Of a stretch of DNA of 64,000 nucleotides, positions 1 through 64,000 are shown piece after piece; the first letter of the stretch is position 1; each line of letters begins with the position of its first letter. Under the pieces are notes generated by a model that saw only the letters and a program-made list of their open reading frames with translations, made no database searches and had not been told where the DNA came from. Source of the DNA: a virus; the IMG/VR virus record IMGVR_UViG_3300021440_000014, positions 32,001-96,000 of that record; one strand, 5' to 3'. The translations under genes were made by a program, and so were the position numbers.

Positions 1-3000
1 AGGAGAAACTCCCGCCCCGACTTCTCTACTTACTGCTTTAGAAAGAGATGAATAGTTAGGTATTAATCCTTTTGAGGCCGGAATTAGTCCAGAATCCCTC
101 AAGTATTTAGTTAAACTTAAGTCGTTTAGACCAACTTCCCTGCTTCTTCCAAATGTTCCATTTTTTACTAGAAATTTTAATTTAGGTTGAGCAAAAGCAT
201 TAGTAATAGCCTCTGCAACCGATTCAAGTTTATTTACATTTACTATTTTATTGGAAATTTTAGCAAAATCATTTTCTCCTGCAACAGAAATACCAGTTGC
301 AGTATTAAGGGTTTTTCCTCCTAGTTGAGAATGAGTTTCATCAAATATTTTAGAAGGGATTCTACTCGTTATATCTAGCTTGTCGTCAAGGAAATGAGAG
401 TATTCATGAATTAAGGCTCTTGAAGTTTTTCTGGCGGAAATAGACTGAAGATCTTCCTTCATTCTGCCAGAGAGTTGACCGTATCCTCCTTTGAAGCCAA
501 AATTATCGTCTAGTTTTCCAGCTAAATTATCAAAATTTAAAGTAATTAAATCTGGATCATATACCGCTTTTGTGCTAGAAGATAATTTGCCCTCTATCTT
601 TCTAAAATCTTTTGCCACGTCTAATTTTGGTGTTGCGCCCACTTTACCAAGAATAAAATTAGAATATTTCTCGAAAGATTCAGTAGAGAGGGCTTTACTT
701 ATAAATTCATCAGGAGTAAGAGAAAAATTACTATAAGACTTAGGATCTGTCACCAACCTATCTTCTAAATTAATACTGCTAAATAAATTACTCGCGTAAT
801 TAGGAACTATTCCAGCCGCGCCAAATTGAGATTTCAACTCTTTTAATCTTGATTTAGATAATTTAAATTCTCCGGGATCTATAACGGTCGCCAAGCTTCC
901 ATTGGCCACCATTGCGGCAAATGTTTGAGAATTTTTATCTCCAAATCCACTTAAGAAATTAGCAGAATTTCTGCTATTAGCTAAAGCAGAAAGCTCCCTG
1001 CTTAATCTATCATTAACAGTAAAATTACTTAAATGAAGATCATCTGGCGTTATCCCATGATTTAAATCGAAATTTTCAAAAGCCTTACCTATGTATGAAG
1101 TTGAAAAAAGTCTAGTTACTGCGTCAGAAGAGTTTTCATGACTCGTTGGATCTTTTATAAACTCTTTATAAATACCTCCTTCAGATAATGAATTATTTAA
1201 AGATTTAAAAATTTTAGGAAATTTTACTCCCGGCAAAGAAATACTTTCGAGATACTTAGAGATTAAGTATTCTTTTTCAATCTCTCTAGGATCTACAAAT
1301 TTTTTAAATTGTTTAAAACCAACTGGAACGCCGCCAATTAGCTGTTTTAAATCTAGGAATCTTGCGTTTTGGCCTATCTCCCCAATTTGCTCTCCTTGTA
1401 TTCTATAATTTGGAACAAGACCAGCCGCAAAATTCTTATATGGATCAAACCCATGAACATCTTCGAAAGCTTTTTTATAGTTCGTGCCAGCTTCACTATT
1501 TTTAGGAGGAAGGATAGCGGGTTGACTCATCCCGAAGTCTTTAACTTGTTCTTTTGAGTTATAAATCACATTTCCCATGCCGGGAACTGACATCCTCTTT
1601 ATAGAACCAGCTTCGTAACCACCTAGCAATGCGCCAACCTTTTCTTTCGTCTCTTCAGGGATTAATCCTCCAGCAGCGGTCTTACCCGGAGAATTTGGCA
1701 ACACTATTTTACCAGCCTTATCAAAGCCTATCTGATTAGATTTCAAGAAATTAGCTGAAGCCTTCGATGTTACAGCGTCTAATCTAGAAATAGCCTCAAG
1801 TCTTTGCTGAGTAAGAGACAATAATGTTCTTTCTACTTCAACTTGAGAAATTGTTTTATTAAGTATTTTTTCCCTTAATCCCGGCTCAAAAGAAAGAGTA
1901 TCTTTCAGTGCCTCGGATATCTGTTTCTGTTGCAGCGCAAATTTATTAAGACCAGCAAAGCTTTTTAATGCGTCTGCCGTAAATTCTGCGAAAGATAACG
2001 CCAATTTACCTACAGCAATAGAGACTATCGCCAGCCCCGGACCAGCAATAAACTCTCCAAGTCCCTTCAAGGCACCATCAGCTATTTGTCTTCCAATTCC
2101 TTTTGACTGTTCGCCAACATCCCCAAATAAAGACTCAACTATTCCCGTCGTGTTTTTTATAACAGGAGCGATGGTAAGATTGCCAACAGTTTCACCTAAC
2201 TGCCTAAATGTCTCTTTACTCTTGTTGAGAACCGAAGCCAAGCTTTTATTATATTCTTCGTTCCTTTTGCTGGCTTCGTTTTGGGACTGAGCGGATTTTT
2301 GAGTGGCTTGATCTACTACGCTGTATTCCTTAGACAAGTCGCCAAGCAAGGCTTTTAAAATGTTAATTTGATAAACGCTACCGACAAGTTCAGCTAAGTA
2401 AGACTGTTGAGAGTCCGAAGCACTATTAAAAGTTCCAGCAAAGTTCTTTAAAATCTCTGACACTGGCAAAATCTGTTGTCCCGCCCCTCTTACTACAGTT
2501 CCCAAACTTTCTAGTTGAGCAATAACTTCTGGTCTTTCTATTCTTGTGAAAATAGTCTTTAAAGCGTTACCAATTACAGCACCACCACGGGCAGTTGTCT
2601 GCTGCGCTGAGGTAACAAAACCTATCAAGCTGTCAATACTAACTCCAGCTTCGGCAGCGGTGCTACCCACACGTTTCAGAGCCTCGGCTAAGTCTTTTGA
2701 GCTAACGGCAAATGCCGCGTCAACATTAGCGAATTTGTTAATTACTTCTGTAGACGTTAATCCAGCCTTTGAAAAGCTGTTAACCGAAGCCGTAAGAGAT
2801 TCTACGCTATCTTCAAGAGATATACCGGCTTGCCTAGATAAAATAGCCGCATCTTTAAGTCTTATAAGGGTTTCTTCCGCACCAAGACCTTGACGTGCTA
2901 ATTCAGTAGCTCCAGCCGCAATTTCAGAAAAAGACTGACCCGTATCTTTAGCTATACTAAAGATTTCGTTTTTAAAATTAGAAAGCTCTTCAGCATTTTG

Positions 3001-3315
3001 ATTTAGGAGAGTATTTAATTCAGTAAATGACTTGTTAACTTCTATAGTAGAAGAAACTAAGCTTTTTATGCCCTGAGATACCTGAAATATTAAACCAGCA
3101 GAAGCTCCGAAAGCTATGACACGCGCATTCGCAGCCGCCATAGATTTCGAAAACTCGTCTGTAGAAGAGGTTATTTGACCAAGGGGTCTAGTTAAGGAGC
3201 TTGAATTGAGCCTTCTATTAAATAAATTCTGTATTTTAGACGCACTTTCCTCAGCTTGCCTAAATAAAGGAGAAAAATCTCCACCAACAGATAAATTGTA
3301 AGTCTCAACTGGCAT
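1..3315 (-). CDS. Tail tape-measure protein with internal kinase-like and HExxH metallopeptidase domains (3' end outside window)
   Basis: Hand translation from ATG at 3315 (MPVETYNLSVGGDF...) stays open to nt 1 (1105 codons). The N-terminal half has a typical TMP core (FSIAKDTGQSFSEIA...ELARQG...FAVSSKDLAEALKRVGSTA...GAVIGNALKTIFTRI). It lies downstream of the tail-tube and chaperone genes. Confidence 0.9.
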   Translation of the reverse strand, partial: MPVETYNLSVGGDFSPLFRQAEESASKIQNLFNRRLNSSSLTRPLGQITSSTDEFSKSMAAANARVIAFGASAGLIFQVSQGIKSLVSSTIEVNKSFTELNTLLNQNAEELSNFKNEIFSIAKDTGQSFSEIAAGATELARQGLGAEETLIRLKDAAILSRQAGISLEDSVESLTASVNSFSKAGLTSTEVINKFANVDAAFAVSSKDLAEALKRVGSTAAEAGVSIDSLIGFVTSAQQTTARGGAVIGNALKTIFTRIERPEVIAQLESLGTVVRGAGQQILPVSEILKNFAGTFNSASDSQQSYLAELVGSVYQINILKALLGDLSKEYSVVDQATQKSAQSQNEASKRNEEYNKSLASVLNKSKETFRQLGETVGNLTIAPVIKNTTGIVESLFGDVGEQSKGIGRQIADGALKGLGEFIAGPGLAIVSIAVGKLALSFAEFTADALKSFAGLNKFALQQKQISEALKDTLSFEPGLREKILNKTISQVEVERTLLSLTQQRLEAISRLDAVTSKASANFLKSNQIGFDKAGKIVLPNSPGKTAAGGLIPEETKEKVGALLGGYEAGSIKRMSVPGMGNVIYNSKEQVKDFGMSQPAILPPKNSEAGTNYKKAFEDVHGFDPYKNFAAGLVPNYRIQGEQIGEIGQNARFLDLKQLIGGVPVGFKQFKKFVDPREIEKEYLISKYLESISLPGVKFPKIFKSLNNSLSEGGIYKEFIKDPTSHENSSDAVTRLFSTSYIGKAFENFDLNHGITPDDLHLSNFTVNDRLSRELSALANSRNSANFLSGFGDKNSQTFAAMVANGSLATVIDPGEFKLSKSRLKELKSQFGAAGIVPNYASNLFSSINLEDRLVTDPKSYSNFSLTPDEFISKALSTESFEKYSNFILGKVGATPKLDVAKDFRKIEGKLSSSTKAVYDPDLITLNFDNLAGKLDDNFGFKGGYGQLSGRMKEDLQSISARKTSRALIHEYSHFLDDKLDITSRIPSKIFDETHSQLGGKTLNTATGISVAGENDFAKISNKIVNVNKLESVAEAITNAFAQPKLKFLVKNGTFGRSREVGLNDLSLTKYLRDSGLIPASKGLIPNYSSLSKAVSREVGAGVSP

Positions 3316-3340
3316 ATATAAACCTTATTCCTAGTTTATA

Positions 3341-3346
3341 TTACAC
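3341..3346 (-). promoter_or_regulatory. Putative late promoter core GTGTAA upstream of the TMP gene
   Basis: GTGTAA lies 25 nt upstream of the ATG. The same hexamer precedes at least 16 genes (see findings). Confidence 0.7.
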
Positions 3347-3352
3347 AGGTTT

Positions 3353-4336
3353 TTATACATTACTTATCCTTAACATATCTTCCATGCTTAATTTTCCACC
3401 CCTCTTGGCGGCTTCTTTAATAAGGTTATTCTTGGAAACTTGGCCACCAAGACCTATATGATCAAGATCTTCTTTAGTCGCGCCAACCAAGGAAACGTTA
3501 GAATTATCCTTATCATATTTACTAAGAACTTTTTCGGCATTCTTGTTAGTCTCAAACCATTCTACAATCTTGTCGGGGTCGTCTTTAATATCGTCTGGTA
3601 TACCATTAGTATTAGCTAAGATGGATTTATAATATTTTGCGTGGGAAAATACTTCATTTTGATAGAAAGAAAGATGGGCAACTGGTTTGCCCCAAAAAGC
3701 ACAAGGATCTTCGCTGCAAATATAAAAATAGTTCATGAAAGAAGGGGAAATGCTTATTTTTTTTAGAGTTCTTGAGCTAAATTTCTCTGTATGCTCTAAA
3801 AATTTAGAAGAAATAGAAATATATTCATCTGGCTCCAATTCGTCATAGTCCTCTTCTGTCCAAAATGAATTTTTTAAATTTTCGTCCGAAAAAGATGACA
3901 GAAAGAAGAATTTGTCATTTATTCTTTTATCAGCGAAACTTTCTGCTGTTATACCAATTGCTTTATCTTTTTTAGACTGTAATTCCTTTATTTTCTTTTC
4001 AAATTCGGCTATCTCAAATTTCATATACTCAATCTGAGATTTAAGAAACATTTTCCTTTTGGTTTCTTCCAGTCTTTTTACGTAGTCTATTTTTTCCTCT
4101 AAATCTCTCTCTTCTTTTTGAGTCCATTCCCCGGAGGAGTATACTTCTTGCAGTTTCTCCTGATATGTTTTTACTCCTTTTTTGGCGGCTTTCTCCAAGC
4201 TATCAGCGTAAATCTCTTCTAACTCCCCAGATATGAAAATGTCTATATGTTTTACATATAGACATTTACCCTGAAAATTATACTTACTATATCCTTTTAT
4301 TATTTCGGATTGAAGTTTTTTTAAATTTTCACTCAT
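3353..4336 (-). CDS. Putative tail assembly chaperone (coiled-coil)
   Basis: Immediately upstream of the TMP gene; charged and helical; shares motifs with 4329..5078. Confidence 0.5.
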   Translation of the reverse strand: MSENLKKLQSEIIKGYSKYNFQGKCLYVKHIDIFISGELEEIYADSLEKAAKKGVKTYQEKLQEVYSSGEWTQKEERDLEEKIDYVKRLEETKRKMFLKSQIEYMKFEIAEFEKKIKELQSKKDKAIGITAESFADKRINDKFFFLSSFSDENLKNSFWTEEDYDELEPDEYISISSKFLEHTEKFSSRTLKKISISPSFMNYFYICSEDPCAFWGKPVAHLSFYQNEVFSHAKYYKSILANTNGIPDDIKDDPDKIVEWFETNKNAEKVLSKYDKDNSNVSLVGATKEDLDHIGLGGQVSKNNLIKEAAKRGGKLSMEDMLRISNV

Positions 4337-5078
4337 TAGCCGCTTTTTGCGTAGCTACTTCAACTTTATCTTCAACTGGCTTTTGTTCTGGATTTTTATT
4401 AAGCCCAACCGTGTCAGCTAATACATCAAAATCTTCTTTGTTTTCAATTCTTCCAGTATACCAAGCAGTAACCAAAAGAAGCATTTTTCTAGCGAGATTG
4501 ATATAGAAATCATCATCTCTCTCAGCAAAGTCATCATAAGTTTTTAACTTAGTTTTATAGTCTCCTTCACCGAAAAACGGTTTTTCGTTTTTAAAGAAGG
4601 CTAACTGGAATAGCCACCACAAAACAGTTTTATTTCTTGAGATAGTTTCAGCCGTGTGCTCATACAAAGACTGTTGTGAAGATTCTATGCTTTGGAGGAT
4701 TCCTCTTAAGTCAGAGATTTCATTAATAATTGCATTAATTTTATCCTTTTCTTCTTTAGTTCTTTCGTCTTCCTTTTTAAGAGACAAAGCCTGATACTCA
4801 GACTCTTTAGCTTTAATGAGTCCAACAGACTCAATATAAGTTTCTTTGTCTTTTTGGGAAAGCGTTCCTAATTCATCTGCGAATTTTACAGCCAGTTGAT
4901 TTCTAGTTAGCAGCCCTTCTTTAATGCAATTAGAAAGCGCGACGCCATAAAACATCTCTTCCTCTTCGAAAAGAACACGATTAGGTTTTCTTAAAAAGAG
5001 TTCAATTGCCTCGTATTTGTCTTCACCTTTTTCGTTTTTTACTTTTTTATAAGCCGTGAATTCGTATAATTTTTTCAT
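4329..5078 (-). CDS. Putative tail assembly chaperone (coiled-coil)
   Basis: Between tail-tube and TMP genes; helical and charged. Confidence 0.5.
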   Translation of the reverse strand: MKKLYEFTAYKKVKNEKGEDKYEAIELFLRKPNRVLFEEEEMFYGVALSNCIKEGLLTRNQLAVKFADELGTLSQKDKETYIESVGLIKAKESEYQALSLKKEDERTKEEKDKINAIINEISDLRGILQSIESSQQSLYEHTAETISRNKTVLWWLFQLAFFKNEKPFFGEGDYKTKLKTYDDFAERDDDFYINLARKMLLLVTAWYTGRIENKEDFDVLADTVGLNKNPEQKPVEDKVEVATQKAANE

Positions 5079-5299
5079 ATTTTATTTTCTATAAAAGTCT
5101 TTGTCTGATTTAAATTTGTTTTGCCGCCAAGTGTTATTAAAAAGTTTTTCTTTTTGGAGTCATCCCAAGAATTGTATAGTTTTTTAAAATCATTGGAATT
5201 AAAAAATTTTACATTTACAAATTTTACTCCAAAAGCTTCTATGGCTCTTGCTGTGCTCTGCAATTTTATTCTTTGTTCTATAATATTAACAATGTTCAT
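5075..5299 (-). CDS. Hypothetical protein
   Basis: 74-aa ORF with ATGA overlaps to both neighbours. Confidence 0.6.
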   Translation of the reverse strand: MNIVNIIEQRIKLQSTARAIEAFGVKFVNVKFFNSNDFKKLYNSWDDSKKKNFLITLGGKTNLNQTKTFIENKI

Positions 5300-5532
5300 T
5301 TTAAGTAAATCGATATCTTATCAAAATCCTGATCTATCTCTCTGGCAGTATCATTGCCACAGTCGAGAATCTTCTTTCTTATCTTTTTGAAGTCCTCTTC
5401 TTTTAAATTATATGGTGGATTTTTAATATCTTCTAATATAATTAGAAGATTTTTGTATAAGTTGGTGATTTTTCTTTGAGTTTGAAACTTAAAGAATTCA
5501 GATATCTCTTTACTCTTATCTATAGAAGCCAT
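5296..5532 (-). CDS. Hypothetical protein (start revised to ATG 5532, MASIDKSK...)
   Basis: The GTGTAA at 5565-5570 and a hairpin lie inside the track's longer ORF, which favours the internal ATG. Confidence 0.6.
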   Translation of the reverse strand: MASIDKSKEISEFFKFQTQRKITNLYKNLLIILEDIKNPPYNLKEEDFKKIRKKILDCGNDTAREIDQDFDKISIYLK

Positions 5533-5589
5533 AATCCCTTTTGAAAACCTTTTTCCAAAAGGGATTACACTTTTATGCAAATGATAGAA

Positions 5590-6912
5590 TTAACTTATTA
5601 ACGTATTGCCTACACTAGGTAAGTATCCGCTCATGAAAAGACCTCTATCGCTTTGGAGTGGACCGCCAATCTGTGAAGAAAAGCTTAAGGAAACTCCTTT
5701 ATTTGGGCCAATAGATGAGGTATATGATTGAGAATCAAGTTTAGCGTTTTTCAGCACGTATTTCATCATTGTAAAATTACCCGTCTGAGGATGAGCTATA
5801 TTTACTTCTATATCATAGTTTTTATCTTGAGATATTGCTTCTACTAAATTTCCAGTAGAGATATCACCAAGATTTGCGTCGATAGAAAGGTTTACCTGAA
5901 CAGGGAACCTAATTTCTCTACTAAAAGCATACTTGCTTCCAAGTTTTTCGAGCGGATCTCTAGAAAGTGAAAAGCTTAGATTATAACTTTGAATTTTAGC
6001 ATCAGATATTAATGCACCAAGTTCCTGCTGATTAGAACTGCTTCCGCCCTGAAGAACTTTAAAAGTAATATCTCCCGGTTTAAGAACGCTTATTGAATAG
6101 GGACTTCTAAATTGACTTGCTGTAGGAGTAGCATTAGGTCCATTTACTGAGGTAGTAAATGAAAATCCAGACCAAGGATTAGTAACGGCAACAGGCACAC
6201 ATACAAATTTTTGGTTATTATTGGACGCAGAAACATTTACAGCAGATCCATCAGCGGGGTTGACGGCTGGATTATTAATTAAATATATACCAGAGAATCC
6301 TTCACCACCTTCATAATTACCAAATCCAGCACCATTGGTAGGGAGTGGCGTTTGGAACATTATATTAAGCCCCTCTAACGAAACATTAGTAGTAGGAAAA
6401 TTGCCTACCGAACCTTCTGTAGAGAAATTAGAAATAAAACAATTGCCTAAAGAGACGAAAGATATTTTATTATAATTACTTCCATTGTTTTCGCCGTGAT
6501 TTATCGCATCAATACCTTCTGGGACAGTTTTTACAAAGTAATTTTTGTCGTCCTGAGTTTTATTAAGAATATTAGAAATGCAGCTTACATTTTGGTTAGA
6601 GCCAGAATTGATTGTGAATCCAAGCATTTGTTCATTATAGAAATTCGCATTTAAATAAGAGAAATCAAGATTAACAGTAGGAGACTCAAGAAGAATTCTA
6701 TCTATAGCCGCCAATTCCCCAAATTGGTTAACATCTCTTCTGTTCAAAGAATAACCGTAGTTAATAGATTGGACTCTAAAAAGTTGTTTAGTTAGCGGTC
6801 TTGGATTTAAACCTGTATTAACTATTAAATTATCATCATTTTGTATTCCTGTAGAAGGACTTGGCCCAACGTATAGGACTTCGTTTTGGTAAATTACTCT
6901 ATTCTTTGGCAT
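5590..6912 (-). CDS. Tail tube protein paralog 2
   Basis: Long identical peptide blocks with 6986..8245; beta-rich; tail-module position. Confidence 0.7.
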   Translation of the reverse strand: MPKNRVIYQNEVLYVGPSPSTGIQNDDNLIVNTGLNPRPLTKQLFRVQSINYGYSLNRRDVNQFGELAAIDRILLESPTVNLDFSYLNANFYNEQMLGFTINSGSNQNVSCISNILNKTQDDKNYFVKTVPEGIDAINHGENNGSNYNKISFVSLGNCFISNFSTEGSVGNFPTTNVSLEGLNIMFQTPLPTNGAGFGNYEGGEGFSGIYLINNPAVNPADGSAVNVSASNNNQKFVCVPVAVTNPWSGFSFTTSVNGPNATPTASQFRSPYSISVLKPGDITFKVLQGGSSSNQQELGALISDAKIQSYNLSFSLSRDPLEKLGSKYAFSREIRFPVQVNLSIDANLGDISTGNLVEAISQDKNYDIEVNIAHPQTGNFTMMKYVLKNAKLDSQSYTSSIGPNKGVSLSFSSQIGGPLQSDRGLFMSGYLPSVGNTLIS

Positions 6913-6933
6913 AATATCTAAATAAAATTACAC

Positions 6934-6962
6934 AAAAAAACGCGGGAATTTTCCCGCGTTTA
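6934..6962 (-). terminator. Rho-independent terminator after the major tail gene
   Basis: AACGCGGGA-ATTT-TCCCGCGTT hairpin followed by a U-run on the - strand. Confidence 0.85.
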
Positions 6963-6985
6963 TGTTTTATTATTTTATCAACTTT

Positions 6986-8245
6986 TTAGTAATCAATACT
7001 AGGAGCAAGACCGCTGAAGAACAAGCCCTTAGTCGTCTGCAACGGACCACCGATTTGAGACGAGAAGCTCAATGACACAGACTTATTAGGTCCAATTGAC
7101 GAAGTATAAGACTGAGAATCCAACTTAGCATTTCTCAAAGTATACTCAAGTGCTCTTAGAGAACCTGTTTGAGGGTGCTTAATTGCAATTCTAATGTCGT
7201 AGCTCTTATCTGCTTGAATAACGTCAACCAAGTTACCAGTGGTAAGGTCGCCAACGTTTGCGTCAACAGAAAGGTTCACTTGGACAGGGAATCTAATTTC
7301 TCTGGCGAACGCATATTTGCTGCCCAGCTTTTCAAGCGGATCTCTTGAAAGAGAGAAGCTTAGGTTGTAGCTCTGAATCTTCGCATCAGAAATCGTAAGA
7401 CCAGCTTCGTTAAGAGAGTTAGTTGTTCCAGCGTCCCAGAAGTCGAACGTGATGTCTCCCGGTCTTAAAGCCGAAATATTGTATGCATATCCTGCGTCAC
7501 CTACTCCAAGGTTTCCGCTTCCATAAGTGCCGAACATCTTACCATTAATAGCGTTACTCTTGAACGGAGGAATAGCAGCGTAAGTGCTTAATCCAGAGCC
7601 ATCAACGGGATTAACTGCTGGGCTAGGAACCCAAGATCCAGTTGCAAGTAATCCACCAGTAGCAGGAGCAACGAATCCGTTACCGCTTTGCTTTTGAGTA
7701 AATAAAATGTTAAGACCTTCTACGGAAACGCTAGTCGTTGGGAAATTACCAACGGACGCCTCGGTAGAGAAGTTAGAAATGAAACCGTTACCAATCGCAA
7801 TATATTGTTCTGGATTAGCACCGGAAAGTCCAGCATATTCAGCGGCATCAACACCTTCTGGAACAGTTTTAATAAAATAGTTTCTATCGTCTTCGGTCTT
7901 GTTAAGAATGTTAGCGATAGCAGATACATATCCCTGACCAGTATTAATGTAAAAACCTAACGCTTCTTCATTAGAGAAAGACGAGTTAAGATAAGAAAAG
8001 TCGAGGTTAACGGTAGGGGATTCAAGCAAAATACGGTCAATAGCAGCGAGTTCACCAAATTGGTTCACGTCCCTTCTATTCAAAGAGTAACCATAGTTAA
8101 TGGATTGAACTCTGACTAATTGTTTAACCTTGTAAAAACCAGTAGTTTGCCCAGCGGCAGTAACGGTTCCGTATTGCGTTCCTGTTGCAGGTGCAGGACC
8201 GGCTAGTAAACCTTCTGTTTGGTAAATTATTCTATTTTTTGCCAT
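6986..8245 (-). CDS. Major tail tube protein (paralog 1)
   Basis: Follows the neck genes; has its own GTGTAA site (8279-8284) and terminator, as expected for a high-copy protein. Confidence 0.7.
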   Translation of the reverse strand: MAKNRIIYQTEGLLAGPAPATGTQYGTVTAAGQTTGFYKVKQLVRVQSINYGYSLNRRDVNQFGELAAIDRILLESPTVNLDFSYLNSSFSNEEALGFYINTGQGYVSAIANILNKTEDDRNYFIKTVPEGVDAAEYAGLSGANPEQYIAIGNGFISNFSTEASVGNFPTTSVSVEGLNILFTQKQSGNGFVAPATGGLLATGSWVPSPAVNPVDGSGLSTYAAIPPFKSNAINGKMFGTYGSGNLGVGDAGYAYNISALRPGDITFDFWDAGTTNSLNEAGLTISDAKIQSYNLSFSLSRDPLEKLGSKYAFAREIRFPVQVNLSVDANVGDLTTGNLVDVIQADKSYDIRIAIKHPQTGSLRALEYTLRNAKLDSQSYTSSIGPNKSVSLSFSSQIGGPLQTTKGLFFSGLAPSIDY

Positions 8246-8306
8246 AAAATTATTTAATTTTTAAAATTCTAATATCTGTTACACGTTATTTTATCCTTAT
8301 AGAATA

Positions 8307-9167
8307 TTAAAGTCTTGGATTACGGACCAGTTCTATTCTCATATCTATGATGTTTGGAAATACTCCGGGGTTTAGAGTTTTTATCTCATTTACTATTGCG
8401 GATCTATAAGAGATTTGAGTAGTAGAAACGTTGGCTATACATGCCATATCAGAGAACGGTATGCTATTGGCTATTTGCGTATAGTTATAATTTCCATTTT
8501 TAGAATAACCTAAGTTATTATAAGGCATATCATTTTCAGAAAAAATAGGTATGAAAGTATACTTCTTATCCCTTAATATTGAAGAAACCGCGTCACATGA
8601 GAACTGAGAGTTAGCTAAAACTATTAATTTAATGTTAAAAACAGTAGTATCTGTGCCGCCAAAAGCAAAAGGTTCGTTAACGCTTCCATCGTTCTTAACA
8701 AAAATACAGGGGAAAGTCAGTGTTTGTGGGGCTAATCCAGTGAAAGGTCTATTAATCTTGGGTCTTGCCTCGTATTTAGTTTCAAATAGCAATTTATACT
8801 CAGGTTCGTTTGTCAGGTAAACATTAAAATCTTTGATAGCGTAATTTCCGCTAATAGTTTGGTTATTAAGACTTTGAGAAAAATATAATTGGCCTTCATT
8901 GAAATTTACGCCAGAATATCCAGACTCACCAACCGAAACATAGTTATTATTTAAATAAACTCCAGAAAGAATATTCGCATTTGGGATAGATGTATCTGCG
9001 ACTATCTGTTTGAATGGAGAAGCGTAAGCGTAGTAATCGCTAAATATAGAATCTATTCGGTAAAATTGACCGGATACATTGGTATAAGCTTCTCCTTTAT
9101 CTAATAGAGTATGATCGAGCCATAATAACACGCTCGACATTAATTTATTGTCTAATTGAGGCTTCAT
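8307..9167 (-). CDS. Putative tail completion/terminator protein
   Basis: Position between neck and tail-tube genes; FPCIFV...FAFGG core. Confidence 0.5.
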   Translation of the reverse strand: MKPQLDNKLMSSVLLWLDHTLLDKGEAYTNVSGQFYRIDSIFSDYYAYASPFKQIVADTSIPNANILSGVYLNNNYVSVGESGYSGVNFNEGQLYFSQSLNNQTISGNYAIKDFNVYLTNEPEYKLLFETKYEARPKINRPFTGLAPQTLTFPCIFVKNDGSVNEPFAFGGTDTTVFNIKLIVLANSQFSCDAVSSILRDKKYTFIPIFSENDMPYNNLGYSKNGNYNYTQIANSIPFSDMACIANVSTTQISYRSAIVNEIKTLNPGVFPNIIDMRIELVRNPRL

Positions 9168-9766
9168 TTAGTTGTAAATTTTAATTTTAAATCATTAAGT
9201 ATCTTAGAGATATAAGGAGTTGGCTTAAATGCGCCATCTCTAAGTCTGTCTATAGATTGTAAGCCCCTGCCAGATCTACTAGAAGATGAAGTTGAAAAAT
9301 TTTTCCAGTAAATATATTCCGTAAATCCAGATATACCATTTTCAATACCTCTTAACCAACTATTACCAGAATCCCAAGGAAGAGGAGTCAAATCATATAA
9401 AGTCCTATAAGAAGGTATTTTTACTTTATAGTTAAAAATTATTTTTGTGCCCCGTTCTATTATAGTAGGGGTATCGTTCATGGAAATAAGTAATTCTAAA
9501 GCCCTTAAGACATCTTCTATTGGAGTAGATCCTGAATCGAAACCTATAAACGAGAATAAATTTCCTTTTCCAGCCAAAGTCTGAGAAATATTAGAAGAAT
9601 TTTCGTCACTTAATTCTTTACTGACCTTATGTTCTTCAAATTGCTCTAATGCAGCTATTTTAGCCGCATTAAATCTTGCTTCAGCGGCATTATAAGCAAT
9701 GTTTTTCAAGGAATTTATTCTAGCCTTCCTTGTTTCGTTATTAAACTGTATTGCGTTAAATCTCAT
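9164..9766 (-). CDS. Putative neck/virion morphogenesis protein
   Basis: Position in neck cluster; basic C-terminus ending KPTPYISKIL. Confidence 0.45.
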   Translation of the reverse strand: MRFNAIQFNNETRKARINSLKNIAYNAAEARFNAAKIAALEQFEEHKVSKELSDENSSNISQTLAGKGNLFSFIGFDSGSTPIEDVLRALELLISMNDTPTIIERGTKIIFNYKVKIPSYRTLYDLTPLPWDSGNSWLRGIENGISGFTEYIYWKNFSTSSSSRSGRGLQSIDRLRDGAFKPTPYISKILNDLKLKFTTK

Positions 9767-10212
9767 TAAGTAGTGCTATACAAAGTAAAATAATAATAAA
9801 TTAACCCCTGAAAGTTTTGGACGCTTTCGCCCCCAATATTATTATAACTTATTCCATCCATCTCGAATAGTTCGTTTCTTCCGTTTTTTATAAATTCTCT
9901 GGCATCTTTTTGAACTTTAATCCTAGACATATTCACGCTAGATAAGCTTTGAACGTCTGGTTGGTTCGCAGAGTTTTGATTTTTATTATCTACCTTGATA
10001 ACCGGGAATATGCCAGAAACAGGAACCATTATAAAATTATCCTCATTCGAAGAAAATTGATATCCTGCATAAATATTCTCAGAACTGTTAACAATTACCC
10101 TTTTCGGCTCTTTATGAACAATTAAATTCCTTCCATTTGAGAATGTGTCAAAATGTCTCGCGAAAATACCTGTTTTTGAATATATTTGAGAGTCTGAAAG
10201 TAAACTACTCAT
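9766..10212 (-). CDS. Putative head-closure protein
   Basis: 148 aa, beta-rich; synteny only. Confidence 0.4.
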   Translation of the reverse strand: MSSLLSDSQIYSKTGIFARHFDTFSNGRNLIVHKEPKRVIVNSSENIYAGYQFSSNEDNFIMVPVSGIFPVIKVDNKNQNSANQPDVQSLSSVNMSRIKVQKDAREFIKNGRNELFEMDGISYNNIGGESVQNFQGLIYYYFTLYSTT

Positions 10213-10215
10213 GTG

Positions 10216-10689
10216 TTATCTCCTTTGATAGTAATCTCTTGGGCGGACCTCTATTAATTCTTCATCGCCGCAAACTTGCACAGGAGCAACGGAATTGTTA
10301 TTATATCCTTTAACAAGTTTATCAAGGGATTCCTGTTCCAGTTTTTTCATCTGAATGTAGCTCTTGCTTATTTCGTTTTTATTGACTGTTCTCACAGTTC
10401 CTCCGTCAGATGAGACTTCGAGTATTATATCCTGAGAGGCCACGCCAAGAAAACTCCTTATCTTCTTATCGTAAAAATAAATGCTATACAATTTTTTTAG
10501 TATAGCTTTTTCGTCAACATTCAATTCTGGGGAGATGTCAATAGAATCCTCTGACACTTGGAATGAAGTTGCTATTAAATTATTTAAATCTCCTATGTTA
10601 TTGACTATCCAATAACTAATAGAAGGAGTTGAAAGAGAGCTATCGTCTAGCTCTCTTCTTATTTCATCTGCAATTGATACAACTTTCAT
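10216..10689 (-). CDS. Putative head-tail adaptor
   Basis: 157 aa, helical with a beta-hairpin (VSSDGGTVRTV); first gene of the neck unit, GTGTAA at 10702-10707. Confidence 0.45.
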   Translation of the reverse strand: MKVVSIADEIRRELDDSSLSTPSISYWIVNNIGDLNNLIATSFQVSEDSIDISPELNVDEKAILKKLYSIYFYDKKIRSFLGVASQDIILEVSSDGGTVRTVNKNEISKSYIQMKKLEQESLDKLVKGYNNNSVAPVQVCGDEELIEVRPRDYYQRR

Positions 10690-10719
10690 ATCTATGTATT
10701 ATTACACAGATATGTATTT

Positions 10720-11058
10720 TTATTTACCTTCGCCGAGAATTTTTAATGCGCTAGTTGAAATACTTTTGCCATTATTGGTTTGTTTTGCGGGCATTTTATA
10801 TAAACCAACGTATGCATTAAACTCTTTAACGAGTTTTCTGACGATAAGATCTCTGTTATCGCTGGGCTGAACACCAACTTTTCTTGCGTGAAGTTGTAAA
10901 TCAGACAGATTCATAGATTGAATCTCTTTGATATATTCGTCTAGCTTAAGTGTTCCGTATTTAGTCATTCCTTTGTCACCCCAAACTTGATCTAGAGTAG
11001 AGGGCGCGAAATTTTCTTCTTTACCGTTAATTTGAGTGATTTTTTTTGGTTTTGCCAT
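10720..11058 (-). CDS. Small protein with a HeH/Rho-N-like helical motif
   Basis: MNLSDLQLHARKVGV...RDLIVRKL pattern. Confidence 0.45.
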   Translation of the reverse strand: MAKPKKITQINGKEENFAPSTLDQVWGDKGMTKYGTLKLDEYIKEIQSMNLSDLQLHARKVGVQPSDNRDLIVRKLVKEFNAYVGLYKMPAKQTNNGKSISTSALKILGEGK

Positions 11059-11091
11059 ATATATTATTTTACTATTTTATATTTTTAATTT

Positions 11092-13005
11092 CTAATCTAT
11101 TTTCTTGAAGCCGGGACCGATATCTCTTCTTCTAGAGCTATTTCCAGAATAAGACGCTTTTGGATCTGCTACGAATGGATTAGTTCCATAATAATATCTA
11201 TATCCTGCGGGAATCCTTGTTGGTTCATTTTCGGTAGGCTTATATGGATCGTATGGTGGCCACTGTAAGCTACCAAAGAATGTAGGCTTTGAAGTTAAAT
11301 AAAAGCTATTTGGAATTGTTTTATCATAAGTATGAACTACATTTTTTTCATCCCAAACAATTGCAGATCCGGGAGCTAAATCGCTGGCTCTATAACTCCA
11401 ATTACCCCATCTTATCATTGTTTCTCTTACGTTAGTATCGTATTCAAGAGATTCTCTTGGATTACGAGAATCATCTCCTGAACCATTTATTATATACCCT
11501 AATTTAAAAAGCGTAGTATAAACGTTGTCGTAAGGGAAATATTTTAGATTATAACACTCGTAAATAGATTCTGGTGCCCCTCCCGTTGTTCCTCCTAAAA
11601 TATTACCAACAAACATCCAATAATGATTTCTTCTACAAACATCTACGGTTATCGTCTGGGCGTCTATAAATTCATTCCCTCTATCTTGAGAAAATATTCT
11701 ATTTCTAAGAATAGTAAAATGAGAGCTTGTCCCCCAATATTCGTCTGCTCTTATACCTGATGCTGAAAAATTTCCTTCTATTAAATTCATAAAAGGATGT
11801 CCTCCGTGCATCAAATTACTAAATCTTCTAATAATATCTGAATCTCCTTCTCCTAATCTCCACCAAATATTTGTAACGAAATTATAGCTAACTACATTTC
11901 CAGAAGTGCATCCTTCAAAACATACTGTTCCTATCGTTAGTTTTTCTGATATATTATCCGTAATCAATAAAGCAGAAGTATGAGGGCCAAGAAAAATAGG
12001 ATATGCCCTGTCTGAAGTATAATGTAAATCTCTTTCGTTTCCGACCGGAACTCCTCCATAGAGATAGCAACCGCTTATTTCTGACCATAAAGCGTTATAA
12101 ACCCAGAAAGCCCTTCTATGTGCTCCTATCAATTTCACATTTTTTACCCAACAATTAACCCATCCAAAAACCGTAATAGTATCAAACGCATCTGAGTCTA
12201 GGTTATCAAGAGTTAAATTTTCTAAACCAGCCTCCTCTACCATTGGCCCAATTCTTACCGCTTGAGGTTGGTTTGTATAAGAAAAATACAAAGGAGGATC
12301 TATTTGAACCGTCGTTGAATTAACTACGTTAGTTATTTTGACTATTTGCCCACATGGTCTAGTCCCAGATTCTCTACCCAACCAAGTAGCATACTGATTA
12401 GCTCCTCCTCCTCCTGTTCCGGCTGATGTAAAATTCGAAACAGGAAGAATAGCACCCTCATTCGTTTTAGTGTCTACTATGAGATATTGACCTACTGACC
12501 AATTATGTGTTGTAGAAGTAGTTAAATTAACGGAATCTTTTGTTGGAGACACTAAATCAAAAGCTGGATAAGTTGACCAAGAGAAATCAAAACCCATATC
12601 AAAATTAACCATTCTTTTTGATAAAAGTTTAATTGGAGTAATTACTCCTGTTTCTGCATTCGTTGAATAGGAAGATATATAAAAAAGATCTGGAGAAACC
12701 CCTTTAATAATAGTTTCATACATGTTTTCTCCTTTTAAAGTTACATAACTTGGGATTTTTAAAGCTTCATCTATTAAATATGTTCCATTTTTTAAAAGAA
12801 CAATTTTATTTGGTGGGCAGTTACTTATAGCTGCTTGTATTTGTTTCGTTGTAGCCCCCGGATTTATAATAGTATAAATTTCTCTGTCCGTATTCACCGT
12901 AGATCTAAGACCCGGATTCCAGTTTATTCTTAAATTATCTGGAATAATAGTAGAAAAACAGTTATGAATAAATAGGAAAAAAAGTAAAAAATAAATTGAT
13001 TTCAT
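11092..13005 (-). CDS. Secreted right-handed beta-helix (pectate-lyase-like/depolymerase-like) protein, copy C3
   Basis: Sec signal MKSIYFLLFFLFIHNCFS; IQAAISNCP...VLLKNGTY...VTLKG and GLENLTL beta-helix motifs; paralog of 14890..16698 and 16767..18596. Confidence 0.8.
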   Translation of the reverse strand: MKSIYFLLFFLFIHNCFSTIIPDNLRINWNPGLRSTVNTDREIYTIINPGATTKQIQAAISNCPPNKIVLLKNGTYLIDEALKIPSYVTLKGENMYETIIKGVSPDLFYISSYSTNAETGVITPIKLLSKRMVNFDMGFDFSWSTYPAFDLVSPTKDSVNLTTSTTHNWSVGQYLIVDTKTNEGAILPVSNFTSAGTGGGGANQYATWLGRESGTRPCGQIVKITNVVNSTTVQIDPPLYFSYTNQPQAVRIGPMVEEAGLENLTLDNLDSDAFDTITVFGWVNCWVKNVKLIGAHRRAFWVYNALWSEISGCYLYGGVPVGNERDLHYTSDRAYPIFLGPHTSALLITDNISEKLTIGTVCFEGCTSGNVVSYNFVTNIWWRLGEGDSDIIRRFSNLMHGGHPFMNLIEGNFSASGIRADEYWGTSSHFTILRNRIFSQDRGNEFIDAQTITVDVCRRNHYWMFVGNILGGTTGGAPESIYECYNLKYFPYDNVYTTLFKLGYIINGSGDDSRNPRESLEYDTNVRETMIRWGNWSYRASDLAPGSAIVWDEKNVVHTYDKTIPNSFYLTSKPTFFGSLQWPPYDPYKPTENEPTRIPAGYRYYYGTNPFVADPKASYSGNSSRRRDIGPGFKKID

Positions 13006-13775
13006 AAAGGATCGCTTCCAATTTTATCAGGGCTAACTCTCACTTTGTCTATTCTATAATCTGATGGAGTGTACTCAGAGTAAAACCATATTCCATTAGC
13101 TGAACCAGTTGACTTACCATTTGTTATCGCAGTGTAAAAAGATGATCCGCTGGCAGGTTTAGTTTCGCTATTCAAAGCCATAAATACTTCAGCAAGTGAA
13201 TTAGCTCCAGTTCCGGCAACATAATGTAACCATATACTTATAGTATCCGTAGGTGCTGCGGCACCAACTGTAGATATTTCTACATAGCCAGTTGATCCAA
13301 AAGCTCCTTCTATTAATTTCAAAGTGCCATTATAATTTAAATACAGCGAACAAATAGGAGTGTTATCTTGACTCCCAGACATTAAATTAAAAATAGTTGT
13401 TCCGTCTTGATATGTAACTCTTTTGAATCTAAAATACACATATACCTCTGAAGTTAAATCAAAAGCCCCAACGTAGTAGATACGAGCACCATCTTGAAGT
13501 CTTAAACTTTTAGAGCCAACAAGAGGATCTGTAGCATACGCGAATTCAACAGTTCCCACTAAAGGAAAACCAACAACAAATTGTTGAACCCAACCCGGAA
13601 GAAAAACTCCTTCTTGAGCATCCTCGAAATCTTCTTTATAAATATAAGTTGGAGCAGCCTCACAACAATCTGGGTTTTTAGTTAAATGATTTTTTCTTTT
13701 AAAGATTGAAACCTGCTGAGAAAAACACTGAGTAGATAAAAGAAATAAAAATATTAAATTTAAAATTTTTACCAT
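13002..13775 (-). CDS. Secreted ConA/lectin-like beta-sandwich protein, copy B2
   Basis: Signal peptide; EDFE...GSKSLRL...IDKVRVS pattern; paralog of 18593..19360. Confidence 0.65.
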   Translation of the reverse strand: MVKILNLIFLFLLSTQCFSQQVSIFKRKNHLTKNPDCCEAAPTYIYKEDFEDAQEGVFLPGWVQQFVVGFPLVGTVEFAYATDPLVGSKSLRLQDGARIYYVGAFDLTSEVYVYFRFKRVTYQDGTTIFNLMSGSQDNTPICSLYLNYNGTLKLIEGAFGSTGYVEISTVGAAAPTDTISIWLHYVAGTGANSLAEVFMALNSETKPASGSSFYTAITNGKSTGSANGIWFYSEYTPSDYRIDKVRVSPDKIGSDPL

Positions 13776-14890
13776 GTTGCCGTCTCCTCTGGATCAACTA
13801 AGTTCTCGAAATACCTTATGACAATGAAATATATTTTGGCTACTCCGGGTAAGTCGTCTGCGGTTTCATCAACTAATCTTCTTATTCTTAAATCTAGAAT
13901 AGCCCCAGAAGTAGACGTTGAATGCCCAAGATTTAAGTTGCCACTTGAAGAGGATTTTATTAAATCGTTAAAAGCGGTTTGCGAGCTAGTTATTTTTATT
14001 TCAGTGCCATAAGATTGATCTACTGGATCATCGTGTTCTACCATATCTGCGGATATACCCCAAACTACGGATTTACTTGGGATTGCATTTGAAGCCGACC
14101 AATAGACTTTTACCTCTACATTACCTTTATCCCAAGTTTCAGGCATCGGGACGGAAGCGCAAACAGTTTGTATAGTCGTATTTGTAAACTCCATAAAGTC
14201 TCTTCTTTTAAAATTTACGATACTTTCTTCTGTCCCATAAATTGCGCCAGCCGTAAAATTAGTTAGCATGGCTCCCGCTGGTATAGCTAAGGTTCTGTAA
14301 ATACCAGATCTAGAATTATTCCTCCACTCTCCTTCTCCAGTGGTAGAATTAGTGCATGTCCAAACGTAGTTACTTTGCGCATTGCTATTGGGAATTCTAA
14401 TGTCAAATAATGTTGGACTGCGATTATAAACATTAGTATTATATAGACCCGTTCTATTATTTTGATATGAATCACACCAAAACTTTTGATTACTATAATT
14501 AAAGAAATACATGTTAGTAGAAGGGATTCCTCCTAAAACTGGATTGCTACCATCTAACTCTTTCGCATTAGAAGGAAAATACGCAAAAACAGAATTAGTA
14601 TTAACCAATTCTACAACTACCTGTTTAAATGTATTCGCTTCGTTTGGTTGATTGGCAAATGATATAGTGAAATTATTGCTAGGATAAACTATATAGTAAT
14701 TAGTCCTCCAATCTACAACTATGTTTGTTGTATTGTTAAGTTTAATCATCGTTTTAGATCCATTTTTAAGATTAAAAATGGAAAGACCTGTCTGAACAAC
14801 GAACCCAGTAACAGGATCATATTGAACAGTTCTTAGTTGTCCGAAACAAGTAATGGCACTAAGCAATAAAAATAAAAATATATTTCTCAT
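13769..14890 (-). CDS. Secreted fibre/adaptor-like protein, copy A2
   Basis: Signal peptide; N-terminal domain paralogous to 19351..20115; extra C-terminal beta-sandwich (VPMPETWDKG). Confidence 0.6.
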   Translation of the reverse strand: MRNIFLFLLLSAITCFGQLRTVQYDPVTGFVVQTGLSIFNLKNGSKTMIKLNNTTNIVVDWRTNYYIVYPSNNFTISFANQPNEANTFKQVVVELVNTNSVFAYFPSNAKELDGSNPVLGGIPSTNMYFFNYSNQKFWCDSYQNNRTGLYNTNVYNRSPTLFDIRIPNSNAQSNYVWTCTNSTTGEGEWRNNSRSGIYRTLAIPAGAMLTNFTAGAIYGTEESIVNFKRRDFMEFTNTTIQTVCASVPMPETWDKGNVEVKVYWSASNAIPSKSVVWGISADMVEHDDPVDQSYGTEIKITSSQTAFNDLIKSSSSGNLNLGHSTSTSGAILDLRIRRLVDETADDLPGVAKIYFIVIRYFENLVDPEETATW

Positions 14891-16698
14891 TAGTCTTTCT
14901 TGATTATAATTTCAAATTTTCCTTTTCCAAAAATCGTTTCTGGCGCAGGAGTTGGATCTACTACGGGTGGGGGTTCCTGTGTTCCTCCAGAAGAAGCGGG
15001 TGGATTTACTCCATAAACATATCTATATCCTGCTGGAATATTTGTTGGCGAAAAATTAGGATTAGAAGGATCGTATGGGGGCCATTTTAGGAAACCGAAA
15101 GAAGAAGGTTTGCTAGTGAGATAAAAGCTATCAGGAATTACTTTGCTAGTAGTATCTACGACATTATTAGGGTGCCAAGTTTGACCTGAGCCAGCTATCG
15201 TATCATTTGTCCTATAGCACCAATTGCCCCATCTAATCATAGTAATCAAAGTAGAAGGATCATAGCTTGTTGCCCCACTTCCTAGGCTATTATAGCCTAT
15301 TTTCCAAATAGAAGAAATAGAACTGCTATAAGGAGCAGGCTCTCCATTAATTAATTCGTAATTTCCCTCTTGGACTTCCGTTCCGCCAAGTAAATTACCA
15401 ATGAAAGACCAATACCAATTACGTCTTTCAACGTCTACTGTCCAAGTTTGTGCGTCATCTGCGCCTCTATCTATCTGGCAAATTCTATTTCTCAACGCAG
15501 TGAAATGAGAGCTTGTTCCCCAATACTCGTCTGCCCTGATACGTCCGCCACTCCAATTTCCTTCTATAAGATTCATCATGGGGTGAGGACCATGCATAAG
15601 CGGGCCAAAGCGTCTCGGGCTATCTCCAGTATTAGACCACCAAATATTTGTAATAAAATTATAGCTGAAAACATTACCAGAAGAGTTACCCTCCCAGCAC
15701 ATACCCATCGTAAGTTTTTCGAGAATATTGTCAGTAATTAAACATGCGGTCGCGTGTGGGCCAAGAAAAGGAGCATAAGATCTATCGCTAATATAAGCTC
15801 CGCTATTATCTGTTCCTACGGGGCGACCCTCATGAATTAAACATCCATTAATTTCGAACCATAGCGCATTATAAACCCAATAAGATCTTCTATCTATACC
15901 TCTCACTTCTATGTTCTTTGTCCAGCAATTAACTGCCCCAAAAACGCCTACGTTGTCTCTAACCCTAACTGGATGACCATTTAGCGACAAATCCTCTGCT
16001 CCAGCATACTCTGTGATTCCTGTCATTTTTACTCCCTGCGGAGAATTTGCGTAGCTCCAGTAAAGAGGGGGACTAAATGTAACGCTTGTTGGAGAAACTA
16101 CTGACGTAATTTTGACAAGTTGACCAACGCATCTTCTGCCTGAGTCTCTACCTACCCAATTAGCAGAACCTAAAGAGCCAGCATGATCCATTGGGGGGTT
16201 TCCGGCTGGCTGCTCTAACATATCAAAAAGAACTAAATCTCCAGTCACCCATCCATGTGCTGTAGTTGTGCTAATTGTATCACTATCTTTAACGGCTGAT
16301 ACTATAGATTTGGCGGGTTGACTCCAACTTTCATCAAAATTATTATCGAAAGAAATAATAGTGCTTCCAGAAAAGGCTGCGGCAGGTTGAAGGATAGTAT
16401 TACTAATTCCCGCCCCCCTCAAAGTAACTTTACTTGGGATTACTAGAGTCGAAGAAAGATTATAAGTTCCAGAAGATAATTGAACTACCTGATTTTGAGG
16501 ACAAGTATCTAATGCCGATTGAATTTCTGCTTTCGTCGCTCCAGCAGCAATAGTTTTAAAAATTACTGTTCTATTGGGGATTCCGCCTCTAACTCCAGCG
16601 TCCCAATTGATTCTATAAGAAGGAGGAAGAATTTCGCTTAAGCAACTGAAAGCGAAAAACATAAAAATAATAAAAATGGTAAATCTGATTTTGTTCAT
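14890..16698 (-). CDS. Secreted beta-helix protein, copy C2
   Basis: Signal peptide; shares HGPHP.MNLIEGN and RADEYWGTS with C1/C3; Pro-rich C-terminal linker. Confidence 0.8.
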   Translation of the reverse strand: MNKIRFTIFIIFMFFAFSCLSEILPPSYRINWDAGVRGGIPNRTVIFKTIAAGATKAEIQSALDTCPQNQVVQLSSGTYNLSSTLVIPSKVTLRGAGISNTILQPAAAFSGSTIISFDNNFDESWSQPAKSIVSAVKDSDTISTTTAHGWVTGDLVLFDMLEQPAGNPPMDHAGSLGSANWVGRDSGRRCVGQLVKITSVVSPTSVTFSPPLYWSYANSPQGVKMTGITEYAGAEDLSLNGHPVRVRDNVGVFGAVNCWTKNIEVRGIDRRSYWVYNALWFEINGCLIHEGRPVGTDNSGAYISDRSYAPFLGPHATACLITDNILEKLTMGMCWEGNSSGNVFSYNFITNIWWSNTGDSPRRFGPLMHGPHPMMNLIEGNWSGGRIRADEYWGTSSHFTALRNRICQIDRGADDAQTWTVDVERRNWYWSFIGNLLGGTEVQEGNYELINGEPAPYSSSISSIWKIGYNSLGSGATSYDPSTLITMIRWGNWCYRTNDTIAGSGQTWHPNNVVDTTSKVIPDSFYLTSKPSSFGFLKWPPYDPSNPNFSPTNIPAGYRYVYGVNPPASSGGTQEPPPVVDPTPAPETIFGKGKFEIIIKKD

Positions 16699-16766
16699 AT
16701 AAGTATTATAATAATTAAAGTATGTAATATATACTTTTTTACACTATTTTAGGGATAATCAATAGA

Positions 16767-18596
16767 TTACCTGTCCATAGATTTTATATTAGGTCTTCCT
16801 TTACCATTTATGACTCTAATGTTTCCAGTTGATAGCCCAGATCCAGAACCCCCTCCACCCCCGCCTCCTTCTTGAGGGGGATTCCCTAGTCCAAAAGCTC
16901 TCCAAGCCGCAGGAAGATTAGTAGCAGTATTCATTGCTAAAGATCTAGTAGGATCAAACGGTGGCCAACTTAGCCCAGCAAAATTAGTTGGTTTAGCACT
17001 AAGATAAAATGAGTTAGTTATAGTAGTGTAAGAAGTATCTAAAACGCTGTTCGTGTGCCAAACTTGACCACTACCACTTATGCTATCATTAGTTCTGTAA
17101 GTCCAGCAGCCCCAACGAATTGTATTTGTCCATACATAAGGATCATAATTTGCACTGGTATTGCCTAAACTTTCATAGCCCAACTTCCAAATTGTTGCAG
17201 TTCCTTCTGAAAAAGATTCGCCTAATATGTATTCATAATTGCTTTCGTTGACACCGGGAGCACCACCTGCAACTTCGCCAAGAAACACCCAATTGCGGTT
17301 GTTTCTTTCAATGTCGTAAGTCCAAGCTTGTTGGGCGGGCGAACCTCTATCAACCTGAAGAACTCTATTGCGTAAGCTTACAAAACTATCTGAAGTTCCA
17401 AAGTATTCGTCTGCCCTTGTTCTGCCAGCAAGCCAATTGCCTTCAATAAGGTTTAAAGTAGGGTGAGGTCCGTGCATCAATACTGCAAAGCGGCGAGGAG
17501 GATCAGTGTTTGCGTCCCACCAGATATTAGTAGTATAATTATAAGAAAATACATTACCAGAAGCAGCACCTTCAAAAGATATCGCCATAGTAACCTTTTC
17601 TATCCAATTATCTGTAATTAAACCTGCGGAGCAGTGCGGACCAAGAAACCCACCATAGGCACGTTCGCTAGTATACTGCGCGTCATTATCATTTCCTACC
17701 GGAATACCTCCTTCAATATGGTTTGCTGAAATTGTTGGCCACAAAGCTCCATAAACCCAATATGCTCTAGATTTTATACCTCTTATATGGCACCTAGTAA
17801 CCCAACATTCTATGGCTCCTTGCCATTGAGTATTATGATCTATGGTTAAAGAGCTATTAGCGATAGTTACATCTTCCACTCCAGCCCTGTGAACTAATCC
17901 AGTTATTTTCGCTGACTGAGGGGAATTACTATAGCTACTATAAAAAGGAGGATCTATTTGAAATACAGTAGTAGATACAATATTTGTAATTTTAGATACT
18001 TGACCATTAGGGCGGTTTCCTACCGCCGCTGGTCTTCCGCAGTAATTACAATCTCCAAGTGTCCCTCTATTCCTGATAGGCTTTAAATTAGAAGTATTAG
18101 TAACTTGATCTATTATGACATAATCGCCTGCGCTGTAACCATGAGCCACGGAAGAGGTTGCATTCACGCTACCTTTTACTGGAGTGACTAAATCTCTTAT
18201 TGGTCCACTATCCCAATGGTAGCTATAACCATTATCAAACATTACTATTGTATTTCCTGAAAAAGTAGGAGCATTAGTCAATATAGTTACTCCCATGCCA
18301 GCCCCTCTTAAAGTCACGCCATCTTTACTCATCTCTATACTAGCAGAAAGAGAGTAAACTCCAGCAGATAAAAGGACTACTTGGTTCGATGGACACGCAG
18401 CTATAGCAGCATTAATTGTTGCTGCTGAAGCACCAGATACTATTGTGGTATAAATCGTTTGACGATCTGGAATGCCCCCTCTAACCCCCGGATTCCATTC
18501 TATAATTCTTTCATCTGGAATTATGGGCGAAAAGTTCTGAGATAGAGCATTAAAACAAAATGCTAATATAAATAAAATTGAAAATATTTTTTTCAT
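16767..18596 (-). CDS. Secreted beta-helix protein, copy C1
   Basis: Signal peptide; same family; poly-Gly linker and basic tail. Confidence 0.8.
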   Translation of the reverse strand: MKKIFSILFILAFCFNALSQNFSPIIPDERIIEWNPGVRGGIPDRQTIYTTIVSGASAATINAAIAACPSNQVVLLSAGVYSLSASIEMSKDGVTLRGAGMGVTILTNAPTFSGNTIVMFDNGYSYHWDSGPIRDLVTPVKGSVNATSSVAHGYSAGDYVIIDQVTNTSNLKPIRNRGTLGDCNYCGRPAAVGNRPNGQVSKITNIVSTTVFQIDPPFYSSYSNSPQSAKITGLVHRAGVEDVTIANSSLTIDHNTQWQGAIECWVTRCHIRGIKSRAYWVYGALWPTISANHIEGGIPVGNDNDAQYTSERAYGGFLGPHCSAGLITDNWIEKVTMAISFEGAASGNVFSYNYTTNIWWDANTDPPRRFAVLMHGPHPTLNLIEGNWLAGRTRADEYFGTSDSFVSLRNRVLQVDRGSPAQQAWTYDIERNNRNWVFLGEVAGGAPGVNESNYEYILGESFSEGTATIWKLGYESLGNTSANYDPYVWTNTIRWGCWTYRTNDSISGSGQVWHTNSVLDTSYTTITNSFYLSAKPTNFAGLSWPPFDPTRSLAMNTATNLPAAWRAFGLGNPPQEGGGGGGGSGSGLSTGNIRVINGKGRPNIKSMDR

Positions 18597-19360
18597 GGTG
18601 CTGACGTGGAATCTCCTACTTGAATTTTATCGTAGATTAATTCCATAATACCTGTAAAGTCTACCCAGCCTATAGCCAGCCAGTTAGCATTTGCTGTTCC
18701 TGTTCCAGTGCTTAAGCTAGTAAAATTATTTCCAGAAGTGGGACGAGAGCCATCTGTAGAGAAACATACTGAAGCAACTCCATTTGCCCCGCTACCCGCA
18801 ACGTATCTAATATAAACATGATAAGTGGTTCCATCAGACATTGTTCCAACAGTAGCAGACGAAGAGGTCGCCCCATGTCTTACTTTCAGTGCCCCGCCAG
18901 ATGTCAATAAAACATCTGCAATCCTACTTTGAGAAGAGTTCCATATTTCTAGCATTTTGGCGTCTCCAGAATTAGGTGTGCTAACTGGTCTTATCATGAA
19001 ATAAAACCATCTTTCTGATCCAGCAGTAAAAGTATTGTATATGAAACTAGAAGCATCACTTGCAGTTAATATTCTTAAAGATTGGCTACCATCTAGAACC
19101 GTAGTAGTATAGTCTTCATTAACTGTTCCTCCTCCAAGGGATTCAGTCCACGCAGGGGAAGTAGTTGAATATCCTGTTCCTTCAAAAGTTTCGTTTAAAA
19201 GAGTAGAAGTAAGTCCTCCGCTACCTCCCCCACCACCACCGCTAGACACTTTATATTTTAATATAGATGAAATAAATGAAACGTTCCTAACCCCAACTGA
19301 ATAAGAAGGCGTAAAAGAAAAAAGAATGAATAATATGATTAAATATTTTTTCATTTCCAT
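18593..19360 (-). CDS. Secreted ConA/lectin-like protein, copy B1
   Basis: Signal peptide, short N-terminal peptide, poly-Gly linker, then ETFEG...GSQSLRI domain. Confidence 0.65.
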   Translation of the reverse strand: MEMKKYLIILFILFSFTPSYSVGVRNVSFISSILKYKVSSGGGGGGSGGLTSTLLNETFEGTGYSTTSPAWTESLGGGTVNEDYTTTVLDGSQSLRILTASDASSFIYNTFTAGSERWFYFMIRPVSTPNSGDAKMLEIWNSSQSRIADVLLTSGGALKVRHGATSSSATVGTMSDGTTYHVYIRYVAGSGANGVASVCFSTDGSRPTSGNNFTSLSTGTGTANANWLAIGWVDFTGIMELIYDKIQVGDSTSAP

Positions 19361-20115
19361 TCAGAAATAGTTGTATAAACGTTCGTTCCTTCTGCGTCTA
19401 AAGTTAATATATAAGTTATCGAATTCGTAAGAGTAGACCAAATAGGAGAGTTGACGTTTGTATAAAAATAAGTTGCAAAACTAGGTCCACCTAAAGTAGG
19501 ATAAACTACAGTTCTGTTTACAAGTTGAGGTTTTATATATATAACTTTTGTTTTGCTTGTGCCAGCCTGCAAACCAGTTACATTCGTTATACTTATGTTA
19601 TTAGTAAGATACCAAGTCTCTGTTGGGACTTCCAAGTTTACTGTTAAATTACTGTTTACAGTGCTATTCGTGGCAACGTTTATAGTCGTTAAATTTTGAT
19701 ATATTTCCTGATGTGAATCTATCCAAAAAGTAGTTCCATTATATCTCATTGTGAACCAATTAGTTGACGGAGCCGCAGACATAAATGGAGTCGTAAAATT
19801 AGGCCCATTTGTAGGGAAATAAGCTATAGTAGAGTTGGTATTAACTACCTCTAAAACTATCGAGGCATAAGTTGATCCCGAACTTGGAACATTCGTCCAA
19901 GAAATAGAGAAATCATTACTCGGAGTAGCTCGGTAGTAATTCGTATTCCAACTGAGTAATACGTTTGTCGTATTGCCCAAATCAACCTGAGAATTTCTAA
20001 GTGCCGTTGGGACTAATTTTCTAGTAGAAGAATCGTATATTACAGTATTATATGTTGCCGCAAAAATAGAATTAAGCGTCAAAAAAAACAAGCAAATTAT
20101 TAATATTTTTTTCAT
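19351..20115 (-). CDS. Secreted fibre/adaptor-like protein, copy A1 (Thr/Asn-rich)
   Basis: Signal peptide MKKILIICLFFLTLNSIFA; two similar beta domains; many TN/NxT motifs. Confidence 0.6.
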   Translation of the reverse strand: MKKILIICLFFLTLNSIFAATYNTVIYDSSTRKLVPTALRNSQVDLGNTTNVLLSWNTNYYRATPSNDFSISWTNVPSSGSTYASIVLEVVNTNSTIAYFPTNGPNFTTPFMSAAPSTNWFTMRYNGTTFWIDSHQEIYQNLTTINVATNSTVNSNLTVNLEVPTETWYLTNNISITNVTGLQAGTSKTKVIYIKPQLVNRTVVYPTLGGPSFATYFYTNVNSPIWSTLTNSITYILTLDAEGTNVYTTISEWK

Positions 20116-20438
20116 TAAGAAACGTCCTCAATTACAGCGAAAATAAAATTATTTCCGGGTGGAAAAGTCATTTGGTTAGAGTCAGGAAAAGTTACCAAAA
20201 ACTCACCTTCATAAAAACCTTTTACAGATGTATCTCCAGAAACCCATGAATATTGGGCTATTCCCTGAGATGCGTCATAAACAGAGCCAGTCCTAGTAAT
20301 TATATCTCCAGAAGGGCGCAATTTATAATTAAAATTGACCAAGCAACCAGAGAGGTTAATGTTCTCTTCATTAGAGTCCTGTAGTTGAACTCTTAATACA
20401 GGGAGCACGTCCCCCTTTTTTAAATAAAAATCTATCAT
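20115..20438 (-). CDS. BppU N-terminal-like (Ig-like fibre attachment) protein
   Basis: LKKGDVLP.LRVQL...INLSG...GIAQYSW..GDT...G.Y.GEF.VTF....TFP matches the BppU_N/DUF2479 pattern. Confidence 0.75.
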   Translation of the reverse strand: MIDFYLKKGDVLPVLRVQLQDSNEENINLSGCLVNFNYKLRPSGDIITRTGSVYDASQGIAQYSWVSGDTSVKGFYEGEFLVTFPDSNQMTFPPGNNFIFAVIEDVS

Positions 20439-20452
20439 AAAATATTTTACAC

Positions 20453-23400
20453 TTATAACTTCCTAATAACTGTCCTGCTATCCGAATACGGACTCTTTAT
20501 GGTTATAAAATTACCAGCATTTTTAATCTTTGGATTTAAATTCGCATTAGAGTTTTTTATAATTATAGAACTTGAAGGAGCGACAAAAATCCTTGCTCTT
20601 GCAGACTGATGAACAGAAGAATAAGGTGCAGAACCAATAAGAGCTTTACCTGAAATGCTCTTGTCCAAAGATTTTCTAATTCTTGCAATCGCATTAATAT
20701 ATTTCTGAGCAACTAATGAAACTCTAGCTCTAGCAAGTATATTTTTGAAATTAGCATTCGCGATACTAGAAACAGCAAATTGATTTCTAAATACAGATCT
20801 AGATACTCTAGCAATAGAATTAATATTTTTCTGCGAAGAAATTTTAATCCTTGCGATTGCTAACTGATTCTTTAAGTAAAGAACTGATATAGAAGCCCTT
20901 GAAGACTGATTATAAGAGCTTGTTCTTGTTACTCTTGCTAACGATTGCTGGTTTTTAGCCAACGTAGCCGCAATCCTAGCTCTACCAGAGATAGACTGAA
21001 CCTGTAACGCGCTTCCAATTCTAGCAATACCAGATATATTTAAGCTATTCGTTTTACGTATCCTAGATATAGCCTGAATATTTTGAGCAGAAGATATATA
21101 AATAGAGCTTCTTGCGCTAATATTCTGAGAATAAGTTCTAGAAATTCTTGATACAGCATTTAAATTCTTCTGAGCCGAAGAAGTTATTCTTGCTCTAGCT
21201 GTAATTGAGTTTTGCTGTAATGCTGAACCGATTCGAGATACAGCAGAAATATTGTAACCTAAAGATTTAGATAACCTAGAGATAGCCTGAATATTATAGC
21301 TATTTGTTTTTGATACTCTGGATAAAGCAGATTGATTTTTATCAAAAGTTCTCTTTACTCTTGATAAAGCCTGAATATTTTGCTGTCTTACAGCAGTAAT
21401 GCGCGAAACAGAGCTTATATTAGCCGTATTCTGCTTTTGTATCCTAGATACAGAAGAGATATTTCTATTATATGTAGCTTTAACTCTCGATACGCCACTT
21501 ATGCTATAACTAGAGCTATTTTTAATTCTAGCTATACCTTGTTGGTTTTTCGAGGCAGAAGGATTGCCGATATAAGCTCTACCAGAAATACTAGAGAACC
21601 CAATGCTGTCTTGAGAAACTCTTAATGTTACCGTATCTCCCTCTAGGACAAGATAAATTCTATGATACGTTCCATCATCGGGGCAATATAGTATTACGTC
21701 ATTTCTATAGGGGCTTGAAGTCTCCGTTTGATTTATAGAAACGAATACATTATTAGAGTCTGATTCGTCCGCGAAAACATTGTAAGCTTTAGCGGAATCT
21801 TGGCAGAACAAGTTCCAGTTTAAAGCCGCAGAAGGAGGATTAGACTGATATTGGTCTATGTTTAATGTATAAACTCCATCCTGAGTTCTTAATCTTAGGG
21901 CATACCAGTTACTAGAATTTCCTAAAATTAAAACATCTGTGGAGTCCGCATTTTTAATTACTCTTGCTACCGACTGCTGATAAACGGAGCTAGGAGTTCC
22001 ACTCGAAATATATGCTCTGGCCTGCTGAGTCTTATTAACTTGACCTCTTATGTTAGAAGTTCCAGAAATACTTCTGTCTATAGCTGCTGTTCCAATCCTA
22101 GCGACAGCCTGAATGCTCTTTATAGCTGGGGCTTTAACATTCGCTAAAGACTGAATATTTTTGCTATAAGAAACTTTTATTCTAGATATAGAGCTTTGAT
22201 TTTTGCTGCTCGTTAAAGATATCCTAGATATAGCCTGTTGGAATTTTAAGCTGGAATTGGATATTCTTGCTCTTCCTTGAATATTATTCTGTTTTGCGGA
22301 AGTTATTCTTGAAACAGATTGAATATTATAATTAGAAGCTTTCGATAATCTAGATATAGCAGATTGATTTTTCGAGAACGAAGCAGAAATTCTAGCAATC
22401 GACTGCTGATTCTTGGATATAGATATTTTTATCCTAGAAATGGCTTGAATACTATACAGCCTAGAATTGGCGACACGCGCCAAAGCCTGTATATTATTAT
22501 TACCTTTAGTCGCTGTTATTCTGGCTATACCTTGCTGATTTTTGGAAACAGAAGAGGTTATTCTAGAAACGGACTGAATATTATAAAGCTTAGAATTAAC
22601 AACTCTCGATATAGATTGTATGTTGTTATTATTCTTTGTGGCTGTTATTCTGGATAGAGCCTGCTGATTCTTTTGAGTAGAAATGAATATTCTAGAAACA
22701 GATTGGATATTATAAAATCTAGCATTGACTATTCTTGCCGTGCTCTGGATGAAATAGTTTTTACCAGAAGTAATTCTTGATATCGCTTGTTGATTTTTAT
22801 TTAGTGAATTTCTAACGGAAGAAATAGACTGAATAAATTTTTGGCCAGACGCAGTAATCTTAGCGACAGAAGATATATTCTTGAATAAACTATTACTAAT
22901 TCTAGCTCTTGCTTGCTGGAAATTATTAGTTTTAGCAGACGTTATTCTTGAGACTGCACTTAAATTATAATTACGACCAACGGAAATCCTAGAAATACCC
23001 TGTTGGTTCTTCTGAAAACTATTAGATATCTTAGCGATACCCTGAATACTTTTATTATTAGATACTGTTATCCTTGATCTTCCAGATATAGAATAATCTA
23101 AAGTTTTCGAAACCCTAGCCAAAGATTGCTGGTTCTTCTGATTGGCTATGTAAATTCTAGATATCGACTGGATATTTTTCGCTGAAGAATTTGACAGTCT
23201 AGATACAGAAGAAATATTATACTGACTACTTCTACTTACTCTAGAAATAGCCTGTATATTATAAAATTTAGATAAAGATATTCTTGATATCGCCTGCTGA
23301 TTTATAAAAGAAGATTTATAAATTCTGGCAACAGACTGTATATTTTTGGATACACTTGACTGAATTCTAGCTTTAGCTTGCTGATCCGCAGAGTCTACAA

Positions 23401-24940
23401 CTTTAATTCTAGATACTGCTTGAATATATTCTAGGTTAAAATTAGAAATTCTAGATATAGCCTGAATGTTTTTCTGGGTAGACTGTAAAATACTAGACTT
23501 ACCTTGTATATAATAATTGGAAGTAGAACTTCCTCCCCCGCCACCAGAAGGCGCATTACCAGTAAAAGGATTTAAAGCAACGGCATGTAAAAGAGCATTT
23601 GATGCCGCCATTTCAACGCTAATGTAGCCGCTTGTAAAAATGTCTCTTTCATCTAAACCATCGTTTGTAGTGCTAAACGCTGCGTTTGGCTGAGTATTAT
23701 AAACAGTTAAAGTTCCAGAGGTTCCAGATCCACCAACATCATTTGCGTATGTAAAGTTTACCGCAAATCTTTGGCTGGGACTACCAGTGACAAGAAAATC
23801 ATACCTTGGTGAAGCTTTATATCCTGAAAATTTAGATCCAGTTGGACTTGTTAAATTAACTCCAGAATATTCTATTAAACCGGCAGCTAAAGTAATTGTA
23901 TCGAAAGCCCCGCCAGTGCTTTGAATTCTTACTGTAAATGGATTATTACCAGTTCTGGGATTTAAAAGATAATATTGGTGAGCGTGATTCCAAAATGGAT
24001 CAATCGTCTTACCTATCTCCGTAAAAACTTGATCTCCCCAACAAACACCAGAAATTCCAGAAGGATTAATGCCAGTTGTTACATTACTTTGATTATATGT
24101 AATGTTAGCTATTAATATTGTATTATTATTCGAGTAAGAAGTAAACCCAGAATAAGAAACTACGTATCCGCTACTTGAGGGATCGAAAATAGATCTTTCT
24201 CCTTTGCCGGATATTAAGGCAATTGTAGTTGGCCTGTATAAAGATGCTACGCTAGATTGATTTCTACTATTTTGCCTAGTAATTCTAGAAATACCCGAAT
24301 TACGACCATAGCCCCAAGTCGTAATAGGGTTAGAGAAACCAAGCCAAGGGTTGCCCGTTTGAGTTCCAGACTCTATATAAGGCAAATCTCCAGATTGTGC
24401 ATTGTAACCAAATCTATGCGTCGCCGTTCTAGATGTCGCCAACGCTTCGTAGGCTATAAAACCAACTTCAACAACTAATCTATCACCACCAGAAACGTTA
24501 ATATTTCCGCTGACTCCAGTATAAGGAGGGAAAAATCTTCCGCTTAAAGTAGGGGATAGAGGAAACTCCTGAGATGTTCCAGAATTGGGAAATCCAGAAT
24601 AAATTACGGCTCTTAAAGCGTTAGTAGGAGTAACAGCTTTAATAAGTATAGCATACTGCTGGTTAGCTAATAAGTTATTCTCGGAAACTTGAATGATACC
24701 GCTAATAAAACCGCTAATAGACTGCGTGGCTAATTCATCAGAAACGTATTGGCGAGTAAGAACCCTATAAGGGGTTGTAGCGATTGCTTTTGTGCTTAAC
24801 TTTCCAGTAAAAGCATGGTTAACTGGATTTATGCTGAGGTATCTTTTATCCGCTTCAGTAGTTCTATTCCAGCCGCTCTCGTAATTAATGTTCGTTACGG
24901 GCGCATTACCAGACTGAATAAAATAAAAACGATATGGCAT
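20453..24940 (-). CDS. 1495-aa virion-associated repeat protein
   Basis: Two N-terminal globular domains, a Gly linker, then dozens of 14-15-aa repeats (..KNIQ.ISRI) interrupted by a triple CPDDG-type module. Confidence 0.7.
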   Translation of the reverse strand: MPYRFYFIQSGNAPVTNINYESGWNRTTEADKRYLSINPVNHAFTGKLSTKAIATTPYRVLTRQYVSDELATQSISGFISGIIQVSENNLLANQQYAILIKAVTPTNALRAVIYSGFPNSGTSQEFPLSPTLSGRFFPPYTGVSGNINVSGGDRLVVEVGFIAYEALATSRTATHRFGYNAQSGDLPYIESGTQTGNPWLGFSNPITTWGYGRNSGISRITRQNSRNQSSVASLYRPTTIALISGKGERSIFDPSSSGYVVSYSGFTSYSNNNTILIANITYNQSNVTTGINPSGISGVCWGDQVFTEIGKTIDPFWNHAHQYYLLNPRTGNNPFTVRIQSTGGAFDTITLAAGLIEYSGVNLTSPTGSKFSGYKASPRYDFLVTGSPSQRFAVNFTYANDVGGSGTSGTLTVYNTQPNAAFSTTNDGLDERDIFTSGYISVEMAASNALLHAVALNPFTGNAPSGGGGGSSTSNYYIQGKSSILQSTQKNIQAISRISNFNLEYIQAVSRIKVVDSADQQAKARIQSSVSKNIQSVARIYKSSFINQQAISRISLSKFYNIQAISRVSRSSQYNISSVSRLSNSSAKNIQSISRIYIANQKNQQSLARVSKTLDYSISGRSRITVSNNKSIQGIAKISNSFQKNQQGISRISVGRNYNLSAVSRITSAKTNNFQQARARISNSLFKNISSVAKITASGQKFIQSISSVRNSLNKNQQAISRITSGKNYFIQSTARIVNARFYNIQSVSRIFISTQKNQQALSRITATKNNNNIQSISRVVNSKLYNIQSVSRITSSVSKNQQGIARITATKGNNNIQALARVANSRLYSIQAISRIKISISKNQQSIARISASFSKNQSAISRLSKASNYNIQSVSRITSAKQNNIQGRARISNSSLKFQQAISRISLTSSKNQSSISRIKVSYSKNIQSLANVKAPAIKSIQAVARIGTAAIDRSISGTSNIRGQVNKTQQARAYISSGTPSSVYQQSVARVIKNADSTDVLILGNSSNWYALRLRTQDGVYTLNIDQYQSNPPSAALNWNLFCQDSAKAYNVFADESDSNNVFVSINQTETSSPYRNDVILYCPDDGTYHRIYLVLEGDTVTLRVSQDSIGFSSISGRAYIGNPSASKNQQGIARIKNSSSYSISGVSRVKATYNRNISSVSRIQKQNTANISSVSRITAVRQQNIQALSRVKRTFDKNQSALSRVSKTNSYNIQAISRLSKSLGYNISAVSRIGSALQQNSITARARITSSAQKNLNAVSRISRTYSQNISARSSIYISSAQNIQAISRIRKTNSLNISGIARIGSALQVQSISGRARIAATLAKNQQSLARVTRTSSYNQSSRASISVLYLKNQLAIARIKISSQKNINSIARVSRSVFRNQFAVSSIANANFKNILARARVSLVAQKYINAIARIRKSLDKSISGKALIGSAPYSSVHQSARARIFVAPSSSIIIKNSNANLNPKIKNAGNFITIKSPYSDSRTVIRKL

Positions 24941-25014
24941 AAAAACTTAACCATATCTCTACTTTTATATTGTATTATAACTAAGAGATATTGTATTATC
25001 TCTATTTATTACAC

Positions 25015-25413
25015 TTATTCTAGCTCAATAACATATTGCACATTATTGCCATGAATATCTAACGCTTGCCAACCTAACTTAAATGTGACTTCTTTATGTA
25101 GCGGCTCTAAACCTTGAGTAAAATTCAAAACATTTCTTCTGAAATAGATAATTCTTCTATTGGTAAAAAAATGCTCGGAATTGTGGATGTTAAATTTTAC
25201 TCCATTAACTTCAAAATGCCCATCATTTAAATCTACTAAATAATCATTAACTCCGTCCGCCAAGCAAAACAACTCTAATTGATTACCGTTTTCCTCTTCT
25301 TTTAAAACGTCGTAAAATGAAGATTTTAATGGATCTATGGAAGAAATGTCGTCGGGCTGTTGTTGCAAAATTTTACCGTCTTTAAATCTGGCTGCAAATA
25401 GATATTTTAGCAT
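25015..25413 (-). CDS. Hypothetical protein
   Basis: 132-aa ORF, co-oriented with the module. Confidence 0.7.
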   Translation of the reverse strand: MLKYLFAARFKDGKILQQQPDDISSIDPLKSSFYDVLKEEENGNQLELFCLADGVNDYLVDLNDGHFEVNGVKFNIHNSEHFFTNRRIIYFRRNVLNFTQGLEPLHKEVTFKLGWQALDIHGNNVQYVIELE

Positions 25414-25514
25414 ATTAGTATATTAATTCCTATTTCTTATAAAAAATAAAACCCATATAATAAATTATATGAGTTTTGTTGAATTTATCTAGTTAATTTT
25501 CGTCTTATCTCAAA

Positions 25515-26057
25515 TCAGTTTTCATCAAATCTGAGAGATAGCGTAATTATTGCAGAATCGCCGGGGGGTGCAGCAGCAGAAGTCTTTAACTGAGTTACCA
25601 AATAACTCGTATAACCAGTAGAAGGCAATGTAGTTGCAGCCGCTCTAGCATTTTCAGGACCAGTAGTTCCAAAGAAAACAGGAACGCCAGTAGTTAGAAG
25701 ACCCGTAAGAGTCAAATCAACAGCAGTTCCAGCCAATGCAGTAGTGGCAGGAGTTGTGTAGCCCGAAATACCAGTATAAACTAACGTGAATCCGGGTTGA
25801 GTAAAGTCACCAGTAGTATGTTGGAATAAGCAATTGCTAATCTGGTTGAAAGTTCCCGAGAAAACTCCAAACTGATATTTTGGATAGCTATTACTTCCAG
25901 CCGAAATCGGAGAAGAAGAGTAAACAGTGTTTACGTCATCTGTATTCTTCCAATTTGCTTGAGAAACGTTGAAAGTTCTAGTAGTCCCCTTTGAGGCTCC
26001 GCTCAAAGATGCTACGGCAGTTCCATTGTCTTCCGCCCAAAAAAATGTACTAGCCAA
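25515..26057 (-). CDS. Putative minor capsid/decoration protein
   Basis: TTG start with GGAGG upstream; Thr/Ser/Gly-rich; ends LSLRFDEN; immediately after the MCP gene. Confidence 0.55.
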   Translation of the reverse strand: MASTFFWAEDNGTAVASLSGASKGTTRTFNVSQANWKNTDDVNTVYSSSPISAGSNSYPKYQFGVFSGTFNQISNCLFQHTTGDFTQPGFTLVYTGISGYTTPATTALAGTAVDLTLTGLLTTGVPVFFGTTGPENARAAATTLPSTGYTSYLVTQLKTSAAAPPGDSAIITLSLRFDEN

Positions 26058-26152
26058 GATAGACCTCCAGTTTTAATTGTTTGAAATTTTTCATATATTA
26101 AATTAATTCAATAAGATTTACACCAAAATATTTAAATAGTCTTTAAGGTTTT

Positions 26153-26186
26153 AAAAAAAAACGACTTACGTTTTTGCGTAAGTCGC
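26153..26186 (-). terminator. Terminator after the major capsid gene
   Basis: CGACTTACG...CGTAAGTCG hairpin with an A9 run (U-tract on - strand). Confidence 0.85.
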
Positions 26187-26207
26187 TTGTTATTTTATCT
26201 CTTGATA

Positions 26208-27305
26208 TTAGACAATCAAGCCGCAAACGCCACGGGCGTCAACGCAAACTCTACCTTCTTCAAGGGCACCGTAAGTTCCGATCTTTTCAGAACGGGAAAC
26301 CCACTGGTCGTCAGGAACCACGCTGAACGTAGAACCAGAGTCAGCATTTTGAGCGATAGGACGAATAAACGCTTCTCTGCTCAAGTCGAAACCAATCAAG
26401 ATTTCATCGTTTGAAGCACTGAAGGTAGCACCGTCATAGTTAGTTGAACCTGCGAATTCCGAGAAGAGAACGTTATACTTCTTACCTGCGCCAAGTTCTA
26501 GCAAGTCCGTTATAGAAACTCCATAGATTTCAGAGCTACCAGCAGAGTTGAAGATATTCTCACGAATAGCGTCAGGAAGAGGAATAGAAGTCGTGCCAGA
26601 TCCAGCCTGACGAGTATTCATCGGGTTGAATGCGAAGTTACGAATCTGTTCTTTAACTTCTGGGCTAACAAATAAGTCAGTAAGACCTTCCGTGTCAACT
26701 CCAGTTGCGGTTCCACCGTTGAAAGCGGCGTTAATTCTGCGAAGCTTAGTGATAAGCTTGCTCAAATCAGGAACAATAAACACGTCGTCTGTTCCAGACT
26801 GATAAACGTGCTGTAACCCCTGAGTGCTCGCTTCGGCAAGAGCCTTAAGAACAACCGCCCAAGCATTACGCTCCTGTTTAATAAGGATTTCCTGAGCCAT
26901 TCTCTCCGTTGCTTTAGCAACAACATCCAAGCGCGAACGTCTAGCATATTTCTTCATGAAAGAAATCGCTGAGTCGAGACGGTATGTGGAGATTTTCATC
27001 TCTTTCACGCCTTCAACTTGGTTCGTAGGAAGACCACCAGCTTGAGATTGCGCCCAAGTGCTAATCGTTCCAACGCTTTCGTCGTAGTATAAGTCAAGCG
27101 GAATGCTCGGACTATCATCTTCGTTATATGGCTTGTCAGAGTAAACTCTTGAAGCTGTTCCAGCAGAATTGATAACTTGCTGAATCACGGGACCGATGAA
27201 ACCGGCGAAAATAGAAACAGCCTCATTAGAAACCGTTTGATCCTTAGATCCCATCGCCTTAATTAGCTCAATCTGGTCTGGTGTATTTTTGAATTGAATC
27301 TTCAT
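26208..27305 (-). CDS. Major capsid protein (HK97 fold inferred)
   Basis: 365 aa; order portal-protease/scaffold-decoration-MCP; followed by a strong terminator. Confidence 0.8.
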   Translation of the reverse strand: MKIQFKNTPDQIELIKAMGSKDQTVSNEAVSIFAGFIGPVIQQVINSAGTASRVYSDKPYNEDDSPSIPLDLYYDESVGTISTWAQSQAGGLPTNQVEGVKEMKISTYRLDSAISFMKKYARRSRLDVVAKATERMAQEILIKQERNAWAVVLKALAEASTQGLQHVYQSGTDDVFIVPDLSKLITKLRRINAAFNGGTATGVDTEGLTDLFVSPEVKEQIRNFAFNPMNTRQAGSGTTSIPLPDAIRENIFNSAGSSEIYGVSITDLLELGAGKKYNVLFSEFAGSTNYDGATFSASNDEILIGFDLSREAFIRPIAQNADSGSTFSVVPDDQWVSRSEKIGTYGALEEGRVCVDARGVCGLIV

Positions 27306-27338
27306 ATTTTTTAATTTTTTATCTTTCGATTATTATGA

Positions 27339-27893
27339 TTAGAGAGTGTTGATCTTGATAAGGACTAAACCGTTTGCACTCTTCGGTCCAAGAGCAATAC
27401 CGACCTTGTTAGCTTGAGGAAGCGCAGTAGCACCTGCTCCAGTAGTATGGACAGTAAGTTCTCCGTTAGTAGTAGCGTAAAGGTTTGCACCCGGAGTAAC
27501 AACTCCGTTAACTCCGCTGTATAAGAATACACCGCGAGTAACAACAGGAACAGCCTGTCCGCTTAGAGCAACCTGCATTTCTGCGGCTTTTCTTGGGTTA
27601 TAAATGAGCTTCTCTCCGTTTTCGTCGAACTCTCTCACGTCAAAGAGGGTCATACCGATAGCGGTGTCGCCCGTTGCAGTTGCGGTAACAGCAGGACGAA
27701 CTCCGTAACGCAATGAAACTACGTTAGTATAACTTGAAGCAAATGGATCTGCGGAATGGACTTCTCCATCGCTTGTCCAGCCAGTTACAATCTTGACGAA
27801 TGTTCCTTTGTTAACGTTATCGCTACCGCTGTAACGATATAAGTTAATTACATCGTGTTCATCGTAGTCTCTGAATGGTCTTAGGTTTGGCAT
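27339..27893 (-). CDS. Capsid decoration/cement protein
   Basis: 184 aa between scaffold and MCP; AIGM...VPVVTRG...VGIALG beta-tulip-like pattern. Confidence 0.65.
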   Translation of the reverse strand: MPNLRPFRDYDEHDVINLYRYSGSDNVNKGTFVKIVTGWTSDGEVHSADPFASSYTNVVSLRYGVRPAVTATATGDTAIGMTLFDVREFDENGEKLIYNPRKAAEMQVALSGQAVPVVTRGVFLYSGVNGVVTPGANLYATTNGELTVHTTGAGATALPQANKVGIALGPKSANGLVLIKINTL

Positions 27894-27930
27894 AATTTTA
27901 TTTTATAAATTTTTTAGTATTTTTTATTTA

Positions 27931-29451
27931 TTAGCGTTTTTTGATTAAAACATTTTCAGGGGCAAACGCTTTGGCCCATCTGTCTTTTTGAGAATCTTCC
28001 TTTGAAGGAGTCGCCGGAACGGAAGGAGTTTGAACCTTCGCACTTGCAACGGCATCAGCAACAACTTGCTCTTCTTGAGCTTTTTGTTCTGAAGCTACGA
28101 CAGTAGAGGCGCAGGCTTCGTCGCCTTTCTTATCCATCGGCTTTTGGCCCTTCGGCATTTTCTTCTTATTCTTCAGGAAAGTCTGAGCATTCTTTTTAAA
28201 TGCAGCATAAGACTCATCTGTTTTTAAATTTTTAATCTCGGAAGCAAGAGCAGAACGATCTTCGTCATCTAAGTTATAATCAGCGTCAAATTCGCTCATT
28301 CTAGCAGAGAAGATTTCTTCACTCTTTTTCTCTTCGATAGCTTTTTGAATCTTATCAACTTCAGCTTTTAGGGTTTCAATCTCCTTATTTGCTTTAGCAA
28401 GAGTTTCATTAAGTGTGTTAACTTCTTCTTTGTGGGCTTTTAAAAGATTTTCTTTTGCTTCTTTTTCTTTTAAGAACTCGTCGTTAGCTTTCTTAATTTC
28501 TTCAGAAACGAAATCCGTAATTGCAGAAGCTTCAATTACTTTAATGGATTCAGCGTTTATGTCTTTTAAGCTGGTAATTTTCATATTTATCTTATTCTCT
28601 TTTACATTAGTTATTTTAACTTGTGAAATATTATTTGATATATTTTCGCTCGCGGCAACCTGTAGCGAAGCGTTTTCCGTATCTATCTCCTCTTCTTTAG
28701 TCTCTTCTTCGCAAGCGACGCCTTGAACATCTGCTGCGGGAGATTCTGTAAGTCCAATGCCAATGGCTAAAACTCCTTCAGTAGGACAACGATATAAATT
28801 TTCTTCTCCAATTTTACCTTTTCCGCCAAAAGCAGTTAAATTAGCTTTTATTTTAGTAACTTCTTCTTTGTCGTTAATCACTCTTCCGTCTTCGGAATTT
28901 TTGCTATCTCCTTCTATTGCAAGAATAGAAAAATCTTTATAACCCAATTCCCAAGAAGCACTTACTTTCAAATAGTTTTGGGATTCTGGGTCAGCACAGT
29001 CTTCAATTAAATCAGCGAGTTCATCAGAAACATTTCTCCATATAACTCCTCCCAAAGTAATATTAAATGGAGAAGTCATATCTTTAACTTGCTCTAATGT
29101 TAAAGGCTTTTCTGTTCCAAACTCGGAAAAGCCCGCAGAAACAATGCATCCAACTACTTTCTTCTGATTGTGATCTAAGTTAATCGGCTTATTAATGAAA
29201 GTATCATAAATATTTAAAGCCGTAGAAGTAAGTATTACGTCTTTGTTCTTGTTAACTCTATTAACAACACATGCGCTAAAAGATATAGGAAGAAGATCGT
29301 AATTCTTTTCAGAATCAACGTCAGGCAAAAACTTCTTAAGCTGATCAATTGAAGCCAAGGAAAGATATTTGTCTTTTTCAGCCGAAACTATAGGTTTAAC
29401 AGTTAGCGAGCCGAAAATAGACTTATATTCTAATTCTTTTCTCTTTTTCAT
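27931..29451 (-). CDS. Prohead protease-scaffold fusion
   Basis: N-terminal NKNKD...KPINLDH...VVG...SASWE protease-like motifs; acidic linker; C-terminal coiled coil. Confidence 0.75.
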   Translation of the reverse strand: MKKRKELEYKSIFGSLTVKPIVSAEKDKYLSLASIDQLKKFLPDVDSEKNYDLLPISFSACVVNRVNKNKDVILTSTALNIYDTFINKPINLDHNQKKVVGCIVSAGFSEFGTEKPLTLEQVKDMTSPFNITLGGVIWRNVSDELADLIEDCADPESQNYLKVSASWELGYKDFSILAIEGDSKNSEDGRVINDKEEVTKIKANLTAFGGKGKIGEENLYRCPTEGVLAIGIGLTESPAADVQGVACEEETKEEEIDTENASLQVAASENISNNISQVKITNVKENKINMKITSLKDINAESIKVIEASAITDFVSEEIKKANDEFLKEKEAKENLLKAHKEEVNTLNETLAKANKEIETLKAEVDKIQKAIEEKKSEEIFSARMSEFDADYNLDDEDRSALASEIKNLKTDESYAAFKKNAQTFLKNKKKMPKGQKPMDKKGDEACASTVVASEQKAQEEQVVADAVASAKVQTPSVPATPSKEDSQKDRWAKAFAPENVLIKKR

Positions 29452-29813
29452 TTCTTTTTAATGTAAGCCGCGTTAAGAACTTTGTTTTTAGGGTTGGCAG
29501 AAGAAGCGGAAATATAAATAGAAGGAACTTCTACTTCGTAATCATCTTCCATTCCACAGGCTTTTAAAGCCTTCATCATTTGGCTTGATGATTTAATTTT
29601 AGGTAAGTGACCTTTTCCATGATCGTAAGTATATTTATAAAAATCTTCAGTTATGTAATTTATTCTTGAATGAATATTGCTCATCGCATACATTAGATCT
29701 TCCATCATGACCTTCATTTTGTCGGAAGAAGTATAATCATCAGCACTAACTGTCTTTAATTTACTTTCTATTGTGGCAAAACTTTTTGAAAGTTCTTCAA
29801 TTTTTTCTTTCAT
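29448..29813 (-). CDS. Hypothetical protein
   Basis: 121 aa; GTGTAA at 29828-29833 heads the capsid operon. Confidence 0.65.
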   Translation of the reverse strand: MKEKIEELSKSFATIESKLKTVSADDYTSSDKMKVMMEDLMYAMSNIHSRINYITEDFYKYTYDHGKGHLPKIKSSSQMMKALKACGMEDDYEVEVPSIYISASSANPKNKVLNAAYIKKK

Positions 29814-29842
29814 AAATCTAAGAAATGTTACACTTAATAAAA

Positions 29843-30595
29843 CTAACTTATCATCTTTTTGATGATTTCTTGGTTTTCTGGAGACTGATTTATTTTATGA
29901 GAGGTATGAAATAAGTCCAAAATCTTTTCTTTCATTTCAGGATCTTCTATTTCTTCTTCTATTCTCTTTTTAAATTCCTGCCCACCATGCAGCATTTGAG
30001 TGGCTAATTCAGCAGTTTTCTTTCCTAAGCCAAAAACTCCTCCAGATATTACTTTAGATCCTACGGAAACGACTGCTCCCGCTGCTGGATTTAAAACGCT
30101 TAATACTTTTAAAGCTATCCAAACAAATGCTAGTATAATAGCTATTACAATAAATTGAGTAAAATACCCTATTTGAATGGCCCCCGTTCCTTCTATTTTT
30201 TTGCCTGCATTTTTATCGTTATCCTCCCTAAAATCTTCAAGCTTAGAATCTAATTTCGCATCTAGTCTATCTAGTTTAGCTTTAAGTAATTCAGCCTCTT
30301 GTCTCCAAGGATCTACGGGTTTACCTAAACTTCCGGCTAGAGAATTAGCCACAGATTCGGCCTCTATTGCCGGTTTTAAAACATTAGTTGGAGAATCTGA
30401 TCTAACAGCCTCTATAACTGTCTCTTTAGTTTTTCTGGCAACGTAATCGGCGGCTTCTTTTTGAATTTCTTTATGTTGAATAGTAGCTTCTGGAACTTTC
30501 TCAACTTTATCCTGCATAAATTCTACTTTTTTGGGGAATAATGAGCACCCATTCAAAACCATAAACAGGGGTAATACTAATAATATTTTTTTCAT
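29843..30595 (-). CDS. Lipoprotein with internal TM helix (unimolecular-spanin-like)
   Basis: Lipobox LNG|C17; coiled-coil region; hydrophobic FIVIAIILAFVWIAL. Confidence 0.55.
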   Translation of the reverse strand: MKKILLVLPLFMVLNGCSLFPKKVEFMQDKVEKVPEATIQHKEIQKEAADYVARKTKETVIEAVRSDSPTNVLKPAIEAESVANSLAGSLGKPVDPWRQEAELLKAKLDRLDAKLDSKLEDFREDNDKNAGKKIEGTGAIQIGYFTQFIVIAIILAFVWIALKVLSVLNPAAGAVVSVGSKVISGGVFGLGKKTAELATQMLHGGQEFKKRIEEEIEDPEMKEKILDLFHTSHKINQSPENQEIIKKMIS

Positions 30596-30598
30596 AAA

Positions 30599-32542
30599 TT
30601 AAATAGGTTCAAATTTAGCGTAAACTCTTGTAGGCATAGTTGGGAAATAATTACCTTCAAACATATTATCTGCGTCAAATAGATTCCATATTCCATACGT
30701 AGAACCATCCGATATAATGGTATCATTTGTATCATAATGATCTGTATTAGCGAAAACAGTTTTAGAACTAATAGATCCAGTGTCCATATAAGAAACTGAA
30801 CATGTTTTAATAGACGATACTGGAAGTCTACCGGCTATATTACCTTTATCCCCCTGAACACTTGGATCGTATCCTGTGCCCTGATTACAAGAAAGAATAC
30901 TTATGTAATTAGAGCTAGAAAACGGTCTATTAAAAATGATTTGATGATGGAAACTATTTATTTCTAATTCATTTAATGAAGCGGTATTACTATGTTTCTT
31001 GCCCCTAACTGGAACAATTCCGCTAATATTATTTAACCATCCAGATTTATAATGCACTAAAATGTAAGGAACCCAACCACTTGAAGTTCCCGCTACACTA
31101 GGTCTTGGCATTGGAAGTCCAGTTGGGTTTAAATAAAGTAATTTACGATTACTAAGGTTATCGTTTATAGAATTAACAGTAAAAAATCCATTGTAAGATT
31201 TATCCAAACGATTTTGTTGAGTATTTGTTGCTGCGGCCGAATCTAAAATACCAGACACGTAAACAATGTCTCCAGCCTCAAAAACAGAAGTATCCCATTT
31301 CACAGACCTACTATCAATAGGATCTTTGAGGATAAAAACAATTTTATTTACTCCCACACCTGAATCCATGTATATTCCATCTGTAACCCCTACTTTAACC
31401 TGCGGATCAAACATGCATTTTTTCTGCGTATCGTCCTGAATGCCATTCGGGAACAAAGCAGTTCCGCTAACATTTAAATTTCCATGAACAACCAAGTGCC
31501 CACTTACAAATCCACTACCCTGAATGTGAGTGGCATTATTTATTCCATAGCCCAAAAATGTTTTGCCACTTACAAATAGTTGATCTCCAACATTAAGCCC
31601 AGATCTTATAAATCCACTTTGATTAGCGAGCAAATGACCGCTAATTACAACATTTCCAGTTACGTCTATACCTCCAGAAACTTCAATTTTTCTGTTAAAA
31701 ACTGTTTTACCAACTAAAGTAATATTATCGTTTTGGCTGTTGCCTAAATATGTATCGCCGCTGACTCTTAAGTCGCCAACAACTCCCAAGTTAGAACCGA
31801 CGTTTACGGTACTTTGAAATAAAGCAGGGGCACTAAATGTTGAAGCGGCGTTTACCGTAAGAGTATTCGTTGAGGATTGCCCTAAAACAGTATCTCCGCT
31901 TGCCCCAAGTATTTTTTGGGAAGCTATGTTACCAGCAATATATAAATTGTCATTTCCGGTTATTAATCCTAAAGATTTAATCCCACTATTAAAAATACCA
32001 GTATGATCAACAGTAGTAAGTCCATTAAAGTAAAATGTATTTGGTCTACCTGCTGTTCCAAATTTTCCAGAACCAGTTATATCTATATTTCCGGTTACTT
32101 TAACGTTACCTACATTACCTAAATCCCCATAATTATAAGTATTACCAACAATTTTTAAATTACCTGAAACTTGGGTAATAGAATTAATATCTTTACCTAA
32201 ATTAACATTGCCGCTTACTCCCAACCCTCCAGTTACTTGTATATTTCCAGAAATATTTAAATTTCCGCTTTGATTAAGGTTTCCAATTATAGTAACAGAA
32301 TTACTAGAAGATTTACCAAATTTCGCATTTCCAGAACCTAAAATATCTCCAGTAACAAGTACTCTTCCAGATATTAATACGTCTCCACTATAATTAAATG
32401 TTCTATTTAGGCCGGGATCATTAGAAAAAAGCTCTTTAACTTGTCTTAAGGTAGCTTTATAAGTATTAGAGCCTTGAACTAGAGCTATTGAGTCTCCAGA
32501 TTGCAAAGCCGCTAACGATGGTAAATTTGAAATTGTCTTCAT
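30599..32542 (-). CDS. Tail fibre-like protein with SG/TG-rich beta repeats
   Basis: N-terminus KTISNLPSLAALQSGDSIALVQGSNTYKATL is a common fibre-head motif; (V/I)(S/T)G(N/D) repeats. Confidence 0.65.
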   Translation of the reverse strand: MKTISNLPSLAALQSGDSIALVQGSNTYKATLRQVKELFSNDPGLNRTFNYSGDVLISGRVLVTGDILGSGNAKFGKSSSNSVTIIGNLNQSGNLNISGNIQVTGGLGVSGNVNLGKDINSITQVSGNLKIVGNTYNYGDLGNVGNVKVTGNIDITGSGKFGTAGRPNTFYFNGLTTVDHTGIFNSGIKSLGLITGNDNLYIAGNIASQKILGASGDTVLGQSSTNTLTVNAASTFSAPALFQSTVNVGSNLGVVGDLRVSGDTYLGNSQNDNITLVGKTVFNRKIEVSGGIDVTGNVVISGHLLANQSGFIRSGLNVGDQLFVSGKTFLGYGINNATHIQGSGFVSGHLVVHGNLNVSGTALFPNGIQDDTQKKCMFDPQVKVGVTDGIYMDSGVGVNKIVFILKDPIDSRSVKWDTSVFEAGDIVYVSGILDSAAATNTQQNRLDKSYNGFFTVNSINDNLSNRKLLYLNPTGLPMPRPSVAGTSSGWVPYILVHYKSGWLNNISGIVPVRGKKHSNTASLNELEINSFHHQIIFNRPFSSSNYISILSCNQGTGYDPSVQGDKGNIAGRLPVSSIKTCSVSYMDTGSISSKTVFANTDHYDTNDTIISDGSTYGIWNLFDADNMFEGNYFPTMPTRVYAKFEPI

Positions 32543-32567
32543 ACCTTATGCCTATATATTTTACACG

Positions 32568-34364
32568 TTAAAATACTTGTGGGCCATAAAGAATAGGTTC
32601 GGTAAGTAAAATATGTCCGTCTTCTGTAGTTAATTGCTCGGAATTGTCTCCACTTACTATCTCAGATTGGACGTATATTGTATCAACAACACTACCTCCA
32701 ATTTGGCTCATTCCTTCTCCGTATACGGAAGCATTATTAGCTACAGCTTGTCCGCTGACTATATAATTATTTAAAATTCCACTAAGAAATAGTCCTTTTC
32801 CAAAATTGTCTGGGTCTATTTCAGTATAGAAATTTAATTTTACAGTTTTCTTACTTCTTATATCTGATGAGAAATCTACAGAATTTAATTTAAGGTTCTT
32901 AATATCAAAAGCTAACGCTGTTTCCTGTCCAGCATAGATTTCTGATAATGAATTTTTTATTTTAATATTCGCATCATAAGAATAGTCTAAGTATCTAAGT
33001 CTATTTAAAGAACCGTGTGCCCCAAAACCAGATACTTCTGCTTCTGGTGCGCCCGTATAGGTTTGATCTATTTGAATAATTATATATCCAAACTCTACGA
33101 CTAATCTTATATTATGGAATGTCCCGTCTGTAGCTTGAACGACTTTATAATCAGATCCGGTTTCTCCACTCGGGGTTTGTTCTACTTCAAAAAATATTCC
33201 ATCAGGCTGAGTAGTTAAATAAACCTTATATTTTTGCCCATCATCAGGACAGTTTATTATCCAATAATCTTCTGTGCCGTAAGCTGGCTCAGAACTCGTT
33301 TGATCTATGTCAAAAATATATTCCGCGCCATTAAAATAAAGTCTAAAAGCATAATATAGCCCATCTGTAGATTTAAGCCAACTGTTCGCGTAAGATATGG
33401 AAGTGAATTGATAGCTGCCAACAAGCAAGTCTCCAACTATAGCTTCTAGAGAAAGATTTACTGGTATTGGATAATTAGGTGGCCTGTCAACAGGATGTTT
33501 TTTGCCCAAGAATTGAAGCTTTTCTCTTGGAATACTTATATCTATTGAGTAATTTTGCAGCTTACAGTCTTTAAAATTAAAACCCATGTCAGGAAGAGTG
33601 GGATCATAGCCTATTCCAGTTAGAGAGAATGTTATGTCTCCGGGTTTCAGAGCCGAAGGTATTTTATCCTGATAATGTCTAGGTATTGAAACTCTGTAGT
33701 TAGAGTATTGACCTGATTTTAAATTTTGACTAAGAATTGGAACATGTAATCCACTTCCACTTATGAAATAAACTAAATCATCTGCAACAAATTTAGTTCT
33801 TACCATTGGGAAGTCACCTACCGTAGCATTATAAGATATATTTGTCAGGTAAGAATTGACGAAAGCAACTATTTCGTAGTTAAAAGAATAAGGATCTACA
33901 AAATCTTTAAGCCCATAGCCGCTAACCCCAGAAGCAAAAGTAGGAAGATAATAAGAATGGCCATCTTGCCCAGATTTATTTATGGCTATATAAAAATTCC
34001 TTCTATCCTTGTCCCTGTTTAAATCTAAATAACCAGAAAAGATACATTCTCCCGTAGGGTAAATAGCCTCACTTCCGCTTAGATTATAATTTGGGTTCAT
34101 CCCCATTTTAGCTTCATTCGAAACGCTAAACTGATAATAATCGAATTCGAAAGAGACATCTGGATGCCTATTTAAATTGCTATTTATAGATGATTTTGTT
34201 CCTAATTCGTAAATATTGCTTCTATTTAAGTCATAGCCGTAATTAAATGACTGTATTCTATATAATCGTTGCAGTAGGTGCGCTTCAGGAAGTAGAACTG
34301 CCTGAGAGTCGCTATGCGGTCCAACATAAACGTTTTGGACATTGTATAGAATTTGATTAGACAT
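32568..34364 (-). CDS. Tail tube paralog 3 with inserted triple-repeat module
   Basis: ILYNVQNVYVGP, RIQSFNYGY, ALKPGDITF, KLQNYS, PVNLS and KNLKL align with the two tail-tube proteins. Confidence 0.7.
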   Translation of the reverse strand: MSNQILYNVQNVYVGPHSDSQAVLLPEAHLLQRLYRIQSFNYGYDLNRSNIYELGTKSSINSNLNRHPDVSFEFDYYQFSVSNEAKMGMNPNYNLSGSEAIYPTGECIFSGYLDLNRDKDRRNFYIAINKSGQDGHSYYLPTFASGVSGYGLKDFVDPYSFNYEIVAFVNSYLTNISYNATVGDFPMVRTKFVADDLVYFISGSGLHVPILSQNLKSGQYSNYRVSIPRHYQDKIPSALKPGDITFSLTGIGYDPTLPDMGFNFKDCKLQNYSIDISIPREKLQFLGKKHPVDRPPNYPIPVNLSLEAIVGDLLVGSYQFTSISYANSWLKSTDGLYYAFRLYFNGAEYIFDIDQTSSEPAYGTEDYWIINCPDDGQKYKVYLTTQPDGIFFEVEQTPSGETGSDYKVVQATDGTFHNIRLVVEFGYIIIQIDQTYTGAPEAEVSGFGAHGSLNRLRYLDYSYDANIKIKNSLSEIYAGQETALAFDIKNLKLNSVDFSSDIRSKKTVKLNFYTEIDPDNFGKGLFLSGILNNYIVSGQAVANNASVYGEGMSQIGGSVVDTIYVQSEIVSGDNSEQLTTEDGHILLTEPILYGPQVF

Positions 34365-36390
34365 TTTTACTATGATATAATAATGTAGCTAAAAATTCAT
34401 CTATATCATGCTCGCATCTTATGTCATCGATTTGCTTGCATGTCTCTTCGTTTTTATCAGGCAAATTTTTAATATAACTAGCTATAACTTTTTCATCATT
34501 CCATTTTTCAGGAGATTCATTAATCCTGACAATAGAGCATAACTCGTCAACTAATAACCTTTGATTTTCATTTATGTCTTTCACTCCATAAATGCTTTTG
34601 ACTTTTTCCTCCGTTAACTGCTCTAACTTAGAAGATACGGCCATTATATCTTTAATTTTACTTAAACTATAAGATGTAAACGCCGATTCGGATGCGCCAA
34701 CTTTACCCGGTTTCTTAGGGGAAGATGTTCCAGAAGGTCTTCCTTTTGGGGCGGCTGGATTGGCGGGTTGCTTATAAATATTTGGATTTTCAGCAATATG
34801 TTTAAGCTCCCTAGAGTGCTTCTTATCATCCAAAGCCATCTTATCTTTTTCAAGAGACTGCTGGCTTTTAAGAGAATCCTCCTGCATTTTCTTTTGAGAA
34901 AACGGACCACCAACAATAGGTTCATAGAACCCTTTATCTTTATGGGATCTAAATTCTTTCTGGTTTTCTAACGACTCTTCTTTTGAGGGTAATCTTCCTT
35001 CCTCAATACAATCCAGTGTCTCTGAGGGTGTTAGGATTCCTAATTCTGCAAGTCTTGTATAAATTTTCGCATACTCAAGGCTATCTTTAAGTTCGATATC
35101 TTCAAAATATGGAGTAGGATAATTCTTAAGCCCTAATTCTTTAGATATTCTGATAATTTCAGGCAATAAGAATTCCTCAATAAAGGATTGTCTCGCCTGT
35201 CTAAGCCTTTCCACGAAAACATCTATTTTAACACTTGCATTTGCAAATTTATCTTCTGAATTTATAAGTAGATTGTTTAGACCTTCTCTAATATCTCTAT
35301 CTACAACAGCATATTTTTTAGGATCTAGAAGACTAGCCACATCTGGAATTACCCATTCTGCTTTAGTAGTATAGTCTGCGACTAATACTCTTGCAACGGA
35401 TTCGTTCTGGAAAAATCTTTGGATGGCTTCGATATGTTTCTGGTTAACTCCTCCTTTTTCTGGTTCTGCGCCCATTGTTACAAGTAATATTACTTGATTC
35501 AATGTTCTCATTACTGCCATGTCCATTTTCTTCATTTCAGTTTTCCAGTTTATGTCCGAAAGGACTGGATATCCCATTGGAACCGAAAAAGGCTCATAGT
35601 CTTGCTTCTTATAAAAGATGGCGGAAATTTCATCCTTATCTAAAGGAAGTAATACTTCTAAAGTTGAAGAGTTTTTAATTTTACTTACAATTTCTTTTGG
35701 AAGCCTATTTAAAACAGCCTTATCTTCTTCAGTTTTTGGCTTTTTAAGTCTTTCAAGCTCATAGTCAGAAATTCTTTTGTAGTAAATCGCGCTAGCAAAA
35801 GATATATTTCCGCCTACTTTAATGTCAGCGGGATTAAGTATTATATATTTAACTGGAATAGTTACTGTTTCAGCTTTAGAAACGGAAAGTCCATAGACTT
35901 GATTCATTTTTTTAAGAGCTTCAATCTCTATCTCTCCTATCATCCTGTAAATGAATACGTTTCCAGATCTGTAATACTCCCTAAAGAACTTATCTTGCAA
36001 AGAATTTATATTTATCTTAGAAAACAAAGCTTCAAAGAAGTCTCTAGATTTTTTGCTACCATTTTTGAAGAATATTTTACTGGTAGAAAATTCTGTCATT
36101 AAATCTATGGTATTTCTAAAGATTGAAAAGTTATAATATGCTTTTTGACATAAAATAACTGCATCCCTAATATCCATATTTGAAGATCCATAGTCAGAAG
36201 AGCTATGAGACTTAAATGGAATGATGCCGTTTTCTATATTAGCAAATTCATTACTTCTAGGGAGGATGCCTGCCAAATTCTTTCTTTTTGGCGAATCAGT
36301 ATTAGCGATAATAACCTCCAGAGGTCCGCCAACCGCTTCCTCTGCATCAGTCAACAACGAAGATATATTACCTTTTGCCTTTCTTTTCAT
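34357..36390 (-). CDS. Portal protein
   Basis: 677 aa directly after terminase; FFREYYRSGNVFIY, YIILNP, ILLVTMG; low-complexity basic tail. Confidence 0.8.
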   Translation of the reverse strand: MKRKAKGNISSLLTDAEEAVGGPLEVIIANTDSPKRKNLAGILPRSNEFANIENGIIPFKSHSSSDYGSSNMDIRDAVILCQKAYYNFSIFRNTIDLMTEFSTSKIFFKNGSKKSRDFFEALFSKININSLQDKFFREYYRSGNVFIYRMIGEIEIEALKKMNQVYGLSVSKAETVTIPVKYIILNPADIKVGGNISFASAIYYKRISDYELERLKKPKTEEDKAVLNRLPKEIVSKIKNSSTLEVLLPLDKDEISAIFYKKQDYEPFSVPMGYPVLSDINWKTEMKKMDMAVMRTLNQVILLVTMGAEPEKGGVNQKHIEAIQRFFQNESVARVLVADYTTKAEWVIPDVASLLDPKKYAVVDRDIREGLNNLLINSEDKFANASVKIDVFVERLRQARQSFIEEFLLPEIIRISKELGLKNYPTPYFEDIELKDSLEYAKIYTRLAELGILTPSETLDCIEEGRLPSKEESLENQKEFRSHKDKGFYEPIVGGPFSQKKMQEDSLKSQQSLEKDKMALDDKKHSRELKHIAENPNIYKQPANPAAPKGRPSGTSSPKKPGKVGASESAFTSYSLSKIKDIMAVSSKLEQLTEEKVKSIYGVKDINENQRLLVDELCSIVRINESPEKWNDEKVIASYIKNLPDKNEETCKQIDDIRCEHDIDEFLATLLYHSKNV

Positions 36391-36419
36391 AAAATCTATT
36401 TAATTTACACTTTTTATGG

Positions 36420-38255
36420 TTACTTTATAAAAATTGGAGCAAAACTATAATTAATATCTTCCTGCACCACATTATTCATATTATTATATATCTTCATGCC
36501 CCAAACTCCCAACATTAATGTTGTATAGTTATCTTTTCTTGCCCTATTAGGATCTTTACTCTTTTTAAGATGGGATGGAAGCTCAAAAGTAAGGTGGCCT
36601 CTAGCTGAGGTTTTAACTTCTATAAGAGCGCACTGCTTTTTTACTGAATGTATTAGCTCATCTTGGTAGTCTATTAATTCCCCAACATCTTTAAAGTCCG
36701 TTAACTCCAAAGGAACTCTAGAACTGCTAACTTTTTCGAAAATAGAGCCGTCAGGATTTATTTTTGAGCCAAACCATATCTTTTTATAATCTATAGCTGC
36801 CTGTAGGTTCTCATTACCTCTTCTTACAAACTCTACAGAGAAATGCTGTTTAATACAAATTCTTCTAGCTTCCCTGTTATAAGATCTTTTTACCTTTTTC
36901 ACCATTTCCTCATACTCAACACCTTCCAAGTCAGAGTCCCATTCTTCTATAAATTTTAATTCTATTTTATTCTTAATGGCAACATCGCTATTATTAAAAC
37001 TTGGAATAAAATTTCCATCTGCTGAGTCTGTAACAATTAAAATAGGATCGAATGCCTCAAGTAAATAATAGAAATAGTCCAAATGGTCCTTTAAGTCGCC
37101 ACCGGCATTTGCATAGTTGTGAACAACTGTTCCTATTTCTGGATTTTCGTCTATTTCTATGACTGCCATAGCAAAATAATCAGCCGCTTGGCTGTTGCTC
37201 AAGTTAGGATCAATTGATAAAATATATTTTTTGTTCTTTTCTCCTATTAGCTTAAGGTGAGGATATTCGCCATCTGGAATCGTGCATTCTTGCATCTTTT
37301 TCGCACTGAAATAACCATCACTTCCGTCTGTAAATTGAGCGCAATACTCTCTAAGGAAAGAAGGGTTTTCTAAGCCACCAGACATAGCCTCTTCAATGAC
37401 TGATTTTTCCACCATGTATGAAGGAATAGCATTAAAAGCAATTTGAGAAACAAAATAGGTAGACTCTCTTTTTTGATCGTCATATATATTTGCCATCCAC
37501 TCCTTATAAGTTTTATAAAGGTTCTCAAAAGTAAAACTCGCAGAAGAAAGGGCTATCATTTGTGCCGTATTACCAAATACAGTCCTATCTGACTCCTTCA
37601 TTTCTCCTGACGCTATTAATTCACTTTCTATTTCTATTATCTCCTGTCTTTCTCCGATGTTCTGAGGAGCCACTAAGAAGGGAAGTAAAACGTTTTTAAT
37701 CATTTCTTCACTTAGTAGCAAAAATTCGTCAAGGATTAGAACATTACATCTAAAACCACGAATCTTTTCTCCGTTTAATGGAATGGCTACAATAGATCCA
37801 CCATTGACACTCCAAGAAAGCAAGTCATTTCTATGGGCGGGTTCATTACAGAAAGCCTGCGCGAGCAATTTAGCGTTTGGGCTATTAACTATCTTTTCTA
37901 GTTCTGTAAAAATATTTCTAGCCGTTCTAAAAGTAGGACCAGCTATGAGTATTTTAGTTCTTGGCTCAAATATACATTTTAAAAAGCAGTATATAGCCGC
38001 CATTGTGCTTTTACCGGCACCACGTCCCCATACATTTAAACAGTAGTTCCTATTAAACCAAGCTTTAAGAATTATCTCTTGATATTCTGCCGGTCTAAAT
38101 CCACTTAGTATTTCAGTGGCAAGTCCCAGATTGTTTCTTAGAAAATTAGCAAGAAAAATTTTAGCATCCTTATCAGAAAGCTCTCCTTTTATCTTCAGAA
38201 ACTCTTCGTTTTTATCAGGAAGGTTTCTTTTATATTTTTCTGGTTCATACCACAT
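36420..38255 (-). CDS. terL: Terminase large subunit
   Basis: YQ adenine motif, Walker A GRGAGKS, Walker B VLILDE, RNase H-like SIDP and terminal KD. Confidence 0.92.
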   Translation of the reverse strand: MWYEPEKYKRNLPDKNEEFLKIKGELSDKDAKIFLANFLRNNLGLATEILSGFRPAEYQEIILKAWFNRNYCLNVWGRGAGKSTMAAIYCFLKCIFEPRTKILIAGPTFRTARNIFTELEKIVNSPNAKLLAQAFCNEPAHRNDLLSWSVNGGSIVAIPLNGEKIRGFRCNVLILDEFLLLSEEMIKNVLLPFLVAPQNIGERQEIIEIESELIASGEMKESDRTVFGNTAQMIALSSASFTFENLYKTYKEWMANIYDDQKRESTYFVSQIAFNAIPSYMVEKSVIEEAMSGGLENPSFLREYCAQFTDGSDGYFSAKKMQECTIPDGEYPHLKLIGEKNKKYILSIDPNLSNSQAADYFAMAVIEIDENPEIGTVVHNYANAGGDLKDHLDYFYYLLEAFDPILIVTDSADGNFIPSFNNSDVAIKNKIELKFIEEWDSDLEGVEYEEMVKKVKRSYNREARRICIKQHFSVEFVRRGNENLQAAIDYKKIWFGSKINPDGSIFEKVSSSRVPLELTDFKDVGELIDYQDELIHSVKKQCALIEVKTSARGHLTFELPSHLKKSKDPNRARKDNYTTLMLGVWGMKIYNNMNNVVQEDINYSFAPIFIK

Positions 38256-38257
38256 AA

Positions 38258-39193
38258 TTATAACTCTTTCAAATCATATTCTAGTTGTAAATCATATTTT
38301 AAATGAAGATTTCCAAAGTATAGAATCTTTTCTACAAGCCTAGACGCCTCGCTTCTACTATCTACAAATAGAAATTGAATATTTTTATTTGACTGCATTA
38401 AGGATCTTACGTTATGAAAAACATATTCTTCAGTAACTAAAAGTCTTGGCGAAATTAAATTCCTTTTCTTAAAATTCAAGGCATCGTTAGAAGACTGCTC
38501 AACCAAAACGACTAAATAGCAGTTGGCATTTGTCGCTCTATCTAGTTCTCTTTTAAATCTATCAAATCCAGTTGAGAAAGTTGAAACAAAATCAGATAAG
38601 CTTTTTCTCTCAATTGCGAGTTTTTGAGGCAATGGATCTTTTTCTAATTTATAATCCCCATAAGGAAGGCTAGATATTTTTTTCTTTATCTCGTATCTGA
38701 AAAACAAAGGAGACTGCTCTCTAGTATCTATAAGTATTGGGTTTGAATCTTTATTAGTTTCTATCACTTCTGTTTTTAATGATAGTCTATTAATAAGTCC
38801 AAGATTTTCGAAAAATTGAATGTAATTAGGGATTATCTTTTTTATAGTGATTAACGAAGGACACATTAAACTCTTAAGTTCTACTTGTGAAGGAATAAAA
38901 ACTAAACCTTTCCTCTCTATTCTTTCGCGAACGAAAGATTCTATGAACTTAATCTGGTTTTCTAAGTCTGAAGAATTAAACCAGATTTTTAGATTGTCTT
39001 TACAAAGGAAATCCGTAGTTAAATACTGCTCTCTATTTTTAAATGGTATTGGTTCTCCGGTAAGTAGGTCTTTTTTAGAATAGTATTTTAAATAATATTC
39101 CTCTATTTTAATCTTATGGGATTTAAGATGCCCATGTAATTCTCTTTCCTTACTAAAAATAGACTGACACACTAAACATTTTATATCATCCAT
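38258..39193 (-). CDS. C2H2 zinc finger + ERCC4/XPF-family nuclease
   Basis: CxxC..HxxxH; ILIDTREQ, GDY and IERKSLSDF ERCC4 signature. Confidence 0.85.
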   Translation of the reverse strand: MDDIKCLVCQSIFSKERELHGHLKSHKIKIEEYYLKYYSKKDLLTGEPIPFKNREQYLTTDFLCKDNLKIWFNSSDLENQIKFIESFVRERIERKGLVFIPSQVELKSLMCPSLITIKKIIPNYIQFFENLGLINRLSLKTEVIETNKDSNPILIDTREQSPLFFRYEIKKKISSLPYGDYKLEKDPLPQKLAIERKSLSDFVSTFSTGFDRFKRELDRATNANCYLVVLVEQSSNDALNFKKRNLISPRLLVTEEYVFHNVRSLMQSNKNIQFLFVDSRSEASRLVEKILYFGNLHLKYDLQLEYDLKEL

Positions 39194-40331
39194 TTAAAAT
39201 CTCGTTTTCAGTTATTCCTACTATTCTTGATTTTAGCTCATCCATCGTCATGAACTCACTAATAGTTTTTTTAACTCCTTCTTGTCTTTTCTGTGCAAGC
39301 TTAATTAATTTTACCCTACTCTCTTCCTGTTTTGCTAATTCTACCAAGTTTAATATGCTTGCTTGACCCTCTTTGCCTTTTCCTTCTTTTTCGCTTCTTT
39401 TCATTTTGAGCGAATCAAGAAGTTTCTGTTGCCTAGAAATACATGCGTTATATTCAGACTGAGTTTTGCCAATAGCCTCAACCCAACTCATAGATATAGA
39501 CTTATCTTCGTTATTAGTTGCGTCATCCAGTTTATTATTCAGTAACTCAAGTCTTCTCTGAATACTCGCCGCTATAACTACTTCAGTTGCAAGAACGGTA
39601 TATTGATCTACCTCTTCCTGAGCTAAATCGAATTTATCATAAGTGTATCTTAAAAAAGTGCTCTCAAATAAATCTCTATCTTTCTGGCTCGAATAACTAT
39701 TTATCTGTTGCAGGAACCTAAAGTTATTCATGTAGCCCAAAAGAGAATTTATATCTTTCTTCTGTTTTCCCGTTAGCGAGCTTTTATCTATTCCATGAAA
39801 AATGTATTTATTTATTCTAGTCAGCACCCCTTCTGGAGTTCTCGGGGCACTGTAATCCCCTTCTGGGGTATTTTCGTCTATGTTAAGGAAGGACTCTGGA
39901 AATGTTTGTCTAGCATAGCTGGCAACAGTCCTAGTCTCTGTATCTAAATTCGTTAGTGCTCTTTTATTGAAAAGAATCTTCGCAATCTCTAATGAGTTAA
40001 GTGCTTTTTCGTCTAACGGGTGAGCGGCTTTATGATTATTATCAATAAAGTCTTTTTGTTCCTGAGTTAACTCTATTAAACCTTTTGGTTTATATTTACT
40101 TTTAGGTAAATCTACTCCAGAGCTAGATAATTTCTTTTTTATTGCCCTGCCTTCTTTGCTTCTTCCATCCAAATCTTTTCTTCCAAAAGCTATCTCTATT
40201 AGCTCAGGTATGGATGGAGGATTTTCTTTTCTAGAATTCCATTCTCTAGCTACGGCTTGCCATTGCAAATCAGTAAGAACTATTTCCTCTTCTAAGGCAT
40301 TATTAAAACCTTGTTCATTTGGCTCAATCAT
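39186..40331 (-). CDS. Hypothetical helical protein (possible small terminase)
   Basis: HTH-like N-terminus and coiled-coil C-terminus; upstream of terL; synteny only. Confidence 0.4.
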   Translation of the reverse strand: MIEPNEQGFNNALEEEIVLTDLQWQAVAREWNSRKENPPSIPELIEIAFGRKDLDGRSKEGRAIKKKLSSSGVDLPKSKYKPKGLIELTQEQKDFIDNNHKAAHPLDEKALNSLEIAKILFNKRALTNLDTETRTVASYARQTFPESFLNIDENTPEGDYSAPRTPEGVLTRINKYIFHGIDKSSLTGKQKKDINSLLGYMNNFRFLQQINSYSSQKDRDLFESTFLRYTYDKFDLAQEEVDQYTVLATEVVIAASIQRRLELLNNKLDDATNNEDKSISMSWVEAIGKTQSEYNACISRQQKLLDSLKMKRSEKEGKGKEGQASILNLVELAKQEESRVKLIKLAQKRQEGVKKTISEFMTMDELKSRIVGITENEILNG

Positions 40332-41038
40332 ACTATGTCAATCTCCCCATCTTTCAGACATTTTTTAACCTTGTCTATAATTTTCTTTTGTATGTTTTTA
40401 AGTTGCTTATAGCCGGGGCTTCTTCCTTTTTCCGTGGTCTTATACCCCATTAACTTAGCAGTCTCGTCTTCTGTCTTATGATGTATATAAAGATATTCGT
40501 AAACTTTATACTCAGAGGCTTTAAGAACTGTTTTCATTTTAGCATGAATGTTCTGAGCCGTTTTTTCTACATCTATAGCTTCTTGAGGCTTATCAAAAAC
40601 TTCCTGAGAGTGAAGTTCTAATGAAACTGGAAGTTTTGTTTCGTAAGCATTCTTTTTGGATTTTTCCCAATTGCTAAAAGCAGGACAATTGCTGCATTGC
40701 TTTTCATAAATTTTGCATCCATCCTCACCTTCAGCGGCTTCGCACTTCAAACATGGTCTACAATAGTTACCATAATTATTACGAATTATGTTTTTAATTT
40801 GGTTAGATATGGCTCTATTGACCCAAGGACCAAGGGGTCTTTGAGGGTCATATAAGTGCCACTTTTTACAAAGGTGAATTCTAAGAATTTGAGAAACATC
40901 ATCAAAATCAAACCAAGGAAGAATGGATAATGTCCATTTACTTTTCCTTTTACTGATTTCTTTGTTTATAAATTCTAAATTACCCTCAAACGTGTTACTT
41001 TTTTGGTCTAAGTGATCCGGCTTCTTGTCTATACTCAT
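40328..41038 (-). CDS. Phage sigma70-family factor with Cys-rich insertion
   Basis: Region-2-like DDVSQ...KKWHLYD...WVNRAISNQIKNIIR; region-4-like LKASEYKVY...TEDETAKLMGY. Confidence 0.7.
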   Translation of the reverse strand: MSIDKKPDHLDQKSNTFEGNLEFINKEISKRKSKWTLSILPWFDFDDVSQILRIHLCKKWHLYDPQRPLGPWVNRAISNQIKNIIRNNYGNYCRPCLKCEAAEGEDGCKIYEKQCSNCPAFSNWEKSKKNAYETKLPVSLELHSQEVFDKPQEAIDVEKTAQNIHAKMKTVLKASEYKVYEYLYIHHKTEDETAKLMGYKTTEKGRSPGYKQLKNIQKKIIDKVKKCLKDGEIDIV

Positions 41039-41441
41039 TTAAAATTTGTTTTTTATTGATTTTAATCTTTGTAGAAGGAGATACGGGAGACGGAGTTCCT
41101 CCACCTGAAGAAGCCAAAGCTCCTACAGTAAGTTTATTCTCTTTTGGCATGGTTATCTCTACGCTAAGTCCATTTATCTCTGGAACAGTTTCTATAATAT
41201 CATCTGTCCCAGATACTTCATCATCCTCATCATCTATATCGTCCGCAATTACTCTTTGCGGAGGTCTTTTCAGGGTAGGTTTAGGGATGTTCCTACTAAA
41301 GGAAGGTTTTGGCTGAGTTTGTTGAGGTTCCTCAGTTGTTTTAGCATTCGATGTCAGGTTAGAAAATGGTTTCCCACACCCCATGCAAAAATTAGCAAGT
41401 AACTCATTAGGTTTACCACATACACAATATTTCTTTGACAT
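40995..41441 (-). CDS. Zinc-ribbon protein
   Basis: CxCG...FCxxCG at the N-terminus. Confidence 0.65.
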   Translation of the reverse strand: MSKKYCVCGKPNELLANFCMGCGKPFSNLTSNAKTTEEPQQTQPKPSFSRNIPKPTLKRPPQRVIADDIDDEDDEVSGTDDIIETVPEINGLSVEITMPKENKLTVGALASSGGGTPSPVSPSTKIKINKKQILNEYRQEAGSLRPKK

Positions 41442-41506
41442 AGCTCTATATTTAATTATAGATTACACTTTTCAAAAATCTAATATATAATCGTGTAAAA
41501 CAGGTA

Positions 41507-41824
41507 ATGAAGCCATTTTTAGAATATAAAAATGCAGAAGGGGTAAAATACGCAATGTATTTTAAGAAACCTACTATCGTAAAATATAAAAATAAGAAAA
41601 GGATAGTTACTGAATTAGATGGTAGCTGCGAGTCTCCAGATTGCAAAAATCCAGAAATAAATATAAATAAAAAGCTAGGAGACAGAAGGGAAATGGCAGT
41701 AATAATTGAAGAGATAGTCCATTCTTTCTTTTTTGATAAACTCGAAAAAGAAGTAAGACCTTTGGCTAGTGTAATAACCAAGGTCTTATACAAAAAAGGA
41801 TGGAGAAAAAAGAAACTTAAGTAA
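41507..41824 (+). CDS. Hypothetical protein, minimal zincin-like
   Basis: GxC...I.I..KL...IIEEIVH (degenerate HExxH); + strand GTGTAA at 41493-41498. Confidence 0.5.
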   Translation: MKPFLEYKNAEGVKYAMYFKKPTIVKYKNKKRIVTELDGSCESPDCKNPEININKKLGDRREMAVIIEEIVHSFFFDKLEKEVRPLASVITKVLYKKGWRKKKLK

Positions 41825-42539
41825 GTGGAGTATTATTTAATTTACCTACTATAAATTTAACGATTTCACTTCTTACAATATCTTCCTGTTCTAACTTAAA
41901 GCAGAATATACCGTTTTTACGACTCTCTTCATCATTAAAAAGATTTATCATTTTAAAGAATCCAGATTTTCCATTGATATCAGATTGGAAACTGTCTCCG
42001 CAGACTATAAGTTTAGAGAACTTTCCTATTCTTGTTAAAAGAGTAACAAGTTCTTTATATTCGAAGTTTTGAGCCTCGTCCGCAAACAAATAATTCGCAT
42101 TAAAGCTGCACCCTCTAAGATAGTTAACAGGTATAGCTCTAACTCTTTCATCTTTAATTAAACCATCCACTTCTCCCTTTGATAAAAACTCGTCTAGCTT
42201 TTCCTGTAAAGGAGTAATAAAAGGTTTAAACTTATCACAGAATTCGCCGGGGAGATAACCCAATCCTTTTGCGGCACTTTCAATGACAGTTCTAAAGTAG
42301 ATGATTTCTGATATCTTTTTATCAGAAAGCATTTGTAGCCCACAATACGTAGATAAGAAAGTCTTGCTTGTGCCCGCGACTCCATCAATAAATACAACTT
42401 TAGTATCCTTATCTAAAATGCATTTTATTATTTCTTGCTGTTTTGAAGTCCAGTCGTAGAGTTTCCTTATGGTGAGTGATGTTTTAAGTTTGTCCCTTTG
42501 CGGGATTCTTACATTTCCAGAAGCGTCTTTTTTAGACAT
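41817..42539 (-). CDS. phoH: PhoH-family ATPase (start revised to ATG 42539)
   Basis: GVAGTSKT, LGYLPG, YLRG, DEAQN, LLTRIG, GDSFQSD, DIVRS. Confidence 0.95.
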   Translation of the reverse strand: MSKKDASGNVRIPQRDKLKTSLTIRKLYDWTSKQQEIIKCILDKDTKVVFIDGVAGTSKTFLSTYCGLQMLSDKKISEIIYFRTVIESAAKGLGYLPGEFCDKFKPFITPLQEKLDEFLSKGEVDGLIKDERVRAIPVNYLRGCSFNANYLFADEAQNFEYKELVTLLTRIGKFSKLIVCGDSFQSDINGKSGFFKMINLFNDEESRKNGIFCFKLEQEDIVRSEIVKFIVGKLNNTPLT

Positions 42540-42552
42540 ATCTATTAATATA

Positions 42553-42978
42553 TTACACCCTATCCTCTTGGTTTTCAATTCTTTTTTGACTGTCGCCGGG
42601 AAGAACCCTATAGGAGTCCTCATCAAAATGTTGAGTGGAAAATTCAGCAATTATTCCATAATCTTTACTTCCAGTGTCTAAACATTCCAATTGATGCGGG
42701 CATCCAACAGGAATATCTACAACATCTCCATCATAAATTATTTTCTCTTTTTTCTCTGCCGTATCTGTATCTAAATAGTATAATCTAAACTTTCCATTGA
42801 TAACGTAGAATGTCTCAGATTTTAATACATGAAAATGTAAAGAGAATTTTGCTCCCTTTTTGAAATTCAATATTTTACCGCAATAGGATTCATTATTCTC
42901 TATCCAAATTTCGTTACCCCATTCTTTAGGAACAACTTTTCTCGGGAGTCTTACAGAGCATTTTTTATGTATTTCCAT
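42553..42978 (-). CDS. Cupin (sugar isomerase-like)
   Basis: VPKEWGNE, SLHFHVLKSETFYV, PHQL and EFST motifs of D-lyxose/mannose-6-P isomerase-type cupins. Confidence 0.8.
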   Translation of the reverse strand: MEIHKKCSVRLPRKVVPKEWGNEIWIENNESYCGKILNFKKGAKFSLHFHVLKSETFYVINGKFRLYYLDTDTAEKKEKIIYDGDVVDIPVGCPHQLECLDTGSKDYGIIAEFSTQHFDEDSYRVLPGDSQKRIENQEDRV

Positions 42979-43247
42979 ATTCTATTATTTTCTTTACTTT
43001 TTTAATTTCAATTTTATTTTCTGATATTAATTTCTCAACATACTGTCTTATTTCAGAGTGCGGTATAAAGATTTTCGGCTGATCAACCTCTACTTGAGTT
43101 TTTCTTTTATTATTTAAATTAAAAATACCCAATTCTATACTCCAAACAGTGTCATCTATAGCGTCTTCCTTATTTAAATGTAAAGTATTCTCGAAAAAAT
43201 GTTCTACAGTTTTCCCATTAAAAACAACTATATAATATTCACCCTCT

Positions 43248-43535
43248 TTATTCTTGGGGTTTTGGTTCGGGAACAACTTGTTCAGTTGGTTTGTTATTAG
43301 CTCCTGCGGCGAATTTCCGCTTGTAGGCAAGGACTTTTCTTCTGTTTCTTTGTTGCCATTTTTTAACTTTTGGGATAATGTCTTGTTTTTTTTCGTCATA
43401 TCTTTTTTTGGCTCTTTTGTCGTCGCAGCTTTTGCACGTATATTTAAGACCATCTTTATTTTTACTTTGCTTTCTAAAGTGGTCGTGCGGCAAATCCTGA
43501 TTACAAGTAGTGCATCTTTTAAGTATGCTGCTCAT
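43248..43535 (-). CDS. Small zinc-finger protein (CxxC...CKxC, as in HNH N-termini)
   Basis: KRCTTC...F...KDGL...CKSC; no HNH catalytic part. Confidence 0.6.
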   Translation of the reverse strand: MSSILKRCTTCNQDLPHDHFRKQSKNKDGLKYTCKSCDDKRAKKRYDEKKQDIIPKVKKWQQRNRRKVLAYKRKFAAGANNKPTEQVVPEPKPQE

Positions 43536-43613
43536 ATTTTATTATATTAAATAAAAGCATCTTTTTAAAAAATAACCTCTTGATTATCAATAGACCTTTT
43601 GTATAATAGAAAA

Positions 43614-44744
43614 ATGGATAATCGAAAGAACGTATCAGATAGCATAAACTGGATAGATTATAGGCATTTAAGGCAGGATGTAGAATTCTATTTCCTTAAT
43701 GAATTTGGTCGGATACCTAAAATAGTTCGAGCACTCCACCTATACGATTCTAGAGTAGGAGAGATAGAAGATTTAATTAAAGAGATTAAAAATGAAGAAA
43801 TCATTTTTAGCCATGAAATAGAAGGCAAATTTATATTTAAAAAAAATGAGAAAACTCCAAAACTGGATCGTTCTTATATAATTTTTAATGTAGACGAACG
43901 CAAGATGGCTAAAATAGTATTAGGATCAAATGGTTCAATATCTATATATATGTGCGGCGACTCAGAAAATGTTATAGATGATTTCCTAAAGAAAATAGAG
44001 AAGATTGTCCTGAAGCAAAGCAAAAAGAATAAAGATAGTGAAGAGCAAAAGATTTTTATTGCATGTATGGAATATGGGGAAATGACTTTTAAGGAATTCC
44101 CGCTAAAACAAGTAAAAATAAATCTAGAAACAAATTACGGAAAAAACTTTAAAGAAGTCCATGAAGAAATAATAAACAAACTTTCAAATAATGAAAGCGG
44201 TTTATTTATATTTAGGGGAGATCCCGGCTCAGGAAAAAGCTCTTACATAAAATATCTAACTTCTATTCCGTCAATTTCCGACAGAAATTTTATATTTATA
44301 CCTTCCAGCATGGTGGCTAGTATGGCCGATCCTAGTTTTATAGCATTATTATCTCAGCAAAAGGGAAGAGTCCTAATTATAGAGGATGCGGAAAAGATAA
44401 TTACTTCTCGCGAGGCGAATGTTGGTAACTCGGACTTGGTTTCGACTATTATTAATTTAACTGATGGCATTTTAAGCTCGGCACTAGGTATAAGCGTTAT
44501 CCTTACCTTCAATACAGGAAAGGAAAACATAGATCCCGCCCTACTTAGGAAAGGAAGACTTTTAGTTGACCACGACTTTAGAAAACTCACCAAGGAAGAG
44601 GCGCAGCTAGTAATGGACGACTTAAAAATCGACGCCAAAGCAGAAGACGAAATGACGCTTGCGGAAATATACAATTTAGACAAGAAAGATTATAGAAAAA
44701 ATTTCGCCAAGGAACAGAAAGGGCCAATAGGATTTAAACCATGA
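43614..44744 (+). CDS. AAA+ ATPase
   Basis: GDPGSGKS, LIIED, TFN sensor, IDPALLRKGR, C-terminal IGF; promoter TTGATT-16-TATAAT ends 6 nt before the ATG. Confidence 0.92.
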   Translation: MDNRKNVSDSINWIDYRHLRQDVEFYFLNEFGRIPKIVRALHLYDSRVGEIEDLIKEIKNEEIIFSHEIEGKFIFKKNEKTPKLDRSYIIFNVDERKMAKIVLGSNGSISIYMCGDSENVIDDFLKKIEKIVLKQSKKNKDSEEQKIFIACMEYGEMTFKEFPLKQVKINLETNYGKNFKEVHEEIINKLSNNESGLFIFRGDPGSGKSSYIKYLTSIPSISDRNFIFIPSSMVASMADPSFIALLSQQKGRVLIIEDAEKIITSREANVGNSDLVSTIINLTDGILSSALGISVILTFNTGKENIDPALLRKGRLLVDHDFRKLTKEEAQLVMDDLKIDAKAEDEMTLAEIYNLDKKDYRKNFAKEQKGPIGFKP

Positions 44745-44986
44745 AAATAAAAACATTAATAAAGAAACTGCAAAAGATGAACCCAGAAATGGAGGTATTA
44801 TGCTCCTCTGATATGGAAGGAAACAATATAGGGCCATTACATGTATTAACTCTAGCCAAATATAGAAAAAACAAAAGAGATGAATTTGATTCTTTTGGAA
44901 GAAATATAGAGTTATTTGATGTAGAGGACAATGAAGAATACGCAAAAGGCGCAAAGGATTGTGTCGTTATGTGGCCCAACATGTAG
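44741..44986 (+). CDS. Hypothetical protein
   Basis: MKIKTLIKKLQKMNPEMEV N-terminus is common in small phage proteins. Confidence 0.7.
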   Translation: MKIKTLIKKLQKMNPEMEVLCSSDMEGNNIGPLHVLTLAKYRKNKRDEFDSFGRNIELFDVEDNEEYAKGAKDCVVMWPNM

Positions 44987-45124
44987 TAAATAAATAATTA
45001 TAGAATATTATTGTTTATTATAAATTATATCTTAAAAAGACCCCCCCCATATAAGGAATATAGGTATTACAAGATAAGTAATATCTGTATTTCTTATTTT
45101 TATATATCTATATTTTTATGTATA

Positions 45125-45337
45125 GATTTTTGAAACTTTAAAGAGAAAAACAAGTAAGGATAGTATACAAAATACAAACAATATATTTATATTTTGTTTT
45201 AAAAATTGATTGGATTTTTGAAACTTTATTGTTTACAAAAAACAGTATGAAATAGGAATAAAGGTATAAAGACAGTAATAGAAAGGTATGTTATAGTGTC
45301 GTTTATAGTGTTGTAGTGTGGATAGATTTTTGAAACT
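45125..45337 (+). repeat. Three direct repeats GATTTTTGAAACT in an AT-rich non-coding region
   Basis: Exact copies at 45125, 45213 and 45325. Confidence 0.85.
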
Positions 45338-45459
45338 ATGTTGGTTTAAAATCTCGGGGACGTTTAGAACTACCCCCTCCCCCGAATTTTTCACCCCTTG
45401 TCAAGCAAAAAATTTCATAAAAAGGCGGGGGGACTCCCCCCCCGTTGGCATACTTTCTG

Positions 45460-45702
45460 CTAGGCGATGTCCGCCATGTCTAGGATAGCGTCTTCCCGCA
45501 TTTCCCGTGCCAACCGCTCGGCTTTTTTCTCAAGTTTCTTTTGGTTGTCGCGCACCCATTGGCACGCTTCTTGCTTGTCGCATCCTTCAAAGTCGGCAAC
45601 CGAAAATTGCCAACCGTTCACTTCACACGCGAAAGCCTCTATCTCAATTGCGACTTGCTTATCGTCCGCGCCGATGTTCGTTTCAATGAAGATGTTCAAC
45701 AT
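45460..45702 (-). CDS. Hypothetical early protein
   Basis: TTGACG...TAGAGT promoter ends 6 nt before the ATG. Confidence 0.7.
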   Translation of the reverse strand: MLNIFIETNIGADDKQVAIEIEAFACEVNGWQFSVADFEGCDKQEACQWVRDNQKKLEKKAERLAREMREDAILDMADIA

Positions 45703-45905
45703 GGAATGACTCTATCACATAAAATCAATTCGTCAACAAATGAATTTACCTGATTATCAAGCACTTACGTATAATGTGCTAAATTTCGTTTCAAGCGTTC
45801 GGCAATGCCGATCCTTGTCTCATTAGGCAATGCGGGCAAACGTGCCTAGAAACTAAAGGGAGCGGGCAAGGCTAGGCAATGCCTAACCTGCCCACACTCC
45901 ACGAT

Positions 45906-46310
45906 CTACCCTCTGCAAAGGTGGGCGATGTCGCTATTTTCCCAATTAGGCGACGACGGGCGGATCTCCTTAGCTTTAGGAACAAGGGCAACAAGGGAGG
46001 GGATCGCATCCTCCCGCACTAAGGGCAGGATTTGTTTCCAGTAGCGTGGAGCTTTCCTCAAAACGATTTGATTCATCTTAGTAGAGAAGAATCCCTTGCG
46101 CTCAATACGTTGTGCAAATGACGTTAGGATCTCGGCATCGCATCCAGTGAAGCCGATTCCATTAGCGTCGGACGTGATCGCCGCACATTGCTCGCCTAGC
46201 GTTTGATTGCCATACACGATCAAGATCGCCATTTTAGCGAACGCCAGATCGGTGGACAATTTAAGTTTCAAACCCTGTTCGACTTGCTTTTTCGTATATG
46301 CTTTTGCCAT
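45906..46310 (-). CDS. Hypothetical phage protein
   Basis: VYGNQT..EQ...NGIGFTGCDA..LTSFA pattern; followed by a hairpin. Confidence 0.75.
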   Translation of the reverse strand: MAKAYTKKQVEQGLKLKLSTDLAFAKMAILIVYGNQTLGEQCAAITSDANGIGFTGCDAEILTSFAQRIERKGFFSTKMNQIVLRKAPRYWKQILPLVREDAIPSLVALVPKAKEIRPSSPNWENSDIAHLCRG

Positions 46311-46399
46311 AGTCCAGACAATTTATATGCGGAAATAAAATTAGGCAAGAAATTTTTTACGTTTCATGCCTAACTTGTTGATTTACAGGATAATAAAAA

Positions 46400-46780
46400 T
46401 CATCCCCAGCTTAATCCTTCAGACACGAAAACGAGCAAACGCAGGGTTGCCGCGTCCTTTGGATCACGTTGATTGTTAAAATGTTGACGCAAGATTTCAA
46501 CGCATTTCTCAAAGTCATTGCATGATCCGCTCACAGGGTCAAACCCCATACGTTGCAACGTGTTGCAAACTGTCTTGCCCCACCCATTCAAAAGAAAGTT
46601 GTCCAGATTGCCAAGGTTGCCATCGATGTTGCCATAGATAGCGTTATACTCATCCTCACCATAAGGATCGTTAAATTGCGCTTTGATAGCGTTTAGCTTG
46701 TTAGTCGTGCCCATAGGGACGCCCGCAAGGGTTTCGAGGTTGTTGGTTTTGCTAGTAGCAGGATAGAGGCGCGTTCCCAT
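46400..46780 (-). CDS. Hypothetical early protein (MGTRLYP...)
   Basis: A-rich leader (AACAAACAAACAAAAC) precedes the internal ATG. Confidence 0.65.
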   Translation of the reverse strand: MGTRLYPATSKTNNLETLAGVPMGTTNKLNAIKAQFNDPYGEDEYNAIYGNIDGNLGNLDNFLLNGWGKTVCNTLQRMGFDPVSGSCNDFEKCVEILRQHFNNQRDPKDAATLRLLVFVSEGLSWG

Positions 46781-46870
46781 AGTGTTTTGTTTGTTTGTTG
46801 TTTCTATTAACTGCAATCAATTTATCAGATCACAAAAGAAACGCAATCCTTTTCTCTCTTTTTCTCAAAA

Positions 46871-46920
46871 TAAATTTTTATGCCATCTAAATAATTATTC
46901 TTACTTGGCACAATACTAGC
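46871..46920. promoter_or_regulatory. TGCCA-N20-TGGCA palindrome 1 (sigma54-like half-sites)
   Basis: TGCCA 46881, TGGCA 46906; right half TTGGCACAATACTAGC is GG-N10-GC. Confidence 0.7.
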
Positions 46921-47102
46921 GTAGCGTGTCCTCCCCTTTAGGGTGTCCCGTGGTCCCCCACCCTTCGCGTGTTACCGCTAGTCCGGCTATTCGTGTCGCC
47001 GCCACGTATGATTTAATTTTTACTGTCGATAGACTAGCAAGGGAAAAGAAAAAAGGCAAGAGAATTTTTCAATTCAATTGCCTTGAATACCAACGGGTTG
47101 CG

Positions 47103-47336
47103 TTAATTCGCGAATGGGTCGATAGTTATAATGTTTTTATTCGTATCTAATTGCCAAGCACCAAACAAACCCCAATTGATCAATTCTTGACAAAAGCAAG
47201 AAACAAGATCTTGAGCGCAACTGTCGTCTCGAAAAGTTACGATCACTGTCTTGCGGTGAATCAAGTCGATATCCAGACCAACTTTGTAAATTTCGGCCAA
47301 TCGTTTTGTTTGCCAAAGTGCTTCGATTAAGTTCAT
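47103..47336 (-). CDS. Hypothetical early protein
   Basis: TTGACT...TAGTAT promoter just upstream. Confidence 0.6.
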   Translation of the reverse strand: MNLIEALWQTKRLAEIYKVGLDIDLIHRKTVIVTFRDDSCAQDLVSCFCQELINWGLFGAWQLDTNKNIITIDPFAN

Positions 47337-47395
47337 GGCAAGACAATACTAGAGGCGAAAAACAAAGTCAAAACTTTTCTCACTTTTTTCTAAAA

Positions 47396-47445
47396 TAAAA
47401 ATTCATGCCAAGCACGAAATAAATCGCACTTGGCACGAAAATTGT
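47396..47445. promoter_or_regulatory. TGCCA-N20-TGGCA palindrome 2
   Basis: TGCCA 47406, TGGCA 47431. Confidence 0.7.
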
Positions 47446-47853
47446 TTAGCTGTGGAAATAGGAAAAGATCTCAATTTTTCCGCTTTCCATGACATACCAT
47501 GACCAAAAAAGAAAAACTCCAGATCCGCAGTTTATATTCTGCGAACCATTCTTTTGATTGCCCTCAAAAATTTGATCGTAGAATCCAGCCGAGCTAAGTC
47601 CGGCATCGTTCAAAACTTTTGAGATCTTTTCAATGAATTGTTCCGTTGAATCGAAGTAGATCGGGTCGGTAATTTCCGCCAAGCTTTTATTCAAGCGGCG
47701 AACAAGGATCGAAAGCGTGGACACCTGCTGACATTTGATACGCTGAAGAATGCCGTTGCACACTTCCGAAGTTTGAGGCTTTGAATAAATCATATCGGCC
47801 AATGCCGCGCTGATGGTTGAAATCTCTTTTGCGCTCAATTGAATGTTTAACAT
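47446..47853 (-). CDS. Hypothetical early protein
   Basis: 135-aa ORF ending SWYVMESGKIEIFSY. Confidence 0.7.
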   Translation of the reverse strand: MLNIQLSAKEISTISAALADMIYSKPQTSEVCNGILQRIKCQQVSTLSILVRRLNKSLAEITDPIYFDSTEQFIEKISKVLNDAGLSSAGFYDQIFEGNQKNGSQNINCGSGVFLFWSWYVMESGKIEIFSYFHS

Positions 47854-47987
47854 GTGCTCAATTTATCAAGGGCCAATTAAAAAAGCAACGATAGAATTTT
47901 GTAAAAAATCGCATTAAATTAAAAGTTGGCGCGAAAATTGTTTTAAAAAATTGTTGACTTGCGCTCCCTTTGTGTTAATCTTAGCGC

Positions 47988-48059
47988 GTGAACGGGACGC
48001 CGCAGCCACTAAATTCTAAGGGAACCTGATCAAAAACTTTAACGTTATCGTAAAAAAGT
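47988..48059 (+). ncRNA. Repeated small RNA candidate, copy 1
   Basis: TTGACT-16-TAATCT promoter, then GAACGG..CCGCAGCC..AAATTCTAAGGGAACC..CTTTAACG. Confidence 0.6.
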
Positions 48060-48098
48060 AAAGGAAAACCCTCTTTCGAGGGAATTCCTGCTTGACTT

Positions 48099-48248
48099 TT
48101 AAGTTGTGACAAGATCCTGTTCGGTGAAAAACTTTTCAGCCTGTTGATCGAGCCACGCCTCGAATTCCGTTGTTTCTTCCGGCGTCATTTTTGCCAGCGT
48201 GGAGATTTCGTCTTGAGCGTCGATAGATTCAAATTGATTGATATTCAT
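48099..48248 (-). CDS. Small acidic protein (49 aa)
   Basis: Hand translation MNINQFESIDAQDEISTLAKMTPEETTEFEAWLDQQAEKFFTEQDLVTT. Confidence 0.6.
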   Translation of the reverse strand: MNINQFESIDAQDEISTLAKMTPEETTEFEAWLDQQAEKFFTEQDLVTT

Positions 48249-48310
48249 TACGGGTAAAATTTAACGTGCCCATAATAGAATAGCAATAAAAATCGTATTT
48301 TATCATAAAA

Positions 48311-48360
48311 TAAATTTTCATGCCATTCTATAAATAAAAATGACTTGGCACAAAGATTGC
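48311..48360. promoter_or_regulatory. TGCCA-N20-TGGCA palindrome 3
   Basis: TGCCA 48321, TGGCA 48346; TTGGCACAAAGATTGC is a near-perfect sigma54 -24/-12 site. Confidence 0.75.
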
Positions 48361-48465
48361 TATCAAAAATAGTTTCAAAAATAATCAAAAAACTCTTGCG
48401 CTCCTTTTGTGATCTGCTAGGATGTTCTCCGTTAAGCGAAACAACAACAAAGCAAAACAAAAAAA

Positions 48466-48939
48466 ATGAACACTGAAACAAAGCAAATTCTCGCGGAAAT
48501 GGGATTCAACGTTGGTTCTGTCCTGAATGTTCGCCGATCTCCTTTTCTAGGGTTAGAATTGACAATTCGGCCAAATGGAACGGGCACCGTCGTTTTTTGC
48601 AACGGTGGATTGAGCGAGTATCTTTTTCTTGCTCAATATGGCGCGGTGAAACCGCCAGTGAACGACGACGATGAAAGCATTCTTGAGAACATCAAAACCG
48701 TTGCTAATGGCATTCCCTACTTGACGATATCAAAATACAAATTTTTGCAAGTTCTCGAAGCAATGGCATTCAATCGGCTTTGCTTGACTGGCGCGGACAA
48801 AGGCAAAAAAGGAGGTTCGGTAGCTAAGTCTAAACGTCTCGCCGCTCTTTGGTTCAAACGTATCCCAAAGGAGGAAAACGAATTTTACAACGCGAAAGTC
48901 ACGACGGACGCAATGGAATCTGAGCTTATCGCCAGCTAG
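48466..48939 (+). CDS. Hypothetical early protein
   Basis: A-rich leader; hairpin terminator at ~48959-48990. Confidence 0.7.
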   Translation: MNTETKQILAEMGFNVGSVLNVRRSPFLGLELTIRPNGTGTVVFCNGGLSEYLFLAQYGAVKPPVNDDDESILENIKTVANGIPYLTISKYKFLQVLEAMAFNRLCLTGADKGKKGGSVAKSKRLAALWFKRIPKEENEFYNAKVTTDAMESELIAS

Positions 48940-49032
48940 AAACGTGCCAAACCAAAAGGAAAGCCCGAAATAAAAATCGGGCTTTCTTTCCTTTTCTATT
49001 GACTCCGCGCAAAGATTTGATATAGTCATGAC

Positions 49033-49108
49033 GTGAACGGTAAACACTCCGCAGCCACGAAATTCTAAGGGAACGTATCCAAAAGCTTTAACGATAACTT
49101 GATAAAGT
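49033..49108 (+). ncRNA. Repeated small RNA candidate, copy 2
   Basis: TTGACT-16-TATAGT promoter; same conserved core. Confidence 0.6.
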
Positions 49109-49170
49109 AGATTTTACAAAAAAAGTATTGACAAACGACTTTTTATTAGTTGTCAAGTCTTTTATGAAAA

Positions 49171-49220
49171 ACAATTACTGTGCCAACCATAGAAAGAATC
49201 GCGCTTGGCATGAAATTTGT
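49171..49220. promoter_or_regulatory. TGCCA-N20-TGGCA palindrome 4
   Basis: TGCCA 49181, TGGCA 49206. Confidence 0.7.
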
Positions 49221-49271
49221 TTTTTAGATTTTTATTGCCTATCATCAAATGCCTGCTATTATAGGGACGTA

Positions 49272-50165
49272 ATGAAAAACAACGTCGCTGAAATCATCGC
49301 CGATAAATTTATCGAAGCGATCAAAGCAAGCGGAAAATTGCCTTGGCAAAAACCTTGGCGCGTAATTAGTCCGCGTAATGCCGTCTCTGGTAATGTTTAC
49401 AAAGGGATCAACGTTCTAGCGTTGTCCATGTTTGGAAACGATACCGACTTTGTGACATTCAACCAAGCAAGGGATAACGGCGGATTTGTTAAAAAGGGAA
49501 GCAAGGGAATTCAAATTTGCTATTTCAAATTCATGGACAAAAAAGACGAAAAGGGATCGCCTGTCATTGTTGGCGGTAAAGTTAGCAAATGGCCATTGTT
49601 GCGATATTCGACAGTATTTAATCTTTCGGACATTGAAGGATGCGAAAAGCTCAAGGCAAAAGCATTGGAGCGAAAGAAAGTTATCGAATTCAAACCTATC
49701 GAAGCTTGCGAAAAGCTTGCTGCATTTGCGCCTTGCGCCGTATCGCACAAAGGGAATTCAGCTTTCTATTCGCCTGCCGTTCATGCAATAACAATGCCCG
49801 AAAAAGAGACTTTTAAGAGTGTTTCTCATTATTATTGCACGTTGTTTCATGAAATCGGACATTCAATGGCGCGAGAAGTTGGAACGGATTTGAACGGCCA
49901 ATTTGGGAGCGATCCGTATGCAAAGGAGGAACTTGTGGCCGAATTATTTGCCAACCTTTGCTTGTCGTTTGCTGGTATCGACTCAAGCGATCTTTTCGAT
50001 AACTCCGCAGCATATTTGCAGAACTGGCAAAAGCGGATCACTGACGATGCCACGATCCTTATTTCGGCAGCAAGCAAGGCAAGCAAGCGATTTGAATTGC
50101 TTTTAGAGCGGGCAGGACTCGCCGAAAAACAGGAAAGCGAGGAAAGCGAAACGGCAGCAGCCTAA
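49272..50165 (+). CDS. ardC: ArdC-like antirestriction/ssDNA-binding protein with zincin domain
   Basis: PWQKPW, N..SG..YKGIN, TFNQA..GG.VKKGSKG, VFN, AFYSP, HEIGH, YAKEELVAE, SAAYLQNW; start revised to ATG 49272. Confidence 0.92.
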   Translation: MKNNVAEIIADKFIEAIKASGKLPWQKPWRVISPRNAVSGNVYKGINVLALSMFGNDTDFVTFNQARDNGGFVKKGSKGIQICYFKFMDKKDEKGSPVIVGGKVSKWPLLRYSTVFNLSDIEGCEKLKAKALERKKVIEFKPIEACEKLAAFAPCAVSHKGNSAFYSPAVHAITMPEKETFKSVSHYYCTLFHEIGHSMAREVGTDLNGQFGSDPYAKEELVAELFANLCLSFAGIDSSDLFDNSAAYLQNWQKRITDDATILISAASKASKRFELLLERAGLAEKQESEESETAAA

Positions 50166-50241
50166 CAAAAAGGGGAGGAGAAAACCTCCCCTTTCCCTTG
50201 TTTATATTTGACATTTAATAAAAACAACCTAGAATTTTCTC

Positions 50242-50799
50242 ATGCCTAAATACTACCACGGCACAAGCGCGGACAATCTGCAATCTATTCTCGAAAATGG
50301 GTTTGACGGAACGAAGGGGAATCAAATTTGGAACGTATCAGGTGGGGCGAATTACTTCTGGAACCCCTTGGATATTCAAGAAACGGAAGACGTAGACGCC
50401 GAAAGAGCGGAAGAGATGGCAAGGGAATTTGCCTTTGGGGCGGCGGAAACGTCTCTTGCCAAGTCTAAAGATTGTCGGCGTGTCGTCTTTGAAATCGAGG
50501 CACCGGACGATCTTTTCTCGCCTGATAACTCTTGCCCTAACATGCAAGGGGCGGTCGTAAGCGATGAAATCATCGATCCAAGCTATATTTCGCGCTACTG
50601 GATAGATGAGCAAGATCTTTCTTTCTTTCGCGCATATTTCGCCGCTTGTATTCATGACAGGAAATTGGCGAACCCTTTGAATCTTTCAAGCGCAGAATTA
50701 AGTATGATCAAAGCCTTGCAAAAATCCGATGCAATGTGCGAAATCATGGACTCGCTTTCTGATATTACTTGCGAAGCTCTGGAAATTAAATTGAAATAA
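50242..50799 (+). CDS. ADP-ribosyltransferase-fold protein
   Basis: YYHGTS...SILENG start, then VVFEI and IDPSYI. Confidence 0.55.
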   Translation: MPKYYHGTSADNLQSILENGFDGTKGNQIWNVSGGANYFWNPLDIQETEDVDAERAEEMAREFAFGAAETSLAKSKDCRRVVFEIEAPDDLFSPDNSCPNMQGAVVSDEIIDPSYISRYWIDEQDLSFFRAYFAACIHDRKLANPLNLSSAELSMIKALQKSDAMCEIMDSLSDITCEALEIKLK

Positions 50800-50837
50800 A
50801 ACTTGTTATTTAATAAAAATCAAATAGAATTAACTCA

Positions 50838-51200
50838 ATGAAAACATTCAACCTTCCCGCTCCTCAATTTCTTTTCAACTATATTGCGAATCACCTGTTG
50901 ACGCAAAACAAAGTTTCGGCGAATTCTGAGGGAAGATGCCGCTACCGTCAGGGCGATCTTAAATGTGCCGCTGGCGCGATTATTTCCGATGATGTCTACG
51001 ATCCTAAAATGGAGGGGAAAAGAGCAAGATCGCCTAGACTTCATGAGGCTTTTATTTCCAGCCTCGGAAGGGACATTAGCGGAGAGGAAATGAATATAAT
51101 TTCAGATCTGCAAATAATGCACGACACTCAAAAGCCTTGGAATTGGAAAAATGATCTTAAGTATTTGGCGAAAAAATACTCTCTTACCTTTAATCTCTAG
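50838..51200 (+). CDS. Hypothetical phage protein (CRYR..KCAAG..LQxxHD)
   Basis: Putative metal-binding motif; own promoter. Confidence 0.7.
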   Translation: MKTFNLPAPQFLFNYIANHLLTQNKVSANSEGRCRYRQGDLKCAAGAIISDDVYDPKMEGKRARSPRLHEAFISSLGRDISGEEMNIISDLQIMHDTQKPWNWKNDLKYLAKKYSLTFNL

Positions 51201-51425
51201 TTGACTTTTCGCAAAAATAGAGTATTCTATATTTGCGGTTAAACACGAAATGCTCGATTAACAATATATTCGCCATGAATAAAGACCCGCCCGCTTAACC
51301 CAAAAATGGCTCATTATAGATATATGATTAAAAATTAAAGCAAAAAAAATAAATAGTCAACAAGAAAGGATTTTTATGAAGAGTTAACATATTTGCCAGC
51401 CTAAAAAGCTGGCATTTTTTATTTG

Positions 51426-51453
51426 TTGACATTGAATAAAAATAGTATAGAAT
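51426..51453 (+). promoter_or_regulatory. Representative early sigma70-type promoter (leaderless)
   Basis: TTGACA-16-TAGAAT, 6 nt before ATG 51460; more than 30 similar sites in 43.5-64 kb. Confidence 0.85.
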
Positions 51454-51459
51454 TTAACC

Positions 51460-51756
51460 ATGAACACTCAAGAAGCAATTAAGCACCTTGAAAGTCTAGG
51501 GTTCAAGATTTATCCTAAAGGCGACAAGTTCGCGATTTGGTGGCCGAATCAAAAGAATAATGACGAAGATTTTCGCTATACTGCGCGAAAACTTATTGGA
51601 CTGGCAAAGCTAAAATGGAATAATAAATCTAATGGCAATCGCTACCTCAAGAAAAGAATGATGGATTTTCCCTGTAGAAGGGGTCATGGCAGATTCATTA
51701 AAGATGCCACTAAGCGAAAATCTCGGCGCGATGCTAAAAGGATTGACTTGGAATAA
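51460..51756 (+). CDS. Hypothetical basic protein
   Basis: Own promoter. Confidence 0.7.
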   Translation: MNTQEAIKHLESLGFKIYPKGDKFAIWWPNQKNNDEDFRYTARKLIGLAKLKWNNKSNGNRYLKKRMMDFPCRRGHGRFIKDATKRKSRRDAKRIDLE

Positions 51757-51776
51757 AAATAGAGTAGGATTTAGGC

Positions 51777-52175
51777 ATGAAACTAACCTTGTCACTTCTA
51801 ATGCTGGGGATCGTCTCTGTTAGTGCTAAATTGCCGGATAGGTTTACCAAAGCCATTCACAAGGTAGAGGCAAGCGGGAAAGTCGGCCCTATCTTGGGAG
51901 ACTATAACAAGAAAACGGGTGAGTATGAAGCTCTCGGCCCTTTGCAGATTCATCGTGAATACTGGCAGGATTCGGGCGTGGCGGGAAGTTATGAGCAATG
52001 CAAGGATCTGGAATACTCTAAGAAAGTCGTTGAAGCTTACTTGTTGCGCTTTGGTCGTAAGTTTGTGCAGGCTAATAACTTCGAGGCAATGGCGCGAATC
52101 CATAACGGTGGACCATTGGGATTCAAAAACCAAAAGACAATTCAATACTGGCAAAAAGTAAAAAAGCATCTGTAA
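51777..52175 (+). CDS. Secreted lysozyme-like protein (i-type/destabilase or SLT-like)
   Basis: Signal peptide; AIHKVEASG, GPLQIHREYWQD, ARIHNGGP. Confidence 0.8.
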   Translation: MKLTLSLLMLGIVSVSAKLPDRFTKAIHKVEASGKVGPILGDYNKKTGEYEALGPLQIHREYWQDSGVAGSYEQCKDLEYSKKVVEAYLLRFGRKFVQANNFEAMARIHNGGPLGFKNQKTIQYWQKVKKHL

Positions 52176-52240
52176 CCTTGACAAAAAATAAAAATAAAGT
52201 AAGATAGAAAAGTAGTAAACGAAACAACAAACAAAAACAA

Positions 52241-52501
52241 ATGAAAAAAGTTGAATCCTATAAAGCTGAAGACGGTCGCCTCTTTGAAGATAAGGAAGAA
52301 TGCTTGAAGCATGATTTCCTTCTGTCGGTGCGCGGCTTCATTCAGACGAAGAACAGCAGCAAGTCGCCGACAATTCAGGTGAGCGATGTCGCGGCGTTGA
52401 TCGCGAATAACTTCCCCACATTCTACGACATGATGAAGCGGCAGAATCAGCTTCTCGTTGCTGCGCGGCCTAAGAAAGAAATGCCGATGCGCGTTGTCTA
52501 A
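52241..52501 (+). CDS. Hypothetical protein
   Basis: YKAEDGRLFEDKEECLKH motif; promoter upstream, terminator downstream. Confidence 0.75.
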   Translation: MKKVESYKAEDGRLFEDKEECLKHDFLLSVRGFIQTKNSSKSPTIQVSDVAALIANNFPTFYDMMKRQNQLLVAARPKKEMPMRVV

Positions 52502-52592
52502 TTTCCTTTGTTGTTTGTTTTCACCCCACCTAGTTGAAAAATTAGGTGGGTCTTTTCTTGACATCCTATAAAAAAAATATAACATCTTAAAA

Positions 52593-52859
52593 ATGAGTGA
52601 ATTCAATGTTTTCCATTATCTTTTTTATGCTTTGGAATTTGATGAAACTTCTGACGTTTTAGAGCATAACGGAAATTTCTGTCAATTGGCCTGCATAGAA
52701 CATCCTTTTGATGGGATTATCTTTTATGTCCTTCTTATCAATGGAGCGGTATCGAACACAACGGAGCATAAGTCAAGAATGGGAAAGCTTTTAAAAGAAT
52801 GGAGAGCGGGCGAAAGAGAAATAGACAAAGGCATTTTAACGCTTTCTTATAAAAAATAG
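52593..52859 (+). CDS. Hypothetical protein
   Basis: Own promoter TTGACA-16-TAACAT. Confidence 0.6.
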   Translation: MSEFNVFHYLFYALEFDETSDVLEHNGNFCQLACIEHPFDGIIFYVLLINGAVSNTTEHKSRMGKLLKEWRAGEREIDKGILTLSYKK

Positions 52860-52896
52860 TTCTTTACTTTTAAGAAAAACAAAGTAGTATTTATCT

Positions 52897-53085
52897 ATGG
52901 CAATACAAGAAGCTCTCTATAAATACTTCTCACTCATTGGAATGAGTGCTGAATTTGAAGAGGCTGGAAAGATTGGATTGGCAAATCAATGTCGTTGCAT
53001 TGCTCAGTCAGTGGCCGAAGAATTTGAGTTGACAGAAAAGGAAATCTCAACTGGAATTTCAGAAGATTTTCATAAATTAAAATAA
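52897..53085 (+). CDS. Hypothetical protein
   Basis: Own promoter TTTACT-16-TAGTAT. Confidence 0.6.
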   Translation: MAIQEALYKYFSLIGMSAEFEEAGKIGLANQCRCIAQSVAEEFELTEKEISTGISEDFHKLK

Positions 53086-53315
53086 CTCTTTACTTCTGAT
53101 AAAAATAGATTAGCATTTAACCATGAGAACGAAATCTTTAGGCGGAACTTTGTTAGTGATCAAAGGTCTTAACGACTGTGCCACAATCGAACGAGGCAAA
53201 AATTCCAAGCCGTGCATTGTCTCTATAGAAGGAACTTGGACAAAAGAAGAGTTAAGAGAGGCTCTCTCCTTATGGAATAGATCGGAAGCTCAAAGGAGAT
53301 AAAAAGGGTTTAGCC

Positions 53316-53504
53316 ATGACAAAACAACAAGACATCTACAAATTTTTCCGAATCATTGCAGTAGGTAGTCGCAAAGGCTGGCGAATTTATGACAACGGAG
53401 AAAACTATCACCCTACTACGGGAAGATGGCAGGCATTCCGACATGGAGTTAGAATTGGGAATTCAACAAAATCTGGGCTACTCCAAATGATTGATAATAA
53501 ATAA
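53316..53504 (+). CDS. Hypothetical protein
   Basis: 62-aa ORF, co-oriented with neighbours. Confidence 0.55.
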   Translation: MTKQQDIYKFFRIIAVGSRKGWRIYDNGENYHPTTGRWQAFRHGVRIGNSTKSGLLQMIDNK

Positions 53505-53543
53505 AAACCTTTACTTCCCATAAAAATAGTCTATTCTACAAAT

Positions 53544-53600
53544 ATCGAACGGTAGCCAACCCGCAGCCGAAAAATTCTAAGTGAACCTGATCTAATTTTT
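53544..53600 (+). ncRNA. Repeated small RNA candidate, copy 3 (3'-divergent)
   Basis: TTTACT-16-TATTCT promoter; GAACGGTAGCCAACCCGCAGCCGAAAAATTCTAAGTGAACCTGATC. Confidence 0.55.
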
Positions 53601-53634
53601 TAGATGAAATAAAAAGGGGCACTTGCCCCGTGTT

Positions 53635-53775
53635 TTACTCATCTCGATAATCATCGGCCTCGTTTGCGTTGAAATCGGCCAAGTCATCGGTGCCGCTACC
53701 ATCTCCCGGCCAACCTTTATCGTCGTCGGGCAATTCGGTTTGCAAGTCGTAATTATCTTCTAGTCCTTCATCCAT
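53635..53775 (-). CDS. Very acidic 46-aa protein
   Basis: MDEGLEDNYDLQTELPDDDKGWPGDGSGTDDLADFNANEADDYRDE; TTGACA-16-TAGGAT promoter. Confidence 0.75.
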   Translation of the reverse strand: MDEGLEDNYDLQTELPDDDKGWPGDGSGTDDLADFNANEADDYRDE

Positions 53776-53809
53776 AATTTAATCCTATACTATTTTTATG
53801 TTTTGTCAA

Positions 53810-53992
53810 TTACGGAAAATACAAAGTGGGGTTATCGTATTCGGGATCATACTTGGCAACTTGTGAATTCTCAAGGTGCCCCTGCTCTTTGAGTTTGGCA
53901 ATCCAGCGTTCCACCCTTTCCTGCTCTACAGAGTCAGCAAAGAAAAGCATCGCAACCAATTTTTTCGGATTGTGTTCTGTTTTAACTGGCAT
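53810..53992 (-). CDS. Hypothetical protein
   Basis: Own promoter TTGACT...TAGTAT. Confidence 0.7.
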   Translation of the reverse strand: MPVKTEHNPKKLVAMLFFADSVEQERVERWIAKLKEQGHLENSQVAKYDPEYDNPTLYFP

Positions 53993-54203
53993 GTCTAAAT
54001 ACTAAATCATTTTTCTAAAAAGTCAAATGCAAATTGATGTTTGACAAAAAGGAAAAATAGAATAAACTTTCTACAGTTGAACATCGGAACGGTTGGCGCA
54101 TTGCGTCGCCACAATAACGGAATCGGACTTCCTGCTTAGTAGATAGAAAGAAAGAGCTTGACATTCAAGCAAGGTAACTGTTAAAGGTTCAACTACTAAT
54201 TTT

Positions 54204-54467
54204 ATGGCTAAACTTAATCTTGACTCAATCGAAAATCGCGCTATAGTTACGGTTACAAATTTGCCTTGGGGCGACGATGATACTGGCAAAACTTCCCTTC
54301 AATTGACGGGTCAACTTGAGAAAGCGGAAGATGAAGGGGAAGATCATTACTTGCGTTGCCCTACGTTTTGCGGGGAACTTAATGGCGTTTCGTTCTCAGA
54401 TAAGGATATAACCGAAATTGAAACTCTACCTAGTGGCAGAATTCTTATCGTCTTGCGAAACTTTTAA
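54204..54467 (+). CDS. Hypothetical protein
   Basis: Promoter upstream. Confidence 0.65.
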   Translation: MAKLNLDSIENRAIVTVTNLPWGDDDTGKTSLQLTGQLEKAEDEGEDHYLRCPTFCGELNGVSFSDKDITEIETLPSGRILIVLRNF

Positions 54468-54505
54468 TTGACTTTTAGAAAAAATACTCTAAACTCTTAA
54501 TCGTA

Positions 54506-55045
54506 ATGAATAAACAACTCATCGAAGCTCTCGAAAATCAGGGAACAAACTGCCGCTTGATCTCTTTCACCTATACGGCTAAGGGGACAGGCGAAACGGC
54601 TCGCTACGTGATTCGCACGAATGTAGACTATACCAAGGTATGCAAAGACGACATCACGGAACTTGAAATCCGCGCACAAACGGCAATCGGTATCGAAAAA
54701 ATTTGCATTGACGCGCAGATCGCTACGCTTAAAGAGTCGATCAAGGCTCAGGAAACGGGCGTGGCTCACTCGAAATACACTAAAGCGGGACTCTATCGCT
54801 CTGTTTGTCCCGGTATCAAATTGAGCTTGAACGATCAAAGCCTTGAATTGCACGGCTTTGTGCATTCTAAGGTGGTTCTAAAGCCGGGATTCTATGCGAA
54901 AGTAAATCATCGCTCAGAAGAGACGGCAAAGAAAGAAGAGATTCGCAAGTCTCTCAAGGTTGGCAAGTTCCGCTCTTTCTCGCTCGATAGCGGGCTTGTT
55001 CACGGCGCAAAGGTAAACGGGGAAGAGATTACTTTTGAACAGTAA
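54506..55045 (+). CDS. Hypothetical phage protein
   Basis: Promoter upstream; terminator ACCCGGA-GTAAAA-TCCGGGT at ~55053-55077. Confidence 0.75.
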   Translation: MNKQLIEALENQGTNCRLISFTYTAKGTGETARYVIRTNVDYTKVCKDDITELEIRAQTAIGIEKICIDAQIATLKESIKAQETGVAHSKYTKAGLYRSVCPGIKLSLNDQSLELHGFVHSKVVLKPGFYAKVNHRSEETAKKEEIRKSLKVGKFRSFSLDSGLVHGAKVNGEEITFEQ

Positions 55046-55392
55046 ATAAACAACCCGGAGTAAAATCCGGGTTTTTTCTTGCTTTTAGATAAAAACAAAG
55101 TAGAATCTTCTCAATGGCAACACCAATTCATTGCGGGAAAGCTACTAAAATATATCGCAAGGTATATCAGCAGGCTTTCTACTATCGAGATAAAAATGGC
55201 AATCGTAAGTTTTCGCCTTGTAGCTACGAAGTCGGCTTTCAATGCGTAGTCTGTAAACAGATTCGCATTCCTGATATTTAAAAGCCTTTCGATAGATCAG
55301 ACATGGAAAAGATGGATGCTATTAGAGAAGAAGGAATTAAATTTGACGAAAGTTTGGCTTGCAATTAAATAAAAAAAGAATAAGATTTAACT

Positions 55393-55668
55393 ATGAAACT
55401 TACACTCTCCTATCTTAAAGCTTCCGAAATCATTGCGGACCGTCACAATCTCAGCGGCTATCAAGTAGAGATTGAGCCTAAGCCTATAATCGAAGGTAGT
55501 CAAACTAAACCTATCTTTCCACTTCACCAATTGATTCTTTTAGTGCGCGGCTATCGCTATCGTGGCGATGAAAAGATTGCAGCTATCAAAGCAGTGCGAG
55601 AATATGGGAATCGGTATGGAGTGTCAATTGGTTTGGCCGACGCAAAGAATTTTGTCGAATCGCTCTAA
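55393..55668 (+). CDS. Protein with ribosomal L7/L12 C-terminal-like domain
   Basis: KIAAIKAVRE...IGLADAKNFVE matches the bL12 CTD motif KIxxIKxVR...GLKEAKxxVE. Confidence 0.8.
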   Translation: MKLTLSYLKASEIIADRHNLSGYQVEIEPKPIIEGSQTKPIFPLHQLILLVRGYRYRGDEKIAAIKAVREYGNRYGVSIGLADAKNFVESL

Positions 55669-55712
55669 TTATTTGCCTTGCAATCGACTAAAAATAGTCT
55701 ATCATAATCAAT

Positions 55713-55994
55713 ATGAAAATCAAGGTTGCTCTTACTAAGTCGGATGGGAAGTATTCGCCTAATAGAGATCCTCTTACCGATTGCCTTGTTGCCCGCGCAT
55801 TAAAAAGAGCTTTGAAGCGAGACAAGATTAAGTATTCACGCATTACGGTAGGACTGGTATCTGTAAGGATTGATGATAAGGTAGTTTATCTTAATGATAC
55901 TATCGTAACTCTGATACATAAATGGGGTGAATTTGACGCAATAAGGAAAGATTTTATCCCTCCGCGCATTAGCTTCACTTTGGAATTCAACTAA
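55713..55994 (+). CDS. Hypothetical protein (DCLVARAL motif)
   Basis: Own promoter. Confidence 0.7.
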   Translation: MKIKVALTKSDGKYSPNRDPLTDCLVARALKRALKRDKIKYSRITVGLVSVRIDDKVVYLNDTIVTLIHKWGEFDAIRKDFIPPRISFTLEFN

Positions 55995-56551
55995 ATGAAA
56001 AAATGGTTTGCAATCTATCGTGAAACTTACGGCATTACCGTTAAGTATCTAGGCGAATTTGAGACGTGCCCGAATCATTTGGATGAAGGCTATTTGGATA
56101 TCGTCGATGCTTTTGAATTACGGGCTTTCAAAGAGTCTATAATCAATTGTCTTGTGGTTTATGCAGATTAGTTTGACTTTTCCTAAAAATACCTCATAAT
56201 AACAACGATGAAAACAAAAATGACAATTCGCGCCCGCCGCATTATGTTTGGTTTCTCCCGAATGGTTATCTCTGTCAAACGCTAAATGAATAAAATCCCG
56301 CTAAAATATATGGAATCAAAACCTGTTCACATTAAAGTCGAGGAAAAGCTGACAAAGAAAGAGTTTCTCGTAATATGGATTTTGCTGGTTATAGCGCGTT
56401 TTCTGTGCGAAGATGAGCAAACCAAGAAAGAGATCGGCGACATTAAGACTCATATTTATTTGCACACTAGATAATATGGGATTCTTTGTTCTCTGTTTAT
56501 TACTTTTGGTAATAGCGTTTTCCTTTTACTTATTTTCTTAAGTATTTATAT

Positions 56552-56628
56552 TGGCCTGTAGCTCAATTGGTTAGAGCAGAGCACTCATAATGCTTTGGTT
56601 CTCGGTTCAAGTCCGAGCAGGCCAACCA
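56552..56628 (+). tRNA. tRNA with CAT anticodon (elongator Met or Ile2)
   Basis: TGGCCTG/CAGGCCA acceptor, loop CTCATAA, GTTCAAGTC, CCA. Confidence 0.92.
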
Positions 56629-56676
56629 ATTTAAGTTTGACTTCTTAGAAAAAAAATGCTAACATCATAAACACTT

Positions 56677-56753
56677 GCTTCCGTAATTCAATTGGATAGA
56701 AATTTTGCCTTCTAAGCAAAAAGTTATAGGTTCAAATCCTATCGGAAGCACCA
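56677..56753 (+). tRNA. tRNA-Arg(TCT)
   Basis: GCTTCCG/CGGAAGC acceptor, TTTGC-CTTCTAA-GCAAA, CCA. Confidence 0.92.
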
Positions 56754-57136
56754 ATTTTTCTTTACTTAATCTAAAAAACATATATCATAAAAATATGAAA
56801 GTAACCTCTGAACCAATTACTGAAAAAGAAGAATTTCCTTTTATTGGCTTCTACACACTTAGCAAAGGGGACGGCTTGTTCTTGTTACAGGATATGGAGC
56901 AAATAAATCTTTCTATAAAGGAATAATGATTACTCCAAGTGATGTTTATAAAGCTTTTGCATATGATAGTGATCATTGGGACAAAAACACAATAAAACGA
57001 TTTAGAGGCAAAATTACAATCGAGTGCCCTTAATTTATATTATTGACTTCACGCAAAAATCTGTTAGATTAGTAACGTTCTTTGATGATTTCTAATTATT
57101 AGGTGTAATAGTAGATATAAGTTAATATCTGCTATT

Positions 57137-57694
57137 ATGCCAATATGTAAAAAATGCAACAACAAGTTTCCGTGTAAAATTACCTTAAATGGTAAAGAAA
57201 AGTTTTTACATACTAGATCTTACTGTTTAGATTGCTCTCCATTAGGTAAAAATCTAGGCTATGATTTAAGAAAAGAATCGAACGATAAGAAATATATTGA
57301 TTTATTCCAAAAAGAAGGAGTAATAAAATGTAGAATATGCGAAAGATCTTATCTAAGGAAAAAGAAAAACAATTTAATATGTTCTACTTGTAGGAATTCT
57401 TATTTTAGATTTAATCAAAGAAATAAAGCGATAGATTCATTAGGCGGGAAATGCTCTAAATGCGACTGCAAAGATAAAGAAGTATTACAGTTCCACCATA
57501 CAGATCCAAATCAAAAAGATTTTAATTTATCTGGCAACTGGTCACAAAAAGAATGGTTGACTTTAGAAAAAGAAATAGTAAAATGTATTTTATTATGTGC
57601 TAACTGCCATTCTAAAGAACATCGAAAAGACTTAACAAAAATCATTGAATTTTATGGGCAAGTGGCGAAGTTGGATGAAACGCAGCAGACTTAA
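57137..57694 (+). CDS. Free-standing HNH endonuclease
   Basis: Several CxxC; LGGKCSKC...LQFHHTDPNQK...KCILLCANCHSKEH. Confidence 0.9.
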   Translation: MPICKKCNNKFPCKITLNGKEKFLHTRSYCLDCSPLGKNLGYDLRKESNDKKYIDLFQKEGVIKCRICERSYLRKKKNNLICSTCRNSYFRFNQRNKAIDSLGGKCSKCDCKDKEVLQFHHTDPNQKDFNLSGNWSQKEWLTLEKEIVKCILLCANCHSKEHRKDLTKIIEFYGQVAKLDETQQT

Positions 57695-57744
57695 AATCTG
57701 CTACATAAGAAACACCGTGGGTTCGATCCCCACCTTGCCTACCA
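57656..57744 (+). tRNA. tRNA-Leu(TAA)
   Basis: GGGCAAG/CTTGCCT acceptor, GCAGA-CTTAAAA-TCTGC, long variable region, GTTCGATCC, CCA. Confidence 0.9.
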
Positions 57745-57753
57745 TTTTAATAT

Positions 57754-57872
57754 TTACCCGTGCTTATGCTAACCGAGAAGACTTTAGGGTCAACAAGTGT
57801 GAGAGAGCACAACTGAACACAAGTAGGTTCCTATCGAAAGGAAACGAGTAGAAGGACTCTCGCAGCGGGTAA
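57754..57872 (+). ncRNA. Unknown structured RNA
   Basis: Closing helix TTACCCG../..CGGGTAA enclosing three hairpins. Confidence 0.5.
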
Positions 57873-57883
57873 CTCAATTTAGT

Positions 57884-58004
57884 GGATACGTGGCGGAAAA
57901 TAGACGCAGCATAGTGTATAACTTGCACGGATAAGTAACCTATACTATGACAGAGGGAGAACGTGTATGAACCCTCATGCAAGTGTCAAACCTTGCCGTA
58001 TCCA
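57884..58004 (+). ncRNA. tRNA-like RNA with enlarged anticodon and variable arms
   Basis: GGATACG/CGTATCC acceptor, Leu/Ser-type D arm, GCAAG/CTTGC T stem. Confidence 0.6.
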
Positions 58005-58046
58005 TATTCTATTTGACATTTAGTAAAAATATCATATTCTTTAGAT

Positions 58047-58286
58047 ATGAAATACATAGCTTTTGAATGCAATGGGCAGGTGATGCCAATTCTGTTTGCA
58101 GATCATACGGATCATTCAATGATTGCCCGCTGTGTCAAATCAGAATATCCCGGCTATAAGGTTAAATCCGCTGGTTTTGCGGGGCGCAATGGATCTGTAT
58201 GGGGCGAATCAGTTTCGCTTAGAGTCAAGTCCGATGTCGAAGATGAATTTTACATAAAAAGAATTTTGGGCATTGACATTGATTAA
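58047..58286 (+). CDS. Hypothetical phage protein
   Basis: MKYI...PILF...H...SAGF...GESVSL pattern; own promoter. Confidence 0.75.
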   Translation: MKYIAFECNGQVMPILFADHTDHSMIARCVKSEYPGYKVKSAGFAGRNGSVWGESVSLRVKSDVEDEFYIKRILGIDID

Positions 58287-58311
58287 AAATAAGTTAAACT
58301 CTTTATCTAAC

Positions 58312-58387
58312 GCGCTTATAGCTCAATTGGTAGAGCACGACACTTTTAATGTTGTGGTTTCGGGTTCGAGTCCCGATGGGCGCACCA
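58312..58387 (+). tRNA. tRNA-Lys(TTT)
   Basis: GCGCTTA/TGGGCGC acceptor, CGACA-CTTTTAA-TGTTG, CCA. Confidence 0.92.
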
Positions 58388-58429
58388 ATTTAACATTGAC
58401 TAAAAATAAAAATAAGCTAGGATAGAACT

Positions 58430-58615
58430 ATGGAATTCACTGAAGCTCAAATCAGCAACTTCAAAGCTTACGAAAAAGTCCGTGCGAGCGGCAAATATAA
58501 TATGTTTGATCCTAGAGCTATACGAGCGTCTGGATTGCCTCAGAGCGAATACATTTTCGTTATGGATAATTATACTGCATTGGAAGCGGCGGCAGCAGAA
58601 CAAATAGCTAACTAA
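58430..58615 (+). CDS. DUF5049-like small protein
   Basis: VRASGKYNMFD...NY..L motif. Confidence 0.65.
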   Translation: MEFTEAQISNFKAYEKVRASGKYNMFDPRAIRASGLPQSEYIFVMDNYTALEAAAAEQIAN

Positions 58616-58617
58616 TT

Positions 58618-58794
58618 TACTCATAGGTATAATAACAAGCAGTCCCATGCGGGATGAATGACAACCGCCAATCGTCATGGCGACAAATCAGCGGCTCCAT
58701 TATGACGAAAGAATGGAGTAAAGCGGCTTATTGGTCGCGAAAAACACCTAGAGTATGCCGTGAGAGTAAGCCTGATAAGGGAAGAAATCACGGC
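58618..58794 (+). ncRNA. Unknown multi-stem structured RNA
   Basis: TACTCATAGGT/ACCTAGAGTA closing helix, three inner stems, then a GCCGTGA/TCACGGC hairpin. Confidence 0.55.
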
Positions 58795-58837
58795 TAAATT
58801 TTCTTTACTTCTAATAAAAATAACTTAACCTTAAATC

Positions 58838-59104
58838 ATGGCTGAATTATTCAAAGTCTTGTTTGGTCGCTCTAAAAAGAGAATGAAAACCATCATGGTT
58901 GATAAATATCAAAAATGCGAGAATTACGTTCTTGCCCGCAGTAATGTTTTGGGTTTTCATGAAATTGTTAAAGCAGAAAAAGGCGAAGAGACTTGGAGGC
59001 AAAAATCCGCCACTGTAGGCGGCAATCGTTGTGAATCTGTCGGGCGGGTAGGCAAAGGCGCAAGTGGTTATATCTCAAAAAACGGCTTTAATCCTCATAC
59101 TTAA
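58838..59104 (+). CDS. Hypothetical protein
   Basis: Own promoter. Confidence 0.65.
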   Translation: MAELFKVLFGRSKKRMKTIMVDKYQKCENYVLARSNVLGFHEIVKAEKGEETWRQKSATVGGNRCESVGRVGKGASGYISKNGFNPHT

Positions 59105-59106
59105 AA

Positions 59107-59261
59107 TGAAATTCGCTCTTTACTTTTTACTTGGAGCAGCTTTAGCTTTAATGGGTTTTCCAATCTTTCCAAAAGAGGGATTCAATATCGTAAATTTTCT
59201 AATACTAATTCTTTGTATGCTTATCCTTAAAATTATTCTCGGCGAGAAAAACGAAGAATAA
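59107..59261 (+). CDS. Small two-TM membrane protein (MKFALYFLLG...)
   Basis: Two hydrophobic stretches; start approximate. Confidence 0.5.
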
Positions 59262-59296
59262 TTTGACTAATCAAAAATAAATGGTATTGTATATCC

Positions 59297-59371
59297 AACG
59301 AGCGGTAAACAACCCGTAGACGTAAAATTCTAAGGGAACCTGCCCAAATAGCTTTAACGTCATAGTAAAGT
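59297..59371 (+). ncRNA. Repeated small RNA candidate, copy 4
   Basis: TTGACT-16-TATTGT promoter; GCGGTAAACAACCCGTAGACGTAAAATTCTAAGGGAACC..GCTTTAACG..TAAAGT. Confidence 0.6.
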
Positions 59372-59430
59372 AAATAATAAAGTTAAAAAAAGAATTGATT
59401 TTAGTAAAAAATAGATTACTCTTTCCTTAC

Positions 59431-59649
59431 ATGAAAATCAAAAAGATTACCACTGGTTTTGTTATTCAAACTTTCGACACTGATACTGGTAAGTATGTCA
59501 ATCAGGAATTTGTGGCGGGAGATCAAGTTGATTATGAAAATCAAAAGGGCGTAACCCTTGATCCTCTTATGATGGAAAATTTGAATTTCGGCCCCTATGC
59601 CGCAAACGAGCCTTATCTTTCCTTTGATATGGTTCAACCTAAAAACTAA
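59431..59649 (+). CDS. Hypothetical protein (MKIKKITTGFVIQ...)
   Basis: Start revised to the ATG after the promoter. Confidence 0.7.
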   Translation: MKIKKITTGFVIQTFDTDTGKYVNQEFVAGDQVDYENQKGVTLDPLMMENLNFGPYAANEPYLSFDMVQPKN

Positions 59650-59684
59650 TTGACTTTTAATAAAAATAATCCATAATAACTTAC

Positions 59685-59909
59685 ATGAACATAATCGTTA
59701 CTAAAATTCACAATAACTCACTTGGCAAAGTTGTTTCCGCAAGCTCTTTTGATGAAGCTAAAGACATTCTGCGCGGCTGGGCAGAGAAACAGTTCCAACG
59801 TCCGCTCACCGATGAGGAGATCGACGACTTGGAAGATGAAATGGAAATTTACGACGATACCGATTCAGATAATATCTATTCTTTTTCGGTAGGCATAGTG
59901 GAAGAATGA
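59685..59909 (+). CDS. Small acidic protein
   Basis: Own promoter; acidic C-terminal half. Confidence 0.7.
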   Translation: MNIIVTKIHNNSLGKVVSASSFDEAKDILRGWAEKQFQRPLTDEEIDDLEDEMEIYDDTDSDNIYSFSVGIVEE

Positions 59910-59975
59910 ATTGACAATTTCAAAAAATAGATTAGTATTTACCTGTAGCGAAAAACTAACTAAATAAAAAAAAAT

Positions 59976-60968
59976 ATGGCTCATAAAATCAACAAACGCG
60001 ACATTCAAACCGGACTCACTCAAGCGTGGCATGGCAAGACTAACCTTGTGGAAAAGATTACCCGCGAGAATAGCGGCATCGTTTATCCCATGAGCAAGCA
60101 ACCTCTCTTGCTTCCCAACAAGACAGAAACGGAACATTTTGCAATCGTTAGCGACGACGACGGTTTGCCAATTGGTAATCCTGTTAAAAAGGGTTACAAG
60201 CTCATTACTAATGAGCAGATGCTTGACATTATCGACAAAACCATTGCCGGAACAAGTCACCAAATTGTTTCCATCGGTTCCGTTAGTAATCGCGAGAAAG
60301 TTTTCGCCTCGATTAAGGTATCAGATGATTTCATCGCGGCGGGACGCAAGACAGAGAATACCCTAAACATTCTTTGGGGTCATGGCGGTGTGTTCAGCGT
60401 CATGGGTCGTTCTAGCTTTACTGTCGTCGTTTGCGCGAATACCTTTCAAATGGCTTTGGTTACGGGCGGAAAAGATTTTGCCTTTCGCATGAAGCATACC
60501 GGCAACGCTGTATTGAAACTGGATAACTTCTCAGAAGCTCTCGATTCACATTACGGCGTAGTTGCTGAATTCCGCGCAGCAATGGAAGAGTTTTCTAATA
60601 CTTCCATTTCTAAAGTTGATGCAAAACGCGCAATTGCAGGCTTTCTTGTCGAAGACGAAAAGCTTAATCAAATGCAGAAATTGCCTACTCGAACAACTAA
60701 CGTCATTGAGCGCGTCAATCAGTTGTTTACTGGTGGTCCCGGTAACAAGGGCGAAAATCTTGCTGACTTGTTCAATGGTTTTACTGATTACTATACCCAT
60801 GAAAGCTCTGGAATTGGTAGTGGCGGGAAAGATAACTGGAAACAGTTTGAATCATCGGAATTCGGAAGCGCGAATCGTAAGAAAATGGAAGTCTTCGATC
60901 TTCTCTCTGATTCCGATGCTTTTAATAAGACACTTGTGCGCGGCGACAAGGTTTTGCAGCTAATGTAA
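59976..60968 (+). CDS. DUF932-family phage/plasmid protein
   Basis: AWHG, YKLITNEQ, VVCANT, MKHT, LFNGFTDYYTH, FGS. Confidence 0.85.
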   Translation: MAHKINKRDIQTGLTQAWHGKTNLVEKITRENSGIVYPMSKQPLLLPNKTETEHFAIVSDDDGLPIGNPVKKGYKLITNEQMLDIIDKTIAGTSHQIVSIGSVSNREKVFASIKVSDDFIAAGRKTENTLNILWGHGGVFSVMGRSSFTVVVCANTFQMALVTGGKDFAFRMKHTGNAVLKLDNFSEALDSHYGVVAEFRAAMEEFSNTSISKVDAKRAIAGFLVEDEKLNQMQKLPTRTTNVIERVNQLFTGGPGNKGENLADLFNGFTDYYTHESSGIGSGGKDNWKQFESSEFGSANRKKMEVFDLLSDSDAFNKTLVRGDKVLQLM

Positions 60969-61037
60969 AAACAAAATGGGGAAGTAACTAACCCATTTGA
61001 TTCTTTACTTTCTATAAAAATGAAATAGAATTTAGGT

Positions 61038-61352
61038 ATGCAAACGGAACCAGATATTCTTACAGAACATTACGGAGTATCTCAAGGGTATGATATACCT
61101 AGATTTAGATCGACATTAAATTCCTCATGCGTCAATTTTATTAAATGGCAGGAAAAGCGTTTAGACGCGAATTGCAGCAAAGTATGGTGGCAAAAAAATA
61201 GATTAGGCGAAACTTTTTTATTCGGCAAATTCAATTGCAAAGATAAAAGCTGGATACCTGTTACGCTTGCTTATTATTACCCGAATGTAGGTTTCGTCAC
61301 TCAAAGACGGGAAGTTATAGAATTTAGATTAGCCCATAACCCTTTTGATTAA
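61038..61352 (+). CDS. Hypothetical protein
   Basis: Own promoter. Confidence 0.6.
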   Translation: MQTEPDILTEHYGVSQGYDIPRFRSTLNSSCVNFIKWQEKRLDANCSKVWWQKNRLGETFLFGKFNCKDKSWIPVTLAYYYPNVGFVTQRREVIEFRLAHNPFD

Positions 61353-61556
61353 AAATATGTATTTCGGCCTAACACATTGGAAAGGTGACTTGTTCGATAT
61401 GTTCTTTTGCAGTGATATTTCCTTCCATACTTGGAATAAAGAAATCATTTCTGAACCCTTCATTGAGATTCCTTATTGGGAAATTGGACAATTGCTAGGA
61501 GGTAATTGACAAAACAGAAAAACCTGCTAAAGTATAAGGGTAGCAGATAGTTAAAT

Positions 61557-61635
61557 GCGCCATTAGCTCATCGTAGGTTAGAGCAGTCTCTTTATAAGGG
61601 TCAGGTGGATCGTTCAAGCCGATCATGGCGTACCA
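61557..61635 (+). tRNA. tRNA-Ile(TAT)
   Basis: GCGCCAT/ATGGCGT acceptor, loop TTTATAA (imperfect anticodon stem), GATCG-TTCAAGC-CGATC, CCA. Confidence 0.8.
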
Positions 61636-61715
61636 ATTTTGCCGGTAGATTATAGAAAAAAGGGGGTAGGTGTTTCATTCATTACCTATAGTTTACCGGC
61701 TTTCTTTTTTTTATT

Positions 61716-61928
61716 ATGCAAATTAAAAAAGTTCTAATTTTAAATAGATGGGATTTCGATTTTGAGAAAAAGGAATTTAAAAATCTTTCCGTTGGCTTAC
61801 TTAATGCTGTGGATAGAGTCGAATATGATAACGGCGATACGCATATTCTACTTGACTATAAAATAAACGTATTTTCTACTCAGGAAAAATTTAATGCAAA
61901 AATGAAAGAATTGCGTTTAATGAATTGA
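61716..61928 (+). CDS. Hypothetical protein
   Basis: 70-aa ORF. Confidence 0.55.
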   Translation: MQIKKVLILNRWDFDFEKKEFKNLSVGLLNAVDRVEYDNGDTHILLDYKINVFSTQEKFNAKMKELRLMN

Positions 61929-61961
61929 CTTTTAATAAAAATAGAATAGGATTGTCTCGTA

Positions 61962-62624
61962 ATGAAATTCTCCTTCACTCTGGTTTCTCAAAACTCAAAA
62001 ACTGGTCCTATCCCTGTGACCGGAACAAGTAAGGACTCTTGCCCCGATGCTTGTCCGCTTAAGAATAACGGATGCTATGCCGCGAGCGGACGCTTGAACA
62101 TTCATTGGACTCGTTTAGAGAGCAAAGGATTAAACCTTGCCCAGCTTACGGAAAAGATTAAATCTATTCCTAGCGGTCGTTTGTGGCGACACAATCAGAT
62201 GGGCGACTTACCGGGAAAGAATGACAAGATCGACGGCAAAGCGGTAAACTCGATTGTTGAGGCTAACAAGGGGCGCAAGGGATTTACTTATACCCATTAC
62301 GATCCTTCTATCGGCAAGAATGCTTCAATCGTCAAATCCGCTAATCAAAATGGTTTTACGATTAACCTTTCCGCCGACAATCTAAGCGAGGCTGATACGT
62401 TCTCCGATATGGGAGTCGCGCCGGTCGTAACTATCTTGCCAAGCGATCAAAAGGGTAACACTGTTACACCTAAAGGGCGCAAGGTGGTAGTCTGTCCTAA
62501 CTATACTCATGGAGTGCAATGCATGGATTGTCAGCTTTGCCAGCGGGCAGATCGTAGCGTAATCGTCGGCTTCCCCGCTCATGGAATTTCGTTCAAAAGA
62601 GTAAATCAAATTGCAAAACAGTAA
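61962..62624 (+). CDS. Cys-rich putative Fe-S protein (Gp88-like/radical-SAM-like)
   Basis: NSKTG, CPDACP..GCYA, RHNQMGD, YTH, CP..CxxCxxC, FPAHG. Confidence 0.65.
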   Translation: MKFSFTLVSQNSKTGPIPVTGTSKDSCPDACPLKNNGCYAASGRLNIHWTRLESKGLNLAQLTEKIKSIPSGRLWRHNQMGDLPGKNDKIDGKAVNSIVEANKGRKGFTYTHYDPSIGKNASIVKSANQNGFTINLSADNLSEADTFSDMGVAPVVTILPSDQKGNTVTPKGRKVVVCPNYTHGVQCMDCQLCQRADRSVIVGFPAHGISFKRVNQIAKQ

Positions 62625-62709
62625 AATATGCCTATAATAGTAATCGCGCTAACAATCCTAATTGTCGTTATGATCGTAAGAATGATTAACCATAATCCAC
62701 ATAGCTAGA

Positions 62710-62955
62710 ATGAAACTGTTAAAACTAATTGAAGCGGCGACGCTTATCACCGCTAACGGAAAGGTCTGTAAGGCTACCGTTAGTCCCGAAATTGGAGATC
62801 CACAAAACCCTGTTCTAACTTTGAATTGGGGCAAAGGGAATGCTATTTTCCTAGAGGAGAATATCTCTAAGGCTTTGGACTATAAGGGCAGGCATCAAAT
62901 GCAATGTATGAAAGGTGACTGGTTTGAAATTGAAATTCACGCAAGATATATTTAA
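62710..62955 (+). CDS. Hypothetical protein
   Basis: 81-aa ORF. Confidence 0.6.
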   Translation: MKLLKLIEAATLITANGKVCKATVSPEIGDPQNPVLTLNWGKGNAIFLEENISKALDYKGRHQMQCMKGDWFEIEIHARYI

Positions 62956-62956
62956 A

Positions 62957-63262
62957 ATGAAAACAAAATACACTAAACAATACTTCTATGAATTCTTTTC
63001 TAAGCTTAAAAAGCAAGGTAAGCTTGGAACAGGTCAACTAATGAAAAACGATGGCAAAACACCTTGTTGTGCTTTAGGACACCTTGGAGTGAGATTTGAT
63101 AGATTCGCCGACTATAGATTTACTAATAAAGTTGTTAAAGAAAAAGTAATCGCACTAGGCCGGTTACTTGGAGTACCTAAAGATCAAAACGATATTGATG
63201 TTCATATTAATTGTATCATTGATGCGAATGACCATAATAAACTACTCAATAATCTTGAATAG
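62957..63262 (+). CDS. Hypothetical protein (CCALG...ND motif)
   Basis: Start revised to MKTKYTK; convergent terminator at ~63286-63312. Confidence 0.6.
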   Translation: MKTKYTKQYFYEFFSKLKKQGKLGTGQLMKNDGKTPCCALGHLGVRFDRFADYRFTNKVVKEKVIALGRLLGVPKDQNDIDVHINCIIDANDHNKLLNNLE

Positions 63263-63382
63263 CTTTATTTAGATACTATCAGTTAACCCGCCTTTATTTG
63301 GCGGGTTTTTTATTTGCATAGAAAAGAAAAAATGCCGCTTTTGGCGGCATTACTAAAACTAAGTAGGAATTACTATGGTAAA

Positions 63383-63664
63383 CTAATTCAAATCTCCTTT
63401 ATTAAAAAGGAATTTAGAATTATTTGGCCAAAGAACAGCCGTTCTAAGGCGACCAAGCATTTCATAATCCTTATTACAAAGCTTAACAACTTTTGAATAG
63501 TAGTGATGAGGGGCTTGCAAGATTTCAAGAACTTGGAAAATTCTGCCATCAAAATTCCCACTTTGTTCAACGATATCTCCCACTTTATAGTTGTGAGTAA
63601 TAGGTTTGGGCACTTTACTTGCAAATCTGCCATGACTATCTCTTAGGTAAGTTTTCTTTTCCAT
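63383..63664 (-). CDS. Hypothetical protein
   Basis: RDSHGRFAS and YKVGDIV motifs; promoter upstream. Confidence 0.65.
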   Translation of the reverse strand: MEKKTYLRDSHGRFASKVPKPITHNYKVGDIVEQSGNFDGRIFQVLEILQAPHHYYSKVVKLCNKDYEMLGRLRTAVLWPNNSKFLFNKGDLN

Positions 63665-63709
63665 ATTTATTTATTTATTTATTTTAATCTATATTTATTA
63701 TTTGTCAAT

Positions 63710-63988
63710 TTAAACGTTCGCAGCCTTACAAACTTCACGAATGTCTTCTATGGTAGTACTTTCAGCATCATTAAATCCTGCAACACTACAAAAGATATAT
63801 GGCACGTTTACTCTTTTTGATATTACCTTCCTTAATCGGTCAAATCCGCTTGCTCTTTCTCGTCCATTTACAATATAAATATCATGCATCGCGCCAACCA
63901 AGCATCTCTTTTCTCCTTTTCTCATTTGGCACTTCACCCATCTCTTCTTATTTGCGAAAAACTCTTGAAGACTTTTATATTTTCTCAT
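63710..63988 (-). CDS. DUF6197-like small protein
   Basis: W.K...RCLVGA...FNDA..TTIEDI pattern. Confidence 0.6.
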   Translation of the reverse strand: MRKYKSLQEFFANKKRWVKCQMRKGEKRCLVGAMHDIYIVNGRERASGFDRLRKVISKRVNVPYIFCSVAGFNDAESTTIEDIREVCKAANV

Positions 63989-64000
63989 AAATAGAATATT

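What the first reader, a model, noticed from the sequence alone, without database searches (positions are those of the whole stretch)
47988..59371. Four dispersed, separately promoted copies of a ~70-nt small RNA
Seen: at 47988, 49033, 53544 and 59297 the same element starts 6-7 nt after a sigma70 -10 box: GARCGG-(4-8 nt)-CCGYAGMC-nnnAAATTCTAAGKGAAC-...-CTTTAACG...AAAGT. The CGG/CCG stem is kept despite loop indels, and a 3' stem (GCTTTA/TAAAGT or ACTTT/AAAGT) is present in three copies. Reading frames are not conserved, so it is not a peptide. Known: phages use RNA decoys such as ToxI mimics and solitary CRISPR-repeat anti-CRISPR RNAs. Inference: a high-dose, diversified early decoy RNA family aimed at a host defence or RNA-binding protein.
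Basis: partly seen in the sequence, partly recalled or inferred. Interest (0 to 1): 0.8.

Follow-up and report, generated by a model that had tools for sequence, protein, structure and literature searches.

The report
New promoter-proximal phage small RNA family
Four short, separately promoted RNA genes in the early region of an uncultured 172-kb phage belong to a widespread structured RNA family absent from Rfam 15 and from the searchable papers, which often sits next to a phage gene of unknown function (DUF932); what the RNA does is still unknown.

Summary
The window, and the whole 172-kb phage genome, has exactly four copies, all on the + strand. Each starts 6-7 nt after a sigma70-like promoter.

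- a 3-4 bp outer stem (P1);
- an invariant A;
- a purine that covaries with a pyrimidine as A.C or G.U;
- a variable hairpin (P2);
- Y-A-G-M;
- the returning P1 strand;
- an invariant tail, AAUUCUAAGKGAAYCU.

I found 174 covariance-model matches (at least 107 distinct sequences) in other phage and metagenome contigs. Covariation is very strong. No Rfam family matches, and only one true copy turned up in 185,579 prokaryote species genomes.

The only recurrent neighbour is a DUF932 gene, which has no recognisable fold. It is the one protein shared with five otherwise unrelated element-bearing phage fragments, and 28 of 84 metagenome loci carry it. Two near-complete element-bearing phage genomes, and a third 87% complete, lack it.

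The ToxI and CRISPR-repeat mimicry idea found no support. There are no host arrays, and the model does not match phiTE pseudo-ToxI.

Best reading: a new phage small RNA recognised by a protein, possibly DUF932. The earlier scan had noted only this same stretch, not the element on other DNA.

The parts
47954..47981 (+). Promoter of copy 1 (TTGACT, 16-nt spacer, TAATCT)
   Evidence: Read. It ends 6 nt before P1.
47988..48031 (+). Copy 1 core: P1 GTG/CAC, AA, P2 CGG-GACG-CCG, CAGC, tail AAAUUCUAAGGGAACCUGAUC
   Evidence: Covariance model, 50 bits; parse.
48032..48060 (+). Copy 1 3' extension with CUUUAACG and a local ACUUU/AAAGU stem
   Evidence: The stem is not conserved in relatives. The hairpin at 48069-48082 scores as a terminator only for the converging minus-strand 49-aa gene.
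48999..49026 (+). Promoter of copy 2 (TTGACT, 16-nt spacer, TATAGT, with TG before the -10)
   Evidence: 10 of 12 matches.
49032..49108 (+). Copy 2: P1 CGTG/CACG, AA, P2 CGG/CCG, CAGC, tail, then CUUUAACG and a GCUUUA/UAAAGU stem. It is probably the 5' leader of the ArdC-like gene, whose ATG is at 49164.
   Evidence: Covariance model, 68.8 bits. I saw no convincing promoter between it and the ATG (read; one search lists none). Pfam finds ArdC-N plus MPTase in the downstream gene.
53510..53537 (+). Promoter of copy 3 (TTTACT, 16-nt spacer, TATTCT)
   Evidence: Read.
53545..53637 (+). Copy 3: core 53545-53592 (P1 TCG/CGA), local hairpin AUCUAA/UUAGAU, then a bidirectional intrinsic terminator at 53616-53629 plus a U tract. 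This is a stand-alone RNA of about 93 nt that converges on minus-strand genes.
   Evidence: Covariance model, 69.1 bits. The terminator is listed on both strands.
59263..59290 (+). Promoter of copy 4 (TTGACT, 16-nt spacer, TATTGT)
59298..59371 (+). Copy 4: P1 ACG/CGT, AG, P2 CGG/CCG, UAGA (the G.U form of the wobble pair), tail, then CUUUAACG and a GCUUUA/UAAAGU stem
   Evidence: Covariance model, 70.5 bits.
59976..60968 (+). DUF932 gene (330 aa), 630 nt downstream of copy 4 on the same strand; the recurrent neighbour of the element in other phages
   Evidence: Pfam PF06067, E 3e-20. Linkage is shown.

Best explanation
The four elements are genes, or 5' leaders, for a previously undescribed family of small structured phage RNAs.

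Host RNA polymerase starts at a sigma70-type early promoter, and the first transcribed bases form P1. The 5' end is therefore locked in a short hairpin. That hairpin carries a conserved asymmetric internal loop: an A on one side, A-G-M on the other, and next to it an A.C or G.U wobble pair. An invariant, probably single-stranded 16-nt tail follows (AAUUCUAAGKGAAYCU).

The helices covary freely, while the loop and tail never change. From this I infer that the RNA works by being recognised sequence-specifically by a protein, not by coding and not as double-stranded DNA.

My preferred partner is the phage's own DUF932 protein. The RNA would be its ligand: a subunit, a substrate or a feedback operator. 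Several copies made at once from strong early promoters would supply that ligand.

Shown here: the structure, the promoter placement, the spread of the family and the linkage to DUF932. Inferred: transcription itself, protein binding and the identity of the partner.
For: Structure:
- On 107 distinct sequences, 97.6% of pair cells are standard pairs, against 60.2% in shuffles.
- 175 cells changed on both sides, against 37 in shuffles.
- Covariation score is 0.68, against 0.13 in shuffles and at most 0.084 for slid registers.
- The purine after the invariant A pairs with Y of YAGM as A/C 70, G/U 30, A/U 4, G/C 1 (Fisher p 8e-21), spread over 21 and 17 different P1 contexts.
- A4, A56, G57 and AAUUCUAAG.GAA are invariant or nearly so.

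Promoter:
- 54% of 78 elements have at least 9 of 12 matches to TTGACA/TATAAT, ending 5-8 nt (mostly 6-7) before P1. The figure for random positions is 3%.

Stand-alone unit:
- Copy 3 ends in a bidirectional terminator shared with converging genes.

Spread:
- 174 covariance-model matches in 86 sources, with up to 10 matches in one 11-kb locus (L339).
- 84 metagenome loci hold the extended motif.
- Only one true copy in 185,579 species genomes.
- No Rfam family matches.

DUF932 link:
- DUF932 is the only G000 ORF with a BLASTP homologue in two or more of five other element-bearing phage fragments, and it is in all five.
- 28 of 84 metagenome loci (361 kb) carry it.
- A same-strand element lies 157-372 nt upstream of its start in about 15 loci.
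- Element-linked DUF932 proteins cluster on the tree: 6 label changes, against 16.9 in shuffles.
- A nested DUF932 subclade has a different repeated, promoter-linked element (GGUGACAA) in the same position.
Against:
- Two near-complete element-bearing phage genomes (G006 at 100%, G007 at 96%) and G008 (87% complete) have no PF06067 match, so DUF932 cannot be an obligatory partner.
- Of 79 phage loci chosen for DUF932, only six phage groups carry the element.
- The linkage could therefore be inherited synteny of early regions rather than function.
- The DUF932 model (pLDDT 89.9) has no recognisable RNA-binding or any other known fold.
- Most family members have no canonical terminator, so 3' ends are undefined.
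- The tail is only moderately unpaired in thermodynamic folds.
- Wobble counts do not tell which strand folds: G.U 5 against A.C 4. The strand assignment rests on the promoters alone.
Confidence: 0.4

Rival explanations
1. Decoy or sponge. The RNAs are made in bulk early in infection and soak up a host RNA-binding defence or housekeeping protein that recognises the loop and tail.
For: There are many copies with strong early promoters. The location is an anti-defence-type early region with an ArdC-like gene. Loop and tail are invariant, as expected for a protein site. Elements persist in phages without DUF932. A related 31-nt core forms a tandem array at the end of contig L153, which looks like an antitoxin array.
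Against: No host counterpart was found. One true copy turned up in 185,579 species genomes, and none in an array. The motif and its complement occur only at chance level in 101 Patescibacteria genomes. There is no match to phiTE pseudo-ToxI. No candidate target is known.
Confidence: 0.25
2. Cis-acting leader. The nascent RNA stays with, or marks, its own transcript. It would modify elongation (put-like antitermination) or protect the 5' end from decay, for early transcription units.
For: The element always sits at the very start of the transcript, with the 5' end base-paired. Copy 2 probably leads into the ArdC-like gene, and many elements lie 157-372 nt upstream of DUF932. Window-clade copies carry CUUUAAC, which from memory resembles the E. 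coli boxA core (lead only).
Against: Copy 3 is a closed unit that ends in a terminator facing converging genes. 44 of 132 elements have no ORF of at least 60 aa within 600 nt. DUF932 in L250 and L251 has its own promoter between the element and the ATG. Convergent element pairs are common. An invariant 16-nt tail is not needed for 5' protection.
Confidence: 0.15
3. Base-pairing small RNA. The invariant tail is a seed that pairs with a conserved host or phage RNA.
For: The layout (5' structured domain, conserved single-stranded stretch, variable 3' part) is that of many trans-acting small RNAs. Y and R variation at three tail positions would keep pairing with G or U.
Against: The phage genome has no complement; window matches with 3 mismatches are at chance level. 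The complement is only at chance level in 101 bacterial genomes. G or U at position K has no common pairing partner. The conserved internal loop is not explained.
Confidence: 0.1
4. DNA-level signal. The 16-bp box would be an operator or promoter element, or the hairpin would form in single-stranded DNA, as once proposed for STAXI.
For: Inverted pairs of the box, 27-55 bp apart, occur in several phages. The neighbouring genes (ArdC-like, DUF932) are typical of DNA-entry regions. In some subgroups a TGATAAA box follows at about 11 nt.
Against: Each member of an inverted pair has its own promoter and its own covarying P1 and P2. P1 and P2 covary at a fixed distance from the box in at least 107 distinct sequences. 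All four window copies, and 9 of 10 in L339, share one orientation. The promoter places the transcription start exactly at P1.
Confidence: 0.05

Closest known systems
STAXI (RF01728) and radC (RF01754) RNA motifs (Weinberg et al. 2010, PMC2864571)
   Same: Both are orphan structured RNA motifs of mobile elements. They are often repeated and lie next to antirestriction, SSB and other DNA-handling genes, and their function is unknown.
   Different: There is no sequence or structure match. STAXI is a tandem pseudoknot in Enterobacteria. This element is a single hairpin plus an invariant tail, each copy has its own promoter, and it occurs in uncultured phage and metagenome contigs.
ToxI and pseudo-ToxI (type III antitoxin RNA and its phage mimic, PMC3475682, PMC3401426)
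   Same: Both are short phage-encoded non-coding RNAs that could act on a protein. The related L153 sequence forms a 31-nt tandem array, within the 31-62 nt range of toxIN repeats.
   Different: The window copies are single and dispersed, each with its own promoter. The covariance model does not match phiTE pseudo-ToxI. No host arrays were found. The fold is a hairpin plus tail rather than a pseudoknot repeat.
HK022 put RNAs (cis-acting antiterminator RNAs; from my own knowledge)
   Same: Both are about 70-nt structured RNAs encoded directly downstream of early phage promoters, in several copies per genome.
   Different: put has two stem-loops and no long invariant single-stranded tail, and it acts only in cis. 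Here at least copy 3 is a closed unit ending in a terminator. No homology was tested because no put model is to hand.
RNA anti-CRISPRs / solitary repeat units (from my own knowledge)
   Same: Both are separately promoted, repeat-sized (about 36 nt from P1 to GAAC) hairpin-plus-handle RNAs in phages.
   Different: No CRISPR array with this sequence was found in the species-genome scan. The sequence after the 'handle' is also conserved, which is unlike a spacer.
The 'CAGCA-handle' RNAs linked to the DUF2828 (Ro60-like) protein, noted by this scan in the same phage (e1-5652424, e1-5652426; AI notes)
   Same: It is the same genome. Both are multi-copy small RNAs with a covarying stem next to a fixed short box containing CAGC.
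   Different: In those notes the box follows the 5' strand of the closing stem and encloses variable cargo. Here YAGM precedes the 3' strand and a fixed tail follows. DUF2828 is absent from G006-G008, which carry this element. I did not align the two families.

Membership tests
ToxI-type (type III) antitoxin RNA or phage pseudo-ToxI | Tandem direct repeats (31-62 nt, at least 1.9 copies) in one transcript | tested here: not met
   There are four single copies, 1 to 5.7 kb apart, each with its own promoter. The repeat ranges come from PMC3401426. Only the distant relative L153 is tandem.
ToxI-type (type III) antitoxin RNA or phage pseudo-ToxI | Sequence and structure likeness to a known ToxI or pseudo-ToxI | tested here: not met
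   Model R1, with filters off, gives no match at E up to 10 on the annotated phiTE pseudo-ToxI locus. I know ToxI itself only from memory.
ToxI-type (type III) antitoxin RNA or phage pseudo-ToxI | A cognate ToxN-like endoribonuclease in the host that the RNA neutralises | not testable with these tools
   The host is unknown. The phage has no PF13958 match, but that search's controls did not ring either.
RNA anti-CRISPR / solitary CRISPR repeat | Near-identity to the repeat of a CRISPR array in host genomes | tested here: inconclusive
   The species-genome scan with YAGM-N5-AATTCTAAGKGAAYCT found 3 single hits and no arrays. A repeat lacking the YAGM part would have been missed.
STAXI / radC and all other Rfam 15 families | A score against the family's covariance model | tested here: not met
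   No Rfam match overlaps any element, at the gathering threshold or at E up to 10 or 1, in the window and nine loci.
put-like cis antiterminator RNA | Acts in cis to carry polymerase through downstream terminators | not testable with these tools
   Context only. Copy 3 ends at a terminator that faces converging genes, which argues against this for that copy.
DUF2828 (Ro60-like) 'CAGCA-handle' RNAs of this scan | Co-occurrence with a DUF2828 gene | tested here: not met
   PF11443 is absent from G006 and G007 (near-complete) and from G008 (87% complete), all of which carry the element.
New family proposed here (P1, A, R.Y wobble, P2, YAGM, P1', AAUUCUAAGKGAAYCU) | All four window copies fit the structure and sit at a promoter | tested here: met
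   Covariance-model scores are 50-70.5 bits. Pair statistics are, the wobble covariation and promoter placement.

The most novel reading that the evidence does not exclude
The RNA and DUF932 form a previously unknown phage ribonucleoprotein or enzyme-substrate pair of the early, anti-defence stage. DUF932 is an orphan family that is common in phage early regions and (from my own knowledge) in the leading regions of conjugative elements. It would recognise the conserved internal loop and 16-nt tail. Different DUF932 clades would have swapped in different partner RNAs: the AAUUCUAAG type here and the GGUGACAA type elsewhere.
Probability: 0.25. Interest if true: 0.85.

Novelty: new variant of a known kind. 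Interest (0 to 1): 0.62.

Why it matters
Phage-encoded structured small RNAs with a defined fold are still few, and most known ones were found one phage at a time. This family has unusually clean comparative support: at least 107 distinct sequences, an isosteric A.C/G.U pair and a fixed transcription start. It has many copies per genome and lies in the earliest-expressed region, beside anti-restriction-type genes.

The family also gives the first testable lead for DUF932, a widespread orphan family of phages and, from my own knowledge, of conjugative elements. The lead is an RNA that travels with the gene. If the two interact, that would open a new class of early-infection RNA-protein systems. 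If they do not, the RNA is still a good candidate for a counter-defence decoy.

Tried and rejected
- **Rfam.** Searches at the gathering threshold and at loose E-values, on the window and nine loci, matched only tRNAs and noise.
- **Phage GenBank collection.** Megablast of 7 kb found no match.
- **ToxI.** Papers were read for repeat sequences, but none is held as text. pECA1039 is not in the plasmid collection. phiTE pseudo-ToxI was fetched and did not match the model.
- **Host repeat or target.**
  - The species-genome scan found one true copy.
  - 101 Patescibacteria genomes have the motif and its complement only at chance level.
  - Relatives cannot be drawn for a virus record.
- **tRNA-Arg(UCU) anticodon-loop mimicry.** Only 7 nt (UUCUAAG) are shared with the phage's own tRNA-Arg, which is too little to argue from.
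- **An 'anti-motif' hairpin in L049, L056 and L031.** This turned out to be a second, convergent element with its own promoter.
- **Conserved 3' hairpin or terminator across the family.** Tails fold no better than shuffles (median z -0.2). Strict terminators are found at the control rate.
- **DUF932 function.**
  - Foldseek against the PDB found nothing at E up to 0.001.
  - VIA-align's best match is Z 6.8, which is noise level.
  - There is no PDB sequence relative and no PADLOC match.
  - 13 papers mention DUF932, only as an annotation label.
- **DUF2828 (Ro60-like) as partner.** It is absent from the element-bearing genomes G006-G008.
- **Single-protein locus search.** With DUF932 alone it found nothing; the alignment-based search worked.
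- **MAFFT.** It could not align the variable hairpins, so the model was seeded from copies 2-4 only. Alignment A8 is therefore fitted to that structure.


Full report
**Where the window lies.** The window is bases 32001-96000 of a 172,010-bp IMG/VR virus record, rated complete. Structural genes fill the minus strand up to about 43 kb. From 43.6 kb the plus strand carries short early genes and five tRNA genes. No gene has a Shine-Dalgarno sequence. The early region is crowded with sigma70-like promoters: 58 found against 28.5 expected. Many have the form TTGACA, 16 nt, TAGAAT and end 6-7 nt before an ATG, which suggests leaderless messages.

**The observation.** AAATTCTAAGKGAAC occurs exactly at 48011, 49060, 53572 and 59325, always on the + strand. 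Nothing else matches with fewer than three mismatches. By pattern and by covariance model these are the only four copies in the whole genome, and there is no reverse copy. Each copy follows a TTGACT/TTTACT, 16-nt spacer, TAnnnT promoter that ends 6-7 nt upstream.

**Anatomy.** The full layout is:
- P1 (3-5 bp);
- an invariant A;
- a purine R;
- the P2 hairpin, of any length and sequence, often capped by a tetraloop;
- Y-A-G-M;
- the 3' strand of P1;
- one or two free bases;
- AAUUCUAAGKGAAYCU.

**Relatives.** The 15-mer and related patterns retrieved true members from IMG/VR contigs. The extended motif retrieved 84 metagenome loci, with up to 7 exact copies per locus. A covariance model seeded from copies 2-4 found 174 matches at E up to 0.001 in 86 sources, including ten in the 11-kb locus L339.

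**Covariation.** The figures below come from the 107 distinct aligned sequences.

| Measure | Observed | Shuffled |
|---|---|---|
| Pair cells that are standard pairs | 97.6% | 60.2% |
| Cells changed on both sides | 175 | 37 |
| Covariation score | 0.68 | 0.13 |

Slid registers score at most 0.084. The alignment was fitted to the model, which favours it, but the margin is large, and I had seen the same pairs by eye before any model existed.

The purine R and the pyrimidine Y covary as A/C (70) or G/U (30), with A/U 4 and G/C 1 (Fisher p 8e-21). Both classes are spread over many different P1 sequences. A.C and G.U are isosteric wobble pairs, so a particular geometry is being kept, not just a helix. 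A4, A56, G57 and the tail are invariant or nearly so.

**Is it transcribed, and from which strand?**
- 54% of 78 parsed elements have at least 9 of 12 matches to the sigma70 consensus placed so that the -10 box ends 5-8 nt (mostly 6-7) before P1. At random positions the figure is 3%.
- The RNA would therefore begin with P1.
- Wobble counts in the helices do not pick a strand: G.U 5 against A.C 4. The strand call rests on the promoters.
- I could get no expression data.

**Stand-alone gene or leader?** Both occur.
- Copy 3 runs into a bidirectional terminator (53616-53629) shared with converging minus-strand genes. That gives a closed unit of about 93 nt.
- Copy 1 faces a converging 49-aa gene. 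The hairpin between them scores as a terminator only for that gene.
- Copy 2 probably leads into the ArdC-like gene (ATG at 49164; ArdC-N plus MPTase domains).
- Copy 4 is followed by another promoter, small ORFs and then DUF932.
- Across the family, 44 of 132 elements have no ORF of at least 60 aa within 600 nt. Apart from DUF932, the downstream ORFs fall into small clusters or singletons.
- Canonical terminators are no more common than at random positions, and the 3' parts show no general structure.
- Convergent pairs of elements, each with its own promoter, are common. They explain the apparent 'anti-motif' I first saw.

**Neighbours.** This is the most informative result.
- In an all-against-all BLASTP of every ORF of the 172-kb genome against five other element-bearing phage fragments (19-60 kb each), exactly one protein had homologues in two or more of them. 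It was present in all five: the 330-aa product of 59976-60968, a DUF932 protein.
- Of the 84 metagenome loci (361 kb in all, many only 1-3 kb long), 28 carry DUF932.
- A same-strand element lies 157-372 nt upstream of the DUF932 start in about 15 loci, and within about 1.1 kb in several more. Some loci have a second, convergent element just past the gene's end.
- On a quick tree of 68 DUF932 proteins, the element-linked ones cluster: 6 label changes against 16.9 in shuffles. Metagenome rows were chosen through the motif, which inflates this.
- Inside the main element-linked clade, one subclade lacks this element. Instead it has two or three copies of another promoter-linked box, GGUGACAA, upstream of the gene.

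Limits on the link:
- Two near-complete element-bearing genomes, and a third 87% complete, have no DUF932.
- Most DUF932 loci have no element.
- In L250 and L251 the gene has its own promoter downstream of the element.

**What DUF932 is.** A confident model (pLDDT 89.9) shows an N-terminal alpha/beta domain and a C-terminal helical domain. It matches no solved fold and no PDB sequence. It matches no PADLOC defence-system model. The 13 papers that mention it use it only as an annotation label. Conserved Cys153, Asn155, His174 and Trp18-His19 hint at a catalytic or metal site, but that is inference.

**Tests of the mimicry idea.**
- The extended motif occurs three times in one genome for each of 185,579 prokaryote species. 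Only one hit is a true element, on a 24-kb contig of a Saccharibacteria bin that carries two elements and is probably phage DNA. None is in an array.
- The 16-mer and its complement occur only at chance level in 101 genomes of that phylum.
- The model does not match phiTE pseudo-ToxI.
- No Rfam family, including STAXI and radC, matches.
- The one array-like relative is a 31-nt tandem repeat at the end of contig L153, where every assembly breaks. What lies beyond it is unknown.
- Host-repeat mimicry is therefore unsupported, though a decoy role for some other protein remains open.

**Verdict.**
- I am about 90% sure this is a real structured RNA family that works as RNA. It is absent from Rfam 15 and from the searchable literature.
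- How it works is open. I rank the readings as follows:
  - ligand of a protein, most likely phage DUF932: confidence 0.40 for this reading as a whole, about 0.3 for DUF932 specifically;
  - decoy for a host protein: 0.25;
  - cis leader: 0.15;
  - base-pairing seed: 0.10;
  - DNA signal: 0.05.
- The closest known things are the orphan STAXI and radC motifs that sit beside antirestriction genes in mobile elements (PMC2864571). They are of the same kind but are not related.

Noticed in passing
window 50208-50242, 51426-51460 and other + strand genes between 50 and 62 kb: TTGACA, 16 nt, TAGAAT promoters end 6-7 nt before the ATG of many early genes, and no gene in the window has a Shine-Dalgarno sequence. 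This suggests leaderless messages and a host that favours them.
   Followed up: partly
L226-L247 (for example L226, about 50, 160 and 280 nt upstream of the DUF932 start at 5001): A sister clade of DUF932 genes has two or three copies of a different repeated box, GGTGACAA, upstream of the gene. Most copies follow a TTGACA promoter. The copy nearest the gene lies inside a GUUCG...CGAAC stem.
   Followed up: partly
L223:4631-4702: A twister-P1 ribozyme-like match (45.8 bits, E 6e-7, below the gathering score of 67.2) overlaps the start of the DUF932 gene of another phage.
   Followed up: no
L153:9903-10024 (end of contig IMGVR_UViG_3300009159_000321): A tandem array of a 31-nt unit (CAGCAAGGAAATTCTAAGGAATCTGATTGAG) is related to the core of the element but lacks its hairpin. 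All assemblies that hold the neighbouring gene break here.
   Followed up: partly
L007, L014, L032, L035, L043, L044, L060, L073, L074, L089: Ten loci from nine contigs, eight of them from one metagenome (3300045988), carry the same 15-mer in the loop of an AACATG/CATGTT hairpin about 20 nt after a TATAAT box, without the P1, P2 and YAGM part. The relation to the family is unknown.
   Followed up: no
L099 and L155 (contig IMGVR_UViG_3300029319_001300): Four copies of a palindromic box, CAGCTTAGAAATTCTAAGCC, occur in a 12.9-kb contig. It shares AAATTCTAAG but looks like a different element.
   Followed up: no
window 47960-47975 and 48398-48415: The spacer of copy 1's promoter (TGCGCTCCCTTTGTG) recurs almost exactly upstream of the gene at 48466, in front of a TAGGAT box (read).
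   Followed up: no
window 49164-50165: The gene after copy 2 combines an ArdC N-terminal domain with a zincin-like metallopeptidase (MPTase-PolyVal), a typical anti-restriction protein of conjugative elements.
   Followed up: partly
window 61962-62624: A DUF7227 protein (E 1e-87) has a 43%-identical homologue in the G001 phage locus L075.
   Followed up: no
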